A program made the translations under genes and the position numbers. The notes under the pieces are model-generated. The model was not told the DNA's origin. It saw nothing but the letters and a program-made list of their open reading frames with translations, and made no database searches. From Dendrobates tinctorius (taxonomy: Eukaryota): a DNA stretch of 64,000 nt. The DNA lies in assembly GCF_039654945.1 (NCBI RefSeq), contig NW_027361899.1, positions 3,410,001 through 3,474,000 of the forward strand, written 5' to 3'. This document shows, piece by piece, positions 1 to 64,000 of the stretch (positions are counted from its first letter, which is position 1; each line of letters begins with the position of its first letter).

Positions 1-619
1 TGTGTAGAGTTCTCTCTCGGTGCAGTGTCCGTTCCTGTGCAGAACCCACCAGGCTGATTCTATCTTCTGCTATCTACATCAGCGCGGCTTCCTGTGGGGG
101 TTTACATAATCGCTACCTGGGTTCCAGCAGAACTCTCTACTCTGCTGCACAACAGGAGCTTATAACTATTATGGAGAGCTGAGTTTGTTGGCTGGTGCTG
201 ACATGCCCCTCCCTAGATGCATATAGCAGAAGAAATCCTGCGTCATTAGCATTAATGGAGCGACATTTGCTGTTTCACATCACTGGTCTCTCTGCAGCAG
301 GCAACAAACACAGTTACACTTAACTCTGCCCCTGTACACAGAGCCCCATCCTGCACTATGTCATCCCAGCCCCAAGCTCCTTACAGCCCTCTCCTGCAGA
401 ATCTCTCTTCTCAGCCTACACAAAGAGCTTATGCAACTTTCACCTGTGTCATGAATCAGAAATTCTCACAAATACCCAAGAAAACAAAGGGTAGATACAG
501 ACCCAAAGTTCCAGGTAACAAGATCAACAACGGAAAATGCACACAAAATTCACTTGGAGATGAAGAAAGCACTCTAGTCAATGCAATTGGCACAACAATC
601 TTTAATCATGACTGTCCTC

Positions 620-2805
620 GCACTCCCCTGTATACAGAGAATCATCCTGCAGTACATCCTCCCAGCCCCTCTATACAAAGCCCCATCCTGCAGTATATCT
701 TCTCAGTCTCTCTATACAAAGCCCCATCCTGCAGTATATACTCCCAGCCCCTCTATACAAAGCCCCATCCTGCAGTATATCCTCCCAGCCACTCTATACA
801 AAGCCCCATCCTGCAGTAAATCCTCCCAGCCCCTATATACAATGCCCCATCCTGCAGTATATCCTCCCAGCCCCTCTATACAAAGCCCCATCCTGCAGTA
901 TATCCTCCCAGCCCCTCCATACAGAGCCCCATCCTGCAGTATATCCTCCCAGCCCCTCCATACAGAGCCCCATCCTGCAGTATATCTTCTCAGCCCCTCT
1001 ATACAAAGCTCCATCCTGCAGTATATCCTCTCAGTCCCTCTATACAAAGCCCCATCCTGCAGTATATCCCCTCAGCCCCTCTATACAAAGCCCCATCCTG
1101 CAGTATATCCTCTCAGCACCTATATACAGAGCCCCATCCTGCAGTATATCCTCCCAGCCCCTCTATACAAAGCCCCATCCTGCAGTATATCTTCTCAGCC
1201 CCTCTATACAAATCCCCATCCTGCAGTATATCCTCTCGGCACCTACAGTCATATGTAAAAGTTTGGGCACCCCTATTAATGTTAACCTTTTTTCTTTATA
1301 ACAATTTTGGTTTTTGCAACAGGTATTTCAGTTTCATATATCTAATAACTGATGGACTCAGTTATATTTCTGGATTCAAATGAGGTTTATTGTACTAACA
1401 GAAAATGTGCAATCTGCATTTAAACAAAATTTGACCGATGCAAAGTATGGGCACCCTTATCATTTTCTTGATTTGAACACTCCTAACTACTTTTTACTGA
1501 CTTCCTGAAGCACTAAATTGGTTTTGTAACCTCATTGAGCTTTGAACTTCATAGCCAGGTGTATCAAATCATGAGAAAAGGTATTTAAAGTGGCCACTTG
1601 CAAGTAGTTCTCCTATTTGATTCTCCTACAGTTCTTGTTAAGCCCAGAAGTGGCAGGCCAAGAAAAATATCAGAAAGGCAGAGAAGAAGAATGGTGAGAA
1701 CAGTCAAGGACAATCCACAGACCACCTCCAAAGACCTGCAGCATCATCTTGCTGCAGATGGTGTCACTGTGCATCGGTCAACAATACAGCGCACTTTGCA
1801 CAAGGAGAAGCTGTATGGGAGAGTGATGCGAAAGAAGCCGTTTCTGCAAGCACGCCACAAACAGAGTCGCCTGAGGTCTGCAAAAGCACATTTGGACAAG
1901 CCAGTTACATTTTGGAAGAAGGTCCTGTGGACTGATGAAACAAAGATTGAGTTGTTTGGTCATACAAAAAGGCGTTATGCATGCGCTGTATTGTTGACCG
2001 ATGCACAGTGACACCATCTGCAGCAAGATGATGCTGCAGGTCTTTGGAGGTGGTCTGTGGATTGTCCTTGACTGTTCTCACCATTCTTCTTCTCTGCCTT
2101 TCTGATATTTTTCTTGGCCTGCCACTTCTGGGCTTAACAAGAACTGTACCTGTGTTCTTCCATTTCCTTACTATGTTCCTCACAGTGGAAACTGACAGGT
2201 TAAATCTCTGAGACAACTTTTTGTCTCCTTCCCCTGAAAAGCTATGTTGAATAATCTTTGTTTTCAGATCATTTGAGAGTTGTTTTGAGGAGCCCATGAT
2301 GCCACTCTTCATAGGAGAATCAAATAGGAGAGCTACTTGCAAGTGGCCACTTTAAATACCTTTTCTCATGATTTGATACACCTGGCTATGAAGTTCAAAG
2401 CTCAATGAGGTTACAAAACCAATTTAGTGCTTCAGGAAGTCAGTAAAAAGTAGTTAGGAGTGTTCAAATCAAGAAAATGATAAGGGTGCCCATACTTTTG
2501 CACCGGTCAAATTTTGTTTAAATGCAGATTGCACATTTTCTGTTAGTACAATAAACCTCATTTGAATCCAGAAATATAACTGAGTCCATCAGTTATTAGA
2601 TATATGAAACTGAAATACCTGTTGCAAAAACCAAAATTGTTATAAAGAAAAAAGGTTAACATTAATAGGGGTGCCCAAACTTTTACATATGACTGTATAC
2701 ACAGAGCCCCATCCTGCAGTATATCTCTCCCAGCCCCTCTATAGAAAGCCCCATCCTGCAGTATATCTCTCCTCTCAGCCCACTCTATACAGTCCCATCT
2801 TGCAG
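620..2805. repeat. 41-bp minisatellite split by a Tc1 derivative
   Basis: Unit ccccatcctgcagtatatcctcccagcccctctatacaaag; runs ~620-1245 and resumes at 2696-2805. Confidence 0.9.
1246..2695. mobile_element. Non-autonomous foldback Tc1/mariner derivative (two transposon left ends in inverted orientation), copy 1
   Basis: TA on both flanks; TIR cagtcatatgtaaaagtttgggcacccc. Tc1 transposase N-terminal fragments on both strands (RSGRPRK motif; WTDETKIELFG on +). The rest of the DDE domain is missing. Confidence 0.92.
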
Positions 2806-4371
2806 CACATTGCTCCCCTTAGTTACAGCACACACCACGGCCTCCTGGTTTGATCTCCCGCAGTGTAATATGGGGGGCTCCGTCCCTTTCTGTGACATCA
2901 TCCCTCACAATAGAAGCTGTGGTATAGATACGTCCCAGGCTCTGCGCTGCGGTCAGGATGTCAGCGGACATGGACTGCACGGTGCAAGACCAACCAGGGG
3001 CTGGAACTATGGGGCACTTCCAAGAGTAACTAGAGGGTGAACTGGAGGAGATGGACATTAGTATAAGACCACATTGTGATTTTGGAAAAGCCCTTTAAAT
3101 GCCTGTATTTTCAGATAAACACATCTTTTTTTTCAATTGTAATTGTTTCAGCGTTTGCCTTTAACAGGCCCTTTGCTTCATTTCACCGTTTCTGATTGCA
3201 GAATGATCTAACTGAGATTCTGTCAGCGAGCCGGTTCTGATGGAGAGTTTGTATCTCTTTTATCTGCCTTGTTCGAAGATCTTCCATTCTGATTTAAAAC
3301 CAGAGAATACATTAAAGTTCAGCTGAACTGTCAAAGAATTCAGAGATCAGCTTAGAAAAAGGCAAATAAAAGAATTACAAAACTCTCCGCAGAAAGAGCT
3401 CACTGACAGATTCTCAGTTAAATCAATAGCACTGTGCAGGGAAACGCTGACGCGGCGGTGCTGGCGCGAGATCTTATCGCTCCGTGGACCAGCCGTCCGT
3501 AGCTTGATATTTCGCTGACTTCTCCTCGGTCCTGAGGCCACAGTCACACTTTGCAGTGTTTTGTCCCATAGACCACCCAGACTTCACACGTTATGAACAT
3601 CCCCTGCTCGGAGCCCCCCACGCCGCCCCCATAAGCCGATCCTGTATTTGTGTCACGCTCGGAGTAATGGCCTCCGTCAGCCGGCAGCGCACTTTGCTCT
3701 CTCCCTGAGTCGCGCGCTTTTGGCCGCTAAGTATAAGTGACAATGTAATGGGGTCCCGGTAATAAGGCACTCCATTAGTCGCTGACTTTTTGCCGATCTT
3801 TGGGGAGTTTCATCCTCCGGTGGGGGAGGGGAGATTGATTGAGACACAGCGATCGACTTCTGCAATGTGCTCAATCCTCTTCTCTTCCGCGCCTCCGTCT
3901 CCCAGGAGGATCAAGTAACCTGGCGATCAATAGCGCCGGCGATATCACTGCTGTCCGAAAACCCAGACACTTGAAAGGCTCGAAAGACGGCGGAAAAAAG
4001 GAAAGAAAAATCAGCGTTGTGATTCAAAACACAAAAATTCACCAGTGAGAAGGTTTTATGCTTCCCAGTATTCGTTGGCCTTATCCAGCAGCGCGGGGGT
4101 CCCGCTAAGCCCCTGTTGCTTCTGAAAATCAGATTCTAGGACAGAGGATCCGTATGGATGCACCATATGGCGGCACACGGATTGGATCCAGCTCCATAGC
4201 ACAAAGCTGTAGGGACTGCGGAGCGCGGGTGCACAGCCGGCGGCACATTGCTCTGCCGGATCAGAACATCTGCATGAAGCTTCTATGTTCTCCCCGTGTT
4301 CTTATGAGTTTTCCCAAGTTTCCTCCCACGCTCCAAGAAAATCCTGATGAGTTCATAAAAAAATATGGAGA

Positions 4372-5965
4372 TGAGAGCGAGCCCGGCAGAGACCAAGCCC
4401 GGATGAGGAGGCAGAGACACAGCCCAGCAGAGAGCGAGCCCGGCAGAGACCAAGCCCGGCTGAGGAGGCAGAGACACAGCCCAGCAGAGAGCGAGCCCGG
4501 CAGAGACCAAGCCCGGCTGAGGAGGCAGAGACACAGCCCAGCAGAGAGCGAGCCCGGCAGAGACCAAGCCCGGCTGAGGAGGCAGAGACACAGCCCAGCA
4601 GAGAGCGAGCCCGGCAGAGACCAAGCCCGGCTGAGGAGGCAGAGACACAGCCCAGCAGAGAGCGAGCCCGGCAGAGACCAAGCCCGGCTGAGGAGGCAGA
4701 GACACAGCCCAGCAGAGAGCGAGCCCGGCAGAGACCAAGCCCGGATGAGGAGGCAGAGACACAGCCCAGCAGAGAGCGAGCCCGGCAGAGACCAAGCCCG
4801 GCTGAGGAGGCAGAGACACAGCCCAGCACAGACAGCGAGCCCGGCAGAGACCGAGCCCTGCAGAGAGCGAGCCCGGCAGGGAAGACAGAGACTGAGCCCG
4901 GCAGAGAGCCAGCCCAGCAGGGAAGACAGAGACTGAGCCTGGCAGAGAGCCAGCCCAGCAGGGAAGACAGAGACTGAGCCCGGCAGAGAGCCAGCCCAGC
5001 AGGGAAGACAGAGACTGAGCCCGGCAGAGAGCCAGCCCAGCAGGGAAGACAGAGACTGAGCCTGGCAGAGAGCCAGCCCAGCAGGGAAGACAGAGATTGA
5101 GCCCGGCAGAGAGCCAGCCCAGCAGGGAAGACAGAGACTGAGCCCGGCAGAGAGCCAGCCCAGCAGAGAAGACAGAGACTGAGCCCAGCAGAGAGCGAGC
5201 CTGACAGAGAGTGAGCCCGACAGAGAAGGCAGAGACCGAGCCCAGCAGAGAGCGAGCCCGGCAGGGAAGACAGACTGAGCCCAGCAGAGAGCCAGCCCAA
5301 CAGAGAGCGAGCCCGACAGGGATCGAGCCTAGCAGAGACTGAACCCGGCAGAGACCAAGCCTGGAAGAGACCGCAGAGAGTGATCCCAAAAGAGAGCGAG
5401 CCTGGAAGATAGCGAGCCTGGCAGGGAAGACAGAGACTGAGCCCAGCAGAGAGCGAGCCCAGCAATGCGAGAGCCCGACAGAGAAGGCAGAGACTGAGCC
5501 CAGCAGAGAGCAAGCTTGGCAGAGAGCAAGCCCGACAGGGAAGACAGAGACTGAGCCCAGCAGAGAGCCAGCCCAACAACAGAGAGCGAGTCCGGCAGAG
5601 ATCGAGCCTAGCAGAGACTGGACCCGGCAGAGACCAAGCCCGGAAGAGACCGCAGAGAGCGAGCCCAACATAGAGCGAGCCCGGCAGGGAAAACAGAGAC
5701 TGAGCCCAGCAGAGAGCGAGCCCAGCAATGAGAGAGCCCGGCAGGGAAGACAGAGACTGAGCCCAGCAGAGAGCGAGCCTGGCAGAAATTGAGCCCGGCA
5801 GGGAAGACAGAGAGCAGAGATCGAGCGTAGCACACTGAATCTGGCAGAGACCACAGAGTGTGAGCCCAACAGAGAGTGAGCCCGGAAGAAACTGAGCCTG
5901 GCAGGGAAGACAGAGACAGAGCCTGGGAGAGACTGAGCTCAGCAGAGAGCGAGCCCGGCAGAGAC
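4372..5965. repeat. Compound GA-rich minisatellite (57-bp units, then 42-bp units, then degenerate)
   Basis: About 8 near-perfect gagagcgagcccggcagagaccaagcccggctgaggaggcagagacacagcccagca units, followed by shorter related units. Confidence 0.9.
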
Positions 5966-6224
5966 TGGAGGGGTCATCACCGCGGCACAACAGATAGTTC
6001 AGGGCCACAGATACATGGTCTCAGATTTATCAAAGCGTTTACATCATAATTCTGCTACAATTTGCTTTGAAAATCTTTGCAACTTTGTCGTGCTTTCACC
6101 AGTTTAACCAAACTCTGCCAAAATTCGCAGAATACGATGCCACAGCTCGTCTAGTGGTGTCGTTCCTTACGCCAGAAATCTCTGCCCAGTCTCTGATTTT
6201 TGTCACGACACTTCAACCTTGTGA

Positions 6225-6571
6225 AGACAGAAAACGTGTGACCTCGGTCATTGCCAACAAAGGATATATCACAAAGTATTGAGATGAACTTTTGTTAATG
6301 ACCAAATATTTATTTTCCACCATAATTTGCTAAATAAATCTTCCAAATCAGACAAGGTGATTTTCTGGATTTGTTTCCTCATTGTGACGCTCAGAGTTGT
6401 GGTCGACCTATGAATCATAGAATCATAGAATCGTAGAGTTGGAAGGGACCTCCTGGGCCATCTGGTCCAACCCCCTGCTCAAAGCATGTCAGTTACAGGC
6501 CGCTCTCATCTTTATAAGGGGGGGAACTTCTACAATTGGGGGCTGACTAAAGCCTTGTTTCCCCCCCACTG
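6225..6571 (+). mobile_element. Old Tc1 3' remnant (transposase C-terminus plus right TIR)
   Basis: RKRVTSVIANKGYITKY* is a typical Tc1 C-terminus; ends ...ccccactg|TA. Confidence 0.75.
6413..6486 (-). mobile_element. CR1 LINE extreme 3' end nested in the Tc1 remnant
   Basis: Reverse complement reads ...ggaggtcccttccaactctacgattctatgattctatgat, the (ATTCTATG)n tail of CR1. Confidence 0.8.
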
Positions 6572-7294
6572 TATACACTGCAACCACACACAGCGTCTCT
6601 GACCATCGAACCCAGAAGTGAATTAACAGGGATGCCGAGACTGTCCTGTATAACGGACGCTGTCACCCCCGAGCAGAGAACACACGGCACAGTATACGAT
6701 CTCACCGCCATACGACGTGGCCGCGCTGTCACCGCTCATCACATCACTTCTAGATTATTTATTACATTCATAAATAAACAACACAAAGAATCACTGATTG
6801 AAGAATAAGCAGCTGCAATAGATTCATGATGATGTCAACGTTATTGTCATTTTATAAAACTAAAACTAAATAAAATGCGGCGGCGGCAGGAGCTGAGCAT
6901 AATGTTTGGAAACACTGAGCAGAGCGGACATTATATCATGAGATGATTTGTAGCAAAATGTAACAATGATTTACTAATAATCAGAATAACAGCCTGAACC
7001 CCACGAAATAAAAGTATGTGAACCCCCATCTAGGGAAATACAGTATATCGACAGGACGTCAGCCGCACGACAGACAGCAATATTTATGGCAAATGTGGAA
7101 TTTCTTGTTCGTTTTCTTATTGAGCAAGAAATTCTAAAAGCAGCAAAAATACTAAGCAGCAAAACTTTAATAACGGTCATGATCATACACTCACACTCAG
7201 AGACTCGTACATCCACACTAAACACTCATATCCAGGTCTATACTCACATCTATATACTCACCCATACACCCACTCACCATTCCACACGTGCACT

Positions 7295-10021
7295 CACACT
7301 CATCACCCCTCATATAAGCACTCACACTCATCATCCCTCTTACAAACACACTCACTCATCATCCCTCATACAAGCACTCACACTCATCATCCCTCATACA
7401 AGCACTCACACTCATCATCCCTCATACAAGCACTCTCACTCATCATCCCTCATACAAGCACTCACACTCATCATCCCTCATACAAGCACTTACTCATCAT
7501 CCCTCATACAAGCACTCACACTCATCATCCCTCATACAAACACACTCACTCATCATCCCTCATACAAACACACTCACTCATCATCCCTCATACAAGCACT
7601 CACACTCATCCCTCATACAAGCACTCACACTCATCATCCCTCATACACACTCACTCATCATCCCTCATACAAGCACTCACACTCATCATCCCTCATACAA
7701 GCACTCTCACTCATCATCCCTCATACAAGCACTTACTCATCATCCCTCATACAAGCACTCACACTCATCATCCCTCATACAAACACACTCACTCATCATC
7801 CCTCAAACACACTCACTCATCATCCCTCATACAAACACACTCACTCATCATCCCTCATACAAGCACTCACACTCATCATCCCTCATACAAGCACTCACAC
7901 TCATCATCCCTCATACAAGCACTCACACTCATCATCCCTCATACAAACACACTCACTCATCATCTCTCATACAAGCACTCACACTCATCATCCCTCATAC
8001 AAACACACTCACTCATCATCCCTCATACAAGCACTCACACTCATCATCCCTCATACAAGCACTCACACTCATCATCCCTCATAAAAGCACTTACTCATCA
8101 TCCCTCATGCAAGCACTCACACTCATCATCCCTCATACAAGCACTCACACTCATTATCCCTCATACAAGCACTTACTCATCATCCCTCATACAAGCACTC
8201 ACACTCATCATCCCTCATACAAGCACTCACACTCATCATCCCTCATACAAGCACTCACACTCATCATCCCTCATAAAAGCACTTACTCATCATCCCTCAT
8301 GCAAGCACTCACACTCATCATCCCTCATACAAGCACTCACACTCATCATCCCTCATACAAGCACTTACTCATCATCCCTCATACAAGCACTCACACTCAT
8401 CATCCCTCATACAAGCACTCACACTCATCATCCCTCATACAAACACACTCACTCATCATCTCTCATACAAGCACTCACACTCATCATCCCTCATACAAAC
8501 ACACTCACTCATCATCCCTCATATAAGCACTCACACTCATCATCCCTCATACAAACACACTCACTCTTCATCCCTCATACAAGCACTCACACTCATCATC
8601 CCTCATACAAACACACTCACTCATCATCCCTCATACAAGCACTCACACTCATCATCCCTCATACAAACACTCACTCATCATCTCTCATACAAGCACTCAC
8701 ACTCATCATCCCTCATACAAACACACTCACTCATCATCCCTCATACAAGCACTCACACTCATCATCCCTCATACAAGCACTCACACTCATCATCCCTCAT
8801 ACAAGCACTCACACTCATCATCCCTCATACAAACACACTCACTCATCATCTCTCATACAAGCACTCACACTCATCATCCCTCATACAAACACACTCACTC
8901 ATCATCCCTCATACAAGCACTCACACTCATCATCCCTCATACAAGCACTCACACTCATCATCCCTCATACAAACACACTCACTCATCATCCCTCATACAA
9001 GCACTCACACTCATCATCCCTCATACAAACACACTCACTCATCATCTCTCATACAAGCACTCACACTCATCATCCCTCATACAAGCACTCACACTCATCA
9101 TCCCTCATACAAACACACTCACTCATCATCTCTCATACAAGCACTCACACTCATCATCCCTCATACAAACACACTCACTCATCATCCCTCATACAAACAC
9201 ACTCACTCATCATCTCTCATACAAGCACTCACACTCATCATCTCTCATACAAGCACTCACAGTCATCATCTCTCATACAAGCACTCACACTCATCATCCC
9301 TCATACAAACACACTCACTCATCATCCCTCATACAAGCACTCACACTCATCATCCCTCATACAAGCACTCACACTCATCATCCCTCATACAAACACACTC
9401 ACTCATCATCTCTCATACAAGCACTCACACTCATCATCCCTCATACAAACACTCTCACTCATCATCCCTCATACAAACACACTCACTCATCATCTCTCAT
9501 ACAAGCACTCACACTCATCATCTCTCATACAAGCACTCACAGTCATCATCTCTCATACAAGCACTCACACTCATCATCCCTCATACAAACACACTCACTC
9601 ATCATCTCTCATACAAGCACTCACACTCATCATCCCTCATACAAGCACTCACACTCATCATCCCTCATACAAACACACTCACTCATCATCTCTCATACAA
9701 GCACTCACACTCATCATCCCTCATACAAACACTCTCACTCATCATCCCTCATACAAACACACTCACTCATCATCTCTCATACAAGCACTCACACTCATCA
9801 TCTCTCATACAAGCACTCACAGTCATCATCTCTCATACAAGCACTCACACTCATCATCCCTCATACAAACACACTCACTCATCATCCCTCATACAAGCAC
9901 TCACACTCATCATCCCTCATACAAGCACTCACACTCATCATCCCTCATACAAACACACTCACTCATCATCCCTCATACAAGCACTCACACTCATCATCCC
10001 TCATACAAACACACTCACTCA
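7295..10021. repeat. 28-bp CA-rich minisatellite, about 95 copies
   Basis: Unit actcatcatccctcatacaagcactcac with aacacactc variants. Confidence 0.95.
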
Positions 10022-11474
10022 TGCCAACCATCCGAGCCCCTTCTTATGCAGAAAGAAACAGAGGACACTGACCGGCCTCTGCTTTGAGCCATAGGGGAGA
10101 CTGGAGCGATTTCTTGCTTCTATACAGCTTTTTGTCACCTCCTGGTCGTCCCCACCAAGCTGCTCCTGAACGGAGAGAGGACTGATAAGTGGTCAACGTC
10201 TAACTAGGTGTTCAGTCATATATACACTGTATATGTGCGGCTGCCGAGCGCCGGCCGGCGACCTGAGGACAGGGGCGTCCACTGCATGTCTACATGGTAG
10301 TACCATCCTCTATTACCCCCCGTATGGTGCACCGGGGCTCAGGATCCAGGGTCAGGTGTGACTTGAGGTTGTATGTGGTTCCTGGGCTCCTCACATCCCG
10401 TGTGCAGCACTATGGCCTGAGATGGCGCTATAGCTATACATACAGGACATTGCAGGAAGCGTCGCTGAGGCGGCACGTGAAGAGGACGGGAGTCACGAGG
10501 AGCCTCATCACCTCCCATATGACGCAGTGAGCGATACATTTACACCGGGTGACCAACCTCCGGCTGTTTCCTACAGAGCGCTTGGGGCGTCCCGGAGGTC
10601 TCCGGCCTGCGCTCAGTCTTCTTATCTCACTGAAAGTTTGGAGCAGAAACTCAAAGTTTTAGAGGAGTTTTAAGAGTTGGAAGAAGATTTGCAAAGTTTT
10701 CCCTAAGTTTCTGCTACAAAATATCTTGAAGACCCCGAGTGCGCCGCAGCTTTCCTCACGGTCTCCGTAGACTTCACCGGCCAAAAAGGTCAACCAAAAT
10801 CCGGGAGTGTCCAACATGACGATCCCAGGAACAGCTGTTCACATGGCCGGCAGCCTCATGCCCGGGCCCTCTGCCCTCCATTACAGACCCCTGAATGGTC
10901 CTTTCTTCAGTTCAGATCTTCTTTCAAAAACGTTATACAACATGGCTGGAAAACTGGCTCCACTGTGTTGTCAGACGGCGTTACCAGAAGTGACAGGTGG
11001 GGAGGGGACATATGATGCCACGTGAGAGCCGCTGAGGCAGCCATATTAGTAGTTACCCCAATATGGTGGGGTGAAAAGTGTGACAAGGAAAGGTGAGTAG
11101 TGGACACGGTCTTCCAGCGGACCCCCCAGTCTGGAGTAATTACTGGGGTCTCATAACTGGCTGCACCATTGCCCCCAGGAGGTCTCACACACATATACAG
11201 TATATATACAGCCGCAGTACGGGGGTGACAGGGAGAGGACGGCGCCGTCCTGCCGGTGGGGGATGATCCAGTTGATTTTTATTTTTTCTGGACAGTATAT
11301 AAATCTTACAGACCCTGTGTAAAATTATAATAAATCTTCCGGACTGTCAGCGCCGCGTCCACAGCCGGACTCTGCGGTGAATAAATCCCATTATTTTATG
11401 GGCTGTCGGGGATCTCGGCCCAGGGCGAATGTGGATGAGATGACGGGTCCCTCCAAACCCGGACCGTACACCCC

Positions 11475-11605
11475 TCCATCCCACGCCGTCATCTCCATCC
11501 CACACCGTCATCTCCATCCCACGCTGTCATCTCCATCCCACGCCGCCAACTCCATCCCACACCGTCATCTCCATCCCACGCCGCCAACTCCATCCCACAC
11601 CGCCA
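11475..11605. repeat. 19-bp short tandem repeat abutting the exon 5 donor
   Basis: About 7 copies of ccatcccacRccgYcaWct. Confidence 0.8.
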
Positions 11606-11614
11606 GCCTCTTAC

Positions 11615-11747
11615 CTGTCCTGTTAGTGAGGCCAAAGGTGATGGACTTATCCGGGATCCCGCACACGTTCCGCACGGACACCAGACACGTATAGTTGGCG
11701 AAATCCTGAGGACGCAAATTCTTCAACTTCAAAACTTTGGTTTCACC
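11615..11747 (-). CDS. MDGA1: MDGA1 coding exon 5 (end of Ig domain 2); frame absent from the ORF track
   Basis: GETKVLKLKNLRPQDFANYTCLVSVRNVCGIPDKSITFGLTNRT. Acceptor ctttttctcAG, donor GTaaga; 133 bp, in frame with exon 4. Confidence 0.95.
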
Positions 11748-11791
11748 CTGAGAAAAAGCGCAAAAAATAGAAATATTAATGCACTAATATA

Positions 11792-14117
11792 AGTATCTAA
11801 TCCTGAGTGATACTGACTGCTGAGTTGTGTATCTAATCCTCTCCTGTGTGATACTGCCTGCTGAGCTGTGTATCTAATCCTCTCCTGTGTGATACTGACT
11901 CCTGAGCCGTGTATCTAATCCTATCCTGTGTGATACTGACTGCTGAGCCGTGTATCTAATCCTATCCTGTGTGATACTGACTGCTGAGCCGTGTATCTAA
12001 TCCTATCCTGTGTGATACTGACTGCTGAGCCGTGTATCTAATCCTATCCTGTGTGATACTGACTGCTGAGCCGTGTATCTAGTCCTATCCTGTGTGATAC
12101 TGACTGCTGAGCCGTGTATCTAATCCTATCCTGTGTGATACTGACTGCTGAGCTGTGTATCTAATCCTCTCCTGTGTGATACTGTCTGCTGAGCTGTGTA
12201 TCTAATCCTATCCTCTGTGATATTGTCTGCTGAGCCGTGTATCTAATCCTCTCCTGTGTGATACTGACTGCTGAGCCGTGTACCTAATCCTCTCCTGTGT
12301 GATACTGTCTGCTGAGCCGTGTATCTAATCCTCTCCTGTGTGATACTGTCTGCTGAGCCATGTGTCTAATCCTATCCTGTGTGATACTGACTGCTGAGCT
12401 GTGTATCTAATCCTCTCCTGTGTGATACTGACTGCTGAGCCGTGTATCTAATCCTCTCCTGTGTGATACTGACTGCTGAGCCGTGTATCTAATCCTATCC
12501 TGTGTGATACTGACTGCTGAGCCGTGTATCTAATCCTCTCCTGTGTGATACTGACTGCTGAGTCGTGTATCTAATCCTATCCTGTGTGATACTGACTGCT
12601 GAGCCGTGTATCTAATCCTATCCTGTGTGATACTGACTGCTGAGCCGTGTATCTAATCCTATCCTGTGTGATACTGACTGCTGAGCCGTGTATCTAATCC
12701 TATCCTGTGTGATACTGTCTGCTGAGCCATGTATCTAATCCTCTCCTGTGTGATACTGTCTGCTGAGCCGTGTATCTAATCCTATCCTGTGTGATACTGA
12801 CTGCTGAGCCGTGTATCTAATCCTATCCTGTGTGATACTGACTGCTGAGCCATGTGTCTAATCCTATCCTGTGTGATACTGACTGCTGAGCTGTGTATCT
12901 AATCCTCTCCTGTGTGATACTGACTGCTGAGCCGTGTATCTAATCCTATCCTGTGTGATACTGACTGCTGAGCCGTGTATCTAATCCTATCCTGTGTGAT
13001 ACTGACTGCTGAGCCGTGTATCTAATCCTATCCTGTGTGATACTGACTGCTGAGCTGTGTATCTAATCCTATCCTGTGTGATACTGACTGCTGAGCCATG
13101 TATCTAATCCTATCCTGTGTGATACTGACTGCTGAGCCGTGTATCTAATCCTATCCTGTGTGATACTGACTGCTGAGCCGTGTATCTAATCCTATCCTGT
13201 GTGATACTGTCTGCTGAGCCATGTATCTAATCCTCTCCTGTGTGATACTGTCTGCTGAGCCGTGTATCTAATCCTATCCTGTGTGATACTGACTGCTGAG
13301 CCGTGTATCTAATCCTATCCTGTGTGATACTGTCTGCTGAGCCATGTATCTAATCCTCTCCTGTGTGATACTGTCTGCTGAGCCGTGTATCTAATCCTAT
13401 CCTGTGTGATACTGACTGCTGAGCCGTGTATCTAATCCTATCCTGTGTGATACTGTCTGCTGAGCCATGTATCTAATCCTCTCCTGTGTGATACTGACTG
13501 CTGAGCTGTGTATCTAATCCTCTCCTGTGTGATACTGACTGCTGAGCTGTGTATCTAATCCTATCCTGTGTGATACTGTCTGCTGAGCCATGTATCTAAT
13601 CCTCTCCTGTGTGATACTGTCTGCTGAGCCGTGTATCTAATCCTATCCTGTGTGATACTGACTGCTGAGCCGTATATCTAATCCTATCCTGTGTGATACT
13701 GTCTGCTGAGCCGTGTATCTAGTCCTATCCTGTGTGATACTGACTGCTGAGCCGTGTATCTAATCCTCTCCTGTGTGATACTGACTGCTGAGCCGTGTAT
13801 CTAATCCTCTCCTGTGTGATACTGACTGCTGAGCCGTGTATCTAATCCTCTCCTGTGTGATACTGACTGCTGAGCCGTGTATCTAATCCTCTCCTGTGTG
13901 ATACTGTCTGCTGAGCCGTGTATCTAGTCCTATCCTGTGTGATACTGACTGCTGAGCCGTGTATCTAATCCTCTCCTGTGTGATACTGTCTGCTGAGCCA
14001 TGTATCTAATCCTCTCCTGTGTGATACTGACTGCTGAGCTGTGTATCTAATCCTCTCCTGTGTGATACTGACTGCTGAGCTGTGTATCTAATCCTCTCCT
14101 GTGTGATACTGTCTGAG
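11792..14117. repeat. 41-bp satellite, about 56 copies
   Basis: Unit tgtatctaatcctWtcctgtgtgatactgWctgctgagccg. Confidence 0.95.
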
Positions 14118-14294
14118 GTTGGTATGAGGTTGGACACGCTGTAGCAGCATCTTGTGACATGTGGTGCTCCAGTCACTTTCCTAACAGTCGGACTCGTCCA
14201 TTTCTTCACACCCACCATCATGCTGCTACCTGGGATAAACCTAATGAAGTAGGATGGGAGACATTTTGGATTTGGCAGAGGAACCACAGACATG

Positions 14295-17200
14295 TGTAGG
14301 GAAGGTGACCTGACGGACGGACGGACGTGTCAGAATAGAGAAAGATAGGTTTGCACAGTGTAGGTAGGTGTCAGTTATTACAGTGGGGAAACAGCTGAGA
14401 AACTGTAGTAGACGTGCAGTACCTTGGGTTGACCATTAGAGGGCAGGGAGGAGTGTGAGCATAGAACTTGACATCAGCTTAGGGCTTTAGAAACCGTTGG
14501 TCATGGGGGCGGAGTTACAGTGGCAGGGGACCGGGAGAGATATAAATACTGAGGGAGGGTTCCAGAAGGTTCCAGTCCCCAGGGGGAGCTCAGGTGACAG
14601 GAGGACTACGACAGTCTGGGCACTCTGAGGAAAACCAAAGCAGGGGGACTGAGGAGAGAGAAAGTCAGGGGGGTGGTCCTGACACAAAAGTACCGCAGAA
14701 AAGACGAGACACTGAGGTAAAGCACACCGTACTGAGAGAGACGACTGATCAGGAAAAGTGCTGTTGGTTAGAGGCCTAGGGCGGCCACAGTGACGGATCT
14801 GACAGGGGCGTCGAAGAGTGAAGAGGGGACGGTGTACGCATACACGATCCCAGTGTAAAGTACGGTGTGCGGGAAGCGGCTCCGGGAACGGAGGGCCGAT
14901 AAGTAAAGTGAAGAAGTACATTGAAGTGCGGTGTACTGCGGAGGCTGTCAAGTGGACGGCCAGAGAATAAAGCTTGGACCTGCTGTACCCGACATTTGCC
15001 TCCATCGTGTCACTGTTACATCTCTGCGCGGTATAAAGAGGGACCCCCCCAGCTCGGCCCACCTCTACATTTGGCGTAGTCGGCAGGATTGCCGCCGCTA
15101 ATACGCTATCTTCTGCGGCAGGCCTGCGTCTGAAGGACTGAGAAAAACTTGGGCTGCTCTATTTTGGATTATAAACACCTGTAGACTACCAATTACTGAC
15201 CTGTGGATTACAAATTGGGACGCTGTGGCGGATCTGCGTTGCTGCAGAGGATCCAAGGCAGCAGCTGATTCTGCCCAAGATGGCGGTATTACTCCAACGC
15301 AGGAGAGAGGTCCGGGTGTTTGCCATGGTTCCGGATGGACTGGGGCCCCCTCCAACGTACTCCTGGGGGAAACGATATGTGCCAGGAGGCCTCGGGCGCC
15401 TGGAGTGGCGATGGCGTCGGGAGATCGAGTCCCGCTGGGAGTCATGGACAGTCTACCAGATCTCAGACGGAGAAGAGTGGTTGCGGACCCTACAGGAGCA
15501 ACCGCCAAAGACATCACCGGGAAGCCTCCCCGCGGACCTCCTGAGCCTGAAGGCCAGCCCCGCCGGACGTCGGGGTGAAGAACAGAGACTGCGGGAGAAG
15601 CCGCGGGAAGATGTGACGGAGGCCGTGACGTCGGGGAAGGTGAGAGTTCCCCCGGCTCTGCCAGCGGCTCCGCAAGAAGTCCCCGCTACTCAGCCGCAGA
15701 ACGCGGCCCCGTGTATCCGAAAGTCTGGCCGAGGAGGCCCTTACTGTTTATGCTGAGCTGAGCAGGGCCTCCGTTACTGTTCCTGATTCATCATGCCCGG
15801 TGGCGCCACGTCTGGTGTCGCCGGTGCGGAGACTGTCTACAAAAGGCGCTGCTGCATGTCCCCTACCGATAGCGACCACATTCCTGGAAACGGCTGCTAC
15901 TCCGGCTCCGTCTGGAACTCCGGGTGCGGCCTATCCCGCGGCCGCGGCTATGCCGGCGTTGGAGCCGGCTGCGGCCTATGTGTCAGGCCCTGTGGCCCAA
16001 TCTGCGAGAAATCCGGCTGTCCCTGCCCGCCACCAGGCCCCAGCGGCTGCTGGGCCGTTGACATCATCAGCTGCCTCTGCCCCGCCGTCATCCTCGGTTA
16101 AGTCCCGCCCACCGGACTCCAGGGCTAGTACCGGACCCTCTGTTTGGGTCGCAGGAGTTATAAAGAAGAAGAGGGCCAGGGAGCAGGAAGTCTGGAACCT
16201 GCTCCATGAGAGGAGAGAGGCTGGCATGGTGGCTGCACGATCCCCGGGACGGCTCGTTTATACTAACTTGCAGAAAGGGACACTTCTTGCATCCTGGGAG
16301 CTCCACGGTTGTGGGGTCCCTTGCTACCAGCCACCAGGAGATGGCTTGAACTGTTGCGAATTCGCTATCTGCATAACGGTGTAATTGGGACAGTTTGCGT
16401 CCAGGTTAAAACAAAAATGTTTTTCTTGTTATAAGTGCTGAAATTGGTTTGCCTGACATAGCGGGGATGCAAAAAGAAAAGTGCCAATCTAAAGGAAGGG
16501 GGAAAGAGCCTGTTATATTTTTTTTGTTTGTTTTGTTGGTTAAAAAGAAAAAAAAATGGTAAATGAAAAAAAAAAAAAATAGAAAAAGGGGTACTATTGC
16601 TATTATAAAGTTGTTTTGTTGTATAATATGCAAAAGTAAATGCAACAGGTCCGGGTAAGGGAAGGTCTGTGGGACCAAAGGAAAGTGTGCGATCCCAAAA
16701 GGGGTCTAGATGTGGAGGAGGTCTGGGAGACCGAGACGCCGACCATGACATATAACTGAAAGAAAGGTAAAAGAGATGGAAGACGTGAGAAAGACAGCCG
16801 TCCTAGGTCAGGTCCCCGACACCACGGACACCCCGGAAGAAGGAAGGCGGGTGCCGACAATGATCTGGTAGGTGTGAGGCCTCGATCATGGTGTACCGGA
16901 TAGTGGAACGTGACAGAAGGGGAGAGTAGGGGAAGGTACATGCCATAGAGAGAATATGGGTGTACCTAGGCCAAATTTTAAAGACGTTGTCATGTGGCGT
17001 GCGCGCTGGTGGGTAGCAGTAGGCTGCTCAGAGCAGGGTGCTCCCAGTATGGTTTGGCCCCCGCAGGAAGTGGGTTTGGCCCAACAGCTGGTCCGACAAC
17101 AGAGTGTAGGTGAAGCTTCAGAACGACGAAGGCAGGGATTACGAATTGTCGAGGATGACAATAGACAAAGGAAGGAGGAGTGTAGGGAAGGTGACCTGAC

Positions 17201-17952
17201 GGACGTACGTACGTGTCAGAATAGAGAAAGATAGGTTTGCACAGTTTAGACAGGTGTCAGTTACTACAGTGGGGGAAACAGCTAGGAAAGTGTAGTGGAC
17301 GTGCAGTACCTTGGGTTGACCATTAGTGTGAGCAAAGGACTTGACATCAGCTTAGGGCTTTAGAAACCGTTGGTCATGGGGGGCGGAGTTACAGTGACAG
17401 GGATCGGGAGAGATATAAATACTGAGGGAGGGTTCCAGAAAGTTCCAGTCCCCAGGGGGAGCTCAAGTGACAGGAGGACTACGACAATCTGGGCACTCTG
17501 AGGAAAACCAAACCAGGGGGACTGAGGAGAGAGAATGTCAGGGGGGTGGTCCTGACAGGAAAGTACCGCGGAATAGACGAGGCATCGAGGTAAAGCACAC
17601 CGTACTGAGAGAGACTACTGTTCAGTAAAATTACTGTTGGTTACAGGCCTAGGGCGGCCACAGTGACGCATCTGACAGGAGTGTCAACGAGTGAAGAGGG
17701 GATGGTGTACGCATACACGTCCCTAGTGTAAAGTACGGTGTGCGGGAAGCGGCTCTGGAAACGGAGGGCCGACAAGTAAAGCGAAGTAAAGTGTATTGCA
17801 TTGAAGTGCGGTGTACTGCGGAGGCTGTCAAGTGGACGGCCAGAGAATAAAGCTTGGACCTGTTGTACCCGACATTTGCCTCCATCGAGTCTCTGTTACA
17901 TCTCTGCGTGGTATAAAGAGGGACCACCCCCCCAGCTCGGCCCACCTCTACA
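14295..17952 (+). mobile_element. Non-autonomous LTR retrotransposon (Gypsy-like)
   Basis: LTRs 14295-15069 and 17181-17952 (TGTAG...CTACA); 4-bp TSD CATG; PBS at 15072; PPT aaaggaaggaggag at 17167-17180. No RT, RNase H or integrase recognisable in the 2.1-kb interior. Confidence 0.92.
15072..15090 (+). promoter_or_regulatory. Primer-binding site complementary to the tRNA-Ser 3' end
   Basis: tggcgtagtcggcaggatt is the reverse complement of ...AATCCTGCCGACTACGCCA; starts after a 2-nt gap from the 5' LTR. Confidence 0.85.
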
Positions 17953-19005
17953 CATGGCCTGGATGGCAGAGGAACCACAGACATGGACCGGATGGCGGAG
18001 GAACCACAGACATGGACTGGATAGCAGAGGAACCACAGACATGGACTGGACAGCGGAGGAACCACAGACATGGACCGGATAGCGGAGGAACCAGACATGG
18101 ACCGGACGGCAGAGGAACCACAGACATGGACCAGATGGCGGAAGAACCACAGATATGGACCGGATGGCGGAGGAACCACAGACATGGACTGGATGGCAGA
18201 GGAACCACAGACATGGACCGGATAGCGGAGGAACCACAGACATGGACTGGACAGCGGAGGAACCACAGACATGGACCGGACGGCAGAGGAACCACAGACA
18301 TGGACCAGATGGCGGAGGAACCACAGATATGGACCGGATGGCGGAGGAACCACAGACATGGACTGGATGGCAGAGGAACCACAGACATGGACCGGATAGC
18401 GGAGGAACCACAGACATGGACCGGATGGCAGAGGAACCACAGACATGGACCGGTTAGCGGAGGAACCACAGACATGGACCGGTTAGCGGAGGAACCACAG
18501 ACATGGACAGGATAGCGGAGGAACCACAGACATGGACCGGACGGCAGAGGAACCACAGACATGGACCAGATGGCGGAGGAACCACAGACATGGACCAGAT
18601 GGCAGAGGAACCACAGACATGGACCGGATAGCGGAGGAACCACAGACATGGACCGGATAGCGGAGGAACCACAGACATGGACTGGATAGCGGAGGAACCA
18701 CAGACATGGACTGGACGGAGGAGCAACCACAGACATGGACCGGACGGCGGAGGAACCACAGACATGGACCGGACGGAGGAGAAGCCACAGACATGGACCG
18801 GACGGCGGAGGAACCACAGACATGGACCGGACGGCGGAGGAACCACAGACATGGACCGGACGGCGGAGGAACCACAGACATGGACCGGACGGAGGAGGAA
18901 CCACAGACATGGACCAGATGGCGGAGGAACCACAGACCTGGACCGGATGGCGGAGGAACCACAGACATGGACCGGACGGAGGAGGAACCACAGACATGGA
19001 CCGGA
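17953..19005. repeat. 29-bp minisatellite; first unit lies at 14272-14294, before the LTR element
   Basis: Unit ggaaccacagacatggaccggatggcgga. Confidence 0.93.
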
Positions 19006-19523
19006 CTGAGCAGTTTCCTTGTGTGTTAGATTTTGGGTTTCCATCCAAGCAGAGGAACTAATAGTGATCCTCATCCATGAGGCTTTATGAGGCGGGGCCC
19101 CTCACTTCGGCCGCTGTGGCCCTTATACCTGCACCTACCGATCTAGTGACGTCAGGAGCCGCTGTGTGAGGTGGGAGAGTCTAACCTCCAGATCACAGAA
19201 TTCAGATGTGGAAGTTGTGGGAAGACAGAACGGTGACAGCATAGACTCGTCCAGGAGATCAGCGACTTTCTGCACCGAAGGATTGGACACGATCCTGGAA
19301 TCTTCTGAGGTTTCTTCCAGGAAGCCCCAGCGATGACGACTTCTTACTGCAGAGAAAATTTCCTCTCCTGCAAACTTTCCTCTCCGGCGCTAATTTACTG
19401 CAGGAAGCGGAAAGCGGAGCTTCACTAGATGAGGTGATCGGGTCGGCAGCAGCGGATATTGATTGCCTGTCTGATCTCTACAGGACGCTGGGAGAGCTGT
19501 GATATTAGTGATGATTAATAAGA

Positions 19524-20990
19524 CAGCACCACACAGAGCGGGAGGACGCGGAGAGGGCACCACGCAGAGCGGGAGGACGCGGAGAGGGCACCACGCAGAG
19601 CGGGAGGACGCGGAGAGTGTACCGCACACAGCAGAGCGGGAGGACGCGGAGAGGGCACCGCGCAGAGCGGGAGGACGAGGAGAGTGTACCACGCACAGCA
19701 GAGCGGGAGGACGAGGAGAGTGTACCGCACACACCAGAGCGGGAGGACGCGGAGAGGGCACCGCGCAGAGCGGGAGGACGAGGAGAGTGTACCACGCACA
19801 GCAGAGCGGGAGGACGAGGAGAGTGTACCGCACACAGCAGAGCGGGAGGACGCTTAGAGAGCACTGCGCAGAGCGAGAGGACGAGGAGAGTGTACTGCGC
19901 ACAGCAGAGCGGGAGGACGCAGAGAGGGCACCATGCAGAGCGGGAGTATGAGTATACCACGCACAGCAGAGCAGAAGAATGCAGAGAGGGCACCGTGCAG
20001 AGCGGGAGGACGCGGGGAGGGCACCGTGCAGAGCGGGAGGACGCGGAGAGGGCACAGCGCAGAGCGGGAGGACGCGGAGAGGGCACCGCGCAGAGCGGGA
20101 GGACGCGGAGAGGGCACCGCGCAGAGCAGGAGGACGCAGAGTGGGCACCACACAGAGCAGGAGGACGAGGAGAGGGCATCGCACAGCGAGGGAGGACGCG
20201 GAGAGGGCACTGTGCAGAGCGGGAGGACGCGGAGAGGGCACCTCGCAGAGCAGGAGGACGCGGAGAGGGCACCTCGCAGAGCAGGAGGATGTGGAAAGGG
20301 CACTGTGCAGAGCGGGAGGACGAGGAGAGGGCATCGCGCAGAGCGGGAGGACGAGGAGAGTTTACCACGCACAGCAGAGCGGGAGGACGCAGAGAGGGCA
20401 CCGCACAGAGTGGGAGGACGAGGAGAGTGTACCGCACACTGCAGAGCCGGAGAACACAGAGAGGGCACCGTGCAGAGCAGGAGGACGCGGAGAGGGCACC
20501 GTGCAGCGCGGGAGGACATGGAGAGAGCACCGTGCAGAGCAGGAGGACGAGGAGAGTGTACCGCGCACAGTAGAGCGAGAGGATGCAGAGAGGGCACCAC
20601 GCAGAGAGAGGACATGGAGAGTGTACCGTGCAGAGCGGGAGGACGAAGAGAGTGTACCGAGCAGAGCAGGGCGAGAGGACACGGAGAGGGCACCGTGCAG
20701 AGCGAGAGGACGTGGAGGGGGCACCGTGCAGAGCAAGACGAGGAGAGGACACTGCAAACAGCAGAGCAGGAGGACGCAGAGAGGGCACCACACAGAGCAG
20801 AGCAGGAGGACGCAGAGAGGGCCCCACGCAGAGTGGAAGGACACGGAGGGCACCTCGCAGAGCGGAAGGATGCAGAGAGTGCACCACGCACAGCAGAGCA
20901 GGAGGATGTGGAGAGAGCACTGTGCACAGCAGAGAGGGAGGACGTAGAGAGTGCACCGCGCAGATTGAGAGGATGTGGAGAGGGCACAGG
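19524..20990. repeat. 29/34-bp GC-rich minisatellite, increasingly degenerate to the right
   Basis: Unit gcagagcgggaggacgcggagagggcacc. Confidence 0.9.
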
Positions 20991-21026
20991 ACAGACAGCG
21001 TTGGCCTGATATGTTCCCATCGCTCA

Positions 21027-21691
21027 TGTCACGATCCATGTTTGGATTTGTGGCAGCTCTGGTTCCTCAGTTTAAAACTTTTTTCCTTGTGGACCTTCAG
21101 GGGTTAATGTAATTTTTTCCACCGCTGGCAATCTGGTGTTACTGCAGTGCTGCTGGGTCAACTGATGTGGGTGGTGGCCACTCCCACCATCCTATAAAAG
21201 GTCACCTGATGCATCAGCTGACTGTTGGTGATACAGGTCCTTTCTGAAGACCAGCCTAGCAGGAGCAGCTCTCTGGTGTCAGCCACGTCTGGTGTTTGGA
21301 GTCCAGTTGCTGTTGTTATTCGTGGTGTGGAGCTTAGCAGCGGTGTACATAAGCTAAGTGTGGTGTTTTTGTTACTTTGTGCCTTTGGTGTCTGTCACTA
21401 TCCCCTGTATGTTATTATCTGCAGAGGTGAGGCTAGTGCTCCGTACCGGCCAGTGCACTAGCCAGGGCAAGTAATAGGTGACTACTAGGGACGAGGTATC
21501 CTGACGGCGGAGGGGGGAAAGACACGCATAGGGCGTTAGGTGAATGCAGGGACAGGCTCAGCTTGTAGCTCAGGTGGTGACCATCCCTCATTCCCTATTG
21601 GTAGGGCCTTCCTCTCACCTATACCATCCCTGTTGTATGTGTTTTGTGCCGCCATTGGGGCAGATACATCGGCTTTGGGGCGGCCATGACT
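21027..21691 (+). mobile_element. Possible old solo LTR
   Basis: Starts TGTCACG, TATA-like cctataaaag at ~21192, ends catgac(t); flanks ctca/ctct. Termini are imperfect. Confidence 0.35.
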
Positions 21692-21717
21692 CTCTTGCCG
21701 TTGCCTGAAGCATTACC

Positions 21718-22023
21718 CAGGGTATTCATGGTTCTCGTGGTCCTGGGGTATTCATGGTTCTCAGGCCCCATTGGTATTCATGGTTCTCAGGCCCGGGGTA
21801 TTCATGGTTCTCAGGCCCCGGGGTATTCATGGTTCTCAGGCCCCGGGGTATTCATGGTTCTCGGGGTCCCGGGGTATTCATGGCTCTCAGGCCCCGGGGT
21901 ATTCATGGTTCTCGGGGCCCCGGGGTATTCATGGTTTTCGAGGCCCCACGGTATTCATGGGTCCCAGAATATTCATGGTTCTCGGGGCCCCGGGGTATTC
22001 ATGGTTCTTGGGGCCCCGGGGTA
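21718..22023. repeat. ~25-bp minisatellite
   Basis: Unit gggtattcatggttctcaggccccg. Confidence 0.88.
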
Positions 22024-22859
22024 ACCTCATTACAGCAGTCATTAATGGCGTTCGGCTTGGTGGATGGCGATGTATCAGCTCCACTAAGGTGCAGATTGTT
22101 GCAGGACCCGTCACAAACACGGACAGCAGTAAGTAATGAATCTACAGGTCGAGGGCCACAACAATTACACTTATTGGTTTCCAGAATGAGACGTCCATGT
22201 GTCTATGAGGTGAAGCATGGGGACTATGTCGCCGGAGTTGCGGCACCAGCAGAGCACGATGGCTTTACCTAATGGGCCATATTCAGTGGCTTTGATTGCA
22301 TGTCTAGAAGAAGAGCCGGAGCCCCGGAGTCCGATGTTCTTCCCAATCATTGCTACATATGGATCTCGCAGAGGGAGCGATAGATGCAGAAAGCTGGACG
22401 TATCTGTCATCTGAAGAACAATGTTTGGATTCAGCCGTTAGCGCCGGACCATTACCCCTCAGACAACACCTATTTATACATCGTCTATTGCTGGCAGAAT
22501 GATGTCCCCCGGGAACGAGGGCTGAGATTCTCCTGCACATCACAGGAACATGAAAAAGCCTTCATCAAACGTGCCGGATAACGATGGGCGCTGGGGAATT
22601 CACCAGGTTGAGGAGCCGTCCAGAAGCCAAAGGCAGGGACTGTTATATTATTCACAATGGAGAAACCTCTCATCCAAAGGATTCGGCATCGTCCAGAGGC
22701 GGAATATAGATTATCTCACAACTCGGAATGTCCATAGTTCAGCAGCCGGATACTCAGATTATTACAAACCAACGGCAAAGTAAAAAGGAGCCTCAGGTGC
22801 AAAACAGATTATTAAAGGGAGTCCAGCAGCAGCAAAGGACTGTTCAAACCAACCACATG

Positions 22860-23135
22860 TGCTTGGTGCACCCAGCTTGTGGCCGAGAGTTCGGTGCACC
22901 CGGCTTGTGGCCGAGAGTTCGGTGCACCCAGCTTGTGGCCGAGAGTTCGGTCCACCCGGCTTGTGGCCGAGAGTTCGGTGCTTGTGGCCGAGAGTTCGGT
23001 GCACCTGGCTTGTGGCCAAGAGTTCGGTGCTTGTGGCTGAGAGTTCGGTGCACCCAGCTTGTGGCTGAGAGTTCGGTGCACCCGGCTTGTGGCCGAGAGT
23101 TCGGTGCACCCGGCTTGTGGCCGAGAGTTCGGTGC
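22860..23135. repeat. 28-bp minisatellite
   Basis: Unit ggtgcacccggcttgtggccgagagttc. Confidence 0.88.
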
Positions 23136-23191
23136 TGTAGGATTTCAAAGAGTATCCAGTATATTGTTGCGGGTTATGGCCCCGTCTCCCT

Positions 23192-23230
23192 CCACCCCAA
23201 CGCACGTTTTGTCTTCACTTCATCAGGGCG
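23192..23230 (-). ncRNA. Decayed minimal hammerhead-ribozyme-like motif (Penelope-type)
   Basis: Minus strand cgcc-CTGATGA-agtgaagac-AAAA-cgtgcg-TT-ggggtgg. The GAAA box reads AAAA, consistent with CpG decay. Confidence 0.4.
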
Positions 23231-24119
23231 CCTGTCCTCAGCAGATCACCCACCTGGACTCCATTGCTTATTATAGGAGGCTGTAAATTATTAACCGACC
23301 GTCCAATGTCAGAAACCGGCAGAATAGTTGGCTGCGGACTCTACTGAGGATGATGGAGGACGATAGTGGAGGGCACGCCTTACAAACATTTACACTCATA
23401 AAGTGACCCATTTTTTTTTGAGGATTTTTGCCATGGCCTGATTGGAAGCTATTGGCGGTGGCGGGGATTATCGAGGATTAAGGCAAGTAAAGACAATGGT
23501 GCTGCGCCAACAATCAGATGCTTTTCCTCTTGGGGCTTCTTATTTATATTTCCATTTGAGGCTTTCAGATCCATTATTTACCTTCGTGTTATCGGGAAGT
23601 GGACACTTGTGATTGATGTGCCAGTGCAGAAGGCTCCGGGGAGTGATGACATCCACAGAGTGTATTGATCGGTGCGATGGCTTTGTGGTGAGACGTTTCC
23701 TCCAGTAATGGCTGATTCGGCCAACTAGAAGAGGCCATTCAGAGTGAATCCAATTCATTACACGAAGCTGTGACCGTCGCCAAACATAACAGAACTAAAC
23801 TTTTCACAGGAAACATTGTATTTGGGGCACCTTTCCATAGGACTGCATGTTCTCCGCTCTCACAGTGTCGACACACATCAGTTACGATATGATAACGGGG
23901 GACTCGTGGGACACATTTACTAATAGTATCATAACAGTAAAAAGAGAAATTTAATTTGATACAAAGTTCACCACGTTTTCAGGATTCCAGCTGCCCCATG
24001 AAATGAGCTGGAAAACACGACTAATGTGACAAGACTTTGCTCATTTTCGGGGTACAATTTAAAAGATTTCTCCAAAGGGTTGAGGTGACAATGTACAGAA
24101 TCTGAGATGATAGTGTTAC

Positions 24120-24316
24120 CTGTGTGTACAGAGGTTCATAGATGTCTACACCGTTGTCCTGATTGTGGGACAGCGTCTCCATCTCCCGTTTCCAGACGAA
24201 GCGAGCAGGTGGGTTGGAGCTGACAGTACATCGTAGGAACACGGTCTTCTCCTGATAGAAGCTCCCTCGCACGTCACTGATGGTCTGGTGAATGGTTAAA
24301 ATGGGTTCATCTAGAT
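24120..24316 (-). CDS. MDGA1: MDGA1 coding exon 4 (Ig domain 2)
   Basis: (Y)LDEPILTIHQTISDVRGSFYQEKTVFLRCTVSSNPPARFVWKREMETLSHNQDNGVDIYEPLYTQ. Acceptor ctttcctccAG, donor GTaaca; 197 bp, in frame with exon 3. Confidence 0.95.
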
Positions 24317-24479
24317 CTGGAGGAAAGGGTTACAATGCACATTTATAGTGGAACATATGACATTATTCTACTCAATATCTTCATTATGATTTGAGGTTTC
24401 ATTAATTTCTTCAAAATCTACCCATTGTGCAATGGATAAACCAATACAGAAAGAATAAAACAGACAAAAGCCCCCCCCC

Positions 24480-25330
24480 AAAAAAAAATCAACATTCCAG
24501 GAAACTAACCCACCATCCAAGAATCCATCCAACCTTCCAAGAACCTAATCTGACATCAAACCAACCCACTGTCTAACAAACCCACCATCCTACAAAAGAC
24601 CTAGCATTCAAAGAAAGCATAGGGCAGCCAATGAACTAACCCCAAAATCAAGGAAACAAAACTATGTTTGAAGAACCAAAAAAAACTTTGAAGAAACCAA
24701 TTCACTGTCCAATGAACTAAGAAGCCAACCCACCATTTAAGAAAAACTCAAGTGTGGAAATTTACTGTCCAATGACCAATCCAAGAAACCAATCCACAAA
24801 ACAAGAAATAAACCCAACCAGGAGAATCAGCTACAGAACATGTGCAACAACCCATGGGCCTTCTAATCAAGAAACCAACCTTGATGGACCTAGGTTTTTT
24901 TCTCAACCTATGCAACTATGTAACCTACTACCTAGGATCCAGTCCACCATCCAAGCAATTAGCCCAGCCAAGAGAATGAGTTAAGGAACATGTGCGCCAA
25001 CCAGATGACAACCAATGAGCCATGGAATCAGCTAAGGAACGTGTGCGCCAACCAATGAGCCCTCCAAATAAAGAAAGTAGCTTCATGCTCAAGAAACAAC
25101 TCACCTTTCAATAAATTAACCCACTATCCAGGAAACCAATCCACTATCCAAGAAATAAACCTAGCCAGGAGAATGAACTAAGGAAGTATGTGTAAGCCAT
25201 ACAACAACCAATAAGCCATGGAATCAGCTGAGGAACGCGTGTGCCAACCATTGAGCCCTCTAATCTAGAAAGCAACCCACTATCCAGGAAACCAAACCAC
25301 CATCCAAGGAACTAACCCATGAACTAAAAA
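24480..25330. repeat. Degenerate A/C-rich repeat
   Basis: Recurrent aaccaacccaccatccaagaa-like units and a repeated gaatcagctaaggaac block. Confidence 0.6.
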
Positions 25331-27655
25331 TTAACCCTTCATCTAGATGTTAATTTTTGACCATTAAAACTAATAAACTGTAATATGTTATAATGGATTA
25401 CTAAGGATCACCAGGATTTCATGGAGAGAATCTAAGTGGCTGTCTCCCATGGCTTCCCCTACTTACCTGGGAGATAAGAAGAAGTTAACGGAACCAGAAA
25501 AAGAATGTAGAAAATGAAAAAAAAAACTTTCAAATCTGGGGAGCAAAACACAAAGCGGGAGAAAATGAGGACAATAAAATAGTATCCACCAAATCCAGCT
25601 CCATCACTGACAAGTAATGTCACCAAAAGCACCGGGACATGGGAGGTTAATGGGAGGCGTCAGGAGCCTTGTATATACCAGGGAATAATCAGATAATACA
25701 GACATTAATTAATGAGATGGAAGATGCCGATCGATGAGAACGTGGTGATGCGAGGAATACAAGGCCCCGGCTCTCATCACTTAAGGAATAATCCTCGCTG
25801 CTGAGTCAATCCCTCCTCTCCCTTTTATCGTGGCCTGACCCCTCTCATACTGACAAGCTGCTGCCCAGGAGAAACAAATCACACTGCACTTGTAAGAGGC
25901 TGATCCCCACTGAGCGGAGCGGGAGAGAAGAACACCAGGCAAAGCCCAACCGCCGGGAAACGAGCGAAAAACACATGTACGGTAGCGGTATACAGAGGAA
26001 GGAGCAAACAAAGCAACCCAAAAGTAAGGGACTAATAAAGGGGGTCACATTATTCTATTATTCGCTATAGGGACAGTATTATAGTAGTTATATTCTTGTA
26101 CATAGGAGCAGTATTATAGTAGTTGTATTCTTGTACATAGGGGCAGTATTAGAGTAGTTATATTCTTGTACATAGGAGCAGTATTATAGTAGTTATATTC
26201 TTGTACTTAGGAGCAGTATTATAGTAGTTGTATTCTTGTAAATAGGGGGCAGTATTGTAGTAGTTATATTCTTGTACATAGGATCAGTATTATAGTAGTT
26301 GTATTCTTGTACATAGTGAGCAGTATTATAGTAGTTATATTCTTGTACATAGGAGCAGTATTATAGTAGTTATATTCTTGTACTTAGGAGCAGTATTATA
26401 GTAGTTGTATTCTTGTAAATAGGGGGCAGTATTGTAGTAGTTATATTCTTGTACATAGGAGCAGTATTATAGTAGTTATATTCTTGTACATAGGGGGCAG
26501 TATTATAGTAGTTATATTCTTGTACATAGGGGCAGTATTATAGTAGTTATATTCTTGTACATAGGAGCAGTATTACAGTAGTTATATTCTTGTACATAGG
26601 GGGCAGTATTATAGTAGTTGTATTCTTGTACATAGGGGGCAGTATTATAGTAGTTATATTCTTGTACATAGGAGCAGTATTATAGTAGTTATATTCTTGT
26701 ACTTAGGAGCAGTATTATAGTAGTTGTATTCTTGTACATAGGGGGCAGTATTGTAGTAGTTATATTCTTGTACATAGGAGCAGTATTATAGTAGTTATAT
26801 TCTTGTACATAGGGGGCAGTATTATAGTAGTTATATTCTTGTACATAGGGGCAGTATTATAGTAGTTATATTCTTGTACATAGGGGCAGTATTATAGTAG
26901 TTATATTCTTGTACATAGGAGCAGTATTATAGTAGTTATATTCTTGTACATAGGGGGCAGTATTATAGTAGTTATATTCTTGTACATAGGAGCAGTATTA
27001 TAGTAGTTATATTCTTGTACATAGGGGGCAGTATTATAGTAGTTATATTCTTGTACATGGGGCAGTATTATAGTAGTTATATTCTTGTACATAGGAGCAG
27101 TATTATAGTAGTTATATTCTTGTACATAGGGGGCAGTATTATAGTAGTTATATTCTTGTACATAGGGGCAGTATTAAAGTAGTTATATTCTTGTACATAG
27201 GAGCAGTATTACAGTAGTTATATTCTTGTACATAGGGGGCAGTATTATAGTAGTTGTATTCTTGTACATAGGGGGCAGTATTATAGTAGTTATATTCTTG
27301 TACATAGGAGCAGTATTATAGTAGTTATATTCTTGTACTTAGGAGCAGTATTATAGTAGTTGTATTCTTGTACATAGGGGGCAGTATTGTAGTAGTTATA
27401 TTCTTGTACATAGGAGCAGTATTATAGTAGTTATATTCTTGTACATAGGGGGCAGTATTATAGTAGTTATATTCTTGTACATAGGGGCAGTATTATAGTA
27501 GTTATATTCTTGTACATAGGGGCAGTATTATAGTAGTTATATTCTTGTACATAGGGGCAGTATTATAGTAGTTATATTCTTGTACATAGGGGCAGTATTA
27601 TAGTAGTTATATTCTTGTACATAGGGGGCAGTATTATAGTAGTTATATTCTTGTA

Positions 27656-28705
27656 CAGTCATATGTAAAAGTTTGGGCACCCCTATTAATGTTAACCTTT
27701 TTTCTTTATAACAATTTTGTTTTTTGCAACAGGTATTTCAGTTTCATATATCTAATAACTGATGGACTCAGTTATACTGTGCATCGGTCAACAATACAGC
27801 GCACTTTGCACAAGGAGAAGCTGTATGGGAGAGTGATGCGAAAGAAGCCGTTTCTGCAAGCACGCCACAAACAGAGTCGCCTGAGGTCTGCAAAAGCACA
27901 TTTGGACAAGCCAGTTACATTTTGGAAGAAGGTCCTGTGGACTGATGAAACAAAGATTGAGTTGTTTGGTCATACAAAAAGGCGTTATGCATGCGCTGTA
28001 TTGTTGACCGATGCACAGTGACACCATCTGCAGCAAGATGAGGCTGCCGGTCTTTGGAGGTGGTCTGTGGATTGTCCTTGACTGTTCTCACCATTCTTCT
28101 TCTCTGCCTTTCTGATATTTTTCTTGGCCTGCCACTTCTGGACTTAACAAGAACTGTACCTGTGTTCTTCCATTTCCTTACTATGTTCCTCACAGTGGAA
28201 ACTAACAGGTTAAATCTCTGAGACAACTTTTTGTATCCTTCCCCTGAAAAGCTATGTTGAATAATCTTTGTTTTCAGATCATTTGAGAGTTGTTTTGAGG
28301 AGCCCATGATGCCACTCTTCATAGGAGAATCAAATAGGAGAACTACTTGCAAGTGGCCACTTTAAATACCTTTTCTCATGATTTGATACACCTGGCTATG
28401 AAGTTCAAAGCTCAGTGAGGTTACAAAACCAATTTAGTGCTTCAGGAAGTCAGTAAAAAGTAGTTAGGAGTGTTCAAATCAAGAAAATGATAAGGGTGCC
28501 CATACTTTTGCACCGGTCAAATTTTGTTTAAATGCAGATTGCACATTTTCTGTTAGTACAATAAACCTCATTTGAATCCAGAAATATAACTGAGTCCATC
28601 AGTTATTAGATATATGAAACTGAAATAGCTGTTGCAAAAAACAAAATTGTTATAAAGAAAAAAGGTTAACATTAATAGGGGTGCCCAAACTTTTACATAT
28701 GACTG
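27656..28705. mobile_element. Foldback Tc1 derivative, copy 2 (1050 bp, left arm cut to ~120 bp)
   Basis: Same TIRs and same central junction (ggcgttatgcatgcgctgtattg) as copy 1; TA duplication within the satellite tgTAca. Confidence 0.92.
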
Positions 28706-30789
28706 TACATAGGGGCAGTATTATAGTAGCTATAGTCTTGTACCTAGGTGCAGTATTATAGTAGTAACATTCTTGTACATAGGGGGCAGTATTATAGTAG
28801 TTATATTCTTGTACATAGGGGGCAGTATTATAGTAGTTATATTCTTGTACATAGGAGCAGTATTATAGTAGTTATATTCTTGTACCTAGGGGGCAGTATT
28901 ATAGTAGTTATAATCTTGTACCTAGGGGCAGTATTATAGTAGTAATATTCTTGTACATAGGGGGCAGTATTATAATAGTTATATTCTTGTACATAGGGGC
29001 AGTATTATAGTAGTTATATTCTTGTACATAGGGGGCAGTATTATAGTAGTTATATTCTTCTATATAGGGGCAGTATTATAGTAGATATACTCATGTACAT
29101 AAGAGCATTATTATAGTAGTTATATTCTTGTACATAGGAGCAGTATTATAGTAGTTATATTCTTGTACATAGGAGCAGTATTATAGTAGTTATATTCTTG
29201 TACATAGGGGGCAGTATTATAGTAGTTATATTCTTGTACATAGGGGCAGTATTATAGTAGTTATATTCTTGCACATAGGAGGCAGTATTATAGTAGTTAT
29301 ATTCTTGTACATAGGGGCAGTATTATAGCAGTTATATTCCTGTACATAGGGGCAGTATTATAGTAGTTATATTCTTGCACATAGGGGGCAGTATTATAGT
29401 AGTTATATTCTTGTACATAGGGGCAGTATTATAGCAGTTATATTCCTGTACATAGGGGCAGTATTATAGTAGTTATATTCTTGTACATAGGAGCAGTATT
29501 ATAGTAGTTATATTCTTGTACATAGGAGCAGTATTATAGTAGTTATATTCTTGTTCATAGGAGCAGTATTATAGTAGTTATATTCTTGCACATAGGAGCA
29601 GTATTATAGTAGTTATATTCTTGTACATAGGAGCATTATTATAGTAGTTATATTCTTGTACATAGGAGGCAGTATTATAGTAGTTATATTCTTGCACATA
29701 GGGGCAGTATTATAGTAGTTATATTCTTGTACATAGGGGCAGTATTATAGTAGTTATATTCTTGCACATAGGAGCAGTATTATAGTAGTTATATTCTTGT
29801 ACATAGGGGCAGTATTATAGTAGTTATATTCTTGTACATAGGAGCAGTATTATAGTAGTTATATTCTTGTACATAGGAGCAGTATTATAGTAGTTATATT
29901 CTTGTACATAGGGGCAGTATTATAGTAGTTATATTCCTGTACATAGGAGCAGTATTATAGTAGTTATATTCTTGCACATAGGAGCAGTATTATAGTAGTT
30001 ATATTCTTGTACATAGGAGCAGTATTATAGTAGTTATATTCTTGCACATAGGGGCAGTATTATAGTAGTTATATTCTTGTACATAGGGGGAAGTATTATG
30101 GTAGTTATCCTCTTGTACATAGGGGGCAGTATTATGGTAGTTATATTCTTGTACATAGGAGCAGTATTATAGTAGTTATCCTCTTGTACATAGGAGCAGT
30201 ATTATAGTAGTTATATTCTTGTACATAGGAGGCAGTATTATAGTAGTTATATTCTTGTACATAGGGGGCAGTATTATAGTAGTTATATTCTTGTACATAG
30301 GGGCGGTATTATAGTAGTTATATTCTTGCACATAGGAGCAGTATTATAGTAGTTATATTCTTGTACATAGGGGGCAGTATTATAGTAGTTATATTCTTGT
30401 ACATAGGAGCAGTATTATAATAGTTATATTCTTGTACTTAGGAGCAGTATTATAGTAGTTGTATTCTTGTACATAGGGGGCAGTATTGTAGTAGTTATAT
30501 TCTTGTACATAGGAGCAGTATTATAGTAGTTATATTCTTGTACATAGGGGGCAGTATTATAGTAGTTATATTCTTGTACATAGGGGCAGTATTATAGTAG
30601 TTATATTCTTGTACATAGGGGCAGTATTATAGTAGTTATATTCTTGTACATAGGAGCAGTATTATAGTAGTTATATTCTTGTACATAGGGGCAGTATTAT
30701 AGTAGTTATATTCTTGTACATAGGGGCAGTATTATAGTAGTTATATTCTTGTACATAGGGGGCAGTATTATAGTAGTTATATTCTTGTA

Positions 30790-31839
30790 CAGTCATATGT
30801 AAAAGTTTGGGCACCCCTATTAATGTTAACCTTTTTTCTTTATAACAATTTTGTTTTTTGCAACAGGTATTTCAGTTTCATATATCTAATAACTGATGGA
30901 CTCAGTTATACTGTGCATCGGTCAACAATACAGCGCACTTTGCACAAGGAGAAGCTGTATGGGAGAGTGATGCGAAAGAAGCCGTTTCTGCAAGCACGCC
31001 ACAAACAGAGTCGCCTGAGGTCTGCAAAAGCACATTTGGACAAGCCAGTTACATTTTGGAAGAAGGTCCTGTGGACTGATGAAACAAAGATTGAGTTGTT
31101 TGGTCATACAAAAAGGCGTTATGCATGCGCTGTATTGTTGACCGATGCACAGTGACACCATCTGCAGCAAGATGAGGCTGCCGGTCTTTGGAGGTGGTCT
31201 GTGGATTGTCCTTGACTGTTCTCACCATTCTTCTTCTCTGCCTTTCTGATATTTTTCTTGGCCTGCCACTTCTGGACTTAACAAGAACTGTACCTGTGTT
31301 CTTCCATTTCCTTACTATGTTCCTCACAGTGGAAACTAACAGGTTAAATCTCTGAGACAACTTTTTGTATCCTTCCCCTGAAAAGCTATGTTGAATAATC
31401 TTTGTTTTCAGATCATTTGAGAGTTGTTTTGAGGAGCCCATGATGCCACTCTTCATAGGAGAATCAAATAGGAGAACTACTTGCAAGTGGCCACTTTAAA
31501 TACCTTTTCTCATGATTTGATACACCTGGCTATGAAGTTCAAAGCTCAGTGAGGTTACAAAACCAATTTAGTGCTTCAGGAAGTCAGTAAAAAGTAGTTA
31601 GGAGTGTTCAAATCAAGAAAATGATAAGGGTGCCCATACTTTTGCACCGGTCAAATTTTGTTTAAATGCAGATTGCACATTTTCTGTTAGTACAATAAAC
31701 CTCATTTGAATCCAGAAATATAACTGAGTCCATCAGTTATTAGATATATGAAACTGAAATAGCTGTTGCAAAAAACAAAATTGTTATAAAGAAAAAAGGT
31801 TAACATTAATAGGGGTGCCCAAACTTTTACATATGACTG
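30790..31839. mobile_element. Foldback Tc1 derivative, copy 3 (tandem duplicate of copy 2)
   Basis: Appears identical to copy 2 (identical ORF translations), offset 3134 bp, with the same flanking satellite variants. Confidence 0.92.
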
Positions 31840-34800
31840 TACATAGGGGCAGTATTATAGTAGCTATAGTCTTGTACCTAGGTGCAGTATTATAGTAGTA
31901 ACATTCTTGTACATAGGGGGCAGTATTATAGTAGTTATATTCTTGTACATAGGGGGCAGTATTATAGTAGTTATATTCTTGTACATAGGAGCAGTATTAT
32001 AGTAGTTATATTCTTGTACCTAGGGGGCAGTATTATAGTAGTTATATTCTTGTACATAGGGAGCAGTATTATAGTAGTTATATTCTTGTACCTAGGGGCA
32101 GTATTATAGTAGTAATATTCTTGTACATAGGGGGCAGTATTATAATAGTTATATTCTTGTACATAGGGGCAGTATTATAGTAGTTATATTCTTGTACATA
32201 GGGGGCAGTATTATAGTAGTTATATTCTTCTATATAGGGGCAGTATTATAGTAGATATACTCATGTACATAAGAGCATTATTATAGTAGTTATATTCTTG
32301 TACATAGGGGCAGTATTATAGTAGTTATATTCTTGTACATAGGAGGCAGTATTATAGTAGTTAAATTCTTGTACATAGGGGCAGTATTATAGTAAGTATA
32401 TTCTTGTACATAGGGGGCAGTATTATAGTAGTTATATTCTTGTACATAGGGGGCAGTATTATAGTAGTTATATTCTTGTACATAGGGGGCAGTATTATAG
32501 TAGTTATATTCTTGTACATAGGAGCAGTATTATAGTAGTTATATTCTTGTACATAGGAGCAGTATTATAGTAGTTATATTCTTGTACATAGGAGCAGTAT
32601 TATAGTAGTTATATTCTTGTACATAGGGGGCAGTATTATAGTAGTTATATTCTTGTACATAGGGGCAGTATTATAGAAGTTATATTCTTGCACATAGGAG
32701 CAGTATTATAGTAGTTATATTCTTGTACATAGGGGGCACTATTATAGTAGTTATATTCTTGTACATAGGGGCAGTATTATAGTAGTTATATTCTTGCACA
32801 TAGGAGCAGTATTATAGTAGTTATATTCTTGTACATAGGAGCAGTATTATAGTAGTTATATTCTTGTACATAGGGGGCAGTATTATAGTAGTTATATTCT
32901 TGTACATAGGGGCAGTATTAGAGTAGTTATATTCTTGCACATAGGAGCAGTATTATAGTAGTTATATTCTTGTACATAGGAGCAGTATTATAGTAGTTAT
33001 ATTCTTGTACATAGGGGCAGTATTATAGTAGTTATATTCTTGCACATAGGAGCAGTATTATAGTAGTTATATTCTTGTACATAGGAGCAGTATTATAGTA
33101 GTTATATTCTTGTACATAGGGGGCAGTATTATAGTAGTTATATTCTTGTACATAGGGGGCAGTATTATAGTAGTTATATTCTTGTACATAGGGGCAGTAT
33201 TATAGTAGTTATATTCTTGCACATAGGAGCAGTATTATAGTAGTTATATTCTTGTACATAGGAGCAGTATTATAGTAGTTATATTCTTGTACATAGGAGC
33301 AGTATTATAGTAGTTATATTCTTGTACATAGGGGGCAGTATTATAGTAGTTATATTCTTGTATATAGGGGCAGTATTATAGTAGTTATATTCTTGCACAT
33401 AGGAGGCAGTATTATAGTAGTTATATTCTTGTACATAGGGGCAGTATTATAGCAGTTATATTCCTGTACATAGGGGCAGTATTATAGTAGTTATATTCTT
33501 GCACATAGGGGGCAGTATTATAGTAGTTATATTCTTGTACATAGGGGCAGTATTATAGCAGTTATATTCCTGTACATAGGGGCAGTATTATAGTAGTTAT
33601 ATTCTTGTACATAGGAGCAGTATTATAGTAGTTATATTCTTGTACATAGGAGCAGTATTATAGTAGTTATATTCTTGTTCATAGGAGCAGTATTATAGTA
33701 GTTATATTCTTGCACATAGGAGCAGTATTATAGTAGTTATATTCTTGTACATAGGAGCATTATTATAGTAGTTATATTCTTGTACATAGGAGGCAGTATT
33801 ATAGTAGTTATATTCTTGCACATAGGGGCAGTATTATAGTAGTTATATTCTTGTACATAGGGGCAGTATTATAGTAGTTATATTCTTGCACATAGGAGCA
33901 GTATTATAGTAGTTATATTCTTGTACATAGGGGCAGTATTATAGTAGTTATATTCTTGTACATAGGAGCAGTATTATAGTAGTTATATTCTTGTACATAG
34001 GAGCAGTATTATAGTAGTTATATTCTTGTACATAGGGGCAGTATTATAGTAGTTATATTCCTGTACATAGGAGCAGTATTATAGTAGTTATATTCTTGCA
34101 CATAGGAGCAGTATTATAGTAGTTATATTCTTGTACATAGGAGCAGTATTATAGTAGTTATATTCTTGCACATAGGGGCAGTATTATAGTAGTTATATTC
34201 TTGTACATAGGGGGAAGTATTATGGTAGTTATCCTCTTGTACATAGGGGGCAGTATTATGGTAGTTATATTCTTGTACATAGGAGCAGTATTATAGTAGT
34301 TATCCTCTTGTACATAGGAGCAGTATTATAGTAGTTATATTCTTGTACATAGGAGGCAGTATTATAGTAGTTATATTCTTGTACATAGGGGGCAGTATTA
34401 TAGTAGTTATATTCTTGTACATAGGGGCGGTATTATAGTAGTTATATTCTTGCACATAGGAGCAGTATTATAGTAGTTATATTCTTGTACATAGGAGCAG
34501 TCTTATGGTAGTTGTATGTATGTACATAGGGGGGCAGTATTATTAGTGGGTACTATGGCTTTAGGACTGAGTTGAGGGACCAGGGACTTGTATATAATTT
34601 GCATTTGGTTCTTGGTCGCGTCCAGGCTGCATTGTTCCATGTGACAATGTTCCTCTTTGTAAATCCTTTTCTTCTTCTGTCTTTTTCCCACTTTGTAACA
34701 CTTGATGATAAACCAAATACATCCGAGACATAATTACTCTTGTGGCCGCCCTGCTGAGTCCCTGAGATAAAGACGTGGGACTGGCGGTTGCTTAGATCTT

Positions 34801-35764
34801 CCTGAACCCGCCATGATCCACAGGAGATCTCCTCTGATGGGAATCGCAGTCATTTTAAGTCAAAAATAAAAAAGAACAAAAAAAATCTGAATGTTTTAAA
34901 GAAATTAAATTGAAATAAGACTCCGGCGTCCTGGCGAGATGTAATCAAATCAATTTGTGCATGATAACGAGATTCTCACATTTCCAGGCGTCTCTTCTCC
35001 TGGATATTGTCGCTTCAGTCAGCTGGAAGTCCAGGTTATGTCGTACTGGAAAAGGAAATTGGATCGGAGAGGAAGATCGTGAGCCAGGAGAGGAGCGGCG
35101 CACACGGGGCAGAGCTGGAGCAGTGACAGGAGGCTCCTCCACCGGTCCAGAACCTGCACATTATCCGGGAGGACAGATGGCGGCAGCGCCAGATACGTCT
35201 CGGCTCTTCAGTCGTCTTCTGTTCCACATCTCATCTAAGCACGGTGTCACTAAGCCGTGAGATCACACAGCGCCACAATGATGCCAGACAGCTGGCACGA
35301 TGGCGGGGACACCGCTGGGTACCCATCGCCCTGTGGTGTGAGTGACTGATGCTCTTACTGTCATCCTCTGCCGGATACAGACTCCGCACCACGTCGGTTC
35401 GTGTTGTGAATCCTCATGTTTTAATACAAGTTTACATATGTCTGAACTGGATACAATATGTCACTGCCTTCCCACAAGCACCAAGCCCAAAGTGAGCAGA
35501 ACGCGGCTCGTGCAGGTACCGAGAAAAGGCTTAAAGGGCATCTCTGCTTTTCATCATCATTATTCCACAATACATCCTCGTCAGACTTTGTGATACATGG
35601 TCCTGCCATTGGCAAGATTTTAATTAGTAGGAAATGTTTAACCAGAGGAATCTGAGTTGGAGTTACACTGTAGGTAAATTGTAGAAAAGCCAGATAACAA
35701 CCACCATCGTCTCCGGTGTAGCCCCCTCGTGTTCACTCTTCTCCTGCTTTTGTACTTAGTGAGG

Positions 35765-36730
35765 CTGCAGAACTGCCAGTTCGAGTCTGGGGAGCAAGAG
35801 CTGTGCCATGGACTACAGCACTGCCAGTCCGAGTGTGGGGAGCAAGAGCTGTGCCGTGGACTACAGCACTGCCAGTCCGAGTGTGGGGAGCAAGAGCTGT
35901 GCCGTGGATTGGAGCGCTGCCAGTCCGAGTGTGGGGAGCAAGAGCTGTGCCGTGGACTGCAGCGCTGCCAGTCTGAGTGTGGGGAGCGATAGCTGTGCCG
36001 TTGACTGGAGCGCTGCCCGTCCGAGTGTGTGGAGCAAGAGCCTTTGCCGTGGGCTGGAGCGCTGCCAGTCCTAGTGTGGGGAGCGATAGCTGTGCCATGG
36101 ACTGCGGCGCTGCCAGTCCGTGTGTGGGGAGCGATAGCTGTGTCATGGACTGGAGCACTGCCAGTCCAAGTGTGAGGAGCAATAGCTGTGCCGTGGACTG
36201 CAGCGCCATCAGTCCAAGTGTGGGGAGCAATAGTTGTGCCATGGACTGGAGCACTGCCAGTTCGAGTGGGGTGAGTAATAGCTGTACCGTGGACTGGAGC
36301 ACTGCCAGTCCAAGTGTGGTTCGATAGCTGTGCCGTGAACTGGAGCGCTGCCAGTCCTAGTGTGGGGAGCGATAGCTGTGCCGTGGACTGGAGCACTGCC
36401 AGTCCTAGTGTGGGGAGCGATAGCTGTGCCGTGGACTGGAGTGCTGCCATTCCGAGTGTGAGGAGCAATAGCTATGCCATGGACTGTAGCACTGCCAGTC
36501 CGTGTGTGGGGAGCGATAGCTGTGTCGTGGACTGGAGCACTGCCAGTCATAGTGTGGGGATCGATAGCTGTGCCGTGGACTGCAGCATTGCCAGTCCGTG
36601 TGTGGAGAACGATAGCTGTGCCGTGGACTGGAGCACTGCCAGTCCGTGTGTGGGGAGCGATAGCTGTGTCGTTGACTGGAGCGCTGCCAGTCGAGTGTGA
36701 GGAGTAATAGCTGTGCCATGGACTGCAGCA
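35765..36730. repeat. 48-bp minisatellite, about 20 copies
   Basis: Unit gtgccgtggactggagcactgccagtccgagtgtggggagcgatagct. Confidence 0.92.
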
Positions 36731-37087
36731 TAGAGATTGAGCTTTCTGATGATTCTGGTACCGAGGCTCCGTCTAAGTGCATGTGGATATTGGAAGATCC
36801 TGGATTTCTGGACAGAGAGATATTGATTCAGAACTTCTTTTACTACTGCACTCCTAGCCTTGTAACGTTTCTCCTTATGAGTCCAGTATTTATTATGGTT
36901 GGTTAGCCATTAAAGTTGGGGTCTATGGCCAAGAAGTCTGCCTTGACCACCAAGAGAGAGGCATGATGTAGAGGCAGAGACCCGGATTCTAGCGATGCGT
37001 CAGTTACTGGGCTGCTTGCTGCAGTTTAAATAAAATCCCTGTTTTCTCTGCTGCAGATCTAGCAGTTCTCTGAACACTGTGCACTGT

Positions 37088-37195
37088 ATGCACTAGCAGG
37101 ATGCAGCAAGCCCCCACTAATAAAGGCAGGGGCAGCACAAGTGCAAACTACTGCCTGCCTTTATTTTGAGGGCCCGCTGCATCCTGCTAGTGCAT
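37088..37195. repeat. 108-bp imperfect hairpin (inverted repeat)
   Basis: atgcactagcaggatgcagc pairs perfectly with gctgcatcctgctagtgcat (20 bp); inner aataaaggcagg pairs with cctgcctttatt. Confidence 0.8.
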
Positions 37196-39286
37196 TTATC
37201 ATCTGACAGATTTTGGTAAGGCTGTTTCCTTATGGGATGTGTTTATTTCAATTTTTCTATTTTGGGTGTTTTTTGCACTGTATAACCCTTTCAACAGCAT
37301 TGATTGGCAGCTCTCTGTACCCTGTTCATAGGCAGAAAGCTGCCAATCACTAGTGGAGGCGGTATTATACAGAGCTCATGAATATGGAGGACTACATGGC
37401 ACAAGACAACTAGTCCTTTGGTGATAAGTTCCTGCTCATAAAGCTACAGAAAGCAGCCCAGTAATTGACTCATTGCTGTGATCAGGATCTCTGCCCCTGC
37501 ATCATCCTGGAAAAAACCCGGTGACAGATTCCCTTTAACCAGGAAAAGGCTTGGTGTCATTGTTTCTTTTCCTCAAATTACCTTCCATTCCTACTTTTTC
37601 TTGCCCTAAGCTCAATTTCTCTTGTCCACCATCCAGTTTCTGGCTCTTTTCCATTAGTGGTCCTATTGATCATGATGGACTCCCATTCCCAGTAGAAGCG
37701 GACCTCCTGAGCTGTCGGGTCCACACCTCCTGCTATGCCTGGCTTATGGCCCAGTGGACACTGAGGTGGGCTGCACCATTTTCTGGTAGTTACCCCATTG
37801 ATCGTAAATCATTTCACAAAATCCTCAGTCATTGTATAATTAGGATTATGCATCGGCGATTACTTTGGCTTTTTATTACCAGTGGATCCATGTTCTTGAC
37901 CCTCCCAGGTCCACAGAATATGGTAGGAGATCAGCCTCTACAAGAGCCATGCCACCGACACGAAGGTCATCGACAGGACCTTGTGTTACCAAGTCCATGT
38001 GAAGAGTAGATGTTAGTATGACCAGGCCTCGGGCCACACCATTCACCCCATAGTTCTAAATGTGATTTATTAAAGCAGGAACCTCCGGTCGGTGCTTTAA
38101 CATTGAACATTTCAGGACTCAACATCATGAGGAGCTGGAACGAGACTGAGAGCAAAGTGACCAGAGAATGGAGGCGGATGATGGAGGCAACATCCCTGTG
38201 CGGGGTACGAAAGTGAAGGGGTCGCTGTGCTCAATCATCAATCTCAGGATGAGTGGTGGTTTCGGAGGCCGAACCCCACTGATCCAAGAGTGGTGTCACA
38301 TCCCAACAATGGAAATGTTCCTTCATCTGATAGATGTTCTGCCCTCAACAATCTTCAGAAGACTGAACCATCCTCAGGGAAATCAGCAACTAAAGAGGTT
38401 TTCTGTTATCGTAAGTGAAGTTCTATCACTAGGGTCTGCTATGACTGCATATTTGGGGGGTCGAACTACCAGGATCCTCACTGATCTGTGATGGGACAAC
38501 TTCACTTTTTTCGGTCATGGCAATATACTACAATTTAGACTCATTTGCTCCAGTCAAGCTTTGCCCCAGTTCCCTGCACATTGGGTGGCCAAGAGCAACA
38601 CTAGGAGGAGAAATGTCTCTTCGCTCTCCAGATTAGTGGGGTTCACCAGTAGCACATCCCAGACATACGCCTATATAGCCCATCTATGAAGATCAATGCT
38701 ACACTGATAATGGGGAGACATTCCACTAGGGCCCATCAACTTCATGTTCCACCAGTGTTTTATCTGTGGCTGCCTGAGACATAGAGGAAAACTTAGGCAC
38801 TTATAGAAGATGATTTGCAAATAGCTCCCCATATCTCAGCTTCCCTGATATGTAGAAGGAAATGAGGTTGAAGCGGGAGAATAAGGACTGTCAATGAGTG
38901 TTTGTGGATCTGTGAATTCCATACTATAGTGACCTCCATACTGATAACAAGACATCACAAGGGGGTTGCCGACTTGAGGGTTCCAATGGCCACCAAGAAG
39001 AACACTATGAGCTACTTCTGGGGTCACAATTGGGACCATTTCTTGGCTGTAGGACCCTCCAATGACTAGCACTAAATACTTGTATGTTGTTCATTAGTTT
39101 TGTCTTCAATCACACCACTGCTGTTCGTACAGAGCTCATAGTGTACCCGGATACTTTCAGGACTGATTTCTGGTCTTTTGCTCCTCAGAACGAGCTCAGA
39201 TTATGTTGAGTCCTGGATGGGTTCACAGAAGGCTGGGCGCACACTAGAACTGTGGGAATAATCTGGGCTGCCTTTGAATGACTTAC

Positions 39287-39461
39287 ACTGCACATCTACT
39301 CGAATGGACTTGATGGCCGGGACCCCAACCCCATTCTCGGCTTTACAATAGTAACGACCTCCCTGCATCCTCTGGACCTTCTCGATGCATAAGGTCTCGT
39401 TGTAGATGGAGGTCTCCTGAAACTTTTCTGATGCGCTGCCTGCAGTTTTTGTCCACCGTAC
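39287..39461 (-). CDS. MDGA1: MDGA1 coding exon 3 (rest of Ig domain 1); frame absent from the ORF track
   Basis: Manual translation VRWTKTAGSASEKFQETSIYNETLCIEKVQRMQGGRYYCKAENGVGVPAIKSIRVDVQ(Y). Acceptor ccttttgtAG, donor GTaagt; 175 bp, joins exon 2 in frame. Confidence 0.95.
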
Positions 39462-40529
39462 CTACAAAAGGAAAGGAATTGTCCATTAGTCACGGATCTC
39501 CAATGGTACTATAATGCAGTAATAGAAATTACAACAAAAGTCAAGAAACAGAGAAAGTGATTCCTGCAGTTCACAGAGAAGGTCTCTTGCCACCATCTCC
39601 ACCATCTGTCCAGTCTCCTATGGACATTTATCACATCTCCTGCTCCCTTTCATATCTCCAGTTATGAGACGTTTCTCCTGATCATTCCAAGGAAAAGTCT
39701 GCAGTCTTTCGTTTGTGTCTCTTGCTTCCAGGTTTCAGTCTCTTCTCTCTTGCCGTTCTTCAGGGCTCTCTATCTCATATCTCCTAGATACTTACCAATC
39801 TTCTGTCTCCTTGTATTCCCCAGTCGATCTCTGGTCTCCCTCATCGCCTACAACTTTTCATCTAACGCAGTGGTGGAGAACCTCAGGCCCCCGGGTCGTC
39901 ATTTACGGCCCTCGATGACCTTTTATCCGGCCCCCAGTGCTTTGGCAGGGAGCTGTATTTTGATTGCCACCAGCTCATTAATTTCTTCTTGCTTTGTGAG
40001 CGCATGTGCAGTGTTCACTACTGAACACTGAAGGTCATGCAATGAAAGATCACATCCTGACGCCAGTGCCAGAGTCGGGATGCATTTTGTGGACAGGATG
40101 CATTTTGTGGACAGAGTTTGTACGGCCCCCGAAGGATGGTATAAATATCCAAAAGGCCCTTGGCAGAAAAAAGATTCCCTAACCCTGATCTAACGTATCT
40201 GTCTCTAGTTTTGTTTAATCACTTTATAGTCTCCAAATTGTTCCTCCCTCTCATCCCTCGTTGTTCTCATTTCCTTTGTGTTTAGCCGATCAGTTTCCTG
40301 TTTTCTTCCTTAATTGGGTCGTCCAGGCATATAATCCTTAGGCCATAAAAATCAAATCAGCGGGGTCCAACATCTGACACCGCACAGCTCCAACGTGCAG
40401 GAGCCTCTGTTGAGTCACAGATCTGCTCCTGTTCTATTACACAGCATCTGATCTGCAGGTCTTAGCAGCGGCTGCTACACATCGCACCGCGCTGTGCTCT
40501 TCAGCTCTTTCCTGTTCCTGGCAGCTACC

Positions 40530-40995
40530 ATTTCTTAATTACATTTCAAACGGAGGAAAGGGCAACTTGAAAACGCTTTGCCATCTTCTTCTAGCCTTCT
40601 CCTGCTTTGTGGCCTCCACCATTTTCATTTTCAGAGTGCTCAGCAGCTGCTTAGAAGATCCCATGGCTGCTGTTTTGGCACAAGGTTGGCCTTTCCTAAC
40701 AATGATAGTGAAAAAGCCTTAACCCTAATAGGCTAATTAAGGTCTGAAACATTGGTCAGGGTTATCTGAGCACACAAATCTTCAAGGGTGCACAAACTTA
40801 TGCATCGGCCCATTTTCCTTTTTCTAATTTTGAAAATGTAAAAAATGTCAATATATATATTTTTTTGCCTAAAATACACAGGAAATGTGTCATCTGTAAG
40901 TTTAGCCCTATTAGATCATTTCATCCTCAACTTGCTTCACAGTTCACAATAAGAGTAATTGTGACCAGGGGTGCACAAACTTTTACATGCCACTG
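40530..40995 (-). mobile_element. Tc1 5' remnant from a related family
   Basis: Minus strand begins TA|cagtggcatgtaaaagtttgtgcacccc, has an inner direct repeat, then a decayed MGSSKQLLSTLKMKMVEA. Confidence 0.78.
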
Positions 40996-41360
40996 TACAT
41001 CCAACGGACAGCGTTAATATTAGCTAGTCAGTGGGTGTCCAAAGGATAAATCAAAGTTATATGCCAAACAACAACCCCATTATGGGCATCATATTTCACT
41101 GATCAGTTCCCAATATTCACCTGCCACACTTTCATTTCTCCTATCTCCTTCCTTCACTATCCATCCATCAGTCTCCGGGCTTCTTGCATCATCCACCACT
41201 CTACAGACTTCTTCATCCATCAGTATCCAGACTTCTCCCATTATTGACCACCCATCAGTCTCTAGACTTCTCCCACAACCCATCAGTCTCCACACTTCTA
41301 TCACCTATGAGTCTCCAGACTTCTCCTATCACCCATGAGTCTCCAGCCTTCTCCTATCAT

Positions 41361-42372
41361 AATAATAATAATAATAATAATAATCTTTATTTATATAGCG
41401 CCAACATATTCCGCAGCGCTTTACAGTTGAACAGTTTCAAACACAACAGTCATAAGTAACAACGTTAACAATACAATAATTAAAGCGAAATAAGACGACC
41501 CTGCTCGTGGAGCTTACAATCTACAATGAGGTGGGGGGGATACAAAGCACAGGTTTGTATTTACAATGATGTATTTACAATGACGGTCCAGCCATCTTCA
41601 GGGGGTGGGGGTTAGATGGAGATAGTGAATGGGCTACACACACAAACATGACTTTGATTACTGAATGTGATAGGCCGCTCTGAACAAATGTGTTTTGAGC
41701 GAGCACCTAAAACTATGCAAATTGTGGATGGTCCTAATATTTTGGGGTAGAGCATTCCAGAGGATTGGCGCAGCACGGGAGAAGTCTTGGAGTCGGGAGT
41801 GGGAGGTACGGATTAGGGCAGAGGTTAGTCGAAAGTCATTTGCAGAGCGCAGCGGTCGGTTAGGCCGATAGACAGAAATGAGGGAGGAGATGTAGGGGGT
41901 GCCGCACTGTGGAGAGCTTTGTGGGTGAGAACAAGTACTTTGAATTGTACCCTGTAATGAATTGGCAGCCAGTGTAACGACTGGCGAAGAGCGGACGCGT
42001 CTGAGAAACGATTAGCCAGATGGACAACCCTGGCTGCTGCATTAAGGATAGACTGGAGAGGGGAGAGTCGAGTGAGAGGGAGGCCAATTAATAGAGCATT
42101 ACAGTAGTCTAGGCGGGAGTGGATCAGGGCGACAGTGAGAGTTTTTGTTGTTTCCATGGTGAGAAAAGGGCGGATTCTAGAGATGTTCTTTAGGTGTAAG
42201 CGGCATGAGCGGGCAAGAGATTGTATATGGGAGGTGAAGGAGAGATAGGAGTCGAACATAACACCCAGACAGCGCACCTGCTGTCGGGGTGTTATTATGG
42301 TGCCACCCACAGAGAGGGAAATGTCAGATTTAGGGAGGTTAGTAGATGGTGGGAGCAGAAGAAGTTCAGTTT
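41361..42372 (-). mobile_element. 5'-truncated L2 (CR1/L2 group) LINE with an (ATT)n tail
   Basis: ORF2 C-terminal motifs KTELL...LGVMFDS.LSF..HI...SRLDYCNALL.GLP...LQ...NAAAR; 3' UTR ends tgtaaagcgctgcggaatatgttggcgctatataaataaag(att)n. Confidence 0.9.
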
Positions 42373-43082
42373 TCATCCATGAGTCTCCAGATTTGTCCTA
42401 TCACCCATCAATCTCCAGACTTCTCCTATCCCCTATGAGCCTCCAGACTTCTCCTATCATCCATGAGCCTCCAGACTTCTCCTATCATCCATGAGCCTCC
42501 AGACTTCTCCTATCATCCATGAGTCTCCAGACTTCTCCTATCATCCATGAGTCTCCAGACTTCTCCTATCATCCATGAGTCTCCAGACTTCTCCTATCAT
42601 CCATGAGTCTCCAGACTTCTCCTATCATCCATGAGTCTCCAGACTTCTCCTATCATCCATGAGTCTCCAGACCTCTCCTATCATCCATGAGTCTCCAGAC
42701 TTCTCCTATCATCCATGAGTCTCCAGACTTCTCCTATCCCGAGTCTCCAGACTTCTATCAACCATGAGTCTCCAGACTTCTCCTATCACCCATCAATCTC
42801 TAGACTTCTCCTATCCCCTATGAGCCTCAAGACTTCTCTTATCATCCTTGAGTCTCCAGACTTCTCCTATCATCCATGAGTCTCCAGACTTCTCCTATCA
42901 TCCATGAGTCTCCAGACTTCTCCTATCCCCTATGAGTCTCCAGACTTCTCCTATCATCCATGAGTCTCCAGACCTCCTATCCCCTATGAGTCTCCAGACT
43001 TCTCCTATCAACCATGAGTCTCCAGACTTCCCCTATCATCCATAAGTCTCCAGACTTCTCCTATCATCAATGAGTCTCCAGA

Positions 43083-43917
43083 CGTCACGTCAGCGGCGGT
43101 AGCCACCGCCGCCCCAGCAGCAGCGGGGCCTGCCGCCGCCTATACTCACCGGCGCTCGCCACCCCGCTCTGTGCCCGCTTCCTCCTTTTCCTCTGTCCGG
43201 CGCGTGCCTGCTTCCTGCGGGCGCCTTAGGCCGTGGGAGCGCACTTTCCAGGTCTCTTAACCCTGGAGCGCCCGCCCAGAACATGGTGGAGACGCCTGAT
43301 TATCGTGTGCCTTTCCTACGGTATCCTGGCCCAGTGTTTAGGGGTTTCCCCTTCTCACTCTCTGTCTCTGTCCTGTACTCCGTGTCTCCGTTCTGTACTC
43401 CAGTGCCCAGTCCTGTACTCCGTGTCTCCGTCCTGCACTCCAGTGCCCAGTCCTGTACTCCGTGTCTCCGTCCTGCACTCCAGTGCCCCGTCCTGTACTC
43501 CGTGTCTCCTTCCTGCACTCCAGTGCCCAGTCCTGTACTCCGTGTCTCCGTCCTGCACTCCAGTGCCAAGTCCTGTACTCCGTTTCTCCTTCCTGCACTC
43601 CAGGGCCCAGTCCTGTACTCCGTGTCTCCGTTCTGTACTCCAGTGCCCAGTTCTATACTCTGTGTTTCCGTCCTGCTCCCACTCTGTACTTCCTACCCCC
43701 TCTTCATTCCATGCTCAGTCCTGCACCCCTCAGTCAGTCTTTTGAGCCGCCCCTCTTGGGTCTAGCAGTCGCGGCATCTGTCTTCCGAGGGCCTGCCCCT
43801 AACGGCCCCTGTATAGGGGTCGGCACCACCTGGCGCGCTCGCCCCTGGGAGCTCCAGTGCCGCGATCCAGAGGGTCCACTCTCGGACGTAACCTACCCGT
43901 GGTCAGTATATGTCACA
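43083..43917. mobile_element. Probable solo LTR with an internal 40-bp tandem repeat (43370-43670)
   Basis: Clean insertion into a minisatellite unit with 4-bp TSD CAGA; termini cgtcacg...tgtcaca; GC-rich. Confidence 0.7.
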
Positions 43918-46368
43918 CAGACTTCTCCTATCATCCATGAGTCTCCAGATTTCTCCTATCATCCATGAGTCTCCAGACTTCTCCTATCACCTGTGAGTCT
44001 CCAGACTTCTCCTATCATCCATGAGTCTCCAGACTTCTCCTATCATCCATGAGTCTCCAGACTTCTCCTATCATCCATGAGTCTCCAGACTTCTCCTATC
44101 ATCCATGAGTCTCCAGACTTCTCCTATCATCCATGAGTCTCCAGACTTCTCCTATCATCCATGAGTCTCCAGACTTCTCCTATCATCCATGAGTCTCCAG
44201 ACTTCTCTCACCAAACAGTCTCAGAGCTTCTTCTACAGAGACTAAAACCCTTTGGTCTTCTACCTCCGTTCAGGTCTCCTGATCTCACCACCTCCTGTCA
44301 CTTTGCCTCTCTGTAACAGACTGAACTGGTTCCGCAATGTGAGATGACTTGCCGTATACCCGTGTGCCCACATTGCACAGAACACATAACTTCTACTGTG
44401 TCTTTCCCCCCGATCTCCATGGAGGCAGCAATGATGAGCAGCGTTTGCCTGTGTCCTACATTGTGCCGCACAATCATCCGCATCCTCGAGTTCTGCTAAC
44501 TGCTGAGCTTTTTGTCTACAAACCTGGAAAGTAAGATTTGCATCATTGTCTTACAAGGCTGACACTATAGACGTCAGACTCCTGGGATCACAAAATAATA
44601 CATCAAAAAGCTTCCACCAAATGTAAAACCTTCCTGCTACATAAGTAATAGACTCAAGCGAGGGGACAAAAGGACCAGTGATGAAATCTGGGACAATCAA
44701 TAGACAAGGAAGAAAGGAAAGCTCCAACCAACACTCCTCCCTGCAATCAATCTCCCAAAGCTTTCATTCTACAAATATATGAGAGCAGATTTCGGCAGCC
44801 GCGGCTGCACCCTGGCATTGCGCTGCCGTTCCAAGGCTTTTACAAGTAGCTGAGCGGAGGTTTGCATTGTCATCCGGGCCACTTAATAAACCGACCTGAG
44901 ACATTTGTCTTGAAGAACTCAATGAGGATTTAGAGAGCGGAATAAAAAGTGCATTAAATATTCATGACTAGACGAGAACTGCCAACAAGTCAGAGATCGG
45001 GGCTCCGCTCTGACAAGGTCACCGGCGCTGCTCTCGGATGATATCATTTCACAGAATGTCATCACGGCAGAAGGAGACTAAAGATCTGGATTATGGGCCG
45101 GGAGACGAAGCGGGCTCTTTTGTTCGTTTTTCTTTATTTTTAAGGGACTGGAACCTGCAGTGTTTTGATCACTTATTCTGTGTACTGCGGCATATAGCGT
45201 AAAAGAAGGTCTGGGCTTTACAAGAGTACCGAGATGTCAGCCGTGGGGGCTTTCAGCATCTAAATGGTTAAACACCAGCGATCAGAGCCAGCACTGGTCG
45301 CTGCTGTTAGAGGCAGATGGCGGCTCATGCAGACCCCAGAGTGGATGTACAGCTACGTCCACATGCACGGAGGGGGTAAACGAGGCTCTTCATGGCGCTG
45401 AGAGCATGGACATCCATCTATCTGGCTGGGTATGAGATTGTGCTGGGATTTCCCGCTGAGGGAGGGTCAGAGAGAGCGTCCACATTCATCGCCCGCACGC
45501 CACAGGCCATACAATAAGGCATTGTGCAGATGAGGGAACTCATTATTTATACACTATTATGTCACGAAGAGTTAAAGGAGTTTTCTGGGCTAAACGTAAG
45601 TGTCTGCAGGCTTTCATTCTGACTGCAGAGTGCTGGATCCTGACATTGTGCTCACGATTGGGATCCCCACTCGCAGGCTCCTCACACTACAAGTAATTTC
45701 CCCAGTTGTGACTTTGGGCAGAGGGGATGAGCCGGGCGTTCCAGGGTGACTACACTACATTGCTCCACCACCGCGCACCGATCCTGTGCGGTGACAGCGT
45801 GAGCCCCATTACTGACTGCGGAGAGCGCCGAGATGGCGATCCTGACAGTATGCATATAGCGCACCGTCAGAATGGCTCCCTGCAGGAAAGCCAGTTTAGC
45901 CAAGACAACCCCTGTAACATTGTGGGGTCCGCTGTTCAGAGCAGAGAGCGGAGAAGTAAAAAGCGTTTCCCCTGCGGACCGGTCCTGTCCTCCAGTACAC
46001 AGATATGAATGGGAACTGTGCAATGCTTCTCCTCTCCTGTGGTGGCACTGCAGAGAAATCGCACACAGGTTTGCTGCTGATCGCTGGGATCGATGAGGTG
46101 ATGCTTCTGATAAGTAGAGGTGCTGCATATCGGAGAGCCCCTCATGGGTTGCAAAGTTCAGTTTTCTTTATAAAAATGAAAAACCGAATATTCCGGGGAG
46201 CAGTGGGAATAAAACAACAGCAAAACTGGACAATGCTGACGTGGCGGCCGCGCCCCTTTAAATGTTAAGTGCGTTTCCAGAGTTCCGGAGGTTTGGCGAT
46301 TCCAGAGTGAACGTTGGAGCCGGATCTCCTGGATAAGAGATGTGGAGCGGAGATTAGCGGTGTCCTAC

Positions 46369-46508
46369 CTGCGGCCGCGGGTGCCCACTGATCAGACACT
46401 GCAGCACCAGCGTGTCGCCCTCCCGGATGGTGTACACCCGCTCGCTCAGGTTGTCTTCTTTCACCACACAGGCCTGACCGGCGTGAATGATCTGCGCCTG
46501 CGCCGGAG
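46369..46508 (-). CDS. MDGA1: MDGA1 coding exon 2 (start of Ig domain 1)
   Basis: Translates (A)PAQAQIIHAGQACVVKEDNLSERVYTIREGDTLVLQCLISGHPRPQ, which I recognise as vertebrate MDGA1. Acceptor ttcttgcAG, donor GTagga; 140 bp, phase 1 to 0. Confidence 0.95.
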
Positions 46509-46802
46509 CTGCAAGAAAACACGAGAGCGTTATCGGGCGTCCACGGAATACACGCGCGATCATCACAGGCATACGGGCGGGTCCTACGCATCACTCAGCC
46601 CACGTGGCGCTATTATTTACAGGACGTGTCAGACATACATTGATTTTGGTTATTTCTTATAACTTCACAACTGCAAATGCAATGACTCCGATTCCTACAA
46701 AACCCTAATTTTTGGGATTCTTAGTATCAGATAAGAGAACCTATAAGTAACTATCATTTCCATAAATAGAAAAATAAAAAGCATTGAACTATTATTCCAC
46801 AA

Positions 46803-46916
46803 AACAGCGCCACCCTGTCCACAGGTTGTGTGCGGTACTGCAGCTCAATTCTATTCATGTAAATGGATCTCAGCTGCGATACCAGGCACAACCTGTGCAC
46901 AAGGGTGGCGCTGTTC
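46803..46916. mobile_element. Palindromic MITE-like core
   Basis: aacagcgccaccc tgtccacaggttgtg ... cacaacctgtgcaca agggtggcgctgtt forms a ~55-bp imperfect stem. Confidence 0.65.
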
Positions 46917-47874
46917 CTGTAAAAATAAGCAGCCACGATTTTCTAACCCTGGACATCACTAGGTCTACTCAAAAGCAAGAAGCCACGCAGTGTGCTGCAG
47001 GTCGGACCCCGTGTAGGTTTATGGCAGAGACGACTGGTAATTAAGATTAACTATCCTCTCCATCAGGCGCCATTGATCTCCCAGGAAGAAAGGACATCGC
47101 TAAATAGAACGTTACTTCAAGTAACGATCAGGCGCTTCTGAGCTGATGTGGAACTCGCTCCTGTGATGTGGCGGTGAATGGGCTGCGGAGGGGCCGCGCC
47201 GCCATCGATCTGACAATACAATCTTTTCGATATCATAATGTGGAAATCGATGTCAGGACTCGGCTCCATCTCCGCCTCTTCTCCTCGTGGTGTCCAGTCC
47301 ATTAGTGAAGGTTCTCATGGAGAAGAGGACGGGTCCGGTGAACCGGGGAAGGGTCTACGTCCACCGTGACATGAGCCCGCGAGCATGGGGGCAGCGGGGG
47401 CAAAGTGCCCAAAACGGGCAGCAATGCACAGAGGGGTCTCGTCTCCCTATTGGGGGTCCTGTCTCCCCATAGATGAGGTAACATTATATGCAGAGCTCCC
47501 TCCCTACCGGGGAACAGACCCAAACACTGGCTGAATATCTGTGTGTGCACAAGGCTCTAGAAACGCAGATAGGAGGGGACACACCAGAGCCCCCCGGACC
47601 ACTCACTATAACTACATGTATTAATAAAGGGGTATTAAGAGACTGATTACTATGGCCCGGAGAACCAACAGGCAGGGATCCGCTAACTACCTGCCTGGCA
47701 GTGACCACAGAGCGGCGCTGATTGACGGCTAATTCCTACCTGCCTGACTGCACGGAGCTGGCTGTCAATGAGCAAATACCTGCCTGATAGTTCTCAGGCC
47801 CATAGTAATAAATAAGAAAGTCACAGAAAACCCATTTAAGTAAATTAGCTCCAACCAATAACTGACAGCAACCA

Positions 47875-50800
47875 TATACAGGGACTGCAGACAGGATCTT
47901 ATCATGTATCTCTGTATACAAGGAGCTCCCCCTAGTGGTGGCTGCAGGCAGGATCTTATCATGTATCTCTGTATACAGGGAGCTCCCCCTAGTGGTGACT
48001 GCAGACAGGATCTTATCATGTATCTCTGTATACAAGGAGCTCCCCCTAGTGGTGGCTGCAGGCAGGATCTTATCATGTATCTCTGTATACAGGGAGCTCC
48101 CCCTAGTGGTGACTGCAGACAGGATCTTATCATGTATCTCTGTATACAAGGAGCTCCCCCTAGTGGTGGCTGCAGGCAAGATCTTATCATGTATTTCTGT
48201 ATACAGGGTGCTCCCCCTTGTGGTGACTGCAGACAGGATCTTATCATGTATCTCTGTATACAAGGAGCTCCCCCTAGTGGTGGCTGCAGGCAGGATCTTA
48301 TCATGTATCTCTGTATACAGGGAGCTCCCCCTAGTGGTGACTGCAGACAGGATCTTATCATGTATCTCTGTATACAAGGAGCTCCCTGTAGTGGTGGCTG
48401 CAGACAGGATCTTATCATGTATCTCTGTATACAAGGAGCTCCCCCTAGTGGTGGCTGCAGGCAGGATCTTATCATGTATCTCTGTATACAGGGAGCTCCC
48501 CCTAGTGGTGGCTGTAGACAGGATCTTATCATGTATCTCTGTATACAGGGAGCTCCCCCTAGTGGTGGCTGCAGGCAGGATCTTATCATGTATCTCTGTA
48601 TACAGGGAGCTCCCCCTAGTGGTGACTGCAGACAGGATCTTATCATGTATCTCTGTATACAAGGAGCTCCCCCTAGTGGTGGCTGCAGGCAGGATCTTAT
48701 CATGTATCTCTGTATACAGGGAGCTCCCCCTAGTGGTGGCTGTAGACAGGATCTTATCATGTATCTCTGTATACAAGGAGCTCCCCCTAGTGGTGGCTGC
48801 AGACAGGATCTTATCATGTATCTCTGTATACAAGGCGCTCCCCCTAGTGGTGGCTGCAGGCAGGATCTTATCATGTATCTCTGTATACAGGGAGCTCCCT
48901 CTAGTGGTGGCTGCAGACAGGATCTTATTATGTATTTCTGTATACAGGGAGCTCCCCATAGTGGTGACTGCAGACAGAATCTTATCGTGTATCTCTGTAT
49001 ACAGGGAGCTCCCCCTAGTGGTGACTGCAGACAGAATCTTATCATGTATCTCTGTATACAGGGAGCTCCCCCTAGTGGTGGCTGCAGACATGATCTTATC
49101 ATGTATTTCTGTTTACAGGGAGCTCCCCATAGTGGTAGCTGCAGACAGAATCTTATCATGTATCTCTGTATACAGGGAGCTCCCCCTAGTGGTGACTACA
49201 GACAGAATCTTATGTATCTCTGTATACAGGGAGCTCCCCCTAGTGGTGACTGCAGACAGAATATTATGTGTCTCTGTGTACAGGTAGCTCCCCCTAGTGG
49301 TGGCTACAGACAGAATCTTATGTGTCTCTGTATACAGGGAGCTCCCCCTAGTGGTGGCTGCAGACAGGATCTTATCATGTATCGCTGTATACAGGGAGCT
49401 CCCCCTAGTGGTGGCTGTAGACAGGATCTTATCATGTATCTCTGAATACAGGGAGCTCCTCCTAGTGGTGGCTGCAGACAGAATCTTATCATGTATCTCT
49501 GTATACAGGGAACTCCCCCTAGTGGTGGCTGCAGACAGGATCTTATCATGTATCTCTGTATACAGGGAGCTCCCCCTAGTGGTGGCTGCAAACAGGGTCT
49601 TACCATGTATCTCTGTATACAGGGAGCTCCCCCTAGTGGTGTCTGCAGACAGGCTCTTATCATGTATCTCTGTATACAGGGAGCTCTCCCTAGTGGTGAC
49701 TGCAGACAGGATCTTATCATGTATCTCTGCATACAGGGAGCTCCCCCTAGTGGTGACTGCAAGGATCTTATCATGTATCTCTGTATACAGGGAGCTCTCC
49801 CTAGTGGTGACTGCAGACAGGATCTTATCATGTATCTTTTTATACAGGGAGCTCCCCCTAGTGGTGGCTGCAGACAGCTTCTTATCATGTATTTCTGTAT
49901 ACAGGGAGCTTCCCCTAGTGGTGGCTGCAGACAGAATCTTATGTATCTCTGTATACAGGGAGCTCCCCCCAGTGGTGGCTGCAGACAGCATCTTATTCAT
50001 GTATCTTTTTACACAGGGAGCTCCCCCCTAGTGGTGACTACAGACAGGATCTTATCATGTATCTCTGCATACAGGGATCTCCCCCTAGTGGTGGCTGCAG
50101 ACAGGATCTTATCATGTATCTCTGTATACAGGGAGCTCCCCCTAGTGGTGACTGCAGACAGGATCTTATCATGTATCTCTGTATACAGGGAGCTCCCCCT
50201 AGTGGTGACTGCAGACAGGATCTTATCATGTATCTTTTCATATAGGGAGCTCCCCCTAGTGGTGGCTTCAGACAGGATCTTATCATGTATCTTTGTATAC
50301 AGGGAGCTCCCCCTAATGGTGGCTGCAGCCAGTATCTTATCATGTATCTCTGTATACAGGGAGCTCCCCCTAGTGGTGGCTGCAGACAGGATGTTATCAT
50401 GCATCTCTGTATACAGGGAGCTCCCCCTAGTGGTGGCTGCAGACAGAATCTTATCATGTATCTCTGCATGCAGGGAGCTCCCTCTAGTGGTGGCTGCAGA
50501 CAGGATCTTATGATGTATTTCTGTATACAGGGAGCTCCCCATAGTGGTGACTGCAGACAGAATCTTATCGTGTATCTCTGTATACAGGGAGCTCACGCTA
50601 GTGGTGACTGCAGACAGAATCTTATCATGTATCTCTGTATACAGGGAGCTCCCCCTAGTGGTGGCTGCAGGCATGATCTTATCATGTATCTCTGTATACA
50701 AGGAGCTCCCCATAGTGGTGGCTGCAGACAGAATCTTATCATGTATCTCTGTATATAGGGAGCTCCCCCTAGTGGTGACTACAGACAGAATCTTATGCAT

Positions 50801-51335
50801 CTCTGTATACAGGGAGCTCCCCCTAGTGGTGACTGCAGACAGAATCTTATGTGTCTCTGTGTACAGGTAGCTCCCCCTAGTGGTGGCTACAGACAGAATC
50901 TTATGTGTCTCTGTTTACAGGGAGCTCCCCCTAGTGGTGGCTGCAGACAGGATCTTATCATGTATCGCTGTATACAGGGAGCTCCCCCTAATGGTGACTG
51001 CAGACAGAATCTTATGTGTCTCTGTGTACAGGGAGCTCCCCCTAGTGGTGGCTGCAGACAGAATCTTATGTGTCTCTGTGTACAGGGAGCTCCCCCTAGT
51101 GGTGGCTGCAGACAGAATCTTATGTGTCTCTGTATACAGGGAGCTCCCCCTAGTGGTGACTGCAAACAGTATCTTATCATGTATCTCTGTATACAGGGAG
51201 CTCCCCCTAGTGGTGGCTGCAGATAGGGTCTTACCATGTATCTCTGTATACAGGGAGCTCCCCCTAGTGGTGGCTGCAGACAGAATCTTATGTATCTCTG
51301 TATAGAGGGTCCTTCTCTTAGTATTGGCTGCAGAC
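47875..51335. repeat. 57-bp satellite, about 60 copies, each with a CTCF-like motif
   Basis: Unit cagggagctccccctagtggtggctgcagacaggatcttatcatgtatctctgtata; the minus strand contains CCACTAGGGGGAGCT. Confidence 0.95.
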
Positions 51336-52285
51336 AGACTATTATAATTTATTTCTGACTTTTAATGAATCACAGCTGCTAACAAGAGACTCTCAGATCA
51401 AGAACATAGAAGACATTTAAACAATACGGAGGATTTTCTCTAATAGATGCATAAATTAGACAATACCATGGGTCAAGTTACTGTTACATTAATTGTCTTG
51501 TATCTGAGGTTTGGAGCAAGGTAATTAATCAAATGAGATGACTTTAATGAGTAATTAATTAGATACATGGAGATGTTTAGTAAAGGGAAGGGTCGAGTCG
51601 TGTTTAGCCGCTTGTTTGCCATCATCTCCAGCGTTACTGACGGCTGATTATATGTTGTGTGGACTGAAGTAAGAAAACCAGCGACGTGTGAGAAATCTGC
51701 ACCGTAGAGAAATGTGGATTTCCTGCACTTTCACTTCATGTAGGGACAGGGGGAGATGAACTCTTGTAGTTCAGTGGATGTGCCATTGGTGAGCAGCGAG
51801 AAATATGCCATCGGAGTGTAGATTCGTCCTGCCGCTCGTCATATACTGACTCACAAAACATGTATATAATGACCACAGATGTAAAGAATAGGCACCCCCC
51901 ATTCACCAGCCCACCGACGGCCAGCGCAGGGTTTAGTCTCTGGTGGATCCTGATCAATTTATAAATCAGATCATTTACAGCTCGGAGGAAAATGGTACAA
52001 TGTAAACACAACACAATTCATTGTGGCAACAAAAGGCTCCAGGAAGGTTCAGGCTGTGATTGGGGTGAGTGCGGATCGGACTCTTATCCCACTCATGATC
52101 ATATACACCCAGTGGGCTCCGGCGTCCTCGAGCCCCACTATCTCTGACTCTCTATATCGCCTACATGAATTATGAGCTGGTTCTTCATCCCCAGGGTCAA
52201 GAAGCACTAAATCCATTGCTCAACACTGATAGAATGTGACTTCAAAAGAAAACAGCTAGAAAGCAGCATATTGCAGTTTTTACAC

Positions 52286-52304
52286 TGACCACTAGATGTC
52301 AGAA
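52286..52304 (+). promoter_or_regulatory. Candidate single CTCF motif
   Basis: tgaCCACTAGATGTCAGaa resembles the CCASYAGRKGGCRS core with one mismatch. Confidence 0.4.
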
Positions 52305-54519
52305 CATCAAGACTGGCAAAGAAGAGCATCTTGCTTTACAGTCTGCTGTGAAGTTGAATGTTACTGTATTATCAGTTTTAGCTGGAGCTTTCATGAATGT
52401 GTCCATTTCTACTGCACCGCCTGAGCCTAGATAAGCAGAATTCACACAAGTGATAGTACATACATAAGTGCGATGGTAGATCCAATCTCACATGTACGAT
52501 GTGGAGTAATACATACAAGTCATAGCTTTGGGTAATCTCTGCTCTGGCTCCTGTTAGGGTGAAGGAGTCATCCCATCAGTGACAGCTGTCTGTACTCAAT
52601 ATATGGAATATTGCAACCGGAAATCCATGTTAATAATTCCTGAGCCTGTTCCGAGCCTGACATCAATCTCCCAGCTGTGAGACTGACAGGCGAGAGCTAA
52701 TGGCAAGGATGAAGTGTGAGCATGATGCTGCCATGAACAGCCGGGTGTGTCTGTGGTGACAGCGTCCATCAATATGGAGACAACTAGATGTGACGCCGGG
52801 TCTAGATATAAGGACCGACATCAACCTTAGAAGAAGCACCCTTCACCCAACGCAATCATCTGTGGAGCCGGACGGGAATGGTGAAGGCTGCACAGGGCCG
52901 GTATTACCCATGGGTAAGAGGAGGAGGTATAGTGTGAAGCCTGATGGCCCGGATGGAAAATCACAAGCCCATTCATAGAACCTCAGGAAGTGGATCACCC
53001 CACTCACCGAGAGCAAGGAAAGTGGATCACCCCACTCACTGAGAGCAAGGAAGTGAGCACCCCAATCACCGAGAGCAGGAAAGTGAGCACCCTGATCACT
53101 GATCGCTAGAAAGTGGATCACCCCATTCAGAGTAGGAAAGTGGGTCATCCCATTCACTGAGAGCAGGGAAGTGGATCACCCCTGTCATGATCCACCGCTG
53201 CCACCAATATGTCACGATCCCACCACTGACACGGGTATGTCAGCGGACGGAGGGATGCGACACACTGCCAACACACGGCTATCACAGGCACAGTGGGGCT
53301 TATCTTAGTTATCTCACCACTGGCACCATGTGACCAAAACACAGCAAGCTAATCTCGCTCTAACAATTTATCGCAGGGGGGGTATTTTGGATGCCCCACC
53401 ACTGATAACAACCTTCCAAGAACTGCGGGGATTTATGGATATCCCACTTTCTCAGTTCCACTTTGGAACTCGCAGCTCTTAGGCGCCCCCCTTTACCCTC
53501 AAGTCAGTCAGGGAACTACACCTGGGATAATTGGTCACCGGCCGGTTGCTTCAATGAGGTCTGGCCGCAAAGCACGCTGCAGTGAGGGAATTATAAACAC
53601 TCTGGCCGCAGCCACCCAATTAGCTTATAAAGTCCCCTTCCGTCACAGCCAGCAGTGCCTGGGGTCCAAATCACACTTCGCTGCCACCAGCTACGATTTA
53701 CTTAATCAATGAGTTAATTAAGAGGGTCCATAGCAAACCCCCAAATTAGTAGCAATTATCTTAAAGGCACGTGTTCGCTTCTTAGAGCATGGAGACAGAG
53801 CTAATAAATTTACGGTTTATTCCCCAAAGTGGGGCAGTGATTACACAGGTAAAAGTTGTTACAAAGTTGAGACCTTAGATATGTACATTGCAAATATAAA
53901 ATAACAAGGATTAAAAAAACAGAGATTAACACTTACATGTGCTTAGTTAGTATTAGGCAAACCATGTGGCCGGGGGAGGGGCAGCAGTCACACGTCCCTC
54001 TGCATCTTGTCAGCACAGACTCTGCAGCTTAACTGGGCTGTTTGTCGACTAGCATCCCTTATGGCCTCTGCTGTGTTACATCACAAAAGGGGCCGGCTGG
54101 AGAGGGTCTGCCCCCCTACTCTCTAAGTTGCAATTGGTATCATTTTTCCCCGTTTATCGAGTACAATAAAACAAGATCAAACATACAGTAGTTGTGACAC
54201 ACCGTTTGGGAGTAATCCATATCTCAGTTTCTGGAGGTGTTAGAACTTCGCAAGAGCCACCATAGCAAAGCCGGGTCGGCGCAGACTACAGAAATGTCCG
54301 TTTCATTTTTCTCTTGCGACCGGAGCCCGTGCTAGGCGTATTTTAATATCTCTCATTCATATGCTTGCCCCGCATGGTTCAAACAAAGCCATTCTTTCAC
54401 TTAGCTAATCAACATTCCTTAGCTACTCAGGAAATGGCCGGTGTCCTATAACCAGCATGCAGAGGACACATACACACAGCTGTTAAAGAGGGGGGAGAGG
54501 ATCACATTTGCACCTGTGA

Positions 54520-55093
54520 AAAATGATGATGAATGAACTCATGGAGATCAACATCCAACACTGCGGAGACACCATCACGTTTCTCAACGCAGTGATTCTA
54601 GAGCAATGCCCCCATCCCTTAGGGGAAATATGCAAAAACATGCAAAACACAAGCCGCGGAGACACCATCACATGTTTCTCAACGCAAGCAATGACTAGCC
54701 AGGTCTTTCCCCGGGAAGGAACAACCACGGGAAGGGCAGTCTCCAATGAAGGAACCCACCTATGCCAAAACATGGTATCCGTCCACAGACAGCGTTGAGA
54801 AACATGTGATGGTGTCTCCGCAGTGTGGGATGTTGATCTCCATGAGTTCATTCATCCTCATTTTTCACAGTCTTTTTACTAGGCATTGCTCCTACCAGCC
54901 AGTTTCCTACTCCACACTGATGAGGGGCAATACCCAGAAACAGCTGTCTGTGGATGGATACCATCTTTTGGCATAGGTGGATTCCTTCATTGGAGACTGC
55001 CCTTCCCGTGGTTGTTCCTTCCTGGGGAAAGACCTGGCTAGTCATTGCTTGCGTTGAGAAACATGTGATGTGTCTCCGCGGCTTGTGTTTTTA
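54520..55093 (+). mobile_element. Hammerhead-containing non-coding retroelement (retrozyme-like or Penelope pLTR-like) with inverted 5' half
   Basis: 17-bp TSD cacatttgca(c/g)ctgtga at 54503-54519 and 55094-55110. Interleaved inverted blocks 54514-54590/54792-54870 and 54644-54793/54943-55091. Confidence 0.8.
54905..54959 (+). ncRNA. Type I hammerhead ribozyme fold with palindromic stem III
   Basis: tccaca-CTGATGA-gggg caata ccca-GAAA-cagctg-TC^-tgtgga. All core boxes present; predicted GUC cleavage after 54948. The stem II closing pair is G.A instead of G-C. Confidence 0.8.
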
Positions 55094-55554
55094 CACATTT
55101 GCAGCTGTGACAGGCTGATTTTCTTATAGAATGGAATATTCTGGAAGGTTCCAGCAAAATCATACTTTACAGACATATCTTACATTACAACCTTATTCAC
55201 TGAGAGCAGGAAAGTGGATCACCCAATTCACTGAGAGCAGGGAAGTGGATCACCCAATTCACTGAGGACAGGAAAGTGGATCACCCAATTCACTGAGAGC
55301 AGCGAAGTAAACTGTCCCAGTTGCTGTTCCTTAACTGTGTGACAACAGGGAAATAGATCACTCACATCTCAGTCCTTCCACTGAATATGAACCTTGAGAA
55401 AACCATGCTGTAGTTCATCCTTTAACTACAAGAGGGGGTTAGACTACCCCCATTGCGGTCTCCCTACATACTGACAGCAAGAGAGTAAAAATACCCCAAT
55501 GTACAATCTCTAATGAGTTACAACAGGAGGGTGAGCTACAAATCTGTGGTCCCT

Positions 55555-58500
55555 GCAATGACTGACAGCAGGATAGTAGACTATCCTCATTGCAGTCCTA
55601 AAAATGACTGACAGCAGGAGACTAGATAACCCCCACTGCATTCCCTCCTATGACTGAGAGCAGGAGAGTAGACAATATCCATTGCCATCCTTTCAATTAC
55701 TAACAGCAGAAGAGCAGCCTGCAGTCCCTCCAGTGACTGACAGCAGCAGAGTAGACCACCCCAAATGCTGTTCTCCAATGACTGACAGCAGCAGAGTAGA
55801 CCACCCCAAATGCTGTTCTCCAATGACTGAGAGCAGGAGAGTAGACCAACCCAATGCTGTTCTCCAATGACTGAAAGCAGCAGAGTAGACCACCCCAATG
55901 CTGTTCTCCAATGACTGAGAGCAAGAGAGTAGACCACCCCAATGCTGTTCTCCAGTGACTGACAGCAGCAGAGTAGACCACCCAAAATGCTGTTCTCCAA
56001 TGACTGAGAGCAGCAGAGTAGACCACCCCAAAAGCTGTTCTCCAATGACTTGAGCAGCAGAGTAGACTACCCCAATCCTGTTCTCCAATGACTGAGAGCA
56101 AGAGAGTAGACCACCCCAATGCTGTTCTCCAATGACTGAGAGCAAGAGAGTAGACCACCCCAAATGCTGTTCTCCAATAACTGAGAGCAGGAGAGTGGAA
56201 CACCCCAAATGCTGTTCTCGAATGACTGAGAGCAGGAGAGTGGAACACCCCAAATGCTGTTCTCCAATGACTGAGAGCAGGAGAGTAAACCACTCCAATG
56301 CTGTTCTCCAATGACTGAGAGCAGGAGAGTAGACCACCCTAATGCTATTCTCCAATGACTGAGAGCAGGAGAGTAGACCACACCAATGCTGTTCTCCAAT
56401 GACTGAGAGCAGGAGAGTAGACCACCCCAATGCTATTCTCCATTGAATGAGAGCAGGAGAGTAGACCACCCCAATGCTGTTCTCCAATGACTGAGAGCAG
56501 GAGAGTAGACCACCCTAATGCTATTCTCCAATGACTGAGAGCAGGAGAGTAGACCACCCCAATGCTGTTCTCCAATGACTGAGAGCAGGAGAGTAGACCA
56601 CCCTTATGCTATTCTCCAATGACTGAGAGCAGGAGAGTAGACCACCCCAATGCTATTCTCCAATGACTGAGAGCAGGAGAGTAGACCACCCCAATGCTAT
56701 TCTCCAATGACTGAGAGCAGGAGAGTAGACCACCCCAATGCTATTCTCCAATGACTGAGAGCAGGAGAGTAGACCACCCCAATGCTATTCTCCAATGACT
56801 GAGAGCAGGAGAGTAGACCACCCCAATGCTATTCTCCAATGACTGAGAGCAGGAGAGTAGACCACCCCAATGCTATTCTCCAATGACTGAGAGCGGGAGA
56901 GTAGACCACCCCAATGCTGTTCTCCAATGACTGAGCAGGAGAGTAGACCACCCCAATGCTGTTCTCCAATGACTGACAGCAGCAGAGTAGACCACCCCAA
57001 TGCTGTTCTCCAATGACTGACAGCAGCAGAGTAGACCACCCCAAATGCTGTTCTCCAATGACTGAGAGCAAGAGAGTAGACCACCCCAATGCTGTTCTCC
57101 AATGACTGAGAGCAGGAGAGTAGACCACCCCAATGATGTTCTCCAATGACTGACAGCAGCAGAGTAGACCATCCCAAATGCTGTTCTCCAATGACTGAGA
57201 GCAAGAGAGTAGACCACCTCAATGCTGTTCTCCAATGACTGAGAGCAAGAGAGTAGACCACCCCAAATGCTGTTTTCCAATGACTGAGAGCAGCAGAGTA
57301 GACCACCCCAATGCTGTTCTCCAATGACTGACAGCAGCAGAGTAGACCACCCCAAATGCTGTTCTCCAATGGCTGAGAGCAAGAGAGTAGGCCACCCCAA
57401 TGCTGTTCTCCAATGACTGAGAGCAAGAGAGTAGACCACCCCAAATGCTGTTCTCCAATGACTGAGAGCAAGAGAGTAGACCACCCCAATGCTGTTCTCC
57501 AATGACTGAGAGCAAGAGAGTAGACCACCCCAAATGCTGTTCTCCAATGACTGAGAGCAAGAGAGTAGACCACCCCAAATGCTGTTCTCCAATGACTGAG
57601 AGCAGGAGAGTAGACCACTCCAATGCTGTTCTCCAATGACTGAGAGCAGGAGAGTAGACCACCCTAATGCTATTCTCCAATGACTGAGAGCAGGAGAGTA
57701 GACCACCCCAATGCTATTCTCCAATGACTGAGAGCAGGAGAGTAGACCACCCCAATGCTGTTCTCCAATGACTTCAGCAGCAGAGTAGACTACCCCAATC
57801 CTGTTCTCCAATGACTGAGAGCAAGAGAGTAGACCACCCCAATGCTGTTCTCCAATGACTGAGAGCAAGAGAGTAGACCACCCCAATCCTGTTCTCCAAT
57901 GACTGAGAGCAGCAGAGTAGACCACCCCAATGCTGTTCTCCAATGACTGACAGCAGCAGAGTAGACCACCCCAATGCTGTTCTACAATGACTGAGAGCAA
58001 GAGAGTAGACCACCCCAAATGCTGTTCTCCAATGACTGAGAGCAGGAGAGTGGAACACCCCAAATGCTGTTCTCCAATGACTGAGAGCAGGAGAGTAGAC
58101 CACTCCAATGCTGTTCTCCAATGACTGAGAGCAGGAGAGTAGACCACCCTAATGCTATTCTCCAATGACTGAGAGCAGGAGAGTAGACCACCCCAATGCT
58201 GTTCTCCAATGACTGAGAGCAGGAGAGTAGACCACCCCAATGCTATTCTCCAATGACTGAGAGCAGGAGAGTAGACCACCCCAATGCTGTTCTCCAATGA
58301 CTGAGAGCAGGAGAGTAGACCACCCTAATGCTATTCTCCAATGACTGAGAGCAGAAGAGTAGACCACCCCAATGCTGTTCTCCAATGACTGAGAGCAGGA
58401 GAGTAGACCACCCCAATGCTATTCTCCAATGACTGAGAGCGGGCGAGTAGACCACCCCAATGCTGTTCTCCAATGACTGAGAGCAGCAGAGTAGACTACC

Positions 58501-59056
58501 CTAATGCTGTTCTCCAATGACTGAGAGCAGCAGAGTAGACCACCCCAATGCTGTTCTCCAATGACTGAGAGCAGCAGAGTAGACCACCCCAATGCTGTTC
58601 TCCAATGACTGAGAGCAGGAGAGTAGACCACCCCAATGCTGTTCTCCAATGACTGACAGCAGCAGAGTAGACCATCCCAAATGCTGTTCTCCAATGACTG
58701 AGAGCAGCAGAGTAGACCACCCCAATGCTATTCTCCAATGACTGAGAGCAGGAGAGTAGACCAACCCAATGCTATTCTCCAATGACTGAGAGCGGGAGAG
58801 TAGACCACCCCAATGCTGTTCTCCAATGACTGACAGCAGCAGAGTAGACCATCCCAAATGCTGTTCTCCAATGACTGAGAGCAGCAGAGTAGACCACCCC
58901 AATGCTGTTCTCCAATGACTGAGAGCAGGAGAGTAGACCACCCCAATGCTATTCTCCAATGACTGAGAGCGGGAGAGTAGACCACCCCAATGCTGTTCTC
59001 CAATGACTGAGAGCAGGAGAGTAGACCACCCTAATGCTGTTCTCCAATGACTGTCA
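55555..59056. repeat. 44/45-bp satellite, about 75 copies
   Basis: Unit ccaatgactgagagcaggagagtagaccaccccaatgctgttct. Confidence 0.95.
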
Positions 59057-59859
59057 GCCGAGACGTAGGACCCGCACAATTCCAATCCCTCCACCTTCTG
59101 ATACTTGGGAGTATCGTCCACTCCATCAGATTCCCTCCGCAGAGTGACAGCAGGAGAGCAGATCGTCAAAATCCCATCACTAATTAAAAGAAGAGAATCA
59201 CAGACCGGTTTTATGCTAATCCTGTCTCTTCACAATTAGTAGAGTTGTCATATTATTGCTCTCATTGATTTGTTTGACCCCAGACTGATACCGAGGGAAG
59301 TGGTGCAGCTGATGAAGGTTCCGCACCAGGGGGGAGCATCTGAGCTCGATCCCGCCTCATTAGTGTTTACCCCCCAGTTAGATTAAAGTACCTTACTTTA
59401 CTTAATGCCAAACAACACAGTAAAAAATCCATCTTGATAAGAGTTGTCTTTTAAGATCTGTCAAGCAGCTTGTTACACAGCAGATCCCCCCGACGACTCC
59501 ATACAATAACTGTGTATCTTATAGCGGGGCTTGTGGGGAAACTTCACAAGATTATTATGCAAATTGCCTATAATGCAGCTGGCATGGAGTGTTCCCTAAA
59601 GGAGCCGACATAACCCAGGCAGAATACATAATGCTGCTCCTGCAAGAAGCTGCTCCGGATTAACCCTGTGGAAGGAGGAGAGAACACCTGACAGCTGGGA
59701 CATCAAGAATCTCCAGCACAAAGTCATAGAACCAGAGAACCGAAGAGCTGAGGTGCATATCGACCCCAAAACCTGACAGGAGAGGGAAAACCAGAAAATA
59801 CTAGGTCTGATAACAGTGTAATAGCAATAAGTCATACAATAACTGGAGAACCACTGTCC

Positions 59860-61877
59860 TTACTGCCCCTACGGACAAGTATAAAACCAATATAATACTT
59901 CCCCTATGTACAAGAATATAGCTACTATAATACTGCCTCTATGTACAAGAATATAACTACTATAATACTGCCCCTATGTACAAGAATATAACTACTATAA
60001 TACTGCCCCCTATGTACAAGAATATAACTACTATAATACTGCTCCTATGTACAAGAATATAACTACTATAATACTGCCCCTATGTACAAGAATATAAGTA
60101 TTATAATACTGCCCCTATGTACAAGAATATAACTACTATAATACTGCTCCTATGTACAAGAATATAACTATTATAATACTGCCCCCTATGTACAAGAATA
60201 TAACTACTATAATACTGCCCCTATGTACAAGAATATAACTACTATAATACTGCTCCCTATGTACAAGAATATAACTACTATAATACTGCCTCCTATGTAT
60301 AAGAATATAAGTACTATAATACTGCTCCTATGTACAAGAATATAACTACTATGATACTGCCCCTATGTATAAGAATATAAGTACTATAATACTGCTCCTA
60401 TGTACAAGAATATAACTACTATGATACTGCCCCTATGTACAAGAATATAACTACTATAATACTGCCCCTATGTATAAGAATATAAGTACTATAATACTGC
60501 TCCTATGTACAAGAATATAACTACTATGATACTGCCCCTATGTACAAGAATATAACTACTATAATACTGCCACTATGTACAAGAATATAACTACTATAAT
60601 ACTGCCCCTATGTACAAGAATAAAACTACTATAATACTGCCCCTATGTACAAGAATATAACTACTATAATACTGCTCCTATGTACAAGAATATAACTACT
60701 ATAATACTGCCCCTATGTACAAGAATATAAGTATTATAATACTGCCCCTATGTACAAGAATATAACTACTATAATACTGCTCCTATGTACAAGAATATAA
60801 CTACTATAATACTGCCCCTATGTACAAGAATAAAACTACTATAATACTGCCACTATGTACAAGAATATAACTACTATAATACTGCCCCTATGTACAAGAA
60901 TAAAACTACTATAATACTGCCCCTATGTACAAGAATAAAACTACTATAATACTGCCCCTATGTATAAGAATATAAGTACTATAATACTGCCCCTATGTAC
61001 AAGAATATAACTACTATAATACTGCTCCTATGTACAAGAATATAACTACTATAATACTGCTCCTATGTACAAGAATATAACTACTATAATACTGCCCCTA
61101 TATACAAGAATATAACTACTATAATACTGCCCCTATGTACAGGAATATAACTACTATAATACTGCCACTATGTACAAGAATATAACTACTATAATACTGC
61201 CCCTATGTACAAGAATAAAACTACTATAATACTGCCCCTAAGTACAAGAATATAACTACTATAACACTATCCCTATGTATAAGAATATAAGTACTATAAT
61301 ACTGCCCCTATGTACCAGAATATAACTACTATAATACTGCCCCTATGTACCAGAATATAACTACTATAATACTGCTCCTATGTACAAGAATATAACTGCT
61401 ATAATACTGCCCCCTATGTACAAGAATATAACTACTATAATACTGCCCCCTATGTACAAGAATATAACTACTATAATACTGCTCCTATGTACAAGAATAT
61501 AACTACTATAATACTGCCCCCTATGTACAAGAATATAACTCCTACAATACTGCCCCTATGTACAAGAATATAACTGCTATAATACTGCTCCCTATGTACA
61601 AGAATATAACTACTATAATACTGCCCCTATGTACAAGAATATAACTACTATAATACTGCCCCTATGTACAAGAATATAACTACTATAATACTGCCCCTAT
61701 GTACAAGAATATAACTAATATAATACTGCCCCCTATGTACAAGAATATAACTCCTACAATACTGCCCCTATGTACAAGAATATAACTGCTATAATACTGC
61801 TCCCTATGTACAAGAATATAATTACTATAATACTGCCCCAATATACAAGAATATAACTACTATAATACTGCCTCCTA
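59860..61877 (-). repeat. Second array of the 35-bp satellite, inverted relative to 26-34.5 kb
   Basis: Unit cctatgtacaagaatataactactataatactgc is the reverse complement of the 26-34.5 kb unit. Confidence 0.96.
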
Positions 61878-64000
61878 GCTGTGAGGTTGTGTTGTGTGGA
61901 TCTCCTCATGTCTGGAGAAAGCCCGGGGATTGGTCACCCTGGGCGGGGAAGCTCCCCTGGCAAGGCCCAGGCTTCCCGGCCTACACTGGGACAACCCTCC
62001 CAGGCTTCTACCAATGGGAATGTTAATCCCAAAGCCGCTGTGAGTCCAGTGAATGCAGCGAGTCAAAGCTGCAGCAGTTCTATGAAGAAGGAAACAGTTG
62101 TGAGTAAAGTTTTGGGAGGAAAACCTTCTCCAGTTCCAGCAAAGAAACAAGAAGGGAAAGTGTCTGTGAGTGATGGAGTTCAGCTGAATGTGAGGTCTTG
62201 TAGCTCCCCAGTCAGTAAGCAGCTCCTGCCAGGTGCACAGGTGAGATCGGCCCCAGCTGTGCAGATCACCTCTCCTGCTTCCAGGCAGAGACGGACGTCT
62301 TTGGAAAGGCAGACAATGCAGGAGAACCTACAGCAGCATGGCAGTATGGCGCGGTCAGGACGCACACGGTCACAGTCAGGTGGCAGCGATAAACCTGCTG
62401 CGGAGCCTGCATCCAGCCAAGGGGCCACAAAACCATCCGTGGTGGACCCGCACAAGACTGTTCAAAACCCCTGTACCCGTGGTCAAGACTAAGCCTGTGG
62501 GGCCGGCGCGTGCACCCGAGCTGCAGCTAGTGGATGAGATACCAGGACTTGTCCGAAAACTGGGTGAGTTACAGCAGCAAAAAAAAGCGCTGCAAATGGA
62601 GGTAGACTTCATCTATAGTCTAAAGACCACTAATCCTGCCAGTAATGAGGCCTATGACCTGAGACTGAACACACTGGGAGTACAGCTGGCGAGTGTTGTG
62701 CAGGACACTGAGTCTGTGCTGGAGAGCATGGGGCCCCTGGCAGAGACCTACAGGAACCGCGAGCGGTTCGCCTCCTACAAGCAGGACTGTGCTGTAGAGG
62801 CCAGGACCCCTGATGTTCAGGACGGGACCCCCCAGCAGCGGACACGGCCAGTGTTACAGGCTGCCCGCTTCTGCTTCCAGGAGGGGAAAACAACTGCAGC
62901 AGCAGGCAGCTCAGTGTGAACAGGAGCATGCACTTCAGACTCCAGCAGAGGCACCACAGGTCCCAGAGTGCCCCACACAGGAGCAGGACAGTGTATGTGA
63001 GACTGTTTGTGCTGATGAGGCTGAAGCACAGACTGTGGCTGGGGATGCTGTGCCCATGGGGTCGGGGGTTGAAGGGGTTTCACATTCTGTAATGGACGTC
63101 GCACTGTCTGATAATGATGCTGCTTATGATAATGTGCATGATATGTGTGATTATCCCCCTTTGCCATCCAGTCCACAAGGTGTGACAGCCCCCCCTGCTG
63201 CAGGCCCTCTCCCTGTCAGTCAGCCCAGTGTGACCCGGCAGGTGCCCCCCAGGAATGCCTGGAGCCGCGGCGCCCCATCCATCACTTCCAGCGCCAGGTA
63301 TACCGGCCAGACATTCAAACGCATTAATGTGGTGCGGTTTAAATACATAGGTGCCAAGGAGGATCTGCCACAACGCAGGTATGTGGTGAGAGAGCTGCTC
63401 TGCGGCCAGATGGGGTTTGTGGCAAATGAGATCCTGGCAGTGTCTAATCTTCAGGACAGGCAGGGCTACGAGGTCAGCTTCAAGCTCATGTCTGACCTGG
63501 ACAGATTCTGGGCTAATTACCCCAAGTTCAGAGATGCTGAGGGCTGGAATAAGTTTGTGTTGGTTCCTGTCTCCAGGCCGGACACTGTCACAGTGAATAT
63601 CACCTTCTGGAATGAGGCCGTTCCTCCACAGGACATCGAGGTGTGGCTCCGGAGACACTGTGACCTCGTCTCTGGACTCACCAAGGTCAGAGATGAGGAT
63701 GGTATCTGGACAATGGGGTGGCGGGTCTTGGTGAAACTGCGGCAATGTAATAACATCACTGCCCACTTACCCAACTCCTTCTTCATTGGGAGGGAGAAGG
63801 GAAGGTGTTATTATCCCGGGCAACCCAGAAAGTGCTTCAAATGTGGTGGGAAAGGTCATCTGGCTAACGCCTGTACTGTGGTGAAGTGCAGTCTGTGTGG
63901 GGCAATCGGCCATGTCGCTGCAGACTGCCGGGACGTCAGGTACAGCCTCTGTGGTAGGATGGGCCACCCTCACAGGGACTGTCCAGACGCCTGGCACAAC
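61878..64000 (+). mobile_element. 5' part of a Tx1/L1-clade non-LTR retrotransposon, running off the window
   Basis: Abrupt junction in a satellite unit (cctccta|gctgtg); ATG 30 nt downstream; gag-like ORF1 with zinc knuckles. Confidence 0.8.
61908..64000 (+). pseudogene. Frameshifted ORF1 (ZCCHC3-like nucleic-acid-binding protein)
   Basis: Three frames joined by shifts near 62450 and 62885. The final frame is open to 64000: ...HLPNSFFIGREKGRCYYPGQPRKCFKCGGKGHLANAC...CSLCGAIGHVAADC...YSLCGRMGHPHRDCPDAWHN; the third CCHC has C>Y. Confidence 0.8.

What the first reader, a model, noticed from the sequence alone, without database searches (positions are those of the whole stretch)
54503..55110. 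Candidate frog retrozyme: a ~353-nt circularly permuted hammerhead RNA unit integrated with a 17-bp TSD
Seen: in ribozyme sense the right half reads A'(54792-54870)-C(54871-54942)-B'(54943-55091), with the hammerhead spanning the C/B' boundary. The left half, read on the minus strand, is B'-S-A' (54793 down to 54514). B' therefore lies both after and before A', so the template was circular or tandem, with a monomer B+S+A+C of about 150+53+78+72 = ~353 nt. No credible ORF is present. Established: non-LTR retrozymes and newt satellite 2 are monomers of a few hundred nt with type I hammerheads whose palindromic stem III favours dimeric cleavage, and they produce circular RNAs. Inference: this is an anuran member of that class, mobilised in trans, possibly by a Penelope-like or LINE reverse transcriptase. 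I cannot tell from here whether the family is already catalogued.
Basis: partly seen in the sequence, partly recalled or inferred. Interest (0 to 1): 0.9.

Follow-up and report, generated by a model that had tools for sequence, protein, structure and literature searches.

The report
Dead copy of amphibian hammerhead retrozyme
This is one decayed, two-armed insertion of a very abundant 353-base non-coding repeat that carries a self-cleaving hammerhead ribozyme; it belongs to a class of mobile elements (non-LTR retrozymes) already described in salamanders and frogs, so it is well characterised rather than new.

Summary
Window 54520-55093 is a 574-bp insertion flanked by a real 17-bp target-site duplication; three paralogous empty sites carry the 17-mer once. 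It has two head-to-head arms of one repeat.

The family has about 18,000 hammerhead motifs (reversed-pattern control 0). The ribozyme is a type I hammerhead with a palindromic stem III and is the least diverged part of the unit. The window copy has C11.1 changed to A (54936), holds a single ribozyme, and is probably inactive.

Among 40 loci sampled:
- None has a Penelope ORF.
- At least 20 have unique 13-22-bp duplications.
- Outer ends fall at two fixed sites, monomer positions ~150 and ~275.
- All 20 clean two-armed insertions use one site per arm.

This is the Penelope-like insertion signature: partial tandem, inverted 5'-truncated copy, "tail" at one end. One locus has 19 identical units across both arms, which favours a circular or homogeneous multimeric template.

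No RNA evidence could be obtained, and no autonomous partner was found. Non-LTR retrozymes derived from Penelope-like elements are published for axolotl and Xenopus, and first readers of this scan flagged the family repeatedly on other DNA of this genome. Verdict: a new member of a known kind, of moderate interest.

The parts
54503..54519 (.). Left copy of the 17-bp target-site duplication (one G>C change relative to the right copy and the paralogues)
   Evidence: empty-site paralogues L075-L077 carry the 17-mer once
54520..55093 (.). The whole 574-bp insertion (two head-to-head arms)
54514..54793 (-). Left arm, antisense on the + strand: monomer q348-353 + q1-276. Its 3' end is at RT-start site 2 (q~270-276) and overlaps the TSD by 6 nt of microhomology. 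It holds no complete hammerhead.
54792..54793 (.). Inner junction of the two arms, with 2-nt microhomology (GC). The left arm's 5' end lies at the centre of the stem III palindrome (q348).
54792..55091 (+). Right arm, sense: monomer q198-353 + q1-144. It reads through an uncut cleavage site. Its 3' end is at RT-start site 1 (q~144), followed by 2 extra bases (55092-55093) before the TSD.
54911..54954 (+). Type I hammerhead motif: helix I 54911-16/54949-54, CUGAUGA 54917-23, helix II 54924-36, GAA 54937-39, palindromic helix III 54940-47, C17 54948, predicted cleavage 54948^54949
   Evidence: Rfam RF00163 aligns the canonical paralogue over model 1-45
54936..54936 (+). A in place of C11.1, which breaks the G10.1:C11.1 pair. 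This is the only such copy among 131 sampled cores.
   Evidence: no Rfam hammerhead hit on this copy
55050..55079 (+). Internal ~31-nt repeat, copy 1 (q102-132), predicted stem-loop just upstream of RT-start site 1. Copy 2 (q198-227) is at 54792-54821. The antisense copies in the left arm are at 54656-54686 and 54563-54591.
55094..55110 (.). Right copy of the 17-bp target-site duplication

Best explanation
Window 54520-55093 is one old, inactive insertion of a high-copy non-LTR retrozyme. The family is a 353-nt ORF-less unit carrying a type I hammerhead whose stem III is the palindrome ACAGCUGU.

Shown:
- The family forms tandem arrays of 351-354 bp and is dispersed as thousands of separate insertions with unique 13-22-bp target-site duplications.
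- Insertions have variable 5' truncation and fixed 3' ends.
- The ribozyme is the best-conserved segment of the unit.

Inferred mechanism:
1. Arrays are transcribed. Hammerheads pair through stem III as dimers and cut out 353-nt units, which may be ligated into circles.
2. A multimeric or circular RNA is copied by a Penelope-like RT/GIY-YIG protein acting in trans.
3. That protein nicks both target strands 13-22 bp apart and starts reverse transcription from each nick. One strand starts at the U-rich site near q275 (the primary site, used by 9 of 11 single-arm insertions). The other starts at the related site near q150.
4. The two cDNAs are joined at their 5'-truncated ends by 0-5 nt of microhomology or short filler. 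This gives a head-to-head pair of arms with 3' ends outward.

In the window copy the right arm reads through an uncut or religated cleavage site, so its template was longer than one linear cleaved monomer. The C11.1>A change, the single ribozyme and about 3.5% divergence between the arms mark this copy as dead.
For: Family and copy number:
- Period 353 in tandem arrays.
- 18,142 core motifs against 0 for the control.
- Arrays of 10 + at least 11 units and of at least 27 units.

Insertion:
- The empty-site paralogues prove a 17-bp TSD.
- At least 20 other loci have unique 13-22-bp TSDs.
- Outer ends cluster at q144-157 and q269-282. The same two positions appear as contig break points in independent runs of two organisms (table 7).
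- All 20 clean two-armed loci have one end of each kind. That includes 10 of 10 loci that were not selected for resemblance to the window's junction, which gives p <= 0.001 if the arms chose sites independently.
- Inner junctions are at variable positions with 0-5 nt overlap or filler.

No ORF: no Penelope ORF similarity in the 40 loci or in the window.

Ribozyme:
- All core positions are present in 76% of the 131 sampled cores.
- Divergence is 0.9% in the hammerhead against 2.9% elsewhere, p = 0.005.
- Rfam RF00163 aligns the canonical copy full length at E = 0.005 in an 81-nt search.
- Cofolding two copies gives the double hammerhead with an 8-bp intermolecular stem III. The single-molecule hammerhead fold (-11.0 kcal/mol) loses to an alternative fold (-20.9).

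Template:
- L067 has 19 full units in two inverted arms with no variable site.
- Opposite arms of one locus are more alike (98.1% pooled over pairs, a figure dominated by L067; about 96% averaged per locus) than copies from different loci (94.4%).

Literature:
- Penelope-like insertions are partial tandems with an adjacent inverted 5'-truncated copy and a tail often at one end only (PMC8557442).
- A purified Penelope-like protein cleaves and extends both strands and starts at two internal RNA sites (PMC11167929).
- Amphibian retrozymes have dimer-dependent hammerheads and give circular RNAs (PMC7229834).
- Vertebrate retrozymes derive from Penelope pLTRs (bioRxiv 10.64898/2026.07.22.740005).
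- The genome holds at least 5,686 GIY-YIG candidates, with open frames of 839-855 aa.
Against: - No RNA evidence. No listed run is on record as RNA and all were contigs, so transcription, cleavage at GUC^U and circles are unshown.
- No resident Penelope element with a matching pLTR, stem-loop or RT-start site was found among 33 sampled loci. The link to Penelope therefore rests on insertion architecture alone.
- The interval between the two RT-start sites here is about 125 nt, against the 30-40-bp tail described for Penelope-like elements.
- Frangieh et al. saw no difference in start site between top and bottom strands, unlike the strict one-site-per-arm rule here.
- The sample is 40 loci out of thousands, and the first 13 were picked by similarity to the window's own junction.
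- The Rfam score is below the gathering threshold.
- Identical monomers in L067 could also come from a homogeneous source array or from assembly polishing.
Confidence: 0.8

Rival explanations
1. An ordinary 5'-truncated Penelope-like element. On this view the arms are solo pseudo-LTRs of an autonomous PLE and the 353-bp periodicity is a by-product of partial-tandem insertion, not a separate non-autonomous family.
For: The insertion architecture is exactly that of PLEs (PMC8557442). The genome is full of PLEs. Li et al. 2026 show that retrozymes and pLTRs are sister sequences.
Against: None of the 40 loci nor the window has PLE ORF similarity. Arrays of 10 to more than 27 ORF-less units exist. 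33 PLE loci, including three full-length ones, share no sequence, hammerhead or end motif with the monomer. The hammerhead is full-sized, not the minimal PLE variant seen in L034.
Confidence: 0.07
2. Mobilisation by a LINE (L1-, L2- or CR1-like) reverse transcriptase, with the inverted arm produced by classical twin priming.
For: Variable-length TSDs, 5' truncation and 5' inversion also occur with LINE target-primed reverse transcription. Junction microhomology is present.
Against: There is no poly(A) or microsatellite tail, and the ends are U-rich in the RNA sense. The second arm starts at one fixed site rather than at random internal positions. One end of each kind in 20 of 20 two-armed loci matches the PLE 'tail at one end' trait (PMC8557442). 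Cleavage and extension of both strands has been shown for a PLE protein but not for R2 or L1 (PMC11167929).
Confidence: 0.07
3. A satellite DNA spread at the DNA level, by extrachromosomal circular DNA, rolling-circle replication and reintegration, or by segmental duplication. On this view the hammerhead is a passenger.
For: Long homogeneous arrays and a 6-unit higher-order repeat (L070) look like satellite dynamics. Identical monomers fit DNA rolling-circle amplification.
Against: Thousands of dispersed short insertions have unique TSDs, site-specific 3' ends and variable 5' truncation. The hammerhead is three times better conserved than the rest of the unit. DNA reintegration predicts neither fixed ends nor one end type per arm.
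Confidence: 0.04
4. A foldback or terminal-inverted-repeat DNA transposon that moves as the whole palindromic unit.
For: The window element is a near-palindrome with a flanking direct repeat.
Against: The two outer ends are not inverted copies of each other (q~150 against q~275). TSD length varies from 13 to 22 bp. Arm lengths and junction positions differ at every locus, and single-arm insertions are common.
Confidence: 0.01

Closest known systems
Axolotl non-LTR retrozymes Rtz_331 / Rtz_353 and newt satellite 2 (Cervera & de la Pena 2020, PMC7229834; Epstein & Gall 1987 as cited there)
   Same: - ORF-less tandem units of about 330-353 nt, each with a type I hammerhead.
- Helix III is reduced to a very short stem with a palindromic tetraloop, so efficient cleavage needs a dimer.
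- Tens of thousands of copies.
- Coexistence with Penelope-like elements.
   Different: - No sequence comparison with the salamander units could be made here.
- RNA, circles and self-cleavage are shown for axolotl but not for this family.
- Head-to-head two-armed insertions with two fixed end sites are not mentioned in that paper: a text search for 'inverted' and 'head-to-head' gave 0 hits.
Xenopus and other vertebrate non-LTR retrozymes (Li, Clavereau & Pollet, bioRxiv 2026, 10.64898/2026.07.22.740005)
   Same: - Tandem type I hammerhead units found in all seven amphibians sampled.
- Mean consensus length 316 bp in Amphibia.
- Mostly up to 7 units per array, with monomers dispersed.
- Interpreted as non-autonomous derivatives of PLE pseudo-LTRs.
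   Different: - Whether this species or family is in their set is unknown, because the species lists are in supplements that I did not open.
- In that study the PLE link rests on pLTR sequence homology and phylogeny. Here it rests on insertion anatomy, and no homologous pLTR was found.
Penelope-like element insertions (Craig et al. 2021, PMC8557442; Frangieh et al. 2024, PMC11167929)
   Same: - 5' truncation and partial tandems.
- An inverted 5'-truncated copy next to the direct copy.
- An extension ('tail') at one end only.
- Two internal RT-start sites.
- Cleavage and extension of both target strands.
- A hammerhead upstream of the start sites.
   Different: - No RT/GIY-YIG ORF.
- The interval between the start sites is about 125 nt rather than 30-40 bp.
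- The start sites are U-rich motifs downstream of a duplicated stem-loop rather than an AC-rich stem-loop.
- The hammerhead is full-sized rather than minimal.
L1 twin priming (5' inversion of LINE-1 insertions; from my own knowledge)
   Same: Both target strands prime cDNA on RNA. This gives an inverted 5' segment joined to the direct segment by microhomology, inside one TSD.
   Different: In L1 the second priming site is arbitrary and the element ends in poly(A). Here both priming sites are fixed sequence motifs and no poly(A) is present.

Membership tests
Type I hammerhead ribozyme | Conserved core: C3 U4 G5 A6 N7 G8 A9, G12 A13 A14, A15.1:U16.1, H17 | tested here: met
   Read directly in the window (54917-54923, 54937-54940, 54947-54948) and in the array copies. 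114 of the 131 sampled cores keep the fixed core positions checked (CUGAUGA, G12-A15.1, U16.1, H17), and 105 of them also have a fully paired helix II (100 with C11.1, 5 with U11.1).
Type I hammerhead ribozyme | Three helices with helix I open-ended, and helix II closed by a G10.1:C11.1 pair | tested here: inconclusive
   Family: met. Helix I is 6 bp, helix II is GGGG/CCCC with a 5-nt loop, and helix III is 2 bp plus a tetraloop, or 8 bp in a dimer. Window copy: not met for G10.1:C11.1, because 54936 is A.
Type I hammerhead ribozyme | Score at or above the Rfam RF00163 gathering threshold (34 bits) | tested here: not met
   The canonical copy scores 20.2 bits, E = 0.0052, model 1-45/45, and only in an 81-nt search. 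Whole-window and 3.3-kb searches give nothing. The window copy gets no hit. The short stem III lowers the score.
Type I hammerhead ribozyme | Self-cleavage after H17 | not testable with these tools
   This needs in vitro transcription of monomer and dimer constructs. The runs on hand were contigs and cannot show RNA ends.
Non-LTR retrozyme (Cervera & de la Pena 2020) | Tandem repeats of about 170-400 bp, each unit carrying a type I hammerhead | tested here: met
   Period 353. Hammerheads recur every 351-354 bp in arrays of up to at least 27 units.
Non-LTR retrozyme (Cervera & de la Pena 2020) | No coding capacity, no LTR/PBS/PPT, and TSDs longer than 4 bp where present | tested here: met
   No PLE ORF similarity. 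The units are fully tiled by the monomer. TSDs are 13-22 bp, and 17 bp in the window, verified by empty sites. PBS and PPT were not searched for specifically.
Non-LTR retrozyme (Cervera & de la Pena 2020) | Expressed as linear and circular RNAs of monomer size | not testable with these tools
   No listed run is on record as RNA and only Logan contigs were available. The 353-nt 'goes back' joint seen in three runs fits tandem DNA as well as circles.
Non-LTR retrozyme, 'active' by the criterion of Li et al. 2026 | [quoted passage not shown] | tested here: not met
   The window copy has one hammerhead and it is mutated. Other loci of the family meet the criterion (L021, L067, L070).
Penelope-type insertion (non-autonomous passenger) | 5' truncation, partial tandem, adjacent inverted 5'-truncated copy, extension at one end only, variable TSD | tested here: met
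   All 20 clean two-armed loci have one q~150 end and one q~275 end. Compared with the description in PMC8557442.
Penelope-type insertion (non-autonomous passenger) | Sequence homology of the unit, or of its 3' module, to the pLTR or 5' region of a resident autonomous PLE | tested here: inconclusive
   No match in 33 PLE loci (110 kb), three of them full length, using sensitive blastn and fuzzy motif search. More than 5,600 GIY-YIG candidates remain unexamined.

The most novel reading that the evidence does not exclude
The family may record in vivo how a dimeric Penelope-like RNP works. On this reading one RNP holds one circular retrozyme RNA, each protomer nicks one DNA strand, and each starts reverse transcription at its own fixed site (q~275 on one strand, q~150 on the other). 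Both then run round the circle. This would explain the strict one-site-per-arm rule and the arrays of identical units in both inverted arms (19 of 19 identical in L067). It would also mean the family is active now in this species.
Probability: 0.3. Interest if true: 0.55.

Novelty: new member of a known kind. Interest (0 to 1): 0.38.

Why it matters
Non-LTR retrozymes are a recently recognised class, and how they are copied back into DNA is still inferred rather than shown. This family is large, at about 18,000 ribozyme motifs. Some copies are young, and its insertion anatomy is unusually clean: two fixed start sites, one per arm, inside a verified target duplication. That makes it a good natural data set for testing the idea that Penelope-like enzymes prime on both DNA strands and may use circular RNA templates. 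The window copy itself has no likely function. It is useful mainly as a well-delimited example with an empty-site control.

Tried and rejected
- Rfam at gathering threshold on the window gave nothing. Searches at E<=10 on 1 kb, 101 nt and 3.3 kb gave no hammerhead either. Only an 81-nt search of a canonical copy gave a sub-threshold RF00163 hit.
- Other hits were dismissed as chance: mir-70, Xist_exon1, mir-24, SNORD65 and others, all far below gathering.
- RNA evidence failed. The look-up of sequencing runs returned 22 holders, none on record as RNA. Read laying on four of them used contigs only, so it shows no starts, ends or strand. It does show that the family also occurs in a second coded organism and that contig breaks fall at q148 and q270-274.
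- The partner search failed. 30 GIY-YIG loci plus three full-length PLEs gave no blastn, hammerhead or motif similarity.
A monomer query without loci scored only +/-50 nt around each hit and could not reveal ends.
- A literature search for the ribozyme's letters found only unrelated primer matches.
- An apparent excess of arm 5' ends at the stem III palindrome or cleavage site (7 of 54 arms at q337-353) was not significant in the unbiased subset (3 of 28, about 1.35 expected). I make no claim from it.
- Foldback transposon and DNA-level satellite spread were considered and rejected (see the rival explanations).
Full report
**What is in the window.** There are two long inverted matches: 54666-54793 against 54943-55070 (128 nt, 97%) and 54514-54585 against 54799-54870 (72 nt, 93%). 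A 17-bp direct repeat sits at 54503-54519 and 55094-55110 (16 of 17).

On the plus strand a hammerhead motif can be read directly:
- Helix I: 54911-54916 pairing with 54949-54954.
- CUGAUGA: 54917-54923.
- Helix II: 54924-54936.
- GAA: 54937-54939.
- Palindromic helix III (ACAGCUGU): 54940-54947.
- C17: 54948.

**The family is real and the predicted monomer length is exact.** A search of the window's own genome (6.36 Gb, 830 contigs) with 54503-55110 returned at least 225 matches from 1,943 candidates. Some had 352-353-bp spacing. TRF on L021 found period 353, with 2.4 units on one strand followed by at least 6.2 on the other.

I used one natural unit, L021:1660-2012, as reference. It is numbered q1-q353 from the base after the predicted cleavage site. 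On that scale the window's left arm is q348-353 plus q1-276 (antisense) and its right arm is q198-353 plus q1-144.

The 32-nt ribozyme core with up to 2 mismatches occurs 9,031 + 9,111 times in the genome. The reversed control pattern occurs 0 times.

**The ribozyme.** Array copies read CCACA-CUGAUGA-GGGG-CAAUA-CCCC-GAAA-CAGCUG-UC^UGUGG, with every core position canonical.
- Rfam RF00163 (Hammerhead_1) aligns such a copy over the whole model (1-45) at 20.2 bits, E = 0.0052. This happened only when 81 nt were searched, and the score is below the 34-bit gathering threshold. Larger searches miss it.
- As a single molecule the hammerhead fold (-11.0 kcal/mol) loses to an alternative fold (-20.9). 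Two copies cofold into a double hammerhead with an 8-bp intermolecular stem III. This is the dimer-dependent design described for newt and axolotl (PMC7229834).
- Among 131 sampled cores, 100 are fully canonical and 5 more have a G:U at 10.1:11.1.
- With CpG sites excluded and loci weighted equally, the hammerhead diverges 0.9% from the majority base against 2.9% for the rest of the unit (Mann-Whitney p = 0.005). That points to selection on the source copies.
- The window copy has A at 54936 in place of C11.1, the only such case in the sample, and gets no Rfam hit. It also holds just one ribozyme, so it cannot form the cis dimer.
- The circular 353-nt RNA folds to -121 kcal/mol, z = -3.3 against dinucleotide shuffles. 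The two copies of an internal 31-nt repeat (q102-132 and q197-227) form the same stem-loop.

**It is an insertion with a true target-site duplication.** The flank is itself a repeat with at least 1,046 candidates. Three paralogues (L075-L077) run from the left flank, through a single copy of the 17-mer, straight into the right flank. The inserted DNA is therefore 54520-55093, and the 17 bp were duplicated on insertion. The left copy later took a G>C change.

**Anatomy across loci.** I examined 40 loci. Thirty came, and ten came from the first HHR-pattern hits on contig C3, which are unbiased with respect to ends.
- Nearly all are either one arm or two head-to-head arms with the 3' ends pointing outward. 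Arms run from 0.4 to more than 10 units.
- At least 20 loci have unique 13-22-bp TSDs abutting the repeat.
- Outer ends fall in two tight clusters, q144-157 and q269-282. Both are U-rich motifs (…GUGUUUUGCAUGUUUUUGCA and …CAUUUUUCACAG) lying downstream of the two stem-loop copies.
- Overlap of 0-11 nt between the TSD and the element end suggests microhomology-assisted priming (computed).
- Contigs from independent runs of two coded organisms break at the same positions, q148 and q270-274.
- Single-arm insertions end mostly at the q~275 site: 9 at q~275, 1 at q~150 and 1 at an atypical position (q304).
- Every clean two-armed insertion (20 of 20) has one end of each kind. That includes 10 of 10 loci not selected for likeness to the window's junction. 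If the arms chose sites independently, p would be at most 0.001.
- Inner junctions differ at each locus and show 0-5 nt of overlap or short filler. In the window the junction is a 2-nt GC overlap, and the left arm's 5' end lies at the centre of the stem III palindrome.

**Who moves it.** No locus, and nothing in the 64-kb window, resembles a Penelope ORF, so these are not truncated autonomous elements. [quoted passage not shown] A purified Penelope-like protein cleaves and extends both strands, starts at two internal RNA sites, and is predicted to be a dimer (PMC11167929).

The genome holds at least 5,686 GIY-YIG candidates, with open frames of 839-855 aa, so enzymes are plausibly available. 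I could not find the partner. 33 PLE loci (110 kb), three of them full length, share no sequence, ribozyme or end motif with the unit. The Penelope assignment is therefore an inference from architecture, which I rate at about 0.7.

**Circular or tandem template.** The window's right arm reads through the cleavage site, so its template was longer than one cleaved linear monomer.
- L067 has 19 full units, 9 on one arm and 10 on the inverted arm, without a single variable site. The same units differ by 6.5% from the reference unit.
- Opposite arms of a locus are more alike (98.1% pooled over pairs, a figure dominated by L067; about 96% averaged per locus) than copies from different loci (94.4%).
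- This fits one homogeneous template serving both arms, as rolling-circle copying of a circular monomer would give. A homogeneous multimeric transcript or assembly polishing cannot be excluded.
- L070 shows a 6-unit higher-order repeat. That fits either a multimeric circle or later unequal exchange.

**RNA.** The one run search returned no holder on record as RNA. The four runs laid were contigs, which cannot show ends or strand. Transcription, self-cleavage and circles remain untested.

**Comparison with what is known.**
- Newt satellite 2 and the axolotl retrozymes Rtz_331 and Rtz_353 are the same kind of element. They have dimer-dependent hammerheads and demonstrated circular RNAs (PMC7229834).
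- A 2026 preprint reports non-LTR retrozymes in all seven amphibians sampled, maps them in Xenopus, and derives them from Penelope pLTRs (10.64898/2026.07.22.740005).
- An anuran retrozyme moved by a Penelope-like enzyme is therefore a published idea.
- What this family adds is a very clean record of insertion mechanics: two fixed start sites about 125 nt apart, one per arm. I did not find this stated for retrozymes in the papers I read, though it parallels the known Penelope tail asymmetry.
- I did not verify the taxon, and I could not check Dfam or Repbase.
- First readers of this scan flagged the same family many times on other DNA of this genome. Those notes are unchecked and did not change my reading.

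**Verdict.** The window copy is a dead member of a large retrozyme family that looks recently active. It is a new member of a known kind, and I score its interest at about 0.4.

Noticed in passing
L067 (G000:C3:7801000-7810999), repeat at 2508-10000: A head-to-head array of about 10 units on one arm and at least 11 on the other. The 19 full units show no variable site at all, while differing 6.5% from the 353-bp reference unit (a 351-bp subfamily). It looks like a very recent single insertion and is a candidate for a presence/absence polymorphism test.
   Followed up: partly
L070 (G000:C3:16000000-16009999), 3571-10000: At least 18 units of 354 bp with a strict 6-unit higher-order pattern: 12 shared variant sites recur every sixth unit, and one alternates every second unit. 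Only alternate units carry the exact hammerhead core.
   Followed up: partly
window 54230-54519 and 55094-55190: The retrozyme sits inside another interspersed repeat with at least 1,046 candidate copies in the genome, at 81-93% identity. I used it only as an empty-site control and did not classify it.
   Followed up: partly
window 55190-55300: Three tandem copies of a 31-bp unit (90-92% identical), about 80 bp downstream of the insertion. It is unrelated to the retrozyme.
   Followed up: no
L071 (C139:5848000-5853500), L073 (C32:42669500-42674500), L072+L048 (C78:9826600-9832579): Penelope-like elements with uninterrupted frames of 839, 842 and 855 aa. Several further loci have the same 839-aa frame, and large clusters of GIY-YIG hits lie on C39 and C345. 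PLEs may still be active in this genome.
   Followed up: partly
L034:44-83 (+) and L055:1983-2020 (+): Hammerhead-like motifs lie next to GIY-YIG ORFs. L034 has a minimal form with an ACGU stem III. L055 has a newt-like form ending CGAAACGCGUC. Neither is related in sequence to the 353-nt family.
   Followed up: no
runs X5-X16 (coded 'organism B'): A second organism holds 25-36% of the monomer's 31-mers at high depth, with fixed differences at q155 and q253 (L021 1814 and 1912). The family therefore predates the split of two related species.
   Followed up: partly
L016 (G000:C5:31179320-31182626), 1018-3149: A single-arm array of about six units whose two ends (q277 and q265) overlap by 12 nt of element sequence. 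No flanking TSD was recognisable. It may be an insertion into a pre-existing copy or an exact multiple copied from a circle.
   Followed up: no
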